Below are positions 1-64,000 of a stretch of 64,000 nt of DNA, piece after piece. Numbering within the stretch: the stretch's first letter is position 1; each line of letters opens with the position of its first letter. Source of the DNA: a virus. Lineage: Duplodnaviria; Caudoviricetes. The DNA lies in IMG/VR virus record IMGVR_UViG_3300028805_000043; one strand, given 5' to 3'. The position numbers and the translations under genes were made by a program. Under the pieces are notes generated by a model. That model searched no databases, was not told the DNA's origin, and saw nothing but the letters and a program-made list of their open reading frames with translations.

Positions 1-970
1 AACTCTTTCAGGTCCACAAGGTCCACAAGGTGCTAAAGGCGACCAAGGAGAACAAGGTCCTAAGGGTGACCAAGGAGAAACTGGTTTATTAGATAATTCT
101 ACATTAGCTGGTTTACTTGCACGTATTAAGATTCTTGAAAGTCAAAATGTTTCTAATGTTTATGCCTATGATGCTGCTGGAGTTGCTGCGATTGCAGATC
201 CTGTAAATGCTAATGTAATCTTAACATCAGCTGAAGCAATGAATGCATTAACTACAGGTGTTACATATAAAGAATTAACATTAGCTGGTGGAGAAATTGA
301 TAATACTGTTACTCTTGCAGCTACAGACAAGATTACTGTTGATGGTTTGAATATTTCTGGTGAGAAAGGTTCTATAAATGGTAAAATTACATTTAAGACT
401 CCTGATTTAGAAATTAAGAACGTTTCTATTGAAAATGGTTCAACTGTATATAATGCATTTGAAGGTTCTCAAGTAACTAATGATCCAACATATACAGGAT
501 TAGATAATTTAGTTGTTTCTGATATGCATGTTGATAATCCTTCAATGGCTCATAACGTAATTAATGTATATACACCAGCAAATAATGCAACCATAACTAT
601 TAAGAATTCTGAATTTAATTTAGCTGTTGATAATAGTAATGTATTAAGACTTGCTAATTATCTTAATTCTGAAAATGTTAATGTTGTATTTGAAAATGTT
701 AAATGGACATATGAAAATGTTCCAGGTAATGATTGGAAATGGGCTGGTTTAATAATTTTCCAACCTGCTTCTTCAGACATTGCATTAACTGGTGATTTAT
801 CTAAACTTACTACATGGACATTTACATTCAGAAATTGCGAATACAATGGTGAAAAAGTTACTGCTAATAACTTTGGCGAACATAACCAAGTATTTTACTT
901 ATATAATGTTGGTGGAACTAAAGCTGTTACAGATCCTACAACAAATGGTTTGCAATTATCTTTTGAATAA
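1..970 (+). CDS. 5'-truncated collagen-repeat protein with beta-rich C-terminal domain (fibre/decoration-like)
   Basis: Frame is open from position 2 (TLSGPQGPQGAKGDQGEQGPKGDQGETG, Gly-X-Y repeats) and continuous with ORF 239..970; the true start lies upstream of the window. Confidence 0.7.
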   Translation, partial: TLSGPQGPQGAKGDQGEQGPKGDQGETGLLDNSTLAGLLARIKILESQNVSNVYAYDAAGVAAIADPVNANVILTSAEAMNALTTGVTYKELTLAGGEIDNTVTLAATDKITVDGLNISGEKGSINGKITFKTPDLEIKNVSIENGSTVYNAFEGSQVTNDPTYTGLDNLVVSDMHVDNPSMAHNVINVYTPANNATITIKNSEFNLAVDNSNVLRLANYLNSENVNVVFENVKWTYENVPGNDWKWAGLIIFQPASSDIALTGDLSKLTTWTFTFRNCEYNGEKVTANNFGEHNQVFYLYNVGGTKAVTDPTTNGLQLSFE

Positions 971-989
971 ACTAAAGCTATTATATAAT

Positions 990-1020
990 AAAAAGGAAGT
1001 ACTTAGGTACTTCCTTTTTT
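990..1020. terminator. Bidirectional intrinsic terminator
   Basis: AAAAGGAAGTAC-TTAG-GTACTTCCTTTT perfect hairpin with A/T tails between convergent genes. Confidence 0.85.
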
Positions 1021-1042
1021 ATTTTATAATTTTAAATCAAAA

Positions 1043-1516
1043 TTAAGATTCAGTTTCAATTTCTACTTCAGAAGCTTTAGTTACATCATCAGCATCAATA
1101 TCTCCATCTTTATCTAAATCATATTTCTCTAAATCTTCAGTAACTTCTGAACCAATATGTGATTCAATTTCTTCAGGTGTTACTGGAGTTTCTTCTGGAG
1201 TTGGGTCTGGAGTTGGATCTGGAGTTGGGTCTGGAGTTGGGTCTGGAGTTGGATCTGGAGTTTGACCACCCTGTTGTCCTTGTTCTCCTTGTTGTCCTTG
1301 TTCTCCTTGTTGTCCTTGTTCTCCTTGTGGACCTTGAGGACCAACTGGTGCAGTTTCAATTTTAACATTTGCAGCACCACCTGGTACATACCATGGATTA
1401 GCTGCAGTATTAGCATCATAATGAGTTAAACCTGTTGCTGTTGTAAATTTTTGTTCAGTAGTCATTTCTGAAGTATCAACACCCATTACTTCTAATCTAT
1501 CATCTATTCTACTCAT
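1043..1516 (-). CDS. Low-complexity protein with collagen-like GEQGQQ repeats, PDPT linker and EF-hand/dockerin-like motif
   Basis: GPQGPQGEQGQQ repeats; TPDP repeats; YDLDKDGDIDADDV Ca-binding-like loop. Confidence 0.7.
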   Translation of the reverse strand: MSRIDDRLEVMGVDTSEMTTEQKFTTATGLTHYDANTAANPWYVPGGAANVKIETAPVGPQGPQGEQGQQGEQGQQGEQGQQGGQTPDPTPDPTPDPTPDPTPDPTPEETPVTPEEIESHIGSEVTEDLEKYDLDKDGDIDADDVTKASEVEIETES

Positions 1517-1582
1517 TTTATATATAACGTTATATTTTTCTTTTTAATGGTTAAAAACCATATATATAAAAATAAATTTTAA

Positions 1583-2557
1583 TTAGAATAATGATAATTG
1601 AAATGCTGTACCTGCATTAACTTTAGGAATATCCATTACTTCCAAGAATCTATTAATAGGATCAATAACATTCTTCTCCCATTGTGTTATCTTTGACATT
1701 TGTGGAGCCCATGTTGGTAATTCACCTGCAGGATATCCAAAATATCCATTTTTATCTCCTATCATTATGTTATAATATTTAATTTTTCCAGAATATTGTA
1801 ATTTATTATCTTCTCCATTCTTATGAGCTAAATAATTATATCTTGCAATAGCCTGTACAGAAACTGGGCATTGTTTTCCTAAAACTAAATCTTTTTTATC
1901 TTCTATAACATATTTCTTATAATCACCAACCCCTATAGATTGTGATATATCTTCAATTGGTGATTTATAGAATTGTTTTCTATATTCTTGTATTTTATTA
2001 TTAAATGAAAGTATATATTCTTCCTTATGTTCTTCATCATAATCAAACATAAGACTATTCATTAAATCAGTTAATATTGTTCTACAAAGTTTTGGTGTTG
2101 TAGATTTAACTAATTCAATACCTGTGCCAGATACCTTTGGTTTTTCATAATACTTTCCTTTAACGAATGCATATCCTTTAAGATATTTCTTTTTCTTTAC
2201 GCAAATCTGTGCATAAGATACAGTTTCCAATTCAAATTCATGTACGTTCTTACCATGTCTAGGATCATATATATCTCTACACCATTGATTATTCTGTCCA
2301 TCCAAAAATTCTTTATTAAATCTAAGTATCCAATCAACTTTATTTTTTCTACCTATATATTTATCTCTATATTCTTTTGTCATACATCTGAATAAAGATC
2401 CATAAGTAGTATATACAGAATTGTGTACTAATATATCATTTGCTATAAAAGTATGAGAATCATCTTCAACTTCTATATCATAAACTTCTTCATTATCAAA
2501 ATCTTCTAATTGCTCAATACTTTCTATTTCTTCTATTATATAATCATTATTATTCAT
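1583..2557 (-). CDS. polB: DNA polymerase B C-terminal fragment with N-terminal split-intein C part
   Basis: First 46 aa end in VYDIEVEDDSHTFIANDILVHN; the extein begins SVY (completing motif C) and continues with ELE, KKKKY and GIELVKSTTP palm/thumb motifs. Confidence 0.92.
   Translation of the reverse strand: MNNNDYIIEEIESIEQLEDFDNEEVYDIEVEDDSHTFIANDILVHNSVYTTYGSLFRCMTKEYRDKYIGRKNKVDWILRFNKEFLDGQNNQWCRDIYDPRHGKNVHEFELETVSYAQICVKKKKYLKGYAFVKGKYYEKPKVSGTGIELVKSTTPKLCRTILTDLMNSLMFDYDEEHKEEYILSFNNKIQEYRKQFYKSPIEDISQSIGVGDYKKYVIEDKKDLVLGKQCPVSVQAIARYNYLAHKNGEDNKLQYSGKIKYYNIMIGDKNGYFGYPAGELPTWAPQMSKITQWEKNVIDPINRFLEVMDIPKVNAGTAFQLSLF
2420..2557 (-). mobile_element. Split intein C fragment (46 aa)
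   Basis: Intein blocks F/G with terminal His-Asn followed by Ser+1. Confidence 0.92.
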
Positions 2558-3816
2558 AATTCAATCTTTAATGTATTTTTTATAAAATCTTCAACATTAA
2601 TTCCATTTCTATAATCACTTTCCCAAACAATAATAGTATCAATGTTTCTTATTTCTTTTAATAGTTTATATCTATTATTATCATTTTCCCAAATTTGTTT
2701 TGCTGTTGTTACTTTATTATGTGGGTTAGGATAATCATCTGCTTTAAATATTCTGGGATCACCATGATAATATGTCCCATTAAATTCAATACATAAATTC
2801 AATTCTAATATAAAATAGTCTAAACGAATATATGAATCAATTAAATTAATTCCATATTCACCATTTTTATTTGCATAATATGTAGTATATTTATTTCCTA
2901 AATATTTGTCTAATTCATTAAAAAACTTTTGAGAAATTTTTGAATAAAAATTATGATGTTTATTTAACATTATTTCATATTGTTTCAACCCTTCATCTTT
3001 TCCATATTTATTTATAAAATTTTTTAATGTTAAAGCTTTAGATTGATTAATTTGATTAGTTTTTTCTTCACCATATTTTTTAATCATATATTCTTTTGAT
3101 TTTGTTAATTTTTGTTTATTAACATAATCTTCAAAATATTGTTTTCCTAATTCTTCTCCATATTTATTTTGTAAATTTTCTAATGTAACTCCTCTACTTT
3201 TATTAAATTGTTTAAAATCTTCTTCAGACCAATTATATTTTTTCTTTTTATATTTAAATGTATTTGTTTCAGCTTGTTTATTACAATAATCATTCCATCT
3301 TTTTACACCATCTTTTTCTCCCCATTTTCTTATCATGGTTTCTTTAGTGATACCAGTGATCATTGAACATATTTTTTTATAATCATCATAAGAATATCCA
3401 TAAGAATACGCTCCATATTTATTTGCTTTCATAAAATAATATTTTGGAGCTTTTGGTGGATTATCTTTAAAATGATTTAATAAACAATTTTCACAACAAC
3501 TTAAATAATATTTTTCTCCATTTATTTCTCTATAATAAATTTGTGGAACAGCTAACATTAAATAATTATTTTTCTTATTATATTGAATTAAAAAATTAGA
3601 ATTAACAATTATATTTCCACAAAATCTACAAACTGCAAATAAGTCTTTTGGTAGTTTTAAAGCTATTTGATATTTTTCTTCTTTATTATTTGATTTATTA
3701 AATAAATTAACTAATTCAATAATTTCATTTATATTATCATATTCATTTAAATATAATTTAGGAAAACTATATTCTTTTAATTCAACGCTTGTATGATAAT
3801 ATTTATTAATTTTCAT
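2554..3816 (-). CDS. Free-standing homing endonuclease, VSR/DUF559-like C-terminal nuclease
   Basis: C-terminal RLDYF..LCIEFNGTYYHGDP..IIVWESD; repeated KYG helical motifs; overlaps both polB halves. Confidence 0.8.
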   Translation of the reverse strand: MKINKYYHTSVELKEYSFPKLYLNEYDNINEIIELVNLFNKSNNKEEKYQIALKLPKDLFAVCRFCGNIIVNSNFLIQYNKKNNYLMLAVPQIYYREINGEKYYLSCCENCLLNHFKDNPPKAPKYYFMKANKYGAYSYGYSYDDYKKICSMITGITKETMIRKWGEKDGVKRWNDYCNKQAETNTFKYKKKKYNWSEEDFKQFNKSRGVTLENLQNKYGEELGKQYFEDYVNKQKLTKSKEYMIKKYGEEKTNQINQSKALTLKNFINKYGKDEGLKQYEIMLNKHHNFYSKISQKFFNELDKYLGNKYTTYYANKNGEYGINLIDSYIRLDYFILELNLCIEFNGTYYHGDPRIFKADDYPNPHNKVTTAKQIWENDNNRYKLLKEIRNIDTIIVWESDYRNGINVEDFIKNTLKIEL

Positions 3817-6136
3817 TCTTAACTGATAATATTTTATCTGTATTTTTATTAATATCTTTGGCTTTAATTGTTAATTGCTTACCATTTCTAAATACAACAC
3901 AACTATGATCACCAGTAACAATAATTTCTTTACCTGATTTTGTTTTTATTTTAAATTGTGTTTTAGAAACTTTATGTTTCATAATATATTTAATTGGTAC
4001 AAAATGTAATCCTTTTTCTTTAGTATAATTAAGTACCTCAATATCTTTTAATCCTGGTGTTATTTCTTTAGAAGAATCTTTTGAATCATAATTAAATACT
4101 CCAGTAAACTTATAATTATAATTAAATAAATCTTTAATTGTTACCTTTAAAAGTTGTTGTTGGTATTTAATTAATAATAAACTATTTTCTCTAATACTAT
4201 CTGTATCTGAATATACACTAATAGGTTGTTTGCGATACCAATCATGTTTAGATTCATCTAATTTAAAATCAAATTTTTCCCAAAGATCTTTACGTTCCCA
4301 AAGTGTTTCATGGAAGAAATATTCAAGATTATTCCACATAGTCTTTGTAAGATTACGACATTCACCAGTAATATCACCAGCTAAAGCCATGTTATAGAAA
4401 TAGAAGAATCTATTTGCACAACAACCATAAAGACCATTACCTAATAATTTCATAGCTAGCTCAAGTAATGAATATTCATGTCGTAAATCTTCAACATCTA
4501 TTCTGAATTTCTTTAATTCATCAATAGACATGTTATATATATTCTTACCTGGGAACTTTTCATTCATAAGATTAATTACATCATCATGGAACTTCATTGG
4601 TTCTCCTTCCTTGCCTGCAATTAATCTATCAATCTCTACAAGCATTTCAGAATCTAACTTCTGACCTGTATATTTATATTTATCTCTATTAGCCTTAAGT
4701 TTTGCTTGCACGATACGGAATGTATAGTCTTTATCATTCTTATATACATTACCCATAACAGTAACAAAGTAATTAGGATCTTTTCTAAATTCATCTAATT
4801 CTTGTTCTGACCATTTAGCTATTGTGTATCTACCAAAACTATCTGGGCCAACTTTCTTTTCATATAAATTCTCAAATGAAAGATTACAAGTACGAACCTG
4901 TGAAGGATATAGGGATGCAAAATCATCACAAACAGTAAATTCATAACGACCTGGTACACATCCACAGAATGCACCTTCATAAGGTACTTTTACTCTTTCA
5001 ATAGCATCATAATCCCAAACAATTTTCTTTCCTTGAGAATAGAATTCTTCAAATACATTTGCAGTACCTAAAGCAACCTGTCCAAATGCTCCTTGTAATG
5101 ATACCAATGTTACTGATGACACTGCACAAGGAGATTCAATAGCCTTTAATTTATAATGAATTAATTCACCGATACAACTATCAATTGCGTTATAGAAATA
5201 ATACCACTCAGGATCCCTTTCATATAAATCTTGCAATGATCCCTTATACTTAATCTTATGAGCTTTAACTGCAGCGTTACCAACCCAATCCAAAGAATAT
5301 GATTCGTATGGCCTTAATATATAATCATATTGTTTTACAATCTCCATGTAGTCCAATAATATTGAGTGTGCAGGACCAAAGAAATATTTCTTTTCACCAG
5401 AAATATCTTCCCATGAATATCTTTTAATTTCACCAGTTGGAGATGACTTACGAATAATATTCATTGCCACATTTCTTCCAAATAACTTATTAAGACGTGT
5501 CGTCATATACAGCATATCGAATCCATATGAATTCCATCCTGCTAAACAACCAATTTTTGGTATTATAATCGTAAAGAAATGCTCAAGCATTGCTTCCTCA
5601 GTTGGAAAATATTGATATAATACTTTAGGTTTCCAACCATTATTTTGTATTAAAGTTGAAGCAAATTCATTTTCAGAAAGCCAATCTAAATAACGTTTTT
5701 TAAATAATTCTACTTGTTCCTGCGACAAATTATGTAGTCCATATACAATACAGCTTAAATCTGGACCAACTAAAGATATAGCTGTAACCTTTTGATCTGC
5801 TTTCTCTGGATCAGGAAATTCAGAACTTATTTCTGTCTCAATATCAAAAAAATATAATTTTGGAAAATATTGTGCATGTAATTGTTGATTAATATCTTTT
5901 GGTAATTCATACATAAATTCCAAAAGTTCAAATTCATTAGGTGTATAATCTAATGTATCTTTAAAAATTTTATTACAACGTTTTCCATCCCATGTTTCAT
6001 ATTCACCATCATTTGCATATTCATAAGATTTAATATGATGAATATATTTTTGAAAAAATTGTCTATTTCCTAATTTATCAATGTATGAAATAACTAATTT
6101 TTGTTCCTTCTTGTTCCATGTTCTATCAAGTATCAT
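3806..6136 (-). CDS. polB: DNA polymerase B N-terminal fragment (exonuclease + palm) with C-terminal split-intein N part
   Basis: FFDIET (ExoI), GWNSYGFD (ExoII), YNAID (ExoIII), DFASLYPS (motif A), KLLGNGLYG (motif B), YSDTD (motif C). Confidence 0.93.
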   Translation of the reverse strand: MILDRTWNKKEQKLVISYIDKLGNRQFFQKYIHHIKSYEYANDGEYETWDGKRCNKIFKDTLDYTPNEFELLEFMYELPKDINQQLHAQYFPKLYFFDIETEISSEFPDPEKADQKVTAISLVGPDLSCIVYGLHNLSQEQVELFKKRYLDWLSENEFASTLIQNNGWKPKVLYQYFPTEEAMLEHFFTIIIPKIGCLAGWNSYGFDMLYMTTRLNKLFGRNVAMNIIRKSSPTGEIKRYSWEDISGEKKYFFGPAHSILLDYMEIVKQYDYILRPYESYSLDWVGNAAVKAHKIKYKGSLQDLYERDPEWYYFYNAIDSCIGELIHYKLKAIESPCAVSSVTLVSLQGAFGQVALGTANVFEEFYSQGKKIVWDYDAIERVKVPYEGAFCGCVPGRYEFTVCDDFASLYPSQVRTCNLSFENLYEKKVGPDSFGRYTIAKWSEQELDEFRKDPNYFVTVMGNVYKNDKDYTFRIVQAKLKANRDKYKYTGQKLDSEMLVEIDRLIAGKEGEPMKFHDDVINLMNEKFPGKNIYNMSIDELKKFRIDVEDLRHEYSLLELAMKLLGNGLYGCCANRFFYFYNMALAGDITGECRNLTKTMWNNLEYFFHETLWERKDLWEKFDFKLDESKHDWYRKQPISVYSDTDSIRENSLLLIKYQQQLLKVTIKDLFNYNYKFTGVFNYDSKDSSKEITPGLKDIEVLNYTKEKGLHFVPIKYIMKHKVSKTQFKIKTKSGKEIIVTGDHSCVVFRNGKQLTIKAKDINKNTDKILSVKNEN
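3809..4198 (-). mobile_element. Split intein N fragment (130 aa, Ser1)
   Basis: Starts right after YSDTD with SIRENSLLLI (block A); IIVTGDHSCVV (block B TxxH); ends at the polB-N stop. Confidence 0.9.
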
Positions 6137-6427
6137 TCAAATTGTTAAATATATTTATCGTAAATCTCTTTATATAAGAGATACGGGAGAACATCCCGTT
6201 TTAAAAATTCTTATTAATTAAATATAGTACATTATAATATAGAAATAAACGATTAACATAATAATATTTAATCAATCATGTTATGAAATATTTAACAATA
6301 TTTAGCTGCATTAATTGGTTTTGATACAATTTATAATACTGAAGATTCTTTATATGAATATATTGAAACAGAACATCCAGAATATTTAGAAAAAATCATA
6401 GAATATGATCCAGAATAATAAAAAAAC

Positions 6428-6459
6428 AAAACCTAGTAATCATGAGATTACTAGGTTTT
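6428..6459. terminator. Intrinsic terminator
   Basis: AAAACCTAGTAAT-CATGAG-ATTACTAGGTTTT inverted repeat downstream of 6489..6770. Confidence 0.8.
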
Positions 6460-6488
6460 ATTATACTATATAATTATATTTAATTGAC

Positions 6489-6770
6489 TTAATAATTGAA
6501 AATTACATCAGCTTTAACTGAATAAGCAGCACCTCTAAATTCACGGCATAGAGTTTGCTCATCAGTATGCCAAAACATTTTCTTTTGTAGATGTGGTCCA
6601 ATATATTTCATTGGAATATATTTCTCAAATTTCTTTCCATTAATTTCATAAATAAATTTGATAATATCCTCAAACAGATAATCCTGTGCAATAATAAAAT
6701 TATTAAAACGTGGATTGTAAGTTACTTTGTATACGTCTACCCTCTTGTGATTCAAATTTCTCTGTTTCAT
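6489..6770 (-). CDS. Hypothetical protein
   Basis: 93-aa ORF in a co-oriented run, followed by a terminator. Confidence 0.65.
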   Translation of the reverse strand: MKQRNLNHKRVDVYKVTYNPRFNNFIIAQDYLFEDIIKFIYEINGKKFEKYIPMKYIGPHLQKKMFWHTDEQTLCREFRGAAYSVKADVIFNY

Positions 6771-6783
6771 ATTATTTTATTTA

Positions 6784-7509
6784 TTAAAAGATATATTCTG
6801 TTGCCTTAATACTCTGTAATTTATTCATCAGTTCAATATTATTCATAAATCTGCCGCGAAGATTTCTATAGCAACTTCTCTTAGCAGCTAATTTCTCATC
6901 TTCAAATGTATAAAATTTTGCCGAACGGAATTCACCGATTCCGTAGAAAATATAATGTGGAAGTTCTTTATGAAGATTCTTTACTTTATAAATATCAGTC
7001 TTAAACAGAAAATTCATTCCATTTGTACCACGAATTACACAAACCAAAGCATTATTCTTTTTATTTTCTATACAACGAACAGAATTATCAGAAAGCTTTG
7101 ACATACCCATCTCCTCTTTAGTAACATGATTTGTAATTTTGTAACCAGATTCCCTTGACAGACGAGCAGCTTCACCTCTGAAATAATAACCATGAGCATC
7201 ATATTCGCGAGCAGTAACCTTACGATGATTACGAATATAATGCTCAGGATGGAATGTATAATCTGCGATATGAATCATTTCATGAAGAAGTGTTTGAATC
7301 TTAACAACCTCATCAGAATCATAATAGTTAGACATTGCGATCATTGTGGGAATAATTGTATCGTTAGCAAAATCATAACGATAATACGCGCAACCCCATG
7401 TATGCTTTGTGCGAGAAGTCTTAAACTTAATATTTGGTAATAAACCGTTCCAATACAGATTATTGAACTTGTTGTAATTCTTCTCAATCCAAGCAGTTGT
7501 AACTATCAT
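6784..7509 (-). CDS. SprT-like zinc metalloprotease
   Basis: YNKFNNLYWNGLLP; TLLHEMIH (HExxH); AHGYYF. Confidence 0.8.
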   Translation of the reverse strand: MIVTTAWIEKNYNKFNNLYWNGLLPNIKFKTSRTKHTWGCAYYRYDFANDTIIPTMIAMSNYYDSDEVVKIQTLLHEMIHIADYTFHPEHYIRNHRKVTAREYDAHGYYFRGEAARLSRESGYKITNHVTKEEMGMSKLSDNSVRCIENKKNNALVCVIRGTNGMNFLFKTDIYKVKNLHKELPHYIFYGIGEFRSAKFYTFEDEKLAAKRSCYRNLRGRFMNNIELMNKLQSIKATEYIF

Positions 7510-7529
7510 ATTGTTTATATTTGTTTGAT

Positions 7530-7565
7530 TACAATATTAATATAGTACATCTAATAAAAAATTCA
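7530..7565 (-). promoter_or_regulatory. Recurrent early/middle promoter-like motif TTGAA-N(~17-19)-CTAT(A/T)TT
   Basis: Same motif upstream of minus-strand genes near 7.55, 11.36, 12.34, 13.66, 20.35, 43.83, 44.33, 55.74 and 59.97 kb; the 7.5 and 12.3 kb copies also share TTGTAATCAAACAAATA. Confidence 0.6.
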
Positions 7566-7712
7566 AATAATATATGTATTTCTTACATCTATAATGTAAT
7601 ATAATATTAGATTTTTATGTAAAAATTAGAATAACAAAATAGGGCTACCTTCACAGGCGACCCTATCCAAATTTATATAAATTAAGTATTATTACAAAGT
7701 CTCATTTACTTT

Positions 7713-8015
7713 TTATACAGCTTCATTAGATGCATTATATTTATTTTTGTTATAGTAATTAAGTAATTCTTGTTTGGATTTCTCCAACCAATAATTTCTC
7801 TCTTCATCATTATCGAAGCATCCTTTGTATTCGTCATTTTCAAATATATGATCAACTAATTTAATATCATTATCTGATAAATTTTCTGTTGGTAAATAAT
7901 GACATGTAAAATTACCCCATCTCAATCTGATATAACCAATTCGATGCTTTCCTTTATATGCCCAATATTGTTCAGGACATGCTTCACAAGTTTGTTCTAA
8001 TATAATTTGATTCAT
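7713..8015 (-). CDS. Hypothetical protein (start revised to 8015)
   Basis: QTCEACPEQY..GYIRLRWG motif; the extra upstream codons overlap a hairpin. Confidence 0.7.
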   Translation of the reverse strand: MNQIILEQTCEACPEQYWAYKGKHRIGYIRLRWGNFTCHYLPTENLSDNDIKLVDHIFENDEYKGCFDNDEERNYWLEKSKQELLNYYNKNKYNASNEAV

Positions 8016-8093
8016 ATTGTTATATAATTTAAAAATAAGCAGGAGTGTTTCACAACATCCCTGCTCCAGTGTAATCAAAATCAATAAACTGTA

Positions 8094-9017
8094 TTAAAGT
8101 GCGGAATTTACATTCCTAACAGCTTCAATGGATACATTATACTTATTTTTTGTTTCGTCTGAAAGTACTACAGGAACCAAATCTTTAATTCCATTTTTTC
8201 CAATTGTTACAATAGTACCAATACATAGATCAAACTCCTTGCGGTAAACTGAAGAAGCAACAGGAGTATTCTCATCAAAAGCAATCATCTTTACAGTTTC
8301 ACAGATTCCCTGCGCGGGTGCCTCCCAAGCAGAAGTTCCAAGCATCTTCGTAAGAATAGCTCCACCCTTCATCGTATTCTCAACAACATCCGCAATCTCC
8401 TCATCAGTAAAGAAACTTGTAAGAGGTTTACCATTAACAGTTGCCTTCTCAACAAGAGGAATCATTGTAGTATCACCATGTCCACCAATTACCTTTGCAA
8501 CAATATCATACTTACCAAATCCAAAACGATTAATAAGCTTCATACGAATATTGTATTCAAATCGAGCTGAGTCAAGCATACCGCCCATACCAATAACCTT
8601 ACGCCAATTCTCCTTACCAAGATAATTGACAGCCATCATAGTCATCGTATCCATAGGATTAGATACTACTACAAAGATAGCATTAGGAGAATACTTAGTC
8701 GCACCATCAAGAACCATTGTCATTACCTTTGAATTGACACCAACTAGTTCCTCGCGTGTCATACCAGGCTTACGGGGTATACCAGAAGTAATAACAATAA
8801 CATCAGAATTAGCAGTCATTGAATAATCTCCAGTAGTACCACGAACAATAGTGTTAGAATCAGTCATCATCAATGACTGCATAATATCCATTGCCTTACC
8901 CTCTGCAACACCCTCCTTGACATCAAGCAGTACTACATCATCTACAAAATCAGCAGCAGCAATCTTCATAGCTGCAGTTGCGCCTACATTACCAGCTCCA
9001 ATAATTGATACCTTCAT
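8094..9017 (-). CDS. mdh: Malate dehydrogenase (LDH-like MDH)
   Basis: GAGNVG Rossmann motif, GKAMD, PRKPGMTREEL (MDH substrate Arg loop), VSNPMD, LDSARF, IGGHGD. Confidence 0.92.
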   Translation of the reverse strand: MKVSIIGAGNVGATAAMKIAAADFVDDVVLLDVKEGVAEGKAMDIMQSLMMTDSNTIVRGTTGDYSMTANSDVIVITSGIPRKPGMTREELVGVNSKVMTMVLDGATKYSPNAIFVVVSNPMDTMTMMAVNYLGKENWRKVIGMGGMLDSARFEYNIRMKLINRFGFGKYDIVAKVIGGHGDTTMIPLVEKATVNGKPLTSFFTDEEIADVVENTMKGGAILTKMLGTSAWEAPAQGICETVKMIAFDENTPVASSVYRKEFDLCIGTIVTIGKNGIKDLVPVVLSDETKNKYNVSIEAVRNVNSAL

Positions 9018-9170
9018 ATTTTAATTATTTTTACGTTTATTATAATTATTAAGTTCGTACTGAATCATATCGAAATAAGTGTAATTATTTTGTTTACAAA
9101 CATTCCAATTGATTGTATTGTGAATAATATTTCTAAGAAGTTTAATTATGTTTAAAATCGTATTCATATT

Positions 9171-9506
9171 TTAATTATTATATGACCTCATTATCTTTCT
9201 CCATTTTTTCTTTCTACAATCAGGAGTAATATCTCTCCACCATTTATCACCCTCATTAGCCCACATAATTTCAAATACTCTATCATATTTACCCAAGAAC
9301 GGATAATTATATCCTACACGAATTGACATTTTAGTTGTAGGGTTATGATAAAACAAATAATTTGAAAATGTGAATGGTGGATCCTCAGGGCGAAAACCGC
9401 CATCTCTTACATATTCAAACCCATCATCTAAAATTGCCTGTTTAAGCAATTCTAAATTAATATCGTTAAATCTATCGCGAATTTTTTTAGGATAAATAAT
9501 TGGCAT
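9171..9506 (-). CDS. Hypothetical protein
   Basis: 111-aa ORF with a promoter-like motif upstream. Confidence 0.65.
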   Translation of the reverse strand: MPIIYPKKIRDRFNDINLELLKQAILDDGFEYVRDGGFRPEDPPFTFSNYLFYHNPTTKMSIRVGYNYPFLGKYDRVFEIMWANEGDKWWRDITPDCRKKKWRKIMRSYNN

Positions 9507-9585
9507 GTTATTTATTAATTCAAATTTATTAATTACAATAATAATATAGTATCTTTATGAAATAATTTAAATAATATATGAATAA

Positions 9586-10062
9586 TTACATTCCTAATTT
9601 TTCCTTTAATCTTTTATATTCTTCAATATCCTTTTGTTTTTCTTCTTTTTCTCTTTTTTCCTTTAATTGTTTATTAAATAGATTACATACTTCTTGTGCT
9701 TCTTTTAATGTTTCAAAAATAGCAACATTATATGCCCAATCAACTTTAAAGTAGTTTTTAGATATTTTATCACCATAATAAGGAACAAAATCTTGAAGCC
9801 ATTGAGATGCATATCTATGATTTTTTACATATTCACCAGTAACTCCAGTCCCACCTATTTCTTTGCTAAAATTAACATAACCACATACTATTCTGTATAC
9901 ACCATTCTTTTTCTGTGGTGCTTCAATAAAATAATACTTTGAACCATATTCACAGTATTTTTTATATTCGTCATTTGCTAATACATAATCATATAATGGT
10001 TCACCTCTATAATCTTTTTGGCCATTTAATACTCTTGTAAGTTTAAAATTTCCAATTATCAT
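9586..10062 (-). CDS. Hypothetical protein
   Basis: 158-aa ORF with charged helical C-terminus. Confidence 0.7.
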   Translation of the reverse strand: MIIGNFKLTRVLNGQKDYRGEPLYDYVLANDEYKKYCEYGSKYYFIEAPQKKNGVYRIVCGYVNFSKEIGGTGVTGEYVKNHRYASQWLQDFVPYYGDKISKNYFKVDWAYNVAIFETLKEAQEVCNLFNKQLKEKREKEEKQKDIEEYKRLKEKLGM

Positions 10063-10067
10063 ATTGC

Positions 10068-10442
10068 TTAATTAAAATTATAAAATCTAATATCTTTAGC
10101 TTCACCTCTAAATTTTTTGCCAACTTCTAGTTTACGGTATTCTTTATATTGAACTTCATCATCTTCTTCTCCATCCCCATAATATTCTTTTTCTGCTTGC
10201 GGTGTTAGAGGAGTAACTTTATATACTACATGATATTCTTGTTCAGATGATCGTCCACCTACTAGATGCCAATTGCTCCCAATACAGTCATACTTATCAA
10301 TAATTTCAATTTCATATCTAACATTACGTTCATGATCTGCACGATTCTTATCTGCACATTTATTCATAAAGTAACAAAATACAATGGAAATTGGTAATAC
10401 AATAATCATTGTTTTCAAAAATCCTTTCCAATCGTCTTCCAT
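10068..10442 (-). CDS. Hypothetical membrane-anchored protein
   Basis: N-terminal hydrophobic segment MIIVLPISIVFCYF. Confidence 0.7.
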   Translation of the reverse strand: MEDDWKGFLKTMIIVLPISIVFCYFMNKCADKNRADHERNVRYEIEIIDKYDCIGSNWHLVGGRSSEQEYHVVYKVTPLTPQAEKEYYGDGEEDDEVQYKEYRKLEVGKKFRGEAKDIRFYNFN

Positions 10443-10453
10443 ATTAATTAAAA

Positions 10454-11323
10454 TTAAAAGTTATCTAAATCATCATCCTCAACAGGAGCAAGCTGTTTTT
10501 TTGAAAAGATTGCTTTAATATGAGTGAAATCATTAAGCTCAATATTGAAGTCTTCTTTAATACATTTATCAAGGAACGGAACTCTAAATCTATCAAGATA
10601 ATCAATCTTATATCCTGCACCAGTACATGTAATCTTTTCAACAAGATCCTCTACATAAATAGGAAAATAGTTTTCATGTACTTCACGATCCCAGTTTACC
10701 TTCCAACGATATTTTAGAAGGAAATGAATAGCATTTTTATTATTTGTTAATGTTCCCCAAATCTCTGAAAATTCTTTAACTTGTCCAATTGATATATTAC
10801 AATTTCTTTCAATTGCATTTGTTAAACTCTTTTTAGCATCCCTGTTAATATCCTTAGCTGGACACATATCTCTAATAATGATATAATCAAAACCAGAATA
10901 TCGTACATGATCCCAAAACTCACATATTGTTTCTTCAGTACCGTATGAATATACTTCGTGGATTACTGAAGATAAAATAAGTACTTTCTTACGATTAACA
11001 AATACAGAACTGCCACTCTGTCTACATTCATCCCAATTAGTTGTAAACCTTACATTAGCATTAACTGGTCCATTATAATTGGTCTTTGCCAACTTAATCA
11101 TTTCATCTGAAATATCGTAGCCAACATAAACATTATTAGGATTGTCTTTATAAATAGATGCCAATGCATTAATCATACTACCATCAGCACATCCAAAATC
11201 AACAAACATATAATTCTGATTCTTCGGTAGTCGTTCTACGAAAAATAATTTATCTGCCATACCCTTTTGCATTTCTTTATTATAATACTCGATGTTTGAA
11301 AATTTAATTCCTATTTCACACAT
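10454..11323 (-). CDS. Class I SAM-dependent methyltransferase
   Basis: VDFGCADG motif I, GYDISDEMI, LSSVIHEVY, IIRD; start revised to ATG 11323. Confidence 0.8.
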   Translation of the reverse strand: MCEIGIKFSNIEYYNKEMQKGMADKLFFVERLPKNQNYMFVDFGCADGSMINALASIYKDNPNNVYVGYDISDEMIKLAKTNYNGPVNANVRFTTNWDECRQSGSSVFVNRKKVLILSSVIHEVYSYGTEETICEFWDHVRYSGFDYIIIRDMCPAKDINRDAKKSLTNAIERNCNISIGQVKEFSEIWGTLTNNKNAIHFLLKYRWKVNWDREVHENYFPIYVEDLVEKITCTGAGYKIDYLDRFRVPFLDKCIKEDFNIELNDFTHIKAIFSKKQLAPVEDDDLDNF

Positions 11324-11375
11324 ATTATTATTTGTTTGATTTAACAAATTAAATATAGTACATCTTTATTGAAAT

Positions 11376-11654
11376 TCAAATATTATATGTATTTCTTACA
11401 TAATTATTGAGCATTTCTGCTGCATCATCTAATGAACGTGCATTACCAACATATTCATTAATAGTGCCAATTGTATGTTCAATTTTAACAGGTTTATTTT
11501 CTGGTTCTACACATACTGAACATAGAATTTTACGATTACCTAGCATTTCTCTATAACAGATACAAAGTCTATTGAATGCAGTTACATGCATTGACAATGT
11601 ATACATTGTTTCATTATAGTTAAATGTCTTTGGGAGTGTTTCAATAATATTCAT
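11376..11654 (-). CDS. Hypothetical protein
   Basis: 92-aa ORF in a co-oriented run. Confidence 0.65.
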   Translation of the reverse strand: MNIIETLPKTFNYNETMYTLSMHVTAFNRLCICYREMLGNRKILCSVCVEPENKPVKIEHTIGTINEYVGNARSLDDAAEMLNNYVRNTYNI

Positions 11655-11667
11655 AATCTTTAATTAT

Positions 11668-12309
11668 TTAAATTCCAAAATTATAATTATTAGTAAATAC
11701 TGTGTTAATTGATTCCTGCATTGAAATTACATCTGCCTTGCATTCTTTAATATCATAATTAAGCTCCATGAACTTCTTTACAAAATCAAGTGTAAAATAA
11801 TCTTTACAGTCTTCATAATACTTCTTCCGCCATTCATGAGTAGAAAAATCTGTTACCTTATTGAAAAGTACCCCAGGATCCTTTTCACCTTCTTCAATCT
11901 TCATCTGTAAATCTTCAAGAAGAATACGAATTTCACCAAGTTCAATTAGTTGTTCATATGTAAGTCCAGTATAAATCTTTCCAAACTTACCAAAGGCAAT
12001 AATTCGTGTTGCCCACATATAATCATGTTTATTATTCTTTCTCCACCCACGAATATATTTTGAAAACCATTCATTAAGATTGTACCTCTTAGTAAAGAAT
12101 CCACTCCATGCAGTTGGACGAAACATTGAATAACCTTCAATACCCTTCTTTCCATCTACAATCATATTTGAAATCTCAGATACCCATCTCCAATGATCAT
12201 AAGGGCGTGAATTTTCATATTTACCATCTGAAATCTGACCAGACATTTCCCACTCATACAAACACATTGCAGATACATTCTCAAAATGAATCGTAAGATT
12301 TTTTTCCAT
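11668..12309 (-). CDS. Hypothetical protein (start revised to 12309)
   Basis: Promoter motif lies inside the longer ORF call; EMSGQISDGKYENSRP motif. Confidence 0.7.
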   Translation of the reverse strand: MEKNLTIHFENVSAMCLYEWEMSGQISDGKYENSRPYDHWRWVSEISNMIVDGKKGIEGYSMFRPTAWSGFFTKRYNLNEWFSKYIRGWRKNNKHDYMWATRIIAFGKFGKIYTGLTYEQLIELGEIRILLEDLQMKIEEGEKDPGVLFNKVTDFSTHEWRKKYYEDCKDYFTLDFVKKFMELNYDIKECKADVISMQESINTVFTNNYNFGI

Positions 12310-12481
12310 ATTTAATATTTGTTTGATTACAATATAATATAGAACATATTTAAAAAAATTCAAATAATATTTAAAAAATATATAAGAAAAAATAAAGGTA
12401 GACTTGTTTCTCAACAAATCTACCTCTCGCCTCATAATAAAAATATATTTTTTAATTATGATTATGACTATAGTCCTATAT

Positions 12482-13570
12482 TTATGCTAATTCAAAAACT
12501 GGTCTTACATTACTTTTTAGAATTTGACCCTTCTTATTATAAATAAATGGATCCTTTCCTTCTTGTACCTCAAATTCAGAAATTCGTACCTTAATATGAT
12601 CTCCAGGTTTATATTCCAACAAATCAATTGCATCTATTGGCATAAGACCAGTTATAAACTTATCATCCAATTCAACGAATATACCAGTCTTATTAGATGA
12701 ATTAATAATACCTGTTACTGTACCATTATAAGTTTCTTTAGTATATGTAACACGTTCATCCTTTTGAGCAAGTAACCATTTTCCATAAATCTCATGAATA
12801 TTATTAGTTCCATAGATTTGGAGTACTTTCTTACGTGAACCAACTAATGAGTTCTCAATTAAACCTGTCTTAATATCCTTTCTAAATTCTACGAACTTTT
12901 GTGGTACAATCATTACCTCCTGGCCAATCCACTTTTCAAAATCATGCTCAATATTAAGAACAATATGTGAACCTGGAATGAATACTGAATGTGTATATGT
13001 TTTTCCGGTTAATTGACATATAGGAGTAATATCAGTATGACAAATATATCCTCCTTTTACAAGTGAATCAATATGAACTTTAATACCTTGCTCAAATTGA
13101 ATTGCTTTATTAATTGTATTTGTCCATTGATTATAATAAGCACTGATTACAGATACAATGTACTTATTATCTTTATGTTCACGTACTTCAAAAAGTAACT
13201 TATTGTTATGTTGTGCTAAATAATTATTAATAGCTGTTGCACAATCATTAAAGTTTTCCTTAGAAATAATTTCATCCTTTACACCAGGTACATCGAATAC
13301 AATTCCATTCTTTCCAAATGACTTAACTGTTCCAGAATAAATCTTTCCAAGTTCAATAAGTTGTACGTTATTAATTGCTTTATTTTGCTTAACTTCCGGA
13401 GATATTTCCATTCCATAATAAATTGCGAATGACTTTGCTAATGACATATTTCCATAAGCTTTCTTCATATAACGAATACGTTCAGCATCATTCTTGAAAA
13501 ATGGAAATTCACTATCACTATTAATATCTGCGTAAGTTAAAAGACGTTGTTTATTTGTATTATTTGCCAT
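12482..13570 (-). CDS. Ribosomal protein S1-like multi-OB-fold RNA-binding protein
   Basis: Three S1-like repeats: GKIYSGTVKSFGKNGIVFDV; VKGGYI..VFIPGSHI; YNGTVTG..GIFVEL..ITGLM..YKPGDHIKVRI. Confidence 0.7.
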   Translation of the reverse strand: MANNTNKQRLLTYADINSDSEFPFFKNDAERIRYMKKAYGNMSLAKSFAIYYGMEISPEVKQNKAINNVQLIELGKIYSGTVKSFGKNGIVFDVPGVKDEIISKENFNDCATAINNYLAQHNNKLLFEVREHKDNKYIVSVISAYYNQWTNTINKAIQFEQGIKVHIDSLVKGGYICHTDITPICQLTGKTYTHSVFIPGSHIVLNIEHDFEKWIGQEVMIVPQKFVEFRKDIKTGLIENSLVGSRKKVLQIYGTNNIHEIYGKWLLAQKDERVTYTKETYNGTVTGIINSSNKTGIFVELDDKFITGLMPIDAIDLLEYKPGDHIKVRISEFEVQEGKDPFIYNKKGQILKSNVRPVFELA

Positions 13571-13678
13571 GTATTTTTATTTTTTGAGCCTAGCAAATTA
13601 AGCTCGGTTAAACAATATGTTAATTAAATCTCTATGTTAAAATATATTAATAATATAGATACAGTTTTAACAAAAATT

Positions 13679-14017
13679 TCAATTTGCCTTAACTAAATTA
13701 TCTGATTCAACTGGTTTTTTAGGATTACCAAATTGATCTATGGCTTTTTGACAAGTGCCATCATCAAGCCATTCATATTCTACTAATTTAGATTGTATCT
13801 TTACTTTACCATGTATAATATTTGGAACCTCATCTAAATCAATTTTTGTTACAATAACTTGACGACCATCTTTTGTCATTACTGGTTTTTCATCATTAAG
13901 CCATTGATCATCAATAGGTTCTCCTTTTTGTTCAAAATATTTCTGTAAAGCTATTTCTTCTTTAATTCTTTCTTCTTTTAATATAAAATCTATGATTGAT
14001 TGCATATCTGTTTGCAT
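13679..14017 (-). CDS. Hypothetical protein
   Basis: KPVMTKDGRQV motif; 112 aa. Confidence 0.65.
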   Translation of the reverse strand: MQTDMQSIIDFILKEERIKEEIALQKYFEQKGEPIDDQWLNDEKPVMTKDGRQVIVTKIDLDEVPNIIHGKVKIQSKLVEYEWLDDGTCQKAIDQFGNPKKPVESDNLVKAN

Positions 14018-14019
14018 AT

Positions 14020-14241
14020 TTATTTTGAAAATTTATATTCGTCTTCTACTCTTTTTTGAGCTTCATCAACCTTTTGTAAAGTTTTTAAAGCTTTATCAGA
14101 TTTTCTTTTATCTATATTAAGCTTAAGTCCACAAGTTGGACAAAACAAACAACCAGAAAATAAAATCTGTTGAATGGAAGTTGGAATAAAGTTTCCACAA
14201 TGTGGGCAACGAATGCCTGGTATTTTTTGCTGTTGTTTCAT
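14020..14241 (-). CDS. Small zinc-ribbon protein
   Basis: CPHC...CPTC. Confidence 0.75.
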   Translation of the reverse strand: MKQQQKIPGIRCPHCGNFIPTSIQQILFSGCLFCPTCGLKLNIDKRKSDKALKTLQKVDEAQKRVEDEYKFSK

Positions 14242-14293
14242 TTTTGATTTTGTAAAAATTATATTTAATAAATTGTTTTATTAAAAATAATTA

Positions 14294-14884
14294 TTACGAA
14301 TTTTTAAATTTGTCAGCATACTTCCTAAAATAAATATATGTATCTGCACTATTCATTTTATTTTTTATAGCATGTTCATTATATAAACATTCCTTTAAAC
14401 ACCATTCATCAATAGATTGCCAATTTACAATTTTACAGGTTTCACCTTTTGAATTTTTGACAAATAATCTATCTGTTCCCATTGCATGATCATCAATCAA
14501 ATAATCCATGAATACTTTACGTGAATTATCTCCAGTATATTTTTCCCATTGACTATTTGCGTTAATACCCCATAATGATATTCCATTATCTGTAAATATT
14601 TTAATAGCTGGTGATAATATATCTACAACACCCATATCCATTCCATAATTTTGTTTTGAATATTCAACTAATTCATTACAACATATTGGATATGAATGTG
14701 AACGTTGTGTATATAATATTATTTTGTGACCTTCTGATTGTAAAGCTTTTAAAACTTCTATAGCTCCAGGTATAATAGGACCAACATAAGGCCATTCATC
14801 AAGGCAAACAGTATTATCAAAATCTACACATATAACTTTTTTGCCATTTAATACTTCATAGTATTTATTTGTTGCATATCTCAT
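14294..14884 (-). CDS. HAD-superfamily hydrolase
   Basis: VDFDNT motif I, ILYTQR motif II, K..DYLIDD motifs III/IV. Confidence 0.8.
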   Translation of the reverse strand: MRYATNKYYEVLNGKKVICVDFDNTVCLDEWPYVGPIIPGAIEVLKALQSEGHKIILYTQRSHSYPICCNELVEYSKQNYGMDMGVVDILSPAIKIFTDNGISLWGINANSQWEKYTGDNSRKVFMDYLIDDHAMGTDRLFVKNSKGETCKIVNWQSIDEWCLKECLYNEHAIKNKMNSADTYIYFRKYADKFKNS

Positions 14885-15198
14885 AGTCTAAAATTACTTT
14901 CAAATACTTCCATTAATTTATTAAATTGTTCAACACTATCTAAATCAGCAGAACCTATTGAACAACAATCACAATTATCAATATGAATATGCCAAGCACG
15001 ACCACTATTTGTTAATCCATTATCAATATCAAGTTTCAATACTTTGCCAGGATTATTATCGACGTCATTTGTCCAACGTCTTAATAATACATAATCATCT
15101 AAACCATCATATTTTTTATGAAATTGTTTTTCATAATCATAAGTAATATCTTCAAATCCTGCTGATATTAATTTTTCTTTACTTATTATTTCCTGCAT
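14881..15198 (-). CDS. Hypothetical protein
   Basis: ATGA overlap with the next gene. Confidence 0.65.
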   Translation of the reverse strand: MQEIISKEKLISAGFEDITYDYEKQFHKKYDGLDDYVLLRRWTNDVDNNPGKVLKLDIDNGLTNSGRAWHIHIDNCDCCSIGSADLDSVEQFNKLMEVFESNFRL

Positions 15199-15991
15199 TC
15201 TCTTCTATCTTTTTTAATAATGCTTCGTATTCGGCTTTCTTTTGAGCTTTTTGATCTTCCCATTTTTTATTCCATTGATCCTTCCAATTATTTCCATATT
15301 CTTCTTCCATTACTTCTTCAAAGTTATCTCCATAATAATCCATTTCCCAAAGAAGCAAAGGATTACGTTCTTCTATTTCAATATCAACATTATAATGATC
15401 TTTCCACCATTTCTTAACAGTTTCTGCATTTGGTGTTGGTGTTGCTCCCATTGTTAATGTATTTATAAATTTTTGTTCATCTATATTAAATGAATAAAAA
15501 TCTTGACAGGCATTAATAAGTTCAATAACTTTGTTCAATACTTTATCTGTAACACCCTTAGCTATTTCACCATTACCATCATATTCTCCATATATGATAT
15601 CGTAAATATGTTTCTTTAATGGTTTTACTTTTTCATATCCGCGAGTTCCTGGGTGGTAATTACCATATTTATCAGTATAAGATTCAATGTATTTATCTTT
15701 TGATCCACCTTTTAGCAAATAACTTTTTAGAATATCAATATCTTCCTTAAATTCAGGAGCAATACGATAAGCATCAATATATTTATCTATTATATACTTA
15801 TATTCTTCATGTGATAAATAATGTCTATCATATATTGGGCCATCATTTTTTTCATCAATTTTACCTGCTTTATATTCTGCAATAAGACAATCCCAATCTG
15901 CGGTTGGTTGAGCTTTTGCAAACATTTCTCTATAACAATCTTTAACTGCTTTAGCTAATACGTCTTCTCTTGTTAAATCAAAATTATTCAT
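15179..15991 (-). CDS. Hypothetical protein
   Basis: 270-aa ORF. Confidence 0.75.
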   Translation of the reverse strand: MNNFDLTREDVLAKAVKDCYREMFAKAQPTADWDCLIAEYKAGKIDEKNDGPIYDRHYLSHEEYKYIIDKYIDAYRIAPEFKEDIDILKSYLLKGGSKDKYIESYTDKYGNYHPGTRGYEKVKPLKKHIYDIIYGEYDGNGEIAKGVTDKVLNKVIELINACQDFYSFNIDEQKFINTLTMGATPTPNAETVKKWWKDHYNVDIEIEERNPLLLWEMDYYGDNFEEVMEEEYGNNWKDQWNKKWEDQKAQKKAEYEALLKKIEENAGNNK

Positions 15992-16066
15992 TTATATTAT
16001 AGTTTAAATTTAATTTAAAATAGAAATTTATTACTATTATATATTATTAAAATTTGTTAAAGAATA

Positions 16067-16504
16067 TTAACGATATTTGTTAACACAATCTTTTAATGCT
16101 GATTTAATATCTTCATCAACGTTAAAATTTTCAGATTGCATTCGTTCTTTTATATTTTCTATTAAATCTGGTGCAAATTCGTTTTCTATCCAATCTTGTA
16201 CAGTTCTACTAAAATCTTCAACTATCCAGTCTCGCATACTTTCTAATGCATTGGTTAATTTAGCATCAATATATTTTTCAATATTTCTATAAATTCTATC
16301 TTCAGTATTTAAATTAACATCACTAATATATGTCCCTATAGCACGAATAGCTGTTGAAGATTCTAATGTACCCCATTCATTATAATTACATTCATTTCGA
16401 ATGCGATTTAGAATTCCTTCGCCGTCATGTGCAAATATATTTAATTGTTCACGTTTTGGTAAATTTACAGTATTACCTACTTCTATTTGTGTTAAAGTTT
16501 TCAT
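16067..16504 (-). CDS. Hypothetical protein
   Basis: 145-aa ORF. Confidence 0.65.
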   Translation of the reverse strand: MKTLTQIEVGNTVNLPKREQLNIFAHDGEGILNRIRNECNYNEWGTLESSTAIRAIGTYISDVNLNTEDRIYRNIEKYIDAKLTNALESMRDWIVEDFSRTVQDWIENEFAPDLIENIKERMQSENFNVDEDIKSALKDCVNKYR

Positions 16505-16597
16505 ATTATAAAGTTATTAAATACCAAATTAAACCAAGTATAGCCCAGATACAAAGTACCTGAGCTATGGCTTTTATATGTGTTTTATTTTCATTTA

Positions 16598-17059
16598 TCA
16601 TATTTTAGAAAATTCTTTAATAAGTTCATTTTCTAATTCATAATATTTTTTTCCAAATTCAGTACGTTCAACTTTTGGAATAAAATACTCTGATTTATTA
16701 AATTTAATATCATTTGTAGGATGTTTCCAAAGACCATTAGTCATTTCAATATATTCATCAATCTTTTTTCTAAAATCTCTATCAGATTCATATTTGACAA
16801 TATATCTATCTAAAATTGTAAAATAATGTTCGTCAGGAATACGATTATGAAAACGTAACTTTAAAAATACATTTTTATACTCCTCATCCTTATAATTTTC
16901 TGGAGATGGACCTTTCCAATTTGATGGTTTCCATTTTTTAAGACCAGTTTCAACAATAGGCTTAATATATGGAGCTTTTGTTAAAATATCAAGCCAAGGT
17001 GTATCTTTTGTAACATTTGTTGTTATCTGCACTGGATAACCATTTGAATAATCAATCAT
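16598..17059 (-). CDS. Hypothetical protein
   Basis: 153-aa ORF, ATGA-coupled. Confidence 0.65.
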   Translation of the reverse strand: MIDYSNGYPVQITTNVTKDTPWLDILTKAPYIKPIVETGLKKWKPSNWKGPSPENYKDEEYKNVFLKLRFHNRIPDEHYFTILDRYIVKYESDRDFRKKIDEYIEMTNGLWKHPTNDIKFNKSEYFIPKVERTEFGKKYYELENELIKEFSKI

Positions 17060-17499
17060 AACAATTCCGAATTATTAGGTTTTATATTACTTATATTATA
17101 TTTATTTGTTAATTTTCTCATAGGTATATCATGTGTTAACGATGATTTAATTTTTAAATTACTAATCTTCATATATCGATATCTATCATCCCAATATGCA
17201 ACTTTAAGCATTTCATAAACTATATCTTCGTTAAATTTTGCATCACATATAAATGTGTCATGTCTAATAGCATCTAAATCTTCATAATTACTATTTCCAT
17301 AATCGAATTCCCAAATATTTGCATAAGGCCATTCAATAATCATTTCAGTAATTGGATTAGTTTCATGACCTTCATAAGGATCGTCGATAGTAATCATTAA
17401 ATCACCATCTTCATCTTTAAAAATATCTATAATAGGACCTCTATCATACATTTGGCAATCAGTCCTAGCAATCATTCCAATTAAATCTTCCTTTTTCAT
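17056..17499 (-). CDS. Hypothetical protein
   Basis: 147-aa ORF. Confidence 0.65.
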   Translation of the reverse strand: MKKEDLIGMIARTDCQMYDRGPIIDIFKDEDGDLMITIDDPYEGHETNPITEMIIEWPYANIWEFDYGNSNYEDLDAIRHDTFICDAKFNEDIVYEMLKVAYWDDRYRYMKISNLKIKSSLTHDIPMRKLTNKYNISNIKPNNSELL

Positions 17500-17502
17500 T
17501 CT

Positions 17503-17775
17503 TTATTGTTTTTCATCTTCCTCTAAATCATACTTATCAAGGTCATACTTAGGAATTTCTATTTGTAATTGTAAAGTTCTTAAGATAGGCCAAAATTTAT
17601 CATTATGCGTATAATCCCAATTAGATGGTTTATTTACATATGTCTTACCAACATAAGCACGATTAACTACATTTGCATATCCAATACAAGGAGAAGTACA
17701 ATAACAAGTTACTAAGCAATTATCATATTCATCCCCATATTCATTTAAAATATCTTTAAGTTCTTTTACTGTCAT
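17503..17775 (-). CDS. Hypothetical protein
   Basis: MTVKELKDIL start typical of small phage proteins. Confidence 0.65.
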   Translation of the reverse strand: MTVKELKDILNEYGDEYDNCLVTCYCTSPCIGYANVVNRAYVGKTYVNKPSNWDYTHNDKFWPILRTLQLQIEIPKYDLDKYDLEEDEKQ

Positions 17776-17966
17776 ATTGTTTTCTTTTTATTTATATACA
17801 TATCATAATAAAATGCTGATTCTTTGAGACCTAAATCAGTATTTTCTTTTATATATTTTATTGCTTGGGGTTTTAATTTTATAGTTTTTACATATTCAAA
17901 TTGCTCACTTGTTAAAAGAGATTTTGGTAACCAATCTTCTTCCATAATTTTATCAATATTTTTCAT
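17772..17966 (-). CDS. Small protein with L7/L12 C-terminal-like motif
   Basis: AIKYIKENTDLGLKESA. Confidence 0.5.
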   Translation of the reverse strand: MKNIDKIMEEDWLPKSLLTSEQFEYVKTIKLKPQAIKYIKENTDLGLKESAFYYDMYINKKKTI

Positions 17967-18304
17967 TAAAATTTTATGTCATGGTTACAATTTGGACAAA
18001 CAACACACATACCCATTGCATCAATAATAATTTCTGTATCAAAAAATTCAACTATTGCTCCACAATGCGAACAAATCTTTCGGTGTTTATAACTATTTTG
18101 TTTTTTAACGAATCCAATTACTTCTGGCATAATGAAAATCTATTCTAATGTTAATTTACCATCTTTAATCATATCCAACATTGTAAAGATTTCATTACGA
18201 CTCATTCCATAATCATCAACATAACCTTCTCGGCTATATCCCCATGATTCAAAATGTTGTCCAATTACTTTACAATTTTTCCAAATATAATCTCTTGCAG
18301 TCAT
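17966..18304 (-). CDS. Two in-frame 54-aa ORFs joined by one TAG (18140-18142); possible 112-aa readthrough zinc-ribbon protein
   Basis: Manual translation: MTARDYIW...DGKLTLE*IFIMPEVIG...CSHC...CPNCNHDIKF; fills the gap in the ORF track. Confidence 0.55.
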
Positions 18305-18311
18305 ATTATTT

Positions 18312-18515
18312 TTAACTTTCTGGATTACACATCGTTATAAATAATTTTGATGAACGATATTTTTCAGGATTTGTATCTACGCCATCACCATCATCACCAT
18401 CCCATCCTAAATGCTTTCTTGATAAAGCCTCATAATCACCTTTCTTATCTTGTACATATACTTCACAATAAGGGTCAAAATGAGTTAACTCACAAATTAA
18501 ATCAAATACTTTCAT
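18312..18515 (-). CDS. Hypothetical protein
   Basis: MKVFDLICELTHFDP motif; TAATG coupling. Confidence 0.6.
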   Translation of the reverse strand: MKVFDLICELTHFDPYCEVYVQDKKGDYEALSRKHLGWDGDDGDGVDTNPEKYRSSKLFITMCNPES

Positions 18516-18901
18516 TAAATATACTCTATATTATTATCTATCCAATTAAATACTTCATCTTCAGTAAAATCTTGACTTAAAAATTGTTCAATTTCAGCCA
18601 ATGATTTGGTATCAGGTAAAGAACCAATTACATCTCCAGAACGAGTTTCATATACATAAACTGTATAATCGTCATCAGTTGTTTCAACATAAAATTCCCA
18701 ATGATAAATTTTAAATCTATTATTATCAATGTGTTGTATTTTATTTGAAGATTTAATTAAGTTAGATAAATCACAAACAATGTCAATACAAGTATCCCCG
18801 ATATCTGAATAGTCATTTGCTCCATTATCGAGCATTTTATCATATTCATCAGCTAATGAAACAATTCGTTTAACCAAATTATCATCAATATTTAATGTCA
18901 T
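18515..18901 (-). CDS. Hypothetical protein
   Basis: 128-aa acidic ORF. Confidence 0.65.
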   Translation of the reverse strand: MTLNIDDNLVKRIVSLADEYDKMLDNGANDYSDIGDTCIDIVCDLSNLIKSSNKIQHIDNNRFKIYHWEFYVETTDDDYTVYVYETRSGDVIGSLPDTKSLAEIEQFLSQDFTEDEVFNWIDNNIEYI

Positions 18902-18903
18902 AA

Positions 18904-19524
18904 TTAGGCAATTTTAGATTTTACACATTCAGCAACAAGTTGTCCATTAACACGTTCAAAAGCTTTCTTAACTTCACCAATTGTCTTACCCATCAACTTT
19001 TGATCAACACCATTAGGATAATGTTCATTAATATAATTCAAAATATCTTCCTTTGTTGCTTCCTTTGGTAAGAATTGTTCAAGTACTTGTAATTCAAAAG
19101 CTTCTTTACGAAGTGCATCCTCATAACCAGGCTTGTTATAATTATTAAGATTTTCTTTATGAGCTTTTACCATTTTTTCAATCACAGTTCTCTGGAACTT
19201 CTCAGGAAGATTATCAATCTGATAGTCCATAGATTCATTAACTACTGTAACTTTAATAGTCTTACCATCCTTCTCTGCATCTTCTTGATGGGTAGTAATA
19301 AGTTTTTCTGCTAACATTACCGGAAAAACTTCCTTATTCTTTGTGATTTCTTCCATAAAAGCTCCCTTAAGAATCTTATAAAGCTCAAGAGTAGTATTTA
19401 ACTCAAAATAAGTTTGCTCATCTGTAACTGATAATGTAAGACCTTCTCTTTGTGCCTCCATTACCTTCTTCTTGATAGGCATATAATCCTTTGTTACTGC
19501 CTTAATTAATTCATTAATTTTCAT
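18904..19524 (-). CDS. GatB/YqeY domain protein
   Basis: KMVK...EAFELQVLEQFLPKE...MGKTIGEVK pattern. Confidence 0.7.
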   Translation of the reverse strand: MKINELIKAVTKDYMPIKKKVMEAQREGLTLSVTDEQTYFELNTTLELYKILKGAFMEEITKNKEVFPVMLAEKLITTHQEDAEKDGKTIKVTVVNESMDYQIDNLPEKFQRTVIEKMVKAHKENLNNYNKPGYEDALRKEAFELQVLEQFLPKEATKEDILNYINEHYPNGVDQKLMGKTIGEVKKAFERVNGQLVAECVKSKIA

Positions 19525-19565
19525 AAACTTGAAATTATTACTATTTTATATGGTTTTCTAATTAA

Positions 19566-20309
19566 TCATTTAATATAAGTTTTAATAAAATCTTTTGTTG
19601 AATTCATAAAGTTACACTTATCAGATATGCACCATTGCAAATAATTTTGATCATGTTGTGCAACATATTCCAATGAAACATTACGATATTTGCCAAGATT
19701 AAAACATGGTGTTAATTTTCCATCAAAATCTATTTCAGAAATTACATTATCTTCTCCATACATTTTTTCTGGTCCATATTCTTGTATCTTTTGTTGTGCA
19801 AAAAATACGGCGTATGTGGCTTTAATATCTGATAATGCGTTATGAGCTTCAAGACCAGATTCAACCATGGTCTTTCCTTTATACCGTTTATATGTATTTT
19901 CAAGATTGATTCCATTACGACGTTTCTCTTCTAAGAATGCATCATAACACTTACGTTTAGTAAAATCAATATCATATCCATATTTATTCAATTCAGCTTT
20001 CAGAAATGGAATATCAAAACCATTTCCATTATATGTTAATACTGCATCATCACCAAAGAATCCAATAATATCATTAGCAACTTCAGATAAATGTGGTTTA
20101 TCTTTTAAAAATTCTGGTGTAATATGATGTTTTGCATAAGCCGCAATAGATATTGAATAACTTCCTACTGGTTGAATATACAAATCCAATGTTTTTAGAA
20201 TTTCATTTGTTTCAGTATTTATCTTAATTGCTGAAAATTGTATAATTTGATCTTTTGTTCTGTCTAATCCTGTTGTTTCTAAATCAAATACTGTTAAAAT
20301 CATAGTCAA
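19566..20309 (-). CDS. DEDDh 3'-5' exonuclease (DnaQ-like)
   Basis: FDLETTG, YNGNGFD, AHNALSD; C-terminal GKY...YLQW module. Confidence 0.88.
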   Translation of the reverse strand: MTMILTVFDLETTGLDRTKDQIIQFSAIKINTETNEILKTLDLYIQPVGSYSISIAAYAKHHITPEFLKDKPHLSEVANDIIGFFGDDAVLTYNGNGFDIPFLKAELNKYGYDIDFTKRKCYDAFLEEKRRNGINLENTYKRYKGKTMVESGLEAHNALSDIKATYAVFFAQQKIQEYGPEKMYGEDNVISEIDFDGKLTPCFNLGKYRNVSLEYVAQHDQNYLQWCISDKCNFMNSTKDFIKTYIK

Positions 20310-20414
20310 TTTCTTATTAATAAAATTTAATATTAAATAGTTTTATAAGTAAGTATTTTCAATTTATAGATATTTAAATAATTGTTAAAAATACTATAAA
20401 TTTATATATCCAAT

Positions 20415-20431
20415 ATTATTTTTATATATAA
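20415..20431 (+). promoter_or_regulatory. Recurrent late promoter-like motif TATTTTTA(T/A)ATATA
   Basis: Seen upstream of 20453, 31159, 41687, 44392 and 50753 (+), and of 1516, 38289 and 41557 (-). Confidence 0.45.
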
Positions 20432-20452
20432 ATTATAAAGTATGTTATTGTA

Positions 20453-21712
20453 ATGAAACGTAAAACAAATTTATTTTATACTTCAGGACCTGATAGTAAA
20501 TTTTTAACATTTAGCAATTATACTGAAGCATTAACAGGAAATTTTTTAAGTATTAATACAAAATTATTTCCTGATAAATTTTTATGTTTAAAAATTAATA
20601 ATTTAAATGCAAATACAAAAGCTAATTTTATTAAATATTTATCAGCATATTATGAAAATAAATTAGCAACATTAAGAGATGATTTAGTAAACAAAGATAA
20701 AAATATTGAATCTATATATCCTTTATCATATTTATTGGAAGCAATTACTAAAGTAGTATCATATAATAATGGAGAATATACGTTAAATGAAAATTGTGAA
20801 GTAAATACTGAAGATAATAATGATTCAATTGAAGGACTAATCAGATATATTGGAGATGTTACTGAATATGATTATAATGGTTCTTATACTGATATTATAT
20901 GTAATATAAATACAAATCAATATTATGAAGGAATAATTAAGCCTTATAGTTCTGATAATGTTTTAACTTGTACTACAAGCGAAATAAATAAGCTTTATGG
21001 TTGGGAAAACGATAATATGACATTAAGTGAATATGCGGATGTTACACCTATATTTGACAGTGAACACACATATTCATATAACCCAAAATATTCTAGAATT
21101 GAATATAAGAAAATAAATGAAGAATCATCATCTAAAACATTGTCATTTAATGTAATTATTCCTTTATTTAGTTATATAAATGTTGATAAAGAATCAAACA
21201 TAAATATTTTAGATCCAAAAATTGATGAAAACGATGTTCAATATTTAGATATTGTTAATAACTATAATAGTATTTATGATGTTCCATTTGGAATATGGAT
21301 ATATGCTGATTTTGAAAATGACACATTTATTGATTTAATAAAAGATGTTGAATTAAATTTATATCCATCATGGTCATTATTAATAAGTACTCAATTCAAA
21401 CCATTTCCTTATTCAAATATTTTAAATAAAGATAATGATACAAGCAAAAGTTCATTAAATGAATTTAGTACATTTGCTGAAGTATTATCAAAAATGAATA
21501 ATGTTCTTAATAAGTTTGGAGATATATCTTATAATATTAATGCATTAAACGAACGTATAAACAGTTTAGAAACAAAAATAAATAACATTGCTACAGATAG
21601 TCGTATGGATTCATTTGATAATAGATTATTACAAATGGATTCAGAATTAAAAGCAGAAATTACTGCAATAAAACAAAGTTTGATTAATCTTAAATGGTCA
21701 AGTGTAGGTTAA
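20453..21712 (+). CDS. Putative virion structural protein
   Basis: First gene of the plus-strand structural block; C-terminal coiled coil. Confidence 0.6.
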   Translation: MKRKTNLFYTSGPDSKFLTFSNYTEALTGNFLSINTKLFPDKFLCLKINNLNANTKANFIKYLSAYYENKLATLRDDLVNKDKNIESIYPLSYLLEAITKVVSYNNGEYTLNENCEVNTEDNNDSIEGLIRYIGDVTEYDYNGSYTDIICNINTNQYYEGIIKPYSSDNVLTCTTSEINKLYGWENDNMTLSEYADVTPIFDSEHTYSYNPKYSRIEYKKINEESSSKTLSFNVIIPLFSYINVDKESNINILDPKIDENDVQYLDIVNNYNSIYDVPFGIWIYADFENDTFIDLIKDVELNLYPSWSLLISTQFKPFPYSNILNKDNDTSKSSLNEFSTFAEVLSKMNNVLNKFGDISYNINALNERINSLETKINNIATDSRMDSFDNRLLQMDSELKAEITAIKQSLINLKWSSVG

Positions 21713-21733
21713 ATATATGTACGAATTTAATTA

Positions 21734-24700
21734 ATGGAGAACAATAATTCTATTAAAGAATATTATATAAAATTAGAAAAAATGATGTCAAATGCAGTTA
21801 ACATGATAACTGCATTAAATACTGCGTTATCATCTACTGCGTCTGATATATCAATTAATTTAATAAATACAAATAATGACGCTGTATCAACGGTTAAAAT
21901 TCCATCATTATTATATCTTGAAAATAAAGTAGAACAATTAGATAACATTATATCTAATTTATTCACTATTCCTAAATCTGGTGAAGCTTGGTTTGAAAAG
22001 ACTTCAAATATGTATAAGCTTTCATTAGTTAAATCTAATAATGCTCCTTTACAGCCTACAATTGATAATATTAACAATATAGGATTTAATGTTAAAGACA
22101 ATAACATATTTAAAGATTTAGTTAATCCTAAAACATATATTAGATTGAATTTAGCAAACTTACCAGATAATATTAATAAAGTCTTAATGAAAAAAATTGT
22201 ATTGTTTAATCAAAGCGATGCAACTTATTTAAAAGACTATACTTCATATGCAGATATTAAAAGTGCATTATTTAATAAAAGTGTTGGAGTTGATTATGAG
22301 GAATATGATACAATTATTGATTTGCCTTTAAAGATTGATAGATATAAATCATTTTTTAAAATTAATGAAGTTAATAAAATCTATAATGAAAACTCATCAA
22401 GTTATGATTATCAATTAAGATTAGATACTTTAACATATTATGATAAGGATGATCAATCAATTCAATATATAATTCGTAAAGGTGATTTCTTATGTCTATC
22501 TAATGAATATGCTGTATATAAAGTAAAAGATGTTAAAACAATTTATAACAGTTCAAATAATAATGATCAAAATGAATATGTTGTTACTTTAGAAGAATAT
22601 ATAGGACATATCAATTTACAGAAATATGACGATAATTCTGAAATGTTTTTACAGATATATAATGAATCTTATTCAGAATATCATTATATAGATGTACCAT
22701 TAGAAGAAAATCCAAATATAATTTTATTCATTTCAACAATTTATAATAATGTTCGCAGTACATATTCTGATGCTATTCATTTAGATTTGAATACAATCTA
22801 TATGAAAGATGAAAATAATAATTTCATATTAGATAATGATGGTAATAAGATTACATACATAGAATATTATAATACATATTGTAAGAACATAGGCGATATG
22901 ATGGTTGGATTTACAAAACTATCATATCCACAAGTATCTAATTTTACAAACAGCGAATTACGTAGATTAACAGATAGTGATGAACTTAAAGAAATTGTAA
23001 CAAGTTCATTATATTCTAATGATGAATTAGTATTAAATGTATCAAGAATTAATTCACATTTAATTGATGACGATACATCTAAAGACATTATTAATTTACA
23101 TTCACAGAAAAATGAAGTTAATTCACAGTTAAGAGCTATACAAGATAATGTAGACCAAATATATTCTCAATTAACTACGACTGATTTTAGCCAAGAATCT
23201 TCTGTTTCACAAGAATCATTAAGATCAAAATTAGCAGATTATTATAATGAAAGACTTGAATTAGAAAAACAATTATTAAGTATTGTTGATAATATCAATC
23301 AAGCAAAATCTGGTGTCATTGGTTTAGATTCTTCAAAATATAGAGTTAGAGGATTGACTGATGTTAATGATAAATATGATTCTTCAATAGAATCACCAAT
23401 TGTAAGTTTCTTACATACTACATTCGGATATAACTGTGATTTAATTGGTTTAGAAATTGAATATAAATATAAAACAGCAAATAAAAATTCAACATCAATA
23501 TTGAATAATAATGATGGCTTATTTACTGATTGGAATCGTCAATCAAATATCGAAAGAGAAAGATATTTAAAATTTGATCCAATTACAAATAAGTATGAAA
23601 TTGCATATGCAAATTATAATGCATTGTCTAACATTATTAAATGGAATCAAATTGATATCCCAATTAATCAGGGTGAAGATGTTGTCGTTAGAATAAGATA
23701 CAAATATAATATTGGACAACCATTTATCAATTTATATACACCTTGGTCAAATGAAATAACTATTTCATTTCCTACAGAATTTACAGAAACTACAGAAATA
23801 TCTTCAATCTTAGATACAAACGATGATGATGTAGTTAGAGCAAAATTCATTAAGACTTTAATTAATGATGGATATGAAGAACACGTAACAAATAAAATAA
23901 TTGATAATTCACAAACATTCTATCATATGCCAGAAAACATATATTCTGGTTTTAATACTGCTGAAAATAACTTGATATCGTTAAAAGATAAACTTATTGA
24001 TATGAATAACGAAATCACATCATATAAAGCAGCAATTGATAATGAATTAAATTCAAATTACATTGTATTACTAGAATGGGATAATACAACTATTGAATTA
24101 TCTAGTATGACAAATAATAATGTTGTTATTAATGAACTTATTAATGGTTCATTCGATACATTTATTAAAAAGAAAATGAACTTAATTATAAAAAATGTTG
24201 GATCATCACCAATTAAGTTATATAGTTTATTCTCAGGAAATATAGATACAACATTATTAGAATCAACTAATAAATATTTTGATGATATAATAGGCAATTA
24301 TGAACGTGTTCCATTATTAATTGAAGGTTCTTCAATACCTTCTGAAAGTATATCTCCTCAATATATGGGTCAATGGATTTACTTTAGACAAAATAATCCA
24401 TTTACAAATAAGCCTCTATATTATGATGATAATTCACAAAATAGCTCAGATACACAATATATATCTATGGGAGAAAATCCAATATTTACAGGATCTTTAT
24501 TAAAATATTTAGGAGTAAATAATGTGCAAGCATTATTACCTTATCGTAATAGAACCAGTATAGTAAATTCATCTACATATTGGGGATATTTAAGTGCAGA
24601 TGCAAATAATAATGTTGTTTATCAAACAGCATCATTAGAATCATCAAATTCAATGTATTCAAAGATTAATAATTTACATCTTTATAAAAATTGCGATAAT

Positions 24701-25144
24701 TCTAATAATCAGTATATTCTTAAATATGAACATTTCTTAAATTCAAATTCATCTGAATCTAATTCATATTTAAGCAATATGATTTCTATGAGTTCATTCA
24801 TATCTAAATTATCAAGAAATAATATAAATGATTATAATGGAGCTTTCTTAATTCCTGAATTAATTAATAGAAATCAATTATTATGTGATAGCAAAGAAAC
24901 AAATCAATATAAATTATTAGATGTTGGCAAAACTTTGTCAGTACCTTTACTTTTTGAATATTTCTTAGTTCCTGATGATAATTCATCAAATGTATCAATA
25001 TCAAAAACAATAGCATTTGATTTAAGATCTTCATTAATGAGAGAGCCTGAACATTATTTATTAACAGTAACTGCTAAATATGATTATAGTCAAACAGTTG
25101 CTTCTTCACAATCATATTCAAATTTGGTTGATGGCATTAGTTAA
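21734..25144 (+). CDS. Large putative virion/baseplate protein
   Basis: 1136 aa, beta-rich regions plus coiled coil, in the structural block. Confidence 0.6.
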   Translation: MENNNSIKEYYIKLEKMMSNAVNMITALNTALSSTASDISINLINTNNDAVSTVKIPSLLYLENKVEQLDNIISNLFTIPKSGEAWFEKTSNMYKLSLVKSNNAPLQPTIDNINNIGFNVKDNNIFKDLVNPKTYIRLNLANLPDNINKVLMKKIVLFNQSDATYLKDYTSYADIKSALFNKSVGVDYEEYDTIIDLPLKIDRYKSFFKINEVNKIYNENSSSYDYQLRLDTLTYYDKDDQSIQYIIRKGDFLCLSNEYAVYKVKDVKTIYNSSNNNDQNEYVVTLEEYIGHINLQKYDDNSEMFLQIYNESYSEYHYIDVPLEENPNIILFISTIYNNVRSTYSDAIHLDLNTIYMKDENNNFILDNDGNKITYIEYYNTYCKNIGDMMVGFTKLSYPQVSNFTNSELRRLTDSDELKEIVTSSLYSNDELVLNVSRINSHLIDDDTSKDIINLHSQKNEVNSQLRAIQDNVDQIYSQLTTTDFSQESSVSQESLRSKLADYYNERLELEKQLLSIVDNINQAKSGVIGLDSSKYRVRGLTDVNDKYDSSIESPIVSFLHTTFGYNCDLIGLEIEYKYKTANKNSTSILNNNDGLFTDWNRQSNIERERYLKFDPITNKYEIAYANYNALSNIIKWNQIDIPINQGEDVVVRIRYKYNIGQPFINLYTPWSNEITISFPTEFTETTEISSILDTNDDDVVRAKFIKTLINDGYEEHVTNKIIDNSQTFYHMPENIYSGFNTAENNLISLKDKLIDMNNEITSYKAAIDNELNSNYIVLLEWDNTTIELSSMTNNNVVINELINGSFDTFIKKKMNLIIKNVGSSPIKLYSLFSGNIDTTLLESTNKYFDDIIGNYERVPLLIEGSSIPSESISPQYMGQWIYFRQNNPFTNKPLYYDDNSQNSSDTQYISMGENPIFTGSLLKYLGVNNVQALLPYRNRTSIVNSSTYWGYLSADANNNVVYQTASLESSNSMYSKINNLHLYKNCDNSNNQYILKYEHFLNSNSSESNSYLSNMISMSSFISKLSRNNINDYNGAFLIPELINRNQLLCDSKETNQYKLLDVGKTLSVPLLFEYFLVPDDNSSNVSISKTIAFDLRSSLMREPEHYLLTVTAKYDYSQTVASSQSYSNLVDGIS

Positions 25145-25163
25145 AATTAATAAAAATTAAACT

Positions 25164-26684
25164 ATGAACGAAATAAATACAGATATTACTAGATTTAATA
25201 ACAAATATTTAAAATGTATAGTAACTAAATATTTATCTACAATAGACTATTTAGGTAATAGCGGATCATTAATTGTATATCAACCAGGTTCAAATAGTCA
25301 AATAAATAAAAATTATGTATATCTTGGTAATGAATTTTTGGCATCAGGATATGGTTTCTCAAATGAAACTACGCAAATTAAAGCAGAAAAAATTGTAAAT
25401 AAATATGATAATGACATCAATTCATTAAAACAAAAAGATCAAACATTAAACGAAAAAATAGAATATGATGTCAATAATCTTGCAAAAAATGTTGAAACAT
25501 ATTATGTGAAGAAAAAAGGTGGTCCTATTGGTGAAACTACAATAAATATAAATGGTTATGATATTTTAACAAAAAATATTATATTATATGGAGAAGAAGC
25601 GCAATATAAAAATTTAGAAATACTTGATGTCAAAATTCGTATTAATAATAATGAAGCAATTGATAACGACATATTTTTACCAGTAGGATATCTCATTAAA
25701 GAAATCACTGTAATAATTAAATTTAGAAAAAATGATTCTGGTGGATTAGATAAATTGTATATTGAACATAAGAATATTAATGATAACGAAACTATAATTG
25801 TTAAGTATGATGACGTAAGAAATGTATTAGATAGTTCTGATGAATATGGAACAATAACATATGTTAGATCATTAGAAGAAAATGAACAAATATATGTAAA
25901 TAAATATTTAGAAGATATTATATCAAAATGCTATATATATGTTAAAGGAACTCCACAGTTGTCATATAAAAACTACCCTGGTTTAGAAAAGAATTTTGGT
26001 ATTAAAATCCCTTCTTCAGGTAATGCAATTAAAGATAATGTTATTGAGTTAATTAATCATATTAATGTACGACCACAATTTTATTTACATTATGGTTTTA
26101 ATTATGATGAAGAAATTTATAAGCATAATATTTCTTTAAATAGTTTTAATGATTATGATAAAACTACTGTTATATTAGAAAATATTGACACTAAGCACGA
26201 AGATGATACATATTTCACAGAAATATATATAGCTATACCTTCAGTATTTTCTGTTCAAAAAATTTATGTAATACAAAATAATTCTGAAAAATTCAATTGG
26301 ACTGGCACAGTTAAAGTACAAAAAAATATTAATATGATATCATATAAAAATATTGTTAATACTGAAAATAACTGCATTTATTATAATGTTTATAAATTAA
26401 CTTCAGCTGCTGGTGGATTTGACCAATATAATGGAAATGATATAAAAATTGAATTAGATATCATGTATAATTTAAAAAAGGATCCACAAATTATTGATGG
26501 GGAATATAATATTTCTTTTTCAACTTATGAAGAATTAACAGAATTTACATCAAATGAATTATTAAATGATGAAGACTTTAATAACTTATATTGGGTTAAT
26601 GGAAATATAAATATAAATAATAGTTTTGATCATTTAACTAATAAGTTAAACAATTGTGGTAAAAATGGAAATAAGCAAATATAA
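25164..26684 (+). CDS. Putative virion protein
   Basis: 506 aa; C-terminal HYGF..IYIAIP..YNVYK module. Confidence 0.55.
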   Translation: MNEINTDITRFNNKYLKCIVTKYLSTIDYLGNSGSLIVYQPGSNSQINKNYVYLGNEFLASGYGFSNETTQIKAEKIVNKYDNDINSLKQKDQTLNEKIEYDVNNLAKNVETYYVKKKGGPIGETTININGYDILTKNIILYGEEAQYKNLEILDVKIRINNNEAIDNDIFLPVGYLIKEITVIIKFRKNDSGGLDKLYIEHKNINDNETIIVKYDDVRNVLDSSDEYGTITYVRSLEENEQIYVNKYLEDIISKCYIYVKGTPQLSYKNYPGLEKNFGIKIPSSGNAIKDNVIELINHINVRPQFYLHYGFNYDEEIYKHNISLNSFNDYDKTTVILENIDTKHEDDTYFTEIYIAIPSVFSVQKIYVIQNNSEKFNWTGTVKVQKNINMISYKNIVNTENNCIYYNVYKLTSAAGGFDQYNGNDIKIELDIMYNLKKDPQIIDGEYNISFSTYEELTEFTSNELLNDEDFNNLYWVNGNININNSFDHLTNKLNNCGKNGNKQI

Positions 26685-26732
26685 TCATATTTTTTTTATT
26701 ATTAAATATATAAATACGAATATAATAATACG

Positions 26733-28205
26733 ATGAATACATCATTAACAAATATGTCAGATTTACAAAAAATTATCTTTGTTAATAATATTAATGAAGA
26801 TGATTTAGCAAATTATGGCACATCTATTTCTGCATTATCTTCTGAATATCCTTTTGCTGTATTCTTTACAGAAAAGAATGGAGATATTAGAAATATATGG
26901 CATCAAGGTTATAGATATACAAGATTTATCGGAGTTGATGATTTACATAAAACTATTACTATAGGAGATCATACATTAAAACTTAATTTTGATTATGAAA
27001 CTGGATTAATAGGTATTTATGATACAAATGTTTTATCATCAATAACTCCAATTGCATTATATTGGACAAATTTTGAAGGTACATTAATTGAAAAAACTTA
27101 TACAGAGGACACATCAGATGAAACATATATTATTGATTCAAAAAATAATACATTTGATGTTATATTTAAATTTACTTCAAATGATACAAATACATCTATA
27201 TCACAAATATCTACTGCATTAACAACATATTATAATGGAGCAACAACACAAGTAATTAATTTGCAAAATAAAACCATTGAAAATAATGGATTAAATGATG
27301 ATCATAATATTTATTATAGATTTACATACAAAATATTGGAAGATACATTTAATATCAATAATGGTAAATATTTATTTAAATCAAATTATTCTAATGATAT
27401 AGATACTTCTTTAAATTTAAGATTATTTGTTAATCCAATTAAAATTACAAATATTAATATTTTTAATACTACTGAAAATAAATTATTTACATTATTAGGT
27501 GATAATAATATAAATCAATTAAGTCAAAACTGTGTATATGAATTAGCTGTATCAATAAATCCTAATAATGCAACTTCACAAATTGGTAAATATTTATATG
27601 TTAAATTATTATCAAATAGTGAACATGTAAATATTATAAATGGAATAGGACAAATTAATGAAGGATATGCAACATTAAAATTCTCAATAGGAATTATTCC
27701 ACCTAATACAACAATTGAAGATTTATTAACATTTAAAATATTTAGAAGATTAAATAATATAGAAGAAGCACCAGTTGAATCATTAACAAAAGAATATAGT
27801 ATTAAAGTTTCTGGTATATCATCAAATAAATTCATTTATTATGGATTTAAAGATCCTTCAAATATTATGCAATCTGATTTAACTGATTTTAATAATCCAG
27901 GTGAAGAGATCATATATGATTGGCATGATTATGTTAATGGTAATAAAAATTGGAATACTGAAGAACAATCATTAATTGATGCCAATCCAAATCGTCCATT
28001 CTATATCGCTATACCAGAGGAATATAAAAATATTATTTTACCTCGTATAGATTGTTGGACTGAAGAGGAAAACAAAGAAGATGTATATGTATCTAATATT
28101 AATGCATTTACTTACTTATCAGAAATAGAAATAGGTAATGTCGGTACATTTATAATTTATAAATCAAATGCATTCAATGGATTCTATTATGGAAAAATAC
28201 AATAA
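26733..28205 (+). CDS. Putative virion protein with degenerate Ig-like region
   Basis: VSINPNNAT; C-terminal YYGF..FYIAIP..IYKS module. Confidence 0.55.
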   Translation: MNTSLTNMSDLQKIIFVNNINEDDLANYGTSISALSSEYPFAVFFTEKNGDIRNIWHQGYRYTRFIGVDDLHKTITIGDHTLKLNFDYETGLIGIYDTNVLSSITPIALYWTNFEGTLIEKTYTEDTSDETYIIDSKNNTFDVIFKFTSNDTNTSISQISTALTTYYNGATTQVINLQNKTIENNGLNDDHNIYYRFTYKILEDTFNINNGKYLFKSNYSNDIDTSLNLRLFVNPIKITNINIFNTTENKLFTLLGDNNINQLSQNCVYELAVSINPNNATSQIGKYLYVKLLSNSEHVNIINGIGQINEGYATLKFSIGIIPPNTTIEDLLTFKIFRRLNNIEEAPVESLTKEYSIKVSGISSNKFIYYGFKDPSNIMQSDLTDFNNPGEEIIYDWHDYVNGNKNWNTEEQSLIDANPNRPFYIAIPEEYKNIILPRIDCWTEEENKEDVYVSNINAFTYLSEIEIGNVGTFIIYKSNAFNGFYYGKIQ

Positions 28206-28217
28206 TTAATAATTATA

Positions 28218-29552
28218 ATGGGACAAATTTTTACAGGATTTAATCATTCTCAAGAACCAGGTAAGTATGAACGCACACATATTCAATATCCTATTTATAA
28301 TGATACCCCTGGTGGTAAGATAGGATCAATTGAAAATATTGATTTTGGATCATTAGTTGGATTTGGATATAAGACACAAGAATATAATAATGCTGATTCA
28401 TTAGCTTCATATAGTGAAGTAATAATGGCTATTCATACATTATTAAATGATTTAAATACAAGAATTAAGAAATTTGAAGAAACTGTTGCTGTTACAGGAG
28501 TTTCAATTGATATTGAAGGTGGCGTATTGACATTAAATGCACAAAATGCAACACGTCGTATTGTACCAACTATAACACCAAGTAATGCAACAAATACATC
28601 AGTTCGTTGGTCAACAGCAAATCCTGATGTTGTAACTATTGATGAAAATGGCACAGTTACGGCTATTGGTACTGGTACAACAACAATATCATGTACGACT
28701 ATAGATGGTGGATTTAGTGCATCTTGTGCAGTATCATGCTCATGGGATACTTCAATACATGTAACAGGTTTAACTCTTTCAACAAATACATTAGCATTTA
28801 CTAGTACAAATTCAAATCAAACACTTATAGCTACAGTAAGTCCATCTAATGCTACAAATAAAAATGTTACATGGTCATCAAATAATACAAATGTTGCAAC
28901 TGTTAATTCATCAGGTTTAGTTACTGCAGTTGCTCCTGGTGATGCTATTATTACATGTAGAACTAGTGATGGTGGATATACTGCAACATGTTCAGTACAT
29001 TGTGAATGGAATACTAATGTTGCTGTAACTGGAGTTTCAATTTCACCTGTAACTAAAACATTTACAAGTGCTGGTTCAACACAACAACTTACAGCTACAG
29101 TAAGTCCATCTAATGCTACAAATAAAAATGTTACATGGTCATCAAATAATACAAATGTTGCAACTGTTAATTCATCAGGTTTAGTTACTGCAGTTGCTCC
29201 TGGTGATGCTATTATTACATGTACAACATCAGATGGTTCTAAGACAGCTCAATGTAATATATCATGTTCATGGAATTTAAGTTGGTTCTCAATTGGTCCA
29301 GATGCAATTACAGTTGATAACTATACAACTGCTAATAATGCACAACAGGCAACATCATACCCATCAACATATACATCTGATTCACGACAATATATTTATT
29401 GTTTAATACCTAATACGAAAACAATACAATTTATTGAACCAGCACTTAATGCTCCAATTGAACTTTATGAACAAGATATAAATATAGCTGGACATAAAGT
29501 ATATAAGTCAAGTAGTAAAATCATGGGTACAATTAATATTGTAGTTTCTTAA
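28218..29552 (+). CDS. Ig-like (Big_2) domain protein, three repeats
   Basis: VTGVSI..ATVSPSNATNKNVTWSSNNTNVATVNSSGLVTAVAPG repeats. Confidence 0.85.
   Translation: MGQIFTGFNHSQEPGKYERTHIQYPIYNDTPGGKIGSIENIDFGSLVGFGYKTQEYNNADSLASYSEVIMAIHTLLNDLNTRIKKFEETVAVTGVSIDIEGGVLTLNAQNATRRIVPTITPSNATNTSVRWSTANPDVVTIDENGTVTAIGTGTTTISCTTIDGGFSASCAVSCSWDTSIHVTGLTLSTNTLAFTSTNSNQTLIATVSPSNATNKNVTWSSNNTNVATVNSSGLVTAVAPGDAIITCRTSDGGYTATCSVHCEWNTNVAVTGVSISPVTKTFTSAGSTQQLTATVSPSNATNKNVTWSSNNTNVATVNSSGLVTAVAPGDAIITCTTSDGSKTAQCNISCSWNLSWFSIGPDAITVDNYTTANNAQQATSYPSTYTSDSRQYIYCLIPNTKTIQFIEPALNAPIELYEQDINIAGHKVYKSSSKIMGTINIVVS
28829..29223 (+). repeat. 131-bp exact direct repeat (28829-28959 and 29093-29223)
   Basis: Identical DNA in Ig repeats 2 and 3, offset 264 bp. 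Confidence 0.9.
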
Positions 29553-29572
29553 ATATAAGATATAATGTTAAT

Positions 29573-30484
29573 ATGCAATATACAAATAATAACATAATAT
29601 TTAATAATGTAAAAACACAAGGTATTAAATTAAGTGCTAGTCCTATGTTAGTAAAAGGATTAGTTGGAACAGATCCTGATGATGGTACTGGTATTGTTAA
29701 TGCAGTGGATATTGATTGGAATGATGCTAATTTAGAACCATTAATTACTAATGAAGCTATTAAAAGCAAAATATCAAATTTAAAAATTAATACAACGGGT
29801 GATTTATTAAAATTAATAATTGAATTAATTAATTTAATAAAAATTGAAACATATTGGTTTTCAATTGGTCCAGAAGAAATCACAGCTAGCAATTATACAA
29901 TCGCTAATGGTGCCCAACAAGTAACATCATATCCAACATCATATGAATCTGTTGAACGTAAATATTTATATTGTTTAATACCTGATACAAAAACAATACA
30001 ATTTATTGAACCAACACTTGGTGCGCCAATTGAATTTTATGAACAAGATATAACTATACCTGGTTATAAAGTATATAAATCAAGTAGTAAAATCATGGGC
30101 ATTATCGATATCGCTGTTGAAGAAAAATCTGAGCCTATAAATGAAAATGAAACTGAAACTGAAAATGAAAATGAAAATGAAGAAGAACAAATAATACAAA
30201 ATAAGTTTTGGTATTCAATTGGACCTGATGAAATTACTTTAGATAATTATACTACAGTTAATAATGCACAACAATTAGATGAATATCCAGTAAATTCATC
30301 ATATTCAACAGAAACACGTCAATATATATATTGTTTAATTAGTGAAAATAAAACAATACAATTTATTGAACCAACATTTAATGCGCCAATTGAACTTTAT
30401 GAACAAGATATAAATATACCTGGATATAAAGTATATAAATCAAGTAGTAAAATCATTGATACAATCAATATAAAAATATCATAA
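29573..30484 (+). CDS. Modular virion-associated protein (one N-module plus two SIGP C-modules)
   Basis: C-modules are paralogous to the C-terminus of 28218..29552; the N-module is paralogous to 30504..30815. Confidence 0.7.
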   Translation: MQYTNNNIIFNNVKTQGIKLSASPMLVKGLVGTDPDDGTGIVNAVDIDWNDANLEPLITNEAIKSKISNLKINTTGDLLKLIIELINLIKIETYWFSIGPEEITASNYTIANGAQQVTSYPTSYESVERKYLYCLIPDTKTIQFIEPTLGAPIEFYEQDITIPGYKVYKSSSKIMGIIDIAVEEKSEPINENETETENENENEEEQIIQNKFWYSIGPDEITLDNYTTVNNAQQLDEYPVNSSYSTETRQYIYCLISENKTIQFIEPTFNAPIELYEQDINIPGYKVYKSSSKIIDTINIKIS

Positions 30485-30503
30485 ATTTATTTAAAAATTA
30501 ATT

Positions 30504-30815
30504 ATGGAATTAAATATTAATGGAATAGCATTTACTAACGTTAAAACTGGTGGTATAAAAATTTCATCTAACCCTATAAATGTTAATGGATTATCTAGTA
30601 CAGATCCTGATGACGGTTCAGGTATTCTTAATATAGTTAATATTGACTGGAACGGAGCAATTATTCCTAATGGTGATTTAGCTAATGGTACTTCAAAGAC
30701 AATTAATACAACTGGTGAATTATTAAGTCTTATTAATGAAATGCAGCAAGAAATCTATGTTCTTTCTGCAGCTGTTGTAGCATTGTCTAATAATACATCT
30801 TCTAGTGTTGATTAA
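30504..30815 (+). CDS. N-module paralog
   Basis: TDPDDGSG..IDWN..INTTGELL shared with 29573..30484. Confidence 0.7.
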   Translation: MELNINGIAFTNVKTGGIKISSNPINVNGLSSTDPDDGSGILNIVNIDWNGAIIPNGDLANGTSKTINTTGELLSLINEMQQEIYVLSAAVVALSNNTSSSVD

Positions 30816-30839
30816 TCACAGCTAGATTTTGGTGATAGC

Positions 30840-31052
30840 ATGCTTCGAGTATCAGGAGAAACATATTCAATTAAACATGGATTTAACGGATATGCATTTA
30901 GCGTAGATACTAATTTGGTAACAGTATCAGATACATCATTTACAGCAGGTCAACAAATTACTTTTAGATGTGTTGCTGGAAAAAGTGAAGCAGTACCTGT
31001 TCTTCTAGTAAATACTGATAATAATTATGAAACTGTTGCAATACATGTATAA
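30840..31052 (+). CDS. Small ORF in frame with 30504..30815
   Basis: Same frame; only TAA 30813-30815 interrupts it. Confidence 0.45.
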   Translation: MLRVSGETYSIKHGFNGYAFSVDTNLVTVSDTSFTAGQQITFRCVAGKSEAVPVLLVNTDNNYETVAIHV

Positions 31053-31070
31053 AGTATAATAAGTTCATTT

Positions 31071-31100
31071 AAAGGATATTCAATAGAATATCCTTTTTTT
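31071..31100 (+). terminator. Intrinsic terminator
   Basis: AAAGGATATTC-AATA-GAATATCCTTTTTTT. Confidence 0.85.
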
Positions 31101-31158
31101 ATGCATAGAATTTAAATATCTTAAATTATTTTTATATATAACATATTAAAAACGTATT

Positions 31159-31620
31159 ATGCTTGATTATAAACTTTTAAAATATAAGCCAACTATAACA
31201 TATAATAACGAAACATACACAGATTTATTGGCAAGAACATTTAATGAAAATGCAATGTATACACCAATTCCTGTTGTTGTTAATGAATATTATGTGGCAC
31301 GTCCTGATTTAATTTCATTAACAATGTTTGGTACAGATCAATATGCAGATATAATTTGTAAAATAAATGGAATATCTAATCCTTTTGAAATGAATGAAAA
31401 TGATGTGTTAGTTGTTCCTAATGTAGAATATCTTACTCAATGTTTAGCAAAAACTAGAAATGCATCTGAAATGATTAATGATCCTGATAATGAAGTAATT
31501 CAAAAATTAGATAAGAATAATAAGCAAAAACGTAAAAATGAATTAAGATCTCCAAACGAACAATTAATAGGAGATTCTAATTATGTTATTGATAAATCAT
31601 TAGGTTTAGTATTTTATTAA
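31159..31620 (+). CDS. Baseplate wedge protein, gp53/LysM-like
   Basis: ARPDLIS..FG....DIICKINGISNPF...DVLVVP. Confidence 0.75.
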   Translation: MLDYKLLKYKPTITYNNETYTDLLARTFNENAMYTPIPVVVNEYYVARPDLISLTMFGTDQYADIICKINGISNPFEMNENDVLVVPNVEYLTQCLAKTRNASEMINDPDNEVIQKLDKNNKQKRKNELRSPNEQLIGDSNYVIDKSLGLVFY

Positions 31621-31638
31621 AATTAGTTAATATATAGA

Positions 31639-33405
31639 ATGTCAGATATACAAAGTATAACATCACAAACTCAAATATCTAATTCAGTTCAACCTGGTGT
31701 TAATAAAGATAATGGTAATTCAAAACAAAATGAACAAACTCCTAATCAACAAGAATCTGTAGGAAAAGAAAAAAATTATACAGATCCTAAAGTTTGTCAT
31801 GACCCATCAATATCATTAGAAAGTATTGCTAGAAAGTATACAGATCAAAATAAGGTAATGATGGAAAATGGAGAAGATATATCAGCAAATAATATGTATG
31901 ATGCTACATTAATTGATGGTATTGAATATCCATTAGTTGTAATTAACAATCGTAATATTGAGAATAATGAAATTATTAGTATGACAATTAACTATAATTC
32001 ATTTTTACCAACAATATATATTAAAGTTTGGGATGAACATGAAAATGAACAAAAGTTAAATACTACACAAATGAGTGGTTTAATAAGAGTTTGTATGATT
32101 TCTCCAGTTGATAAAGTATATAAAAAAATATTATTGAATTTTAAAATAACAAACGTAATGTTAGATGAATATGATCCTGCATATGTTAGTTATTCTGGAG
32201 AATATTTTGTTGAAGGATTTAAACAGACTAACATAGGTCATATATGGATGCCAACACCTTGTCCTAAAGCAATAACATGTCAGCAAGGTGGTCATATTAA
32301 TGCAAATACTTGGGAAATGCTTCATGAAATTGCTGGAAGAATTGGTTTAGGATTTGCAGCCACAAAAAAGACAAAAGAAATTGAAGACCGAATTGTTAGA
32401 AACATATTTAGTCAAAGATATGACCAATATATTAAACAACAATTAGAATATTCGGGATTAGGCGAAGAAAATATTTTTGATGCATGGGTAGATCTTTATG
32501 GTTATATTGTTTTAGTTAATGTCAAATGGGTAATGGATGAAGATATATTATCAACTGACTTAACAATTAATCATAATGTTGGAATACATGCTACATCAAA
32601 TGATTTAATGGAACAAGAGCCTGAAGAAACAGAACGTACATTATCAAATTATAACTATATGGGAGCTAAATCAAATGCAGAAATTGAATCATATAAAGTT
32701 GATGTTGATAATGAATCTGTAAATAGGGGAACATTAGAAAAGATATATACGCAAAATATAGGAGGTACAAAAACAATTATTAATGAAATGGATATCCAAT
32801 CAAAACAAGATTCTGTTGATGGTGATTTCTTAGAAGATTATAATACTGGTAAAAATAGACCTATACCTGTATTTAATTTTAATGATGATGCCTATACAGG
32901 ATTAAGCGGAGGATATAATATAGATGAACAAAAGAAAATTAGAAAAGCATATTTTAAAAAGAAACGTCAATCAGTTTTACATGTCAATTTAAGACATCCA
33001 AATTTTGGATTACAGCGTGGTACATTAGTTAATATATCAATATTTGAAAATGACCCTATAAATAAACAAATAATGTATGACAATACATCTAATCTTTCAA
33101 GAAATGATACAGATATAGATGCAGATGTACATGATTTACCTGATGAAATTAACCAAAAAGACACAATGATGGATGAAAGTGTTTATATGCCTAACTTAAA
33201 ACTTTCAGGTCTTTATTATATCGATGGAATGAAATTTATTTATGATAGAAATAAAGGTTCTATTGTTCAATCATTACAATTATTAAAGAAAGGAAAAACT
33301 TCAGGATATCACAATAAACATAATGCTGTACGTTGGCCAATACATAATGGTAAAGTTACAGTTCCACAATCACCAAAAATATTAAATTCAGAAACAGTAA
33401 TATAA
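31639..33405 (+). CDS. Putative baseplate hub/tail protein
   Basis: Follows the gp53-like gene; C-terminal LSGLYYIDG motif. Confidence 0.45.
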   Translation: MSDIQSITSQTQISNSVQPGVNKDNGNSKQNEQTPNQQESVGKEKNYTDPKVCHDPSISLESIARKYTDQNKVMMENGEDISANNMYDATLIDGIEYPLVVINNRNIENNEIISMTINYNSFLPTIYIKVWDEHENEQKLNTTQMSGLIRVCMISPVDKVYKKILLNFKITNVMLDEYDPAYVSYSGEYFVEGFKQTNIGHIWMPTPCPKAITCQQGGHINANTWEMLHEIAGRIGLGFAATKKTKEIEDRIVRNIFSQRYDQYIKQQLEYSGLGEENIFDAWVDLYGYIVLVNVKWVMDEDILSTDLTINHNVGIHATSNDLMEQEPEETERTLSNYNYMGAKSNAEIESYKVDVDNESVNRGTLEKIYTQNIGGTKTIINEMDIQSKQDSVDGDFLEDYNTGKNRPIPVFNFNDDAYTGLSGGYNIDEQKKIRKAYFKKKRQSVLHVNLRHPNFGLQRGTLVNISIFENDPINKQIMYDNTSNLSRNDTDIDADVHDLPDEINQKDTMMDESVYMPNLKLSGLYYIDGMKFIYDRNKGSIVQSLQLLKKGKTSGYHNKHNAVRWPIHNGKVTVPQSPKILNSETVI

Positions 33406-33406
33406 T

Positions 33407-34531
33407 ATGAGATCTTATGGTAATGTAATAACAAGATATGATGATATGCTATATGATTCACGCCCTGTTACATTTAATGAATATATGTCAGATAAATATA
33501 ATAGAGTTCATAATGAATTGTATAATAATGCATTAAATAAATTTTATGAAGAATATATTGATGATTTAATGACACCAGAATTTTTTTATGAATTCTTTCA
33601 ATTGATGTCTATTAACTCAGAATCATTCGATAGTTTCTTTCAATTATATAAAGCTAAAAATGAAGAACATTTATTAAAAACAATAACTAATAAATTATCT
33701 ATTAACACTAAAGATTTTTTCAAACTTATATTTGAAAAAACAAATGAATTATTAGATGATATTAATAAAGAATTAACATTAATTGATAATGATTCATCAA
33801 AATATTTTGATCATATTACTGTATTTGAAGATTTTAGAGTTACTTATGCATTAAATAACATATATCTTGAACAAGAACAACCAGATGAAACTGATAAAGA
33901 GTTCTTAACATATTTATATAAAAAAGATTCAGAAAATAATACTTATACATATATTGAAGAAAACTTTTTTATGTCTGAATTAGAAGACTATGTTATTGTT
34001 TTAGAATCTGAATTGGGATCAAAAATAGCATATAATAAAAATGGAGAATGGTTCTTAATATTAGATGGTGCTAAATATAATACTGCTGAAAGTAAATTTT
34101 ATATTATAAATTTTATTAATGAAAAAAATACAGAATTAATAAAATATATAAAACATATTTGTGTTGAACAATATAAATTACACCATAGAGTAGTAGAAAT
34201 AAAAAATAACGAATATTGGCAACCTTCATCTATTATAGTTATTTCTGATGTTAGACCTTATAAGAAAGAGATTATTGATTTGGATAACTATTGGAATATG
34301 AGTCAGGGTTATGAAGATTTAAATGTCCAAGATATTAAAGTAACTAATGAAAATTTAAATGATGTAGAATTAATTGGTATTAATTATATAAATGGTAAAG
34401 CTAAAGTTCGTTCAAGAATGAATGACTTAGAATATGAAGTACCATTTAAATATCTAAATGGAGACATTAGTATAAGTGAAGATATGACATTAAATAATAC
34501 ATTTATAAATAAATCAAAAACAAATAAATAA
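33407..34531 (+). CDS. Hypothetical protein
   Basis: 374-aa ORF in the structural operon. Confidence 0.7.
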   Translation: MRSYGNVITRYDDMLYDSRPVTFNEYMSDKYNRVHNELYNNALNKFYEEYIDDLMTPEFFYEFFQLMSINSESFDSFFQLYKAKNEEHLLKTITNKLSINTKDFFKLIFEKTNELLDDINKELTLIDNDSSKYFDHITVFEDFRVTYALNNIYLEQEQPDETDKEFLTYLYKKDSENNTYTYIEENFFMSELEDYVIVLESELGSKIAYNKNGEWFLILDGAKYNTAESKFYIINFINEKNTELIKYIKHICVEQYKLHHRVVEIKNNEYWQPSSIIVISDVRPYKKEIIDLDNYWNMSQGYEDLNVQDIKVTNENLNDVELIGINYINGKAKVRSRMNDLEYEVPFKYLNGDISISEDMTLNNTFINKSKTNK

Positions 34532-36891
34532 TGGGATTATTGGGTAAATTAGGCGGTGTAGCTAAAGAAGCAGGTAGAGGCGCTTTAGTTAATGGCGTAT
34601 TAGGTATAACTGGTAATTCCAGTATGACAGGACAGGTTCAATATCCAGAATATGAATATGATGCAAATGGACATATAAAAGGAGTTAGTTCAAAATATGC
34701 CATACAAATTGCTAATACATATTCTGGTGGTGGAACATCAATAGATGGTGTTGATGGTAAATTTGGTGGTTTAGGAGCATCTACATCAGTAAGAACAAAA
34801 AATTTAGCAGCACAAGGTACAAGTTATCCTGCTAAATTCATGGATTCAGATGCAGCTGCAAAATTATCAAAAATACAAGAACCACCACTTCCACAATATA
34901 AAGAAGAAAAAGAAGGAGATTTTGTTACATCAATTAATAATATGAGTGCGGCAGCTCAATATGATAATGCTGTAGCAAAATCAATAGAAGATAGAAAGAA
35001 AGTTGGATCCACTTATGGAATGCTTTATAATGATGTATCAGTTAGAAGTAATAAAAATTCACCAGATAATAAAATTAATGATGAACATAATTCTGATATA
35101 TATTCGTTAAAGCTTCCAGATTGGACATATGCTGATTTTATTAATGAACGTGCTATTTGGCAAAAAGGTTTATCATCTGCATTAGATGAACCAGGTTGGT
35201 TTTATTTTAAGATATTTTTTAACTTTAATACAAACCATGGATTGTTTGGTGGTATTTTAAATTCAGAAAAATTTACGCAAGCAACAAATAGTGCTGCTAA
35301 ATATTTATATACAATAAATAAGAATCATAGACAAATAAAAGCAAAAGATCGTATTAATGCATTACACAAGTTTACTTCAATACTTTCATTTATATCAGAT
35401 AATGCACCATGGTATTTTAAAGAAGTAAAAGGTTTGAATAATGCAGTATCATCAGTTATTAATGATTTTAGTAAAGAAAGATCTATTGAAATAGGAGTTA
35501 CACAAGATGCTATAGACATGCGTTTATCTACATTAATGTCTTTATATAATTATGCATGTTTTGATAATATGCTTAATAAAGAAGTAGTACCTGAAAATCT
35601 TAGAAAGTTTGATATGACTATAATTATATTTCAAACTCCATTAAGATATTTACATACATCATTTACATCTAATAAAAAAATGGAATTTATGGGGGTTGAT
35701 GTTGGTGCTGTCATTGATGAAGTAGGAGGCATATTTGGAAAAAAGAAAAAAGGAAAACTTGGCACAAGATATAAAAGTATGACACCTACAAATGGTGATT
35801 CACAGAATTTTGGAGATCTTATGTCAATGAAAATATATAGTTTTACGGGTTGTGAGTTTGATATGGAATCATTTGCTAGTATTATACCTGGTCAAATGAC
35901 AAATGAAAATCCATTTCAATTAGGTAATAGTTCAATTAAAATTAAATTCACAAAATGCATAGAGCATACTATGAATGAATTTTATGGAATTATGTGGGGT
36001 GCTGATGGTTTTTATTTCAATCAATATAATAACTTTCAATTGGCAGATAGTTCTTTTAATGGCTATGTACACAAAGAAAATTCAGGATGGGAAAAACAAC
36101 AAGAAAGATATCAAGCTCTTAAAGATACATTAGATGACTTAACACAAGGAGGTACAATATTAGGTTTAATAGATTCTCCTAAATCATATAAGAAAGCAAT
36201 TGATGCAACTGAAGCTGTTATGAATGGATTATTTGATAATGGTGGTATGCTTAAAGGATTAGCTACTAATTTTGCTTTAGGTTTATTAGGATCATCATTA
36301 AACACTCAAGCACCACAAGGTAATATATATGGAGATGTTGGAATTGGATCTGCATATTTTAAAGATAAAGTTGAAATGTTAAAAAATGGTGTTCATGAAC
36401 GAACAATGGCTCCTTATTATTATGATCCAGATACTGGAGTAAGAAGAGACTTACATGTTGATAAAGATTATTCTTCTTTAGATTACAAAAACCTAAAAAC
36501 ACAAGTTAGTAATTTTAATTTAAATAATTTCTTACAAACAAATACTCAAAAGTTTGCATCAAAAATTAATGACAAAGTTCGTGAAGGTGTAGATAAATTA
36601 TTTGGATATAATAATGACTTCACTGAAAAACCTTATAGAGCTAATCCTTATAATTCAGAAAATGCAGCCAATATGGATGCAAAAAGATTTGAAGGCATAG
36701 GTAAAAGCCATCTTATGGTTGATGATCCAAATATACATACATATGTAACTGCACCATTTAATTATGATTCTACAGAAGCAGTTAATTATGAAAATAGTAA
36801 AGCTGGTGGAAAATATAAATCACAAGATATGGTTGATAACACAAAAAATAATCCACCACATCAATTTACTGTACCACCATATAAAATATAA
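34531..36891 (+). CDS. Putative tail/baseplate structural protein
   Basis: 786 aa; VPENLRKFDMTI..FTGCEFD region reminiscent of tail-tube-like folds. Confidence 0.45.
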   Translation: MGLLGKLGGVAKEAGRGALVNGVLGITGNSSMTGQVQYPEYEYDANGHIKGVSSKYAIQIANTYSGGGTSIDGVDGKFGGLGASTSVRTKNLAAQGTSYPAKFMDSDAAAKLSKIQEPPLPQYKEEKEGDFVTSINNMSAAAQYDNAVAKSIEDRKKVGSTYGMLYNDVSVRSNKNSPDNKINDEHNSDIYSLKLPDWTYADFINERAIWQKGLSSALDEPGWFYFKIFFNFNTNHGLFGGILNSEKFTQATNSAAKYLYTINKNHRQIKAKDRINALHKFTSILSFISDNAPWYFKEVKGLNNAVSSVINDFSKERSIEIGVTQDAIDMRLSTLMSLYNYACFDNMLNKEVVPENLRKFDMTIIIFQTPLRYLHTSFTSNKKMEFMGVDVGAVIDEVGGIFGKKKKGKLGTRYKSMTPTNGDSQNFGDLMSMKIYSFTGCEFDMESFASIIPGQMTNENPFQLGNSSIKIKFTKCIEHTMNEFYGIMWGADGFYFNQYNNFQLADSSFNGYVHKENSGWEKQQERYQALKDTLDDLTQGGTILGLIDSPKSYKKAIDATEAVMNGLFDNGGMLKGLATNFALGLLGSSLNTQAPQGNIYGDVGIGSAYFKDKVEMLKNGVHERTMAPYYYDPDTGVRRDLHVDKDYSSLDYKNLKTQVSNFNLNNFLQTNTQKFASKINDKVREGVDKLFGYNNDFTEKPYRANPYNSENAANMDAKRFEGIGKSHLMVDDPNIHTYVTAPFNYDSTEAVNYENSKAGGKYKSQDMVDNTKNNPPHQFTVPPYKI

Positions 36892-36915
36892 GAACTGTAC
36901 CAAAGTACAGTTCTT
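36890..36915. terminator. Bidirectional terminator
   Basis: AAGAACTGTAC-CAAA-GTACAGTTCTT between convergent genes. Confidence 0.8.
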
Positions 36916-37169
36916 TAATTTGATTTATTAATAGATTTTGTCAATTGATATAATAGTCCATCATTATCTGTTAGCCAAATTGAACCAGCTCCTTGTAAAT
37001 CATTTCCATTATTATCTTGAGGAATTGATATTATAAAAGCATTAGTAATACCAATTGATAAATTTTCAGTTCTATATTTTTCTAACGTTTCTTCAGTTAT
37101 ATTTGTTACTACTGGTTTAAATAACTGACCCATCGTATTATTTAAATTACCTATTTTACTCATGTTCAA
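36915..37169 (-). CDS. Hypothetical protein
   Basis: 84-aa ORF overlapping the upstream gene. Confidence 0.6.
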   Translation of the reverse strand: MNMSKIGNLNNTMGQLFKPVVTNITEETLEKYRTENLSIGITNAFIISIPQDNNGNDLQGAGSIWLTDNDGLLYQLTKSINKSN

Positions 37170-38289
37170 CTTTATATTTTTTTAATGCTATAGCATATGT
37201 TACTCCAGTGTCTAAATGATTAACATATATTGAATTTGTTAAACTATCATATTCAACTGAAATATTTTCTTGGTGATTAATTACATTTATTAATTGTTTT
37301 AATGAATCATATTTTAATATGTAATTATCATTTTTATCTCCATTATCATATTTAATACGTTTTAATATATCCTCAATATCAGTTTCATCTAAAACACCAT
37401 CTTCATTACTATCAAATTTTTTAATTAGTTCATCTAAGTTATCTAATGGAATTAATTCTTTTTCTTTATTATCAGATATTGATTCTATAAATTCATTATA
37501 ATCATCATTTTTATTATTCATGATTGATCCTTTTTCAACATGATCTGAAGTATAATCTTTATTTAATAAATTCGTATCCATACCATAAGCAATAATAACT
37601 TTATCTGTAGGTATTTCTGTACGTTCATTAATTAATGGATAATTTGTACATACTTTAATAGATAATGTTATATTACGTTGATTAGGCTCTGCAGATGTCA
37701 TATCTATTTTATTAATTTCTGGATTAACATCACCTGGAAATTCAATTGAACACTGTATGATTTGTCCAAGATAACTTATATTAAAATATTGTTGAAATAT
37801 AATCTTATCAACTAATTCTTGTAGTAATATAAGTGTTTCATTAAAATTTGATAAATAATATTTCAAATTTAAATTCATTTCAATTGGAAGCCTACGAATT
37901 TCTGCATTATATCCACATAGCATATTTCCTGAACGTCTTTCATAATTACCTCTTGCATATGGAGATGATAATTCTTCTGTTGGAAAATTAATATCAGATA
38001 TTTCTACAATACATCTTGGTAATGTCATATATAATGTATCTTCTCCAGTTGTTTCAGACATATTAAATTCATATCCATTTGATTCCATATATAAATAAGA
38101 AGAACCAGTATTGAATATGAAATGATTTATAGATTCATTATATAATACAATGTTTCTATTAAGCCAAGATAATAAGCCTTTTACAACAATTGAAAAGAAA
38201 CGTTCATCTCTATTATAAAGATCATCAAATTTTTTTGTATTCCATGGTCTTATCCAAGGTTCTTTATCTCTATTAAAAACATTATTCAT
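37156..38289 (-). CDS. Tail terminator/sheath stabiliser (T4 gp15-like) with EF-hand-like insert
   Basis: LPRCIV...P..MNLNL...LILLQEL pattern; FDSNEDGVLDETDI. Confidence 0.5.
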   Translation of the reverse strand: MNNVFNRDKEPWIRPWNTKKFDDLYNRDERFFSIVVKGLLSWLNRNIVLYNESINHFIFNTGSSYLYMESNGYEFNMSETTGEDTLYMTLPRCIVEISDINFPTEELSSPYARGNYERRSGNMLCGYNAEIRRLPIEMNLNLKYYLSNFNETLILLQELVDKIIFQQYFNISYLGQIIQCSIEFPGDVNPEINKIDMTSAEPNQRNITLSIKVCTNYPLINERTEIPTDKVIIAYGMDTNLLNKDYTSDHVEKGSIMNNKNDDYNEFIESISDNKEKELIPLDNLDELIKKFDSNEDGVLDETDIEDILKRIKYDNGDKNDNYILKYDSLKQLINVINHQENISVEYDSLTNSIYVNHLDTGVTYAIALKKYKVEHE

Positions 38290-38362
38290 TTTAATATTTA
38301 ATATTACTATATTTAAAAATAATTTGATATTTTTATTTATAAAGATTTATTGATAATATATT

Positions 38363-38731
38363 ATGACAATAGTAGACATTAATGATATTGAAGATTTAAT
38401 ATTAGCTAAACATGAAATAGATTTAATATTAAATGAAATGGGTGAATTGGAAGGCCGTAGTAATTTACAAGATTTTATGATAGAATATGCAAATCCTGAT
38501 TATATATATTTAATTAAAGATCAACAAATTCCTTTTAAATATATTAAATTAAAAGATAAAGATTTTCTATTTTTAACTAATAATGATGAAAATTCAATTA
38601 ATATATTAAAAACAAAACTAAAGTTTTTAAAATATGATTTAGATAATTTAGTACAATTATCAAAAAATGAATTAGCTACAAAAATTGATATGGACAATGT
38701 TATAATTCATGATAATAATTACTATATGTAA
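38363..38731 (+). CDS. Hypothetical protein
   Basis: 122-aa ORF. Confidence 0.6.
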   Translation: MTIVDINDIEDLILAKHEIDLILNEMGELEGRSNLQDFMIEYANPDYIYLIKDQQIPFKYIKLKDKDFLFLTNNDENSINILKTKLKFLKYDLDNLVQLSKNELATKIDMDNVIIHDNNYYM

Positions 38732-38737
38732 TAAATG

Positions 38738-38823
38738 ACTTAGAGGTCATCTAAAGCTAATAAAATCTTATATAATAAAATTATTCAGATTTATATATTA
38801 TGAGCTTTAGATGACCTCTAAGT
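38738..38823. repeat. 21-bp perfect inverted repeat with 44-nt spacer
   Basis: ACTTAGAGGTCATCTAAAGCT / AGCTTTAGATGACCTCTAAGT. Confidence 0.9.
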
Positions 38824-38874
38824 ATTATCTAGAACGATTTTTAATTTAATTTAAATATTAAATTTTGTTAAAAA

Positions 38875-39279
38875 TTATTCTTTATTTTTATCTTTATCGT
38901 CTTCTTTAGTTTTCTTGTCTTTATCTTCATCATCTCCGCCTTGAATTTCATCAATAGCATCATTCATTTCACCAACTTTTGTTTCAAATGATTTTGTTTT
39001 TTGTGCATATTGTTCATCATTTGTACGTTTTGTTGAATTACGAATTGTTTGACAGAATTGTTGAAGAATATCTTGTGCAGTACCTATTTTTTCAACATTA
39101 TCTTTATTAATAGTTAATGTTACTTTTTTATCATCAACAGAAATACCTTCCATTGATTCTAATGATTTAATAGTTTCTTCTGCATTTTCTAAATCAGTAA
39201 AATCAAAAGTTACTGTTTTTGATTCAACAGCTTCATTTAATTGAGCCTGTTCATTAATGTAATCTTGTAAATGTTTCAT
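38875..39279 (-). CDS. Hypothetical protein (possible head-internal protein)
   Basis: MKHLQDYINE..LNEA N-terminus resembling T4-like prohead-protease-processed proteins (inference). Confidence 0.6.
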   Translation of the reverse strand: MKHLQDYINEQAQLNEAVESKTVTFDFTDLENAEETIKSLESMEGISVDDKKVTLTINKDNVEKIGTAQDILQQFCQTIRNSTKRTNDEQYAQKTKSFETKVGEMNDAIDEIQGGDDEDKDKKTKEDDKDKNKE

Positions 39280-39303
39280 ATTTTATTTCTTTATTTTTCT
39301 AAT

Positions 39304-39615
39304 TTATAAATATGTTGCTAGATTAGCTTTAAATATAACAATAAATCCTGCATCGCCTTGATATACTATGGCTTCTTTATCACCGCGTTTTTTAATTTGT
39401 TCAATTATATCTTTACAATCTTCTTCCATCCAATCATCTCTATCTTTCCAAGGTGTACTAAATAAAGCTTTGCAAAGAAATTTTTCATCATTAATTTGTG
39501 ATAATTTAACCCACTTAACATCAGAGTTTTCTCCAGGTATAGCATGTATTATTACATATTGGTCATTATCATAATCTTGTCTAGCTTCACTAATAATTTC
39601 AGTAAGATTTTTCAT
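39304..39615 (-). CDS. Hypothetical protein
   Basis: MKNLTEIISEA N-terminus. Confidence 0.6.
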   Translation of the reverse strand: MKNLTEIISEARQDYDNDQYVIIHAIPGENSDVKWVKLSQINDEKFLCKALFSTPWKDRDDWMEEDCKDIIEQIKKRGDKEAIVYQGDAGFIVIFKANLATYL

Positions 39616-39845
39616 TATTCGTATCTATTATTTTTATGTTTATCTTTTCTATTATATTTAGATCTATCTCTAAATGTATGATTATATGAAATTGGTTTTC
39701 CGTGAGCTTCTATTTCATCTTCACGTGAACCTCTTTTAAATGCTTTCATTCTATCTTTATTTATATCCTTTTTACTTTTAATAACAGTTTCATAAATACC
39801 ATCTTCATCAAGATATTCGTCAAGATAATTAGCAATGTTTTTCAT
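39615..39845 (-). CDS. Small basic protein
   Basis: KRGSREDEI...KYNRKDKHK basic tail. Confidence 0.65.
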   Translation of the reverse strand: MKNIANYLDEYLDEDGIYETVIKSKKDINKDRMKAFKRGSREDEIEAHGKPISYNHTFRDRSKYNRKDKHKNNRYE

Positions 39846-39867
39846 ATTTTATACTTTATATATTTTG

Positions 39868-40899
39868 TTAAAAATTTAATAATGGAAATATTTCTGCGAA
39901 TTTTTTTCCATATATATAAATTTTATTTTTATTATCTTCAATGTTTCCTTCTTTAACCCATTCCAATACTTTAATATAGTTATTAAGTATTGAATAATTT
40001 GTACACAAACTTGATGTATTATCATTTACTAAATCATCAACATTATCGCATTTGTTTGATGTATCTGATTTACTATGTCTACAGGTATTTTTTGATGAAT
40101 CTAAATTAGATAAATCTATATTTGAATTTAATAAACCTTTTATTAAAATAATTAGTTTATTTAATATATTTTCTTCAATTATATCTTCATCTGTTATAAA
40201 CCATCTACAATAAAAATTATAATCTGATAGCATTTGAATTAACCATTGATATATTGCAGCTTTGTATTTGTCTAAACAAGATGCATTATTAATGTTAATT
40301 AAATCAGTCCCAGTATTAATCAAATTTGAATTTTTGGATGACACACAATTTCCAGTTGTATTACCACATCCACATTGTGTTTCTGATGTTGTAGTTAATT
40401 GAGTATTAAATATTGTATTCATTAACACAGTAGCAGAATCAAATTGTCCATTTGAATAAAAATCAACTACATATTTATATAAATAATCTGTAACATCTAA
40501 ATTATCATATCTATATGATTCTTTAATAATGTTCATAAATGTTACATTAAAATTCTTTAAGTCATCTTCATCCAATTCAATATTTGCTAATTTGTTTAAA
40601 TTAGTGTAATATTTATAATTTTTTGAACATATGTATTCAAATGATAATTCAGAAGAATTTAAATCTATTTCTTTAGTATTTATATATTCATATCTATCAT
40701 CTAAATTATTGATAAATTCTTCTAAATCATTATTTGCTAATAATTCATCTGTAAGTAATATTAGTATTGAATTTTTAAAATTATTTAAATATGATTCTTC
40801 TTCATTATATGAAATAAATGGAATCAATACATAATATTTATATTCATTACTTTTAAATATACTTCCATTTATAGTTGTTAAAAAACCTATATTAGTCAT
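39868..40899 (-). CDS. Hypothetical Cys-containing protein
   Basis: 343-aa ORF. Confidence 0.7.
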   Translation of the reverse strand: MTNIGFLTTINGSIFKSNEYKYYVLIPFISYNEEESYLNNFKNSILILLTDELLANNDLEEFINNLDDRYEYINTKEIDLNSSELSFEYICSKNYKYYTNLNKLANIELDEDDLKNFNVTFMNIIKESYRYDNLDVTDYLYKYVVDFYSNGQFDSATVLMNTIFNTQLTTTSETQCGCGNTTGNCVSSKNSNLINTGTDLININNASCLDKYKAAIYQWLIQMLSDYNFYCRWFITDEDIIEENILNKLIILIKGLLNSNIDLSNLDSSKNTCRHSKSDTSNKCDNVDDLVNDNTSSLCTNYSILNNYIKVLEWVKEGNIEDNKNKIYIYGKKFAEIFPLLNF

Positions 40900-41557
40900 T
40901 ATTTAATATATTAATTTCTTCTTTATTATATTTATCTTCTATTTGCTTAATGGCATCATATTGTGTATTTGAATAAGCTATAGTATCAGTATATATTGGC
41001 ATATCAGAATTTTCTATTAGTTCTTCATATAATGCTTCATTAAATGTTTTAAGATCATTAAAATAATCATTGTTTATTAATGACATTACACGTTCTATTA
41101 AAATTTGTTTCCATTCATCATAATTTAAATCATCTTCATTATATGGTGCAAATCTAATATAAAAATGATCTTTATAATTATCGAAATATTTATTTAATAC
41201 ATTTTTTATATTATTTAATGTAGTTTCATCAAAATCACTATTTAAAATTTCAGCTTCATATTTTCTATGTATGATTTCATCAGCTTCTTTAATATAGTTT
41301 TGTAAATCATCTAATGTATTCCATTCATGTTCATTCAAAAAACTAAGTTTATCATTTTTATATTGATTACTAACATTAATTTTTTTAACAGTAGCAATAT
41401 TATTATAGTTTTGATCTGAGTTTGGATGATTATTCAAAACAATATGTTTGTCATTTCTTCCAAATTTTTTCCTAATAATTTTATAATGTCTTACAATCTT
41501 AGGAATGATATCATTTATCAATAATTGCTCTAAATCGTTTTCAATATGATTATTCAT
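40892..41557 (-). CDS. Hypothetical protein
   Basis: 221-aa ORF. Confidence 0.7.
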   Translation of the reverse strand: MNNHIENDLEQLLINDIIPKIVRHYKIIRKKFGRNDKHIVLNNHPNSDQNYNNIATVKKINVSNQYKNDKLSFLNEHEWNTLDDLQNYIKEADEIIHRKYEAEILNSDFDETTLNNIKNVLNKYFDNYKDHFYIRFAPYNEDDLNYDEWKQILIERVMSLINNDYFNDLKTFNEALYEELIENSDMPIYTDTIAYSNTQYDAIKQIEDKYNKEEINILNND

Positions 41558-41686
41558 AAACTATTAATTTATATATTAAAAATAATTAATAGTTATTAAT
41601 ATATTATTTTTACTAAACAGAATATAAATGATTAATCAACTTAATATTATTTTTATATATAATCATATAGAATATTTATAAATATT

Positions 41687-42172
41687 ATGGCTAATAAAAA
41701 AGTATACTTAAAAACGGTTAATGAAGATCCTTTTGTAGGTGGACAAACAGAAACACAATATATTAATAATGGTGAATCTGATTTTGCAATTGTTTATGAT
41801 GAACATGATCATAAATATAATAATGCAAATATTGCCGGTAAAGTTATTTTTGTCAAAAATGCAAAAAATGCTATTGCAAGAATTAGAGCAACAGGAAATG
41901 ATCCTTCAAAAACATATTCAAGTAATAATACATATTATGATATGTCAAGTGGTGATTCAAAACAAATTAATTTAACATCAAAAATTGGTAATGTTTTCAC
42001 TGGATCTAATAAGTTCCAATGGATGAAAAATAAATTACCTGCAGGTGTTCAAGCAAAATATGCTTCATATTTTAAAGATTCATCTACTGTAACGCCAGCT
42101 AAAAATAATAATGCAATTGCATATTTAAATGCGAATATTGCATATTTAAATGCGAATAATTTTGTTTTATAA
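41687..42172 (+). CDS. Hypothetical protein
   Basis: 161 aa; tandem IAYLNAN repeat at the C-terminus. Confidence 0.65.
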   Translation: MANKKVYLKTVNEDPFVGGQTETQYINNGESDFAIVYDEHDHKYNNANIAGKVIFVKNAKNAIARIRATGNDPSKTYSSNNTYYDMSSGDSKQINLTSKIGNVFTGSNKFQWMKNKLPAGVQAKYASYFKDSSTVTPAKNNNAIAYLNANIAYLNANNFVL

Positions 42173-42180
42173 ATAAGACT

Positions 42181-42210
42181 AAAATGGAACTGCTTAAGCA
42201 GTTCCATTTT
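42181..42210. terminator. Bidirectional terminator
   Basis: AAAATGGAACTGC-TTAA-GCAGTTCCATTTT. Confidence 0.85.
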
Positions 42211-42605
42211 TATTTTATATTATCTAAATCAATTTCATATTGTTGTAAACATTTATTAATTTTATTATAAATACTTTCATCAACATTAACTTTTAATCCA
42301 GTATTTAATATAATTAGATATGTTTCAGTATAAATTGGTTTTTCACCTATTATTTCAACAATATGTTTATTAAGAGCATTTGTATATTTTGATAATTTTT
42401 CATTATCAATATTTTCTCCATATTCAGGTTTATAAAAATCCTCTTCACCAATAATTAACATAGGTGGATCTTTAGCATATTCATTAATTAACTCCTTATA
42501 AGATTCTTCCCATATATTAATTTCATTTTGATTTGAGGTCTTTTCTAATGAATATAAATTTTCAATGTTAATTTTTAAATTATCATTAATTTTTATTATT
42601 TTCAT
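42210..42605 (-). CDS. Hypothetical protein
   Basis: 131-aa ORF, ATGA-coupled. Confidence 0.65.
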   Translation of the reverse strand: MKIIKINDNLKINIENLYSLEKTSNQNEINIWEESYKELINEYAKDPPMLIIGEEDFYKPEYGENIDNEKLSKYTNALNKHIVEIIGEKPIYTETYLIILNTGLKVNVDESIYNKINKCLQQYEIDLDNIK

Positions 42606-43795
42606 ACTCCCACATTAAGACCTGTTGATTCTTTATCACCCATACTTTTCATAATGTTTGTTCTTTTCGTAGCACCAGTTTCAGCTTCAAAATTAACAAC
42701 ACTATTTAAATTTACTATCATATTTTCTGCATTTTCCAAAGCTTCAGTATTTAACTTATTATCTTGTTCTAATGCTGTTATTTTCTCTTCAAATCTTTTA
42801 TTTATATTTCTAAGAGTTTCGATAGTATTTTTGTATTCACTTAAATTAATCTTAAGATCTTCATTTGAATTTTCATAATGATTAATTAAGTCTTTATTAA
42901 CTTCAAAATCTTCATTAAGTTTATCGTATTTGTTTTTTAAAGAATCAAAATCTGCTTGTATTGCTAATTTTTCATTTTCACAATTATCATATTGAACATT
43001 TAATTTATCATAATGTTCTTCTGCTTCGCCAAGTTGAATATTTAAATTGGTTATGTCTTCTTTTGCTTTATTTAAATCATTTTCATAAGAATCAATAACT
43101 TTTTTCGATGATTCTTCTAGTTCTTTATTTTCTTTCTTTAATGAATTGATTATTTGTTCTTGCTCATTAAACTTATTAGTATATTCCCTTTGAACATTTT
43201 GCAATTGTAATTCAACTGAACCTTTCGCTATATCATTTTCTTTATATTTTGCTTTAAGTTCAGCTATTTCTTTTCCTAAATCAACAGAAGCTTTAAATAC
43301 ATCATCATATTTAATTTGTAAATCTTCATGTTCTTTAGTTAATTTTTTAAGTTCTTCACTTGCCGTATTTTCAGTGGCTCTTAAATTTTGAACTCTTTTC
43401 TCAATATCATCTTTTAATCTAACATTTTCAGCATATATTTCATTATATGTATCTTGAAGAATCTTATGAGCTTTATCCTTAGAATCAATTGTATGTTCTA
43501 AATTTCGAATTTTTACTTCATAATTATCCAATTGTTTATTTAAATCATCATTAATTGCGTTTAATGATTTAAATTCATTTTCATATCCTTTAACTTTCTC
43601 TTCTAACTCAGGTACAATTTTGTTAATTGTTTTAGTTTCAAAGGCTTCCTGTTCTTTAAATCTAGTTTTAAGTTCTTCGTTTTCTTTTAATAATTTATCA
43701 ATATTTGCTTTTTGTTCTTTAAAAACTTCAATAGCTTTATTTAATCTTGCATTAAGTTTTTCATTGTCTTGTCTTAGTTGTTCAATGTTATCCAT
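42602..43795 (-). CDS. Long coiled-coil protein
   Basis: Continuous heptad pattern over most of 397 aa. Confidence 0.75.
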   Translation of the reverse strand: MDNIEQLRQDNEKLNARLNKAIEVFKEQKANIDKLLKENEELKTRFKEQEAFETKTINKIVPELEEKVKGYENEFKSLNAINDDLNKQLDNYEVKIRNLEHTIDSKDKAHKILQDTYNEIYAENVRLKDDIEKRVQNLRATENTASEELKKLTKEHEDLQIKYDDVFKASVDLGKEIAELKAKYKENDIAKGSVELQLQNVQREYTNKFNEQEQIINSLKKENKELEESSKKVIDSYENDLNKAKEDITNLNIQLGEAEEHYDKLNVQYDNCENEKLAIQADFDSLKNKYDKLNEDFEVNKDLINHYENSNEDLKINLSEYKNTIETLRNINKRFEEKITALEQDNKLNTEALENAENMIVNLNSVVNFEAETGATKRTNIMKSMGDKESTGLNVGV

Positions 43796-43857
43796 TTATA
43801 ATTATAGAATCTATTTTAAATAAAATAGAAAAAGGAACTGAAATAATTTCAATTCCT

Positions 43858-44316
43858 TTAATATGATTTCATAATTCTATTCAATTCACGTTTATTATCA
43901 CGATCCTTAATGTCATTACGTTTATCGTAATCATGCTTACCTTTACATATACCTATTTGTATTTTTATTTTTCCTTTTTGAATAAATACTTTAAGAGGTA
44001 CAATAGTAAAACCTGTTTCCTGAGATTTTTCTTTAATCTTACAAATTTCTTTCTTTGTTAATAAAAGTTTACGTTCACGTAATTCATCATGATTTGTAAA
44101 TATATCTGATTCATATTTAGAAACATGTGAATTTTTTAGCCATACTTCATTATGACTATCAACATAGCAATAAGCATCGGATATATTGCACTTACCACCT
44201 TTTATTGATTTAACTTCTGAACCAACTAATACAATTCCTGCGATATATGTATCAATAACGTCATAATTATGACGTGCTTTTCTATTTACTATTTCCATAT
44301 TTATTAATTTTACCAT
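43858..44316 (-). CDS. smpB: SsrA-binding protein SmpB
   Basis: NRKARHNY, AGIVLVGSEVKSIK, RERKLLL, GFTIVPL, KGKHDYDKR. Confidence 0.93.
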   Translation of the reverse strand: MVKLINMEIVNRKARHNYDVIDTYIAGIVLVGSEVKSIKGGKCNISDAYCYVDSHNEVWLKNSHVSKYESDIFTNHDELRERKLLLTKKEICKIKEKSQETGFTIVPLKVFIQKGKIKIQIGICKGKHDYDKRNDIKDRDNKRELNRIMKSY

Positions 44317-44391
44317 TTAAATATAGTTAAACAATCATAATATTCAATTATTTTTTATATTTTTAATATATAAATTATTTTTAGAAATAAT

Positions 44392-46158
44392 ATGATATTT
44401 GGAAATTTAGAAAAGGTTCTAGAAAACGAACAATCTATTAATGAAGCAGTAAAACAAAATTTTGATCAATCATATCAAAATATAAATAAGCCAACAAAGT
44501 GGTCTAACATATTAACTTCATTATCTCATTATGGAATGAATTATTCTGACCAAGTTTATAAGAACATGGTTGCATTCCCTGCAGATAAAGCTATACAGCC
44601 AAAAGATGACGTGGCTTTACAACAAGTTCTTATGGGTTCTTCAATGAATAACTGGAAAGTTAAACCTGAAGAAGATAAATCATTTGCAGAAAAAACATTA
44701 GAGCAGAAACGTGATATTCTTCGTAAGATGGCTATGCAGCCTGAACTTGAAGATATTCTTGATATTATGGCTAATGAGTCAATTGTATATGATGATGATG
44801 AATCATATATATGTCAACCATATTTAGATACTGGACTTATTCAGGATTTAAATGAAAAATCAGCTGAAGAAATTCGTAATGCAATGGATGTTGCATTCTA
44901 TAAGATATATCTTTTACTTGAATGGAAGAAATTTGCTTGGGATGAATATAAAAGATATTTGATTGATGGTGTTATAGCATACGAAATTGTATATGATAGT
45001 CTTGAACATCCTAAGTCAATCATCGGTATTGTTGATATTGATCCTGCAACATTAACAAAGAAAATTAAAGATGGTACAACATATTGGATTCAATTTGAAG
45101 GTAAACTTGGCTTTGAACGTGAATTATTAGATTCTCAAGTTATATATATCAAATATGAAGATTCTGGCGTGTCAACAAGACAATCATATTTGGAACGTTT
45201 GATAAGACCATTTAATTTATATCGTATTGTAGAACAAGCGCAAGTTATTTGGACTGTAACACAAGCATCATTTAAAACAATGTTTACAATTCCTGTAGGT
45301 GCTCAGAATAGAACTAAAGGTATGCAAACATTGGCTAATATAATGAATCGTTATAAAGAAGACATTAATTTTAATGTTGAAACTGGTGAACTTAAAATAA
45401 ATGGTAAAACAAATCAACCATTTAATAAAGAATATTGGCTACCACAAAATGAACAGGGAAAACCTGAAATTGAAACACTTGTCGATAATGGACCAGTGCT
45501 TAATGATTCAGATCAAATTAGATATTTTGAATCTAAGCTTTGGAAGATGTCAAAAATACCTCAAAATAGATTTGATAAAGAATCACAATCAACATGGTTT
45601 GGCAATGACCCAACACAAGCATTACGTGATGAAATTGATTTTTCTAGATTTGTAACAAGATTACGTAATACTTTTGCAGAAATAATGCTTAAACCACTTC
45701 GTATTCAATTATCATTAGCAGTACCAGATATTAAAAATGATAAACGTATATTAGATTCTGTATCTCTTCGTTGGAATTCATATAACTTATTTGAAGAGAT
45801 GATGAATATTGAAGTTATGACTAAACGTGTAGAATTTATTGGTACTATGAAAGATAGCTTATCAATAACTGATGCTGATGGTAATGAAGATTCATACTTC
45901 TCATTAAGATTCTTAATTGAGAAATTCCTTAAGATGTCTCAGGCAGATTTAGAATTGAATGCAAAATATAAATTAGAAGAAAAACTTGCAACTGCTGAAG
46001 GTGGAGACCAGGAAACAGAAGGTGATGATAAAGATGAAACAGAAATAGGTGGTGATGAAGAAGAAACAGGTGGAACTGAGCAAGAAAGCGGAAGTGATAT
46101 CGATTCAGAAATGATGGGTGATGTACAACCAGAATCTGCAGAAACAACACAAGCATAA
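44392..46158 (+). CDS. Portal protein (T4 gp20-like)
   Basis: LRKMAMQPELED, YLIDG, SYLERLIRPFN, EYWLP, IPQNRF, RDEIDFSRFVTRLR. Confidence 0.88.
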   Translation: MIFGNLEKVLENEQSINEAVKQNFDQSYQNINKPTKWSNILTSLSHYGMNYSDQVYKNMVAFPADKAIQPKDDVALQQVLMGSSMNNWKVKPEEDKSFAEKTLEQKRDILRKMAMQPELEDILDIMANESIVYDDDESYICQPYLDTGLIQDLNEKSAEEIRNAMDVAFYKIYLLLEWKKFAWDEYKRYLIDGVIAYEIVYDSLEHPKSIIGIVDIDPATLTKKIKDGTTYWIQFEGKLGFERELLDSQVIYIKYEDSGVSTRQSYLERLIRPFNLYRIVEQAQVIWTVTQASFKTMFTIPVGAQNRTKGMQTLANIMNRYKEDINFNVETGELKINGKTNQPFNKEYWLPQNEQGKPEIETLVDNGPVLNDSDQIRYFESKLWKMSKIPQNRFDKESQSTWFGNDPTQALRDEIDFSRFVTRLRNTFAEIMLKPLRIQLSLAVPDIKNDKRILDSVSLRWNSYNLFEEMMNIEVMTKRVEFIGTMKDSLSITDADGNEDSYFSLRFLIEKFLKMSQADLELNAKYKLEEKLATAEGGDQETEGDDKDETEIGGDEEETGGTEQESGSDIDSEMMGDVQPESAETTQA

Positions 46159-46177
46159 ATAAAATAGAAAATTATCA

Positions 46178-46867
46178 ATGGGTGAATTAATAGATTATTA
46201 TATCATATTAAGTATAATAGAATATGATAATGATCCTTTAAAATTTGGTCGTATTAAATGTCAAATACCAGGCGTCATCCATACTGAAACAACTGAAGAA
46301 GAAGCTATTCCATGGGTACGTCCATTTAAAATGCACGGATATCAAACATTTAGTAGACCAATTGTTGGACAAAAGGTATGGGTGTTAATTAATAAGTCTA
46401 ATTATAATGAATTTTGGTGGTTTCCATATCATGAAACTTCTGATTTAGTTCAGGAATATCTTAATGCTCATTATGATAGTCAACCAGATGTATTTAATGC
46501 AAGAACTAGTGGTTCTGGTAATGTGATGTTTACATATGATGATGATCAAGGTTATTTAATGAAAATTGGTGAAGACTATTTCAATCTTAAACACGATTCA
46601 TCTGCAAAAATTGCATGTGGAAATGCAAGAATAATGTTAGCTGGTGATAAAACATATTGCGGTGCTGGAGATGATTCTGGTAGTTATGAACCATGTGTAA
46701 TGGGTAAAAAATGTAAAAATATGAGAAGCCAATTAGCAGCTGATTTTGAAACTTTAGCACAAGCAGCTGGTGGTAGTCCTTATACTGCACATTTACAAGC
46801 AGGATTCAAAAGTGCAAAAAATCACATTACAGCAGATATATTAGGTACAAATAATTATCTTAATTAA
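46178..46867 (+). CDS. Baseplate spike, gp5/Vgr OB-fold protein
   Basis: DPLKFGRIKCQIPG..IPWVRP..PIVGQKVWV. Confidence 0.75.
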   Translation: MGELIDYYIILSIIEYDNDPLKFGRIKCQIPGVIHTETTEEEAIPWVRPFKMHGYQTFSRPIVGQKVWVLINKSNYNEFWWFPYHETSDLVQEYLNAHYDSQPDVFNARTSGSGNVMFTYDDDQGYLMKIGEDYFNLKHDSSAKIACGNARIMLAGDKTYCGAGDDSGSYEPCVMGKKCKNMRSQLAADFETLAQAAGGSPYTAHLQAGFKSAKNHITADILGTNNYLN

Positions 46868-46869
46868 TT

Positions 46870-47724
46870 ATGGAGGAAAATCAAAATAATGGAAGTACAG
46901 TATGTCAAGAATACTTAATTAAGTATGCACAAACACAAAAGAAAAAAATAAAATATAGTTCTGAAGAAGAACGAAATAAAAAGATAGCAGATCTTAATGA
47001 AAAGTATGATGATGATTTTAATAGTAAAGGAGATATTATTAAAGATATTGAAATTGAAAAAATTGATTTAGAATATACCAAACAAGAAACATTAATATAT
47101 GCTTCTCAATCTAAGTTAAAATTACAATTTCGTAATGAAAGATTTAATAAAACGAAAGAAGATAAAGACGAAAATGGTCAAAGTTTTGAACCAGTAAAAA
47201 CAACTTTGGATGAAGAACTACAAAAATTACAAAAAACAGAAGAAGAAATACAAGAACAATCAGATAAAGAAGAAGAAAAATCACAAGAACAATTAGATAA
47301 AGAAGAAGAAAAACGTAAAAAAGAAGAAAATAAAAAAGCAAAAAAAGAAGCAAAACAAAAAAAGAAAGAACAACGACAAAAGGAAAAAGACGCAAAGAAA
47401 GCAAAGAAAGAAACAGCATATGTTCAAGGTAATGCAATGTCAATTGCATCAACGGTTGGTAAAGCAAAAGATAAAGAAATAGATGCATATCAACAATTAT
47501 CTAATGAAAAATTAAAAGAATATAAAAATACTATTGAAGAAAAAGCTAAACAACGTGGATATGAACAAGCTGTTAAAGATATAAAAAAATATAATAAGCA
47601 GCTAGAAAAGCAAGCAAAAAATATTTTTAATAAACAAAAAAAGAATGAATCAAAAGCTAAAGTAAAAGCAAAAGCAGCGATTCAAAAAGCAAAATTACAA
47701 ATAGCTGCAATGTTAGGTTTATAA
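46870..47724 (+). CDS. Lys/Glu-rich helical protein
   Basis: 284 aa, highly charged. Confidence 0.65.
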   Translation: MEENQNNGSTVCQEYLIKYAQTQKKKIKYSSEEERNKKIADLNEKYDDDFNSKGDIIKDIEIEKIDLEYTKQETLIYASQSKLKLQFRNERFNKTKEDKDENGQSFEPVKTTLDEELQKLQKTEEEIQEQSDKEEEKSQEQLDKEEEKRKKEENKKAKKEAKQKKKEQRQKEKDAKKAKKETAYVQGNAMSIASTVGKAKDKEIDAYQQLSNEKLKEYKNTIEEKAKQRGYEQAVKDIKKYNKQLEKQAKNIFNKQKKNESKAKVKAKAAIQKAKLQIAAMLGL

Positions 47725-47790
47725 TGAAAAATTAAATTATATATAAAAATACCTTGTAGTAAAGTAATTGAACTTTACAGTAAATAATAT

Positions 47791-49749
47791 ATGGCTAAAG
47801 AAAAAGAATTTGAATATGAATATAATCCTATTAAAGAACAAGTTGGAGGTAAAGCCGCAGAAAAAGTAATTTGGTCTACTGCGGTTATCCAAAAGGCTTT
47901 AGAAGGAATTCAACAAGGACAGCCTCTTAAGGCTAGTCCTTTTTTAAACAAAAATACAAAGTTATTAAAACCTGAATTAGTACGTCGTTATACTCAGGAA
48001 GAAATTGAAGATTATAAACGATGTGCAACTGACCCAATTTATTTTGCAGAAAAATGTTATCTTATGACACCTGAAGGTCTTAAGCCTTGTAAATTACGTG
48101 ATTATCAAAAAGATTACATAAGACATTTACAACATAATCGTTTCAGTATCTTTTTAAGTTGTCGTCAATCTGGTAAGTCTACAACAACTGCTATTTATTG
48201 TCTTTGGGTAATATTATTTAATTCAGATAAGACAGGTTTGATTCTTTCTAAATCTGGTCCTGCTGGATTGGATCTTATTAAAAAGATTAAAGATATGTAT
48301 TTATATCTTCCTTATCATTTGAAGATAGGTACTATGAAATGGAATCAATCTGAAATTTCATTCGATAATAACTCTTCAATATCAACAGAATCATTCTCAC
48401 CAACTGCAGGTCTTGGTAAAACAATTAACTTCCTTATTCTTGATGAGTTTGCTTGGTGTCCACCTAATGATGTTGAATTATTCTATAATAACATTATACC
48501 TACCGTAACAACAATTACTGACTCTAATGTATGTATAATGTCAACACAAAATGGTTTTAACTTGTTTTATAAACTTTGGAAGGGCGCTATTGAAAAAACA
48601 AACATATATGCACCATTTAAAGTAGACTGGGATCAAGTACCACAATTTAATACTGAAACACATCAATGGGAAAAACGTACAGAAAAATGGAAAGAAGAAA
48701 TGATAGGTGTTTTAGGTTCTAAAGAAGCATTTTATTATCAATATGGTACGCAATTCAGTGCATCAGATAAATGTCTTGTATCTCGTGAAAGAATAGCAGA
48801 CATGCGCGATAAATCTGTACTTTGGGGTAATAGAACTCAAGAACTTCAAGATACTTATAATTTATACTTAGGTTACCATCAATATTTATTTTTACGTCCA
48901 GATTTTGATATTGAATCATTTAAGACAAAATTCTTTTTAATAACTATTGATTTAGCTGAAGGCTTTGGTGGTGACTCAACAGTTTTCGATATATTTGAAA
49001 TAGTTGGTAAAGATATGTTTAGACATGTTGGATATTGGCGTTCAAATGAAGTTGACTTAGAACATGCAGCATTGGAATTTTGGTTATTGGCTTCTCAATT
49101 ATTTAATGGAGAAAACTGTATATGGTCATTAGAATGGAATACTTATGGAGCATTATTTTATCGTATTCTTTTAGATCTTAATGAAACTGATTATGAAGCA
49201 GAAACATTATTTAGATTTAATATATCTCCAGATGGATTAGAAATGACTAACTTTGTGATGTATAAAAAGACTGCTATGGAAGAACAAATTATTGGAAAAC
49301 TTAATTTTAGTAATTCTAATTTTATACCTGGCATTAAATTTACATCAGGCAACAAAGGTACTGCATGCTCATTATTAAAGATGTTATTTGAAAAGGGTCA
49401 AGTAGAAACAACAGATATTATAACATTAGGTGAATTAGAAAACTTTGAGGATAAGAATGGAAATGGTACATATAAAGCTTCTTATGGACATGACGATATT
49501 ATTATGACATTCGTTCAAATACCAATGGCAATGCAAACATCAAAATATAAGATGCTATTGGAAGAAATGGAAGAAGCAGCTATTACTGGAAGAATTAATA
49601 ATAAATGGACGAATCCACAAACAGATAATATTGATCCATTCTCATTTGAAGGAACATATTCGCAAATGATGAATTCAATGAATAATATTCCTAATGAATA
49701 TTTTGCTCAGGAAGGTCAATTTGATATTTTTGATTATTCAAAAATGTAA
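47791..49749 (+). CDS. terL: Terminase large subunit (T4 gp17-like)
   Basis: LRDYQ, SCRQSGKST Walker A, LILDEFA Walker B, STQNG, IDLAEGFGGDS and HDDII nuclease motifs. Confidence 0.92.
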   Translation: MAKEKEFEYEYNPIKEQVGGKAAEKVIWSTAVIQKALEGIQQGQPLKASPFLNKNTKLLKPELVRRYTQEEIEDYKRCATDPIYFAEKCYLMTPEGLKPCKLRDYQKDYIRHLQHNRFSIFLSCRQSGKSTTTAIYCLWVILFNSDKTGLILSKSGPAGLDLIKKIKDMYLYLPYHLKIGTMKWNQSEISFDNNSSISTESFSPTAGLGKTINFLILDEFAWCPPNDVELFYNNIIPTVTTITDSNVCIMSTQNGFNLFYKLWKGAIEKTNIYAPFKVDWDQVPQFNTETHQWEKRTEKWKEEMIGVLGSKEAFYYQYGTQFSASDKCLVSRERIADMRDKSVLWGNRTQELQDTYNLYLGYHQYLFLRPDFDIESFKTKFFLITIDLAEGFGGDSTVFDIFEIVGKDMFRHVGYWRSNEVDLEHAALEFWLLASQLFNGENCIWSLEWNTYGALFYRILLDLNETDYEAETLFRFNISPDGLEMTNFVMYKKTAMEEQIIGKLNFSNSNFIPGIKFTSGNKGTACSLLKMLFEKGQVETTDIITLGELENFEDKNGNGTYKASYGHDDIIMTFVQIPMAMQTSKYKMLLEEMEEAAITGRINNKWTNPQTDNIDPFSFEGTYSQMMNSMNNIPNEYFAQEGQFDIFDYSKM

Positions 49750-49811
49750 ATTATAAATAAAGAAGGTAATATAATAACTATTTAAATATATTTTTGTTAT
49801 TTATTACCTTC

Positions 49812-50213
49812 TTATTTCTTTGCATAATTAGTTGCTAATTTTTTTTCTGATTCAGCAACTAATTTATCAGAATTAGTTCTAATTTTAATTTCATTTGGTG
49901 CTTGTATATTAATCTTAATATCTTTTGGATTAATATAATTATCTAATAACTCATAATTATCAAATTCAATTAATAATTTATTATCAATAATTTTTGTTTT
50001 AATTGAATTATAAAGTTCCCTATTTAATGTTCTTATATTATAATTTAATGAATCACCAGGATAAACAAATATATTTGATGGAACATTAACAATAACTTGT
50101 TCAATAGTAGGTTTATTTAAATTATCATTTAAAGATGTTGCAGCATTGGCATTTACATTTAAACCAATAATCATATATGTTGTTAAAAATAATATCATTA
50201 AAAATTTTTTCAT
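49812..50213 (-). CDS. Secreted hypothetical protein
   Basis: Signal peptide MKKFLMILFL...ANA. Confidence 0.6.
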   Translation of the reverse strand: MKKFLMILFLTTYMIIGLNVNANAATSLNDNLNKPTIEQVIVNVPSNIFVYPGDSLNYNIRTLNRELYNSIKTKIIDNKLLIEFDNYELLDNYINPKDIKINIQAPNEIKIRTNSDKLVAESEKKLATNYAKK

Positions 50214-50752
50214 AGTTTACTGTTTTAATTTTTTTTGTTTAAGTTAAAAATAATTTCTTATATTACCTTCATTAATTAAGATTGATATTTACTTAGTAAA
50301 AAATTATCAATCTTTTTTAGTATGGCTACGCTAGAAGCTAATGCTAAACATACCATAATCGTTTTCATAATATTAATATTTTTTGTTAATAATTTTATTA
50401 ATACGTATTTGTTCTTTAATGTTTTTAAAATATTTGAATATCTCTACATAATAATCCGATATGAATAATTTCTTAATTATTTTCATACCTTAATTCATTT
50501 ATTTATAACAATGTCCATACATCATTATTGCTGATTCTTTATAAGCTTCAATAAAATTTCTTAAAATTTTTTTTATTGTTTTCATAATTTATTTTTTTAT
50601 ATTTGTTTAATTAAATATAGTTTAAAATAAAAATATACTAAGCGTATATTATATGTTTTGTGTTAATTAGCTTAATTTATTAATTTAAATTAACGCAATT
50701 AACTAATGATATTGTTTTATTTTTATATATAATATATGGAGGCATAATTATA

Positions 50753-51187
50753 TTGATTTATATTATGCACAATTTTTTAAGAATAATTACATGCGGATTG
50801 TATAAGGGGATGAAAAAAGATAAAGACAATTTTTTTAAGAAACTTATTAAGGAAGATAATAATGTTAGTGCATTAAACTTTTTTTTAATTGCAACATTAG
50901 CAGTTGGTGTAATGCTATTATTTGTACCTGTTATTGGAATGATTGTTGATATATGGTATAATCATACAATGACAATTAATCTTTCTGATATGGGAGTTTA
51001 TATTGGAGCAGTTGCTGCAATATTTGCATCAGGCGGCTTAACATCAGCATGGACAGAATTTTCATATTCAAAATTTAAAATTCCACCATTAGATGAAAAT
51101 GGACGCGGTATAGTAGATACAAATAATAATGGAATTCCTGATGATGAGGAAAATTTAATAAATGAAGATATAAGTGACGATTTATAA
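50753..51187 (+). CDS. Two-TM membrane protein (holin-like candidate)
   Basis: Two hydrophobic helices; late-type motif upstream; true start probably further downstream. Confidence 0.5.
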   Translation: MIYIMHNFLRIITCGLYKGMKKDKDNFFKKLIKEDNNVSALNFFLIATLAVGVMLLFVPVIGMIVDIWYNHTMTINLSDMGVYIGAVAAIFASGGLTSAWTEFSYSKFKIPPLDENGRGIVDTNNNGIPDDEENLINEDISDDL

Positions 51188-51193
51188 AATATT

Positions 51194-51220
51194 AAAGGTA
51201 GCCAAATGGCTACCTTTTTT
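51194..51220. terminator. Bidirectional terminator
   Basis: AAAGGTAGCC-AAAT-GGCTACCTTTTTT. Confidence 0.85.
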
Positions 51221-52066
51221 TTAATAAATACATTTATGTCCGCAATATGGACAGAATTTATATTTTGTATTTAATTTTCTTCCACAATTAACACAATATA
51301 TTTTCTTTAAATCACCTGCATAAATTGGCTTACGTGATTCTGGTAATATATGAATTGTTTCTGTTCTAAATGCCCAATAGTCAAAATCAATTGTAATATC
51401 TTTAAGTTTTTGATCTGAATAACTTCCCTTTTCAACACGACCAGTTTCTATCGAATCATTTTTAATTGATTTTGATAAACTTCTCGTTTTAGGAGCTTCA
51501 GTTGTCGCAGAAGAATAAAAAGCAGTTGTAGCCGTTGCTACAGTAGATGCATCATTGTTTAATCCTAATGTTGTTGAAGCATTTAAACATGAAAGTATAT
51601 TTGCATTACCAATTTCAGATGAACAATATGAATTACATACTGATGATCCATATTTAATATTATCATTATAATATGTTATTTGAGGAGATTTTGCAACATA
51701 TACATTATAATTTATTTGTTCTTTTTCTTTATAAAATTTAACTTCTATAACACCATTTTGTGCTATAGCATCACGAACAGGTTGAGAATCATTAACTTCA
51801 TAAGTTTCAAATAAAAATTTTCTAGCTTCATTAAGATAACGTTCAAGCCAAATACGTTGTCCTGGTTTAATAACTAATTGATTAGGCATTTCTTTTCCAT
51901 TAATACTTATAGAAGCACCAATAGTATAAGTATAAGGATTAAAAATTTGAAGTTGGAATTCTGAACCATTTTTCATATAAACAGTTCTTTGTGAATCATT
52001 AAAAAATTCCTTAAGTAAAGACTTATTCACGGCAATCTTTACAAGGTTGTCATTACTTGTTTTCAT
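51221..52066 (-). CDS. Conserved hypothetical protein with C-terminal zinc ribbon
   Basis: IWLERY..KFLF; ETGRVEKGS; CVNC..CPYC. Confidence 0.75.
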   Translation of the reverse strand: MKTSNDNLVKIAVNKSLLKEFFNDSQRTVYMKNGSEFQLQIFNPYTYTIGASISINGKEMPNQLVIKPGQRIWLERYLNEARKFLFETYEVNDSQPVRDAIAQNGVIEVKFYKEKEQINYNVYVAKSPQITYYNDNIKYGSSVCNSYCSSEIGNANILSCLNASTTLGLNNDASTVATATTAFYSSATTEAPKTRSLSKSIKNDSIETGRVEKGSYSDQKLKDITIDFDYWAFRTETIHILPESRKPIYAGDLKKIYCVNCGRKLNTKYKFCPYCGHKCIY

Positions 52067-52240
52067 ATTATTAAGTTACTTATATATTTATAACCGTTTC
52101 AATATCTTCAAGTCTTTTTATCAACTTTCAAAAGGATCATGTCCTCGATACTAAAACTTTAATATTCTATTATATAATAATAAAAAATACTGAAGTACTT
52201 AATGAAAAAATACTTCAGTATTTTATATAAAAATAGTTAA

Positions 52241-54040
52241 TTATTTAACAATTTTTTCAATTTCATAATATTTATACCAATCTGTACAATTAATTGGATT
52301 TTCTCCCCATTCATTAAATCTTAAATAAGCATCTTTTATACAAACTCTTTCTTTAGGCCATTTAAAATCATAAGGAATCATTATTGCGTGAGGATCTTCA
52401 CCTTGTTTAGATATTTTAACATACCAATTTTTTGTTTTATCAAATATATAAGGTTGATAATTTGAATCTAAGAAACTAAAATTTTCATTAACTGTTATTG
52501 TATCGGAAACAAAAGGAACATTAATTATTGAAGTATTAATGAAATTATAATCATGTGATCCAAATATTGCATGTACTTCCATATATTTATTAATGATATT
52601 TCCTTCAACATTCCAAATATATAATTCATCCATAGCTCCAGTAGCCATAACAGTATATTCTACATGTGTATTATCTAATCTAGTTCCTCTTAATACAACA
52701 TCATTCATATCATAATCACCAAGTCTACTATCTTCAAAACAAAAAGTATAATATTGATGTTCTGGTTCATTTGGCATTATTAAAAATGGTTTAATATTAC
52801 CTTCAACTTCTATAATTAAATCATTAAAGTCACGATCCGTACCTGATTCTACACATAAAAACATTTTATCATTAATTGGTAACCATGCCATACGAGGATC
52901 TGTTGAATCTAATTTTGAAGATTTAAAGTTACCCCAATTATTAATATTATGATTTAAACGTCCATCACAGTATAATTCGCCTTGTTTCTTGTTATTATCT
53001 GCAGTTGTATTAGAACGATACATAAATCCAATTTTATATCCTTTAGGAAATATATATGAACCTTCTGTATTAAGTTCTGTAGCATTATCGCCAAAATAAG
53101 CTAATGCATATGATTTAGATTTAATTATAATATCATTATCAGAATTCTTAAATACATCACCTAATTTTATAGCTCTATATTTTGGTAATGCTTCCAATTC
53201 TTCCACAGTTAAATCTCCTTTAAAATAATAGTAATATAAATCTGCTTCAGATACTTCCCTATATCCACCATCATTTTTATATACAGGAGAAACAATAATT
53301 GGATTATCACCAACAGTCAACATATAAGATGATTCATTGTAATATCTGCTTTCTTTAATTTTTGGCAAATTATTATATGATCTACCATTTGGGAAATAAT
53401 TAAATATAATACTTCTAAATATTTCTTTATAATCATCATCATAATCATTAACATTAACATATTCATTATTATATGTATAAAGTAATTCATTATCAATCCA
53501 ATTACGTTGTGATGCAAATGAAGAAATACTATTATTTATTATAGGTGTAATTGAAGGTATTTGATAATTACTAGAAGTTCTTTTCATTACTCTAGCTTGA
53601 TTATTATCTTTAAAATATATATCTGTATCTCCTAAATTAAACTTTTTATAAAAATATTGGTTTTCTTCGGTTACAAATGCTACAAATAAATTCGTATATT
53701 TCTTAGGAGTATCAAAGACAAATGATATAATATCGCCATTTGAAACAATTGCTTCATTTAATAATTTAATAGAAACAATTGAATCATTATTATCTACTAA
53801 AAGAATTTGTACTTTCTTTATATTATATTCATTAGTATTTACATTTACTTTAATTTTACTATTAATCGTAGTTTGCCAACTATGATTTTCTGCAAACGTT
53901 GTTCCAAATATATTTTGAACATTTTCTGTTATTTCTTGATTATTATAATTAGGATTATATAATTCATAATCATGTCTACATGAACTTAATGTTAATCCTA
54001 ATAAAATAACAAAAATAAAACTTAATATTATTTTTTTCAT
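52241..54040 (-). CDS. Bacteroidetes-type lipoprotein with LruC/DUF4842-like domain
   Basis: Lipobox LSSC; FCFED..GDYDMNDVV; FKWPKER..I..AY..F..W. Confidence 0.75.
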   Translation of the reverse strand: MKKIILSFIFVILLGLTLSSCRHDYELYNPNYNNQEITENVQNIFGTTFAENHSWQTTINSKIKVNVNTNEYNIKKVQILLVDNNDSIVSIKLLNEAIVSNGDIISFVFDTPKKYTNLFVAFVTEENQYFYKKFNLGDTDIYFKDNNQARVMKRTSSNYQIPSITPIINNSISSFASQRNWIDNELLYTYNNEYVNVNDYDDDYKEIFRSIIFNYFPNGRSYNNLPKIKESRYYNESSYMLTVGDNPIIVSPVYKNDGGYREVSEADLYYYYFKGDLTVEELEALPKYRAIKLGDVFKNSDNDIIIKSKSYALAYFGDNATELNTEGSYIFPKGYKIGFMYRSNTTADNNKKQGELYCDGRLNHNINNWGNFKSSKLDSTDPRMAWLPINDKMFLCVESGTDRDFNDLIIEVEGNIKPFLIMPNEPEHQYYTFCFEDSRLGDYDMNDVVLRGTRLDNTHVEYTVMATGAMDELYIWNVEGNIINKYMEVHAIFGSHDYNFINTSIINVPFVSDTITVNENFSFLDSNYQPYIFDKTKNWYVKISKQGEDPHAIMIPYDFKWPKERVCIKDAYLRFNEWGENPINCTDWYKYYEIEKIVK

Positions 54041-54136
54041 AGTATCATCTTATTTATTTATTATAATTAATAATAGTTTTTAATATGTTTTTTAATCAAA
54101 TTATTTTTAATTATATACAATTTATAATATTTATAT

Positions 54137-61547: not shown

Positions 61548-61682
61548 TGCCTTCGTGGGATTCGAACCTATTCACATACCAAACTCCTATTCATATGTAT
61601 TGTCTTAAGCTACATACTTTCGATTGGCTTGGCCCGCTTGTACAGGGCGGCTACAGTTACCAATATACTGTGATAAACCGGC
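61548..61682 (-). ncRNA. Degenerate tRNA-like RNA with very long variable region
   Basis: T loop TTCGAAT, GCC/GGC ends, internal hairpins including a CTGTACA loop. Confidence 0.4.
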
Positions 61683-61687
61683 AAATA

Positions 61688-61772
61688 TGGTGGGAGGAGA
61701 GGGACTCGAACCCCCGAACCCCGAAGGGAGCAGATTTACAGTCTGCTGCAATTGCCACTATGCGACCCTCCC
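61688..61772 (-). tRNA. tRNA-Tyr(GUA)
   Basis: Class II cloverleaf, loop CTGTAAA, encoded CCA. Confidence 0.92.
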
Positions 61773-62028
61773 AAAAAAGTGGAAATTTACAGGATTTCCA
61801 CAAACCTGCTAAACATCATTTAATATTTCAGGAATAGTTTAGATACAACCCATAGATTTTAAAAACGATTGTTTCTAAAATCTAACTTCTTATCGATGAG
61901 TTTTTTCGTAAACATTATTTTAGAAATATATAGTTCCTCACGGATAAATATTTCAAGGAATAGTTTAATTAACCAATTTTCCATCTTCCAATCTTTCCAT
62001 CTCTTGAAATTATCAATTGATAATTTCG

Positions 62029-62101
62029 CGGGGCATGGGAGATTCGAACTCCATCTACAACAGTGACAGTGTTGTGTGCTAACCATTACACTACACACCC
62101 C
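62029..62101 (-). tRNA. tRNA-Asp(GUC)
   Basis: Loop CTGTCAC, G73; folds best as 8/4. Confidence 0.8.
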
Positions 62102-62211
62102 TTATTTATATAATAATCACAAGACCTTTCTAATACAGGATAAGAATGATTATTTGTTAACCTCCATCATAAAGACATCCACAGCTAATTCTATGCATGG
62201 CATGCAAGTTG

Positions 62212-62284
62212 TAGGGCCACCCAGATTCGAACTGGGGAGACCACCTTGTAAGGGTGGCATATTTAACCACTATATGATAGCCCT
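62212..62284 (-). tRNA. tRNA-Val(UAC)
   Basis: Cloverleaf, loop CTTACAA. Confidence 0.88.
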
Positions 62285-62357
62285 AAATAAGTTAGCCTAA
62301 CATGTTGTACCCATGATAGTTGTTATAAGAAGCAGCACCGTGCTGGCCAAGCTGTTG

Positions 62358-62433
62358 CAGACCACGTAGGACTCGAACCTCCCAAGTTCTGGCTTTGGTA
62401 CAATCCACCAAACCTATCGTACTTCAAATATCT
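62358..62433 (-). ncRNA. tRNA-like RNA lacking a D arm
   Basis: T arm GGAGG-TTCGAGT-CCTAC; central TTTGGT/ACCAAA hairpin. Confidence 0.35.
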
Positions 62434-62439
62434 AACTTG

Positions 62440-62513
62440 TACCTTCGGTGGGATTCGAACCCACGCTCCTATGCTTAAGAGGCATCAGCTTTAACCAACT
62501 AAGCTACGAAGGC
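62440..62513 (-). tRNA. tRNA-Lys(CUU)
   Basis: Cloverleaf, loop CTCTTAA. Confidence 0.88.
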
Positions 62514-62521
62514 ATTTATTG

Positions 62522-62594
62522 TGCTCCCACCCGGATTCGAACCGAGACCTGACAGATTAAGAGTCTGCTACGCTACCATTAACGCCATGGAAGC
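62522..62594 (-). tRNA. tRNA-Lys(CUU)
   Basis: Cloverleaf, loop CTCTTAA. Confidence 0.88.
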
Positions 62595-62600
62595 AAATTG

Positions 62601-62677
62601 TAGGCCCGGTGGGATTCGAACCCACGTCGTCACAGATTAAAAGTCTGGTGCATATAAAACCACTCTGCCACAAGCCC
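62601..62677 (-). tRNA. tRNA-Lys(UUU)
   Basis: Cloverleaf, loop CTTTTAA. Confidence 0.85.
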
Positions 62678-62685
62678 ATAAACTG

Positions 62686-62759
62686 TGCTCTCACTGGGAC
62701 TCGAACCCAGGCCCCTCAGCTTAAAAGGCTGCAGCTCTAACCAACTGAGCTATGAGAGC
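62686..62759 (-). tRNA. tRNA-Lys(UUU)
   Basis: Cloverleaf, loop CTTTTAA. Confidence 0.88.
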
Positions 62760-62765
62760 AAAAGG

Positions 62766-62840
62766 TACCCCCACTCGGATTCGAACCGAGACCCCTCTGT
62801 TTAAAAGACAGCAGCTCTAACCAATTGGAGCTATGGAGGC
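62766..62840 (-). tRNA. tRNA-Lys(UUU)
   Basis: Cloverleaf, loop CTTTTAA. Confidence 0.88.
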
Positions 62841-62975
62841 ATGCATTTCTAAATTCTAAAATCTTTAGTTTTGATTTTGATTTTACGTGCATGCTTCTTA
62901 TTGGTTAAAACTATGTAAATACCAATTGCTCTAAGGAAACATACACAACTAACGTTTTCGTTTAAGTTGTTTCAT
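62836..62975 (-). promoter_or_regulatory. Second amber-containing leader ORF (MKQLKRKR*LCMFP*SNWYLHSFNQ*) plus stem masking the tRNA-Lys 5' end
   Basis: ATG 62975; TAG 62949-62951 and 62931-62933; TAA 62898-62900; 62888-62897 pairs 9/10 with 62836-62845. Confidence 0.5.
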
Positions 62976-63005
62976 ATGCTTATTAAATTTATTTGTTTAT
63001 AATTG

Positions 63006-63080
63006 CAGGCCCTGAAAGACTCGAACTCTCATCGTGCAGATTTGGAGGCTGCCGTTTTCACTCAATTAAACTAAGGACCC
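63006..63080 (-). tRNA. tRNA-Trp(CCA), atypical D loop
   Basis: Loop CTCCAAA, G73; D loop lacks GG. Confidence 0.75.
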
Positions 63081-63341
63081 ATATTATGTTCCTCAGTTAT
63101 ATTTAAAATTAAACTAAGGACCCATATTAATTAAAAGTAAAATTCCGGACGCCAATATTATTGCTTTCCCTATTATAAGTATCAGTCCTGTGGAACATAA
63201 TGTCTTACGAGATTACCAACCTCTACCAGGAAATTGGCCGATGAAAGTCTTAACTTCAATGAGTTTCTACTTCTAGATACCACCTTCAGGAATGCCTTGA
63301 TATGCCGCAGCTCCCTGCAATAATACCAACATTTTACTTTG

Positions 63342-63417
63342 CGGGAATGGAGGGATTCGAACCCACAACCCTCGGCTTAACAGGCCGCCGCTCTAACCAT
63401 TAAATAGCTACACTCCC
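63342..63417 (-). tRNA. tRNA-Asn(GUU)
   Basis: Cloverleaf, loop CTGTTAA, G73. Confidence 0.85.
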
Positions 63418-63423
63418 AATATG

Positions 63424-63509
63424 TACCTGGAGCGGGAATTGAACCCGCACGGGCCTTACGGCCCGACAGATTTTAAGTCTGTTGCGTCTACCTATTCCGC
63501 CATCCAGGC
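63424..63509 (-). tRNA. tRNA-Leu(UAA)
   Basis: Class II cloverleaf, loop CTTAAAA, A73. Confidence 0.9.
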
Positions 63510-63515
63510 ATGTTT

Positions 63516-63637
63516 GCTACTCAGTGGGATTCGAACCCAGATTAATTAAGTACGTTCCGCATTGCAATTGGGGCCACTTAAATAATCCACTTACATCTCC
63601 GACATAGCCGGTGTTTTTCCACTTAAACTATAAATAA
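63516..63637 (-). ncRNA. tRNA-like RNA with 3-nt anticodon loop and long variable-region insert
   Basis: D arm GTTT/AAAC, CCGGC-TAT-GTCGG, T loop TTCGAAT; weak acceptor. Confidence 0.45.
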
Positions 63638-63745
63638 ATTATCTCTGCAACGATAATGATTTGTGAGATTCACCAGTCCTCGAAACCAATTGCAGTCAGT
63701 TTCTCAGTTCACCATTTTGTTACTGGATCTGTCTCGCCATGTTCG

Positions 63746-63817
63746 CGCCTCGTGAAGGATTCGAACCTACGACCAACGGATTAACAGTCCGCTGCTCTAC
63801 CGCTGAGCTAACGAGGC
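63746..63817 (-). tRNA. tRNA-Asn(GUU)
   Basis: Cloverleaf, loop CTGTTAA, G73. Confidence 0.9.
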
Positions 63818-63967
63818 AAATATGTCCGCACCGGATTCTACTTCTACCGACTTGAGAGTGTTCAGAGCACCCTGAATTATCAAATTATTCGAACGGACTC
63901 ATTCATAACATACTTTTAGTTGCAGTTCGCGACCTGACTGATTTACTTTATGAATGTTTTGTATTTG

Positions 63968-64000
63968 CGGGCACAGAGGGATTCGAACCCACAACCCTCG
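63968..64000 (-). tRNA. 3' part of a tRNA truncated by the window edge
   Basis: T arm and variable region identical to tRNA-Asn 63342..63417; anticodon lies outside the window. Confidence 0.7.

Follow-up and report, generated by a model that had tools for sequence, protein, structure and literature searches.

A conserved Lys-codon leader that may place a phage tRNA-Lys gene under a ribosome-read folding lock

The window, the whole stretch of 64,000 nucleotides analysed here, comes from a virus record of 199.7 kb (IMG/VR record IMGVR_UViG_3300028805_000043), which has a GC content of 27%, an estimated completeness of about 70% and a T4-type portal. This phage genome carries 60 tRNA genes, all on one strand, inside 19 kb. 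It uses genetic code 11, with TAG as a rare but true stop that ends one of the 133 long ORFs, and recoding of TAG was rejected. The gene starts of the phage are A-rich, with a Shine-Dalgarno motif in none of 167, and a lone tRNA-Lys gene (61281–61354) closely resembles the Bacteroidaceae tRNA-Lys arm; the host is therefore probably a Bacteroidota bacterium. ARAGORN did not recognise a canonical tRNA-Arg in the set of 60 genes (G000:C1:89931-109055) of this record, which is only about 70% complete, and several tRNA-Arg genes are present in the related loci L009, L095 and L097; these observations bear on the invariant CGA codon of the leader described below. A tRNA-Lys(UUU)-like gene at 60429–60565 on the minus strand carries about 61 additional nt between its D arm and its anticodon arm.

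In front of a block of five tRNA-Lys genes on the minus strand lies a short leader ORF (Table 1). Its full frame starts with the ATG at 62975 and reads MKQLKRKR, TAG (62951–62949), LCMFP, TAG (62933–62931), SNWYLHSFNQ and TAA (62900–62898). The original prediction had drawn attention to the Lys-rich beginning of this frame and to a hairpin that includes its start. Both features were confirmed: codons 2, 5 and 7 of MKQLKRKR are AAA, and the start sits in a hairpin of −12.4 kcal/mol at 62981–62937. Just two of the 433 minus-strand ATGs in the 21-kb array are followed by at least three Lys within the first seven codons. Scored with a matrix built on 167 of the phage's own starts, the start context (6.1) is at the 99th percentile among all ATGs, the median real start scoring 4.5. 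No further strong-start, codon-matched mini-ORF was found in the array of this genome beyond the Lys leader and a second leader at 57824. Judging from these sequence features, the leader ORF is probably translated.

Table 1. Features of the leader and the adjoining tRNA-Lys genes in the window.
Feature	Position	Strand	Remarks
Putative sensor mini-ORF, MKQLKRKR-TAG	62949..62975	(-)	core ATG AAA (xx AAA) CGA AAA Cxx stop
A-rich initiation region without Shine-Dalgarno motif	62976..62999	(-)	start-context score 6.1
Hairpin 1 (1:2), start region with segment 2	62937..62981	(-)	−3.5 to −13.8 kcal/mol across homologues
Segment 2, GTGTATGTTTC, predicted anti-lock strand, would lie under a ribosome at the stop	62936..62946	(-)	11/11 with segment 3
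Inner hairpin TTGGT/ACCAA, stacked within the 2:3 helix	62901..62925	(-)	96.5% of cells paired
Segment 3, GAAGCATGCAC, predicted switching strand	62887..62897	(-)	pairs with segment 2 or the tRNA junction
Near-invariant A-rich motif AAATCAAAA, start of the lock loop	62875..62883	(-)	alignment of homologues
Segment 4, leader −5..−1 and tRNA +1..+5, across the RNase P site	62836..62845	(-)	3:4 lock helix
tRNA-Lys(UUU), putatively locked	62766..62840	(-)	U31-A39 as in T5 tRNA-Lys; G27.A43 mismatch
Four more tRNA-Lys (2 UUU, 2 CUU), same block	62439..62759	(-)	not directly paired by the leader

The element has 34 distinct homologues in T4-like rumen phages, with leader identities of 64–100% and 19 clusters at 85%; to judge from the record names, the relatives seem to be mostly of rumen metagenomic origin. 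Its location before tRNA-Lys holds throughout these relatives, as all 34 directly precede a tRNA-Lys(UUU) gene (34/34, including L058, in which the truncated tRNA was placed by hand). The first loci were gathered through an unrelated protein encoded at 57243–57698, and their number was raised to 34 by pattern scans and contig look-ups. Loci found via this protein share a syntenic array, and the element is present in all eight of the IMG/VR loci that extend as far as the Lys block. It is also present in L095 and L097/L098, which were likewise found via an unrelated neighbouring protein. The tRNA located 5′ of the element differs (Asp, Trp, Tyr, Val, Pro, Asn or CUA). The gene at this position is exchanged freely between relatives, and in the window a tRNA-Trp(CCA) gene (63005–63080) replaces the tRNA-Asp(GTC) of most of them.

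The element is single-copy in each phage record, and searching six of the records with its covariance model revealed no further copy. In L102 and L103 the Lys block and the element are both missing; the L100/L104/L105 lineage has kept the Lys pair and lacks the Lys leader. Directly before tRNA-Lys(UUU), this lineage has another stem-rich element, GTTGGAATT ... AATTCCAAC with a T-run (L100:3180-3392, L104:4800-5011 and L105:3470-3684). The covariance model had no match in 101 Bacteroidaceae genomes, no relative of the spacer was found among the cultured phages of INPHARED, and exact window patterns had no match in IMG/VR. Pattern matches in two Bacteroidales MAGs of GTDB (two of five hits) lie inside coding genes and were rejected as chance. 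A T4-type late promoter, TATAAATA, is located upstream in only 11 of the 34 homologues and is absent from the window; a late promoter belonging to the leader was accordingly rejected. By sequence comparison, the element is a real, conserved cis element.

Only the peptide MK(xxK)RKx-stop (62975–62949) is conserved. Among the first 32 sequences, the mini-ORF has eight codons in 23, five in seven and 15 in one, L082, which carries a 30-nt insertion. Indels between the ATG and the stop preserve the frame (5, 8 or 15 codons), and 1-nt indels occur solely after the stop. The stop is located 1–3 nt ahead of segment 2 in 32 of the 34 homologues (21 TAG and 11 TAA) and just behind it in the remaining two, and the last AAA is separated from segment 2 by 11–12 nt in 30/32. 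The Lys codons of the mini-ORF are AAA throughout, matching the UUU anticodon, a pattern that is tempered by the genome-wide use of AAA for 78% of Lys codons. The sequence AAACGAAAAC, CGA included, is nucleotide-invariant without any synonymous change, which a binding site could equally explain. The invariant CGA at codon 6 is a rare codon (87 of 1225 Arg codons) within the range of ON positions of the model described below, and slow Arg decoding there may tune or share the signal. Codon 8 is variable (R, H, Q or P).

The original prediction had also proposed that GAAGCATGCA (62897–62888), directly after the TAA, pairs at 9/10 positions with TGCATGCCTC (62845–62836), which includes the first five bases of the tRNA-Lys(UUU) gene (62840–62766). 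This pairing stands. In the homologues, the pairs +2 to −3 of the 3:4 helix are standard in 34/34, with only C or U at −3, and those at −4 and −5 are standard in 28/34. What had been missed is a competing helix between segments 2 and 3, which pair at 11/11 positions around the inner hairpin in 34/34 homologues, both segments being fixed by the search pattern in 32 of these sequences. The 2:3 helix has a single compensatory change, C-G to U-A, in L095, a locus found without the search pattern, and the inner hairpin likewise has one compensatory change, G-C to A-U, in L068 and L074. Hairpin 1 changes register among the homologues, while the ATG, the frame and the stop position stay. A search pattern that left segments 2–4 free returned just five loci, all of them already known, and few diverged copies were therefore available for covariation. 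Covariation on 3:4 was not above that of shuffles (42–52/500); segment 3 has two partners and so cannot vary freely. The junction pairing in the window is the best among the 60 tRNAs, yet it was reached by 4/200 shuffles and is modest by itself. In 29 of 32 homologues, the lock duplex is stronger than all 59 control junctions.

Control of transcription, another output considered in the original prediction, loses its terminator-based form, as there is no U-tract terminator at the leader. No terminator-like site was found in 62841–63004, and there is none between the ORF and the tRNA; the 3:4 helix runs into the tRNA, with 3–5 T within the next 10 nt. Searches of Rfam, both at the gathering threshold and at E≤5, matched only tRNAs and nothing in the spacer.

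We modelled the folding of the window precursor with an imposed ribosome footprint, using five lengths of downstream cover (11–15 nt). With the ribosome on A-site codons 2–7, the probability of the acceptor stem was 0.79–0.98, and it fell to at most 0.01 for a ribosome at the stop and to 0.01 when no ribosome was imposed. In the OFF model, the unpaired probability of the tRNA 5′ leader was 0.00. Codon 8 was already OFF at covers of at least 12 nt, which fits both its variability and the fixed distance between the last AAA and segment 2; when the cover was extended to 16 nt, the ribosome at the last AAA yielded an acceptor probability of only about 0.5. Destruction of segment 3 in silico resulted in a constantly ON state and that of segment 2 in a constantly OFF state. 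The compensatory double mutant was always ON, because 3:4 is destroyed as well, and is hence uninformative.

For the homologues, the full precursor at equilibrium was OFF in 32/32 with the ribosome at the stop and in 29/32 without a ribosome. Stalling flipped only 13–14 of the 32 to ON, with a median 2:3 probability of about 0.23, and co-transcriptional trapping or the tertiary stability of the tRNA must therefore be assumed. When the RNA ended before segment 4, the 2:3 probability exceeded 0.5 in 34/34 homologues with a stalled ribosome and in 0–4/34 with a ribosome at the stop. The 2:3 helix formed in 34/34 of these shorter RNAs without a ribosome as well, which makes the untranslated state ambiguous. 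The modelling suggests that the switch probably works kinetically, during transcription.

We consider it very likely that the leader is translated and senses Lys, whatever its output may be, and likely that the first tRNA-Lys(UUU) of the block is under a folding lock read by the ribosome. According to the folding model, the locked tRNA would probably fold and mature only upon ribosome stalling from a shortage of tRNA-Lys. When tRNA-Lys is plentiful, the ribosome would reach the stop and cover segment 2; segment 3 would then pair with positions −5 to +5 of the tRNA, by which the acceptor stem would be opened and the RNase P site buried (OFF). Stalling of the ribosome at any one of codons 2–7 would leave segment 2 free to form the 2:3 helix, and the tRNA would fold with a free leader (ON). 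The change from one state to the other would come after the last AAA and before the variable spacer codon. A locked precursor would fail to mature and would be degraded. The trigger might be a loss of charged tRNA-Lys(UUU), either via a host anticodon nuclease or by lysine starvation, and the tRNA so released would be a non-U39 variant held in reserve. Of the earlier proposal, the conserved AAA-rich upstream ORF acting on the folding or processing of the tRNA is retained, with the 2:3 switch helix to be added; its extension to the tRNA-Lys block applies to the first gene, which is paired, and not to the other four, which are not directly locked.

It is unlikely that the same Lys sensor has the whole five-tRNA block as its output, the OFF fold leading, for instance at the A-rich loop, to Rho-dependent termination or to decay by nucleases. 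Behind segment 3, the loop sequence is indeed poor in G, with C in excess (35 G and 85 C in 680 nt), it contains the near-invariant motif, and the genes downstream of the first tRNA-Lys are likewise tRNA-Lys. However, the lock helix is specific in covering the RNase P junction of a single tRNA, an intrinsic terminator is absent, the loop is reduced to 27 nt before the tRNA in L069, and the Val, Leu and Asp tRNAs that come next would be co-regulated.

It is also quite unlikely that the element is untranslated and sets the timing of tRNA processing through its structure or by binding a protein, with the ORF as a by-product of hairpin constraints. Such an element would account for the absence of synonymous changes in AAACGAAAAC and for the position of the TAG within the stem of hairpin 1. 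It is contradicted by the retention of the ATG, the frame and the stop position while hairpin 1 varies over the range given in Table 1, by the use of only TAG or TAA as the stop in 32/34, by frame-preserving indels that are confined to the ORF and by the strong start context.

We regard as very improbable a trans-acting minigene, for which lambda bar provides a precedent and which would tie up the tRNA-Lys of the host as peptidyl-tRNA, with the phage providing a supply of its own. A very short ORF that opens with ATG AAA behind a strong start is what such a minigene would look like, but the invariant 2:3 and 3:4 helices and the fixed 11–12 nt spacing would be left unexplained.

The original prediction had offered amber read-through as a second signal, and a sensor of this kind coupled to the CUA tRNA of the phage now has very little probability. 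In its favour, the array includes a CUA tRNA, the stop is TAG in 21/32 Lys leaders although TAG closes so few long ORFs, and double read-through in the window ends exactly at segment 3. However, the genome uses code 11, the stop is TAA in 11/32 homologues, the length of the frame with TAG read scatters over 5–69 codons, only 3/34 end at segment 3, and in 7/32 the frame behind the stop is shifted. Judging from the footprint, a ribosome that had moved on to the second TAG would still cover segment 2. Because TAG and TAA alternate and the frame behind the stop is not kept, amber read-through was rejected as the signal of the Lys leader; neither an invariant TAG nor a conserved read-through frame is present.

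The similarity to the leader at 57824, which had been described as a mirror image, also proved superficial, as the two stops behave differently across relatives. The 57824 leader, MKQFW-TAG-xxxxGFP-TAA (57783–57824, minus strand), precedes a 151-aa gene of unassigned function, for whose product 78 homologues and no Pfam family were found. In 15/15 distinct copies of this leader, the TAG is retained together with a read-through frame that ends in a TAA at codon 14; codons 8–10 are variable. Since these features are kept there and scattered in the Lys leader, the comparison marks the 57824 leader, adjoining the CUA tRNA, as a genuine candidate for amber read-through, which the Lys leader is not. 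The shared 'FP' is not a conserved peptide and most likely goes back to a GTTTC/GTTTTCC stretch, which is complementary to the start region and, in the Lys leader, also to segment 3.

Chance features of an AT-rich spacer are scarcely credible: the junction pairing alone, with 60 tRNAs tested and a palindromic GCATGC, could be so explained, but conservation of the 34 sequences down to the lowest identity, while the adjacent spacer sequence was reshuffled, refutes this explanation.

Returning to the folding lock on the first tRNA-Lys, we compared the 31-39 pair of the tRNA-Lys copies. The first tRNA-Lys lacks U39 in 32/34 loci (C31-G39 in 29 and U31-A39 in three), and the later UUU copies have U39 in 27/30 (A31-U39 in 26). 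In 24 of the 26 loci with both copies, the first is without and the later with U39, and the reverse was never found; these counts come from related loci and are not independent. By our own count, tRNA-Lys(UUU) of Bacteroidaceae has U39 in 46/54 genomes. In L048, L049, L063 and L087, the first tRNA-Lys has C33 in place of U33 (loop CCTTTAA). According to two reports, a U39-to-A change in E. coli tRNA-Lys abolishes cleavage by PARIS AriB, and the T5 tRNA-Lys rescues infection under PARIS (PMC12409363, PMC11464382). The 31-39 contrast points toward tRNA-Lys nucleases, and a nuclease-evading role of the putatively locked tRNA is a lead, not a result. We tentatively propose an inducible counter-defence, in which destruction of host tRNA-Lys(UUU) would be sensed at AAA codons, whereupon a nuclease-resistant, non-U39 tRNA-Lys would fold and be cut by RNase P; this is possible, but we would not call it probable. 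If true, this would amount to an RNase P switch of natural origin that is controlled by translation and subject to negative feedback via its own product.

Two further elements adjoin tRNA genes of the window. A second conserved structured element at 61355–61435 (minus strand; GAGGTAAAATCTC ... GAGATTT) is located directly 5′ of the tRNA-Lys(UUU) at 61281–61354 and can pair with its positions −1 to −7. It is also present in L010, L013, L095 and L108, and it has no conserved ORF that we could see and no Rfam match. At 63064–63128 (minus strand), about 20 nt of the 5′ junction of tRNA-Trp(CCA) are repeated 45 nt upstream of it, with the complementary ACTGAGGAACATA in between. This copy is absent before the same tRNA-Trp in L066, L068 and L097, and represents either a local duplication or a private switch.

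The proposed lock, if true, would represent a new output for ribosome-mediated attenuation, namely the maturation of a stable RNA instead of termination or translation. It also bears on why phages carry tRNAs, as release upon decoding failure argues for rescue from depletion and not for steady codon compensation. The device is about 210 nt long and could serve as a reporter of defence systems that cleave tRNA-Lys. Our literature search, covering mainly papers open without subscription, found no natural case of such control of a tRNA.

Leader-peptide attenuators are exemplified by trpL, hisL, thrL, pheL and pheM of pheST. Like trpL and hisL, the phage element has a short ORF with control codons and mutually exclusive 1:2, 2:3 and 3:4 pairings, in which a ribosome at the stop would cover segment 2 and a stalled one would free it. 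Unlike in these attenuators, the phage 3:4 helix is not a terminator, its 3′ strand is provided by the 5′ junction of the tRNA, and the regulated product would be the sensed tRNA itself. No amino-acid biosynthesis or synthetase operon follows the leader, tRNA-Lys being next in 34/34. With no terminator and another target, the element is not a member of the transcription attenuators. T-box riboswitches also respond to the availability of one particular charged tRNA, but they bind the tRNA directly, without translation, whereas the readout of the phage element would be based on translation; Rfam up to E=5 gave no T-box match in the spacer.

The theta ribozymes of gut phages, for which a role in tRNA maturation or regulation has been proposed, are likewise cis RNA elements beside phage tRNA genes (PMC10879173). 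They are, however, self-cleaving, HDV-like and without an ORF, and act on tRNA 3′ ends (PMC10879173), whereas the phage element is at the 5′ end. Among the ribozyme families included in Rfam, none matched the spacer up to E=5. Counter-defence by phage tRNAs has been put forward as a general hypothesis (PMC10264068). The putatively locked tRNA of the window, with A39, resembles the T5 tRNA-Lys(UUU) that faces PARIS AriB in its altered 31-39 pair; the portions of the T5 reports available to us describe no on-demand control, and most homologues have G39, unlike the A39 change examined for AriB there (PMC11464382, PMC12409363).

The output predicted here has its closest engineered parallel in a synthetic RNase P riboswitch, in which the 5′ leader of a pre-tRNA is either hidden or left accessible by a sequestor hairpin, which thereby controls maturation by RNase P (Ender et al. 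2021, PMC7897497). Masking of the leader blocks RNase P in such engineered switches (PMC7897497). Leader positions −1 to −4 are similarly covered by a helix in the phage element (−1 to −3 in 34/34 and −4 in 28/34). No small-molecule aptamer is present, as there is no Rfam match and the sensor region is an ORF. The synthetic switch is engineered, senses theophylline and leaves the tRNA body untouched (PMC7897497), whereas the phage element is natural, has the ribosome as its predicted sensor and would also invade the acceptor stem with its helix; if the lock operates as proposed, it would be the natural counterpart of the engineered RNase P switch.
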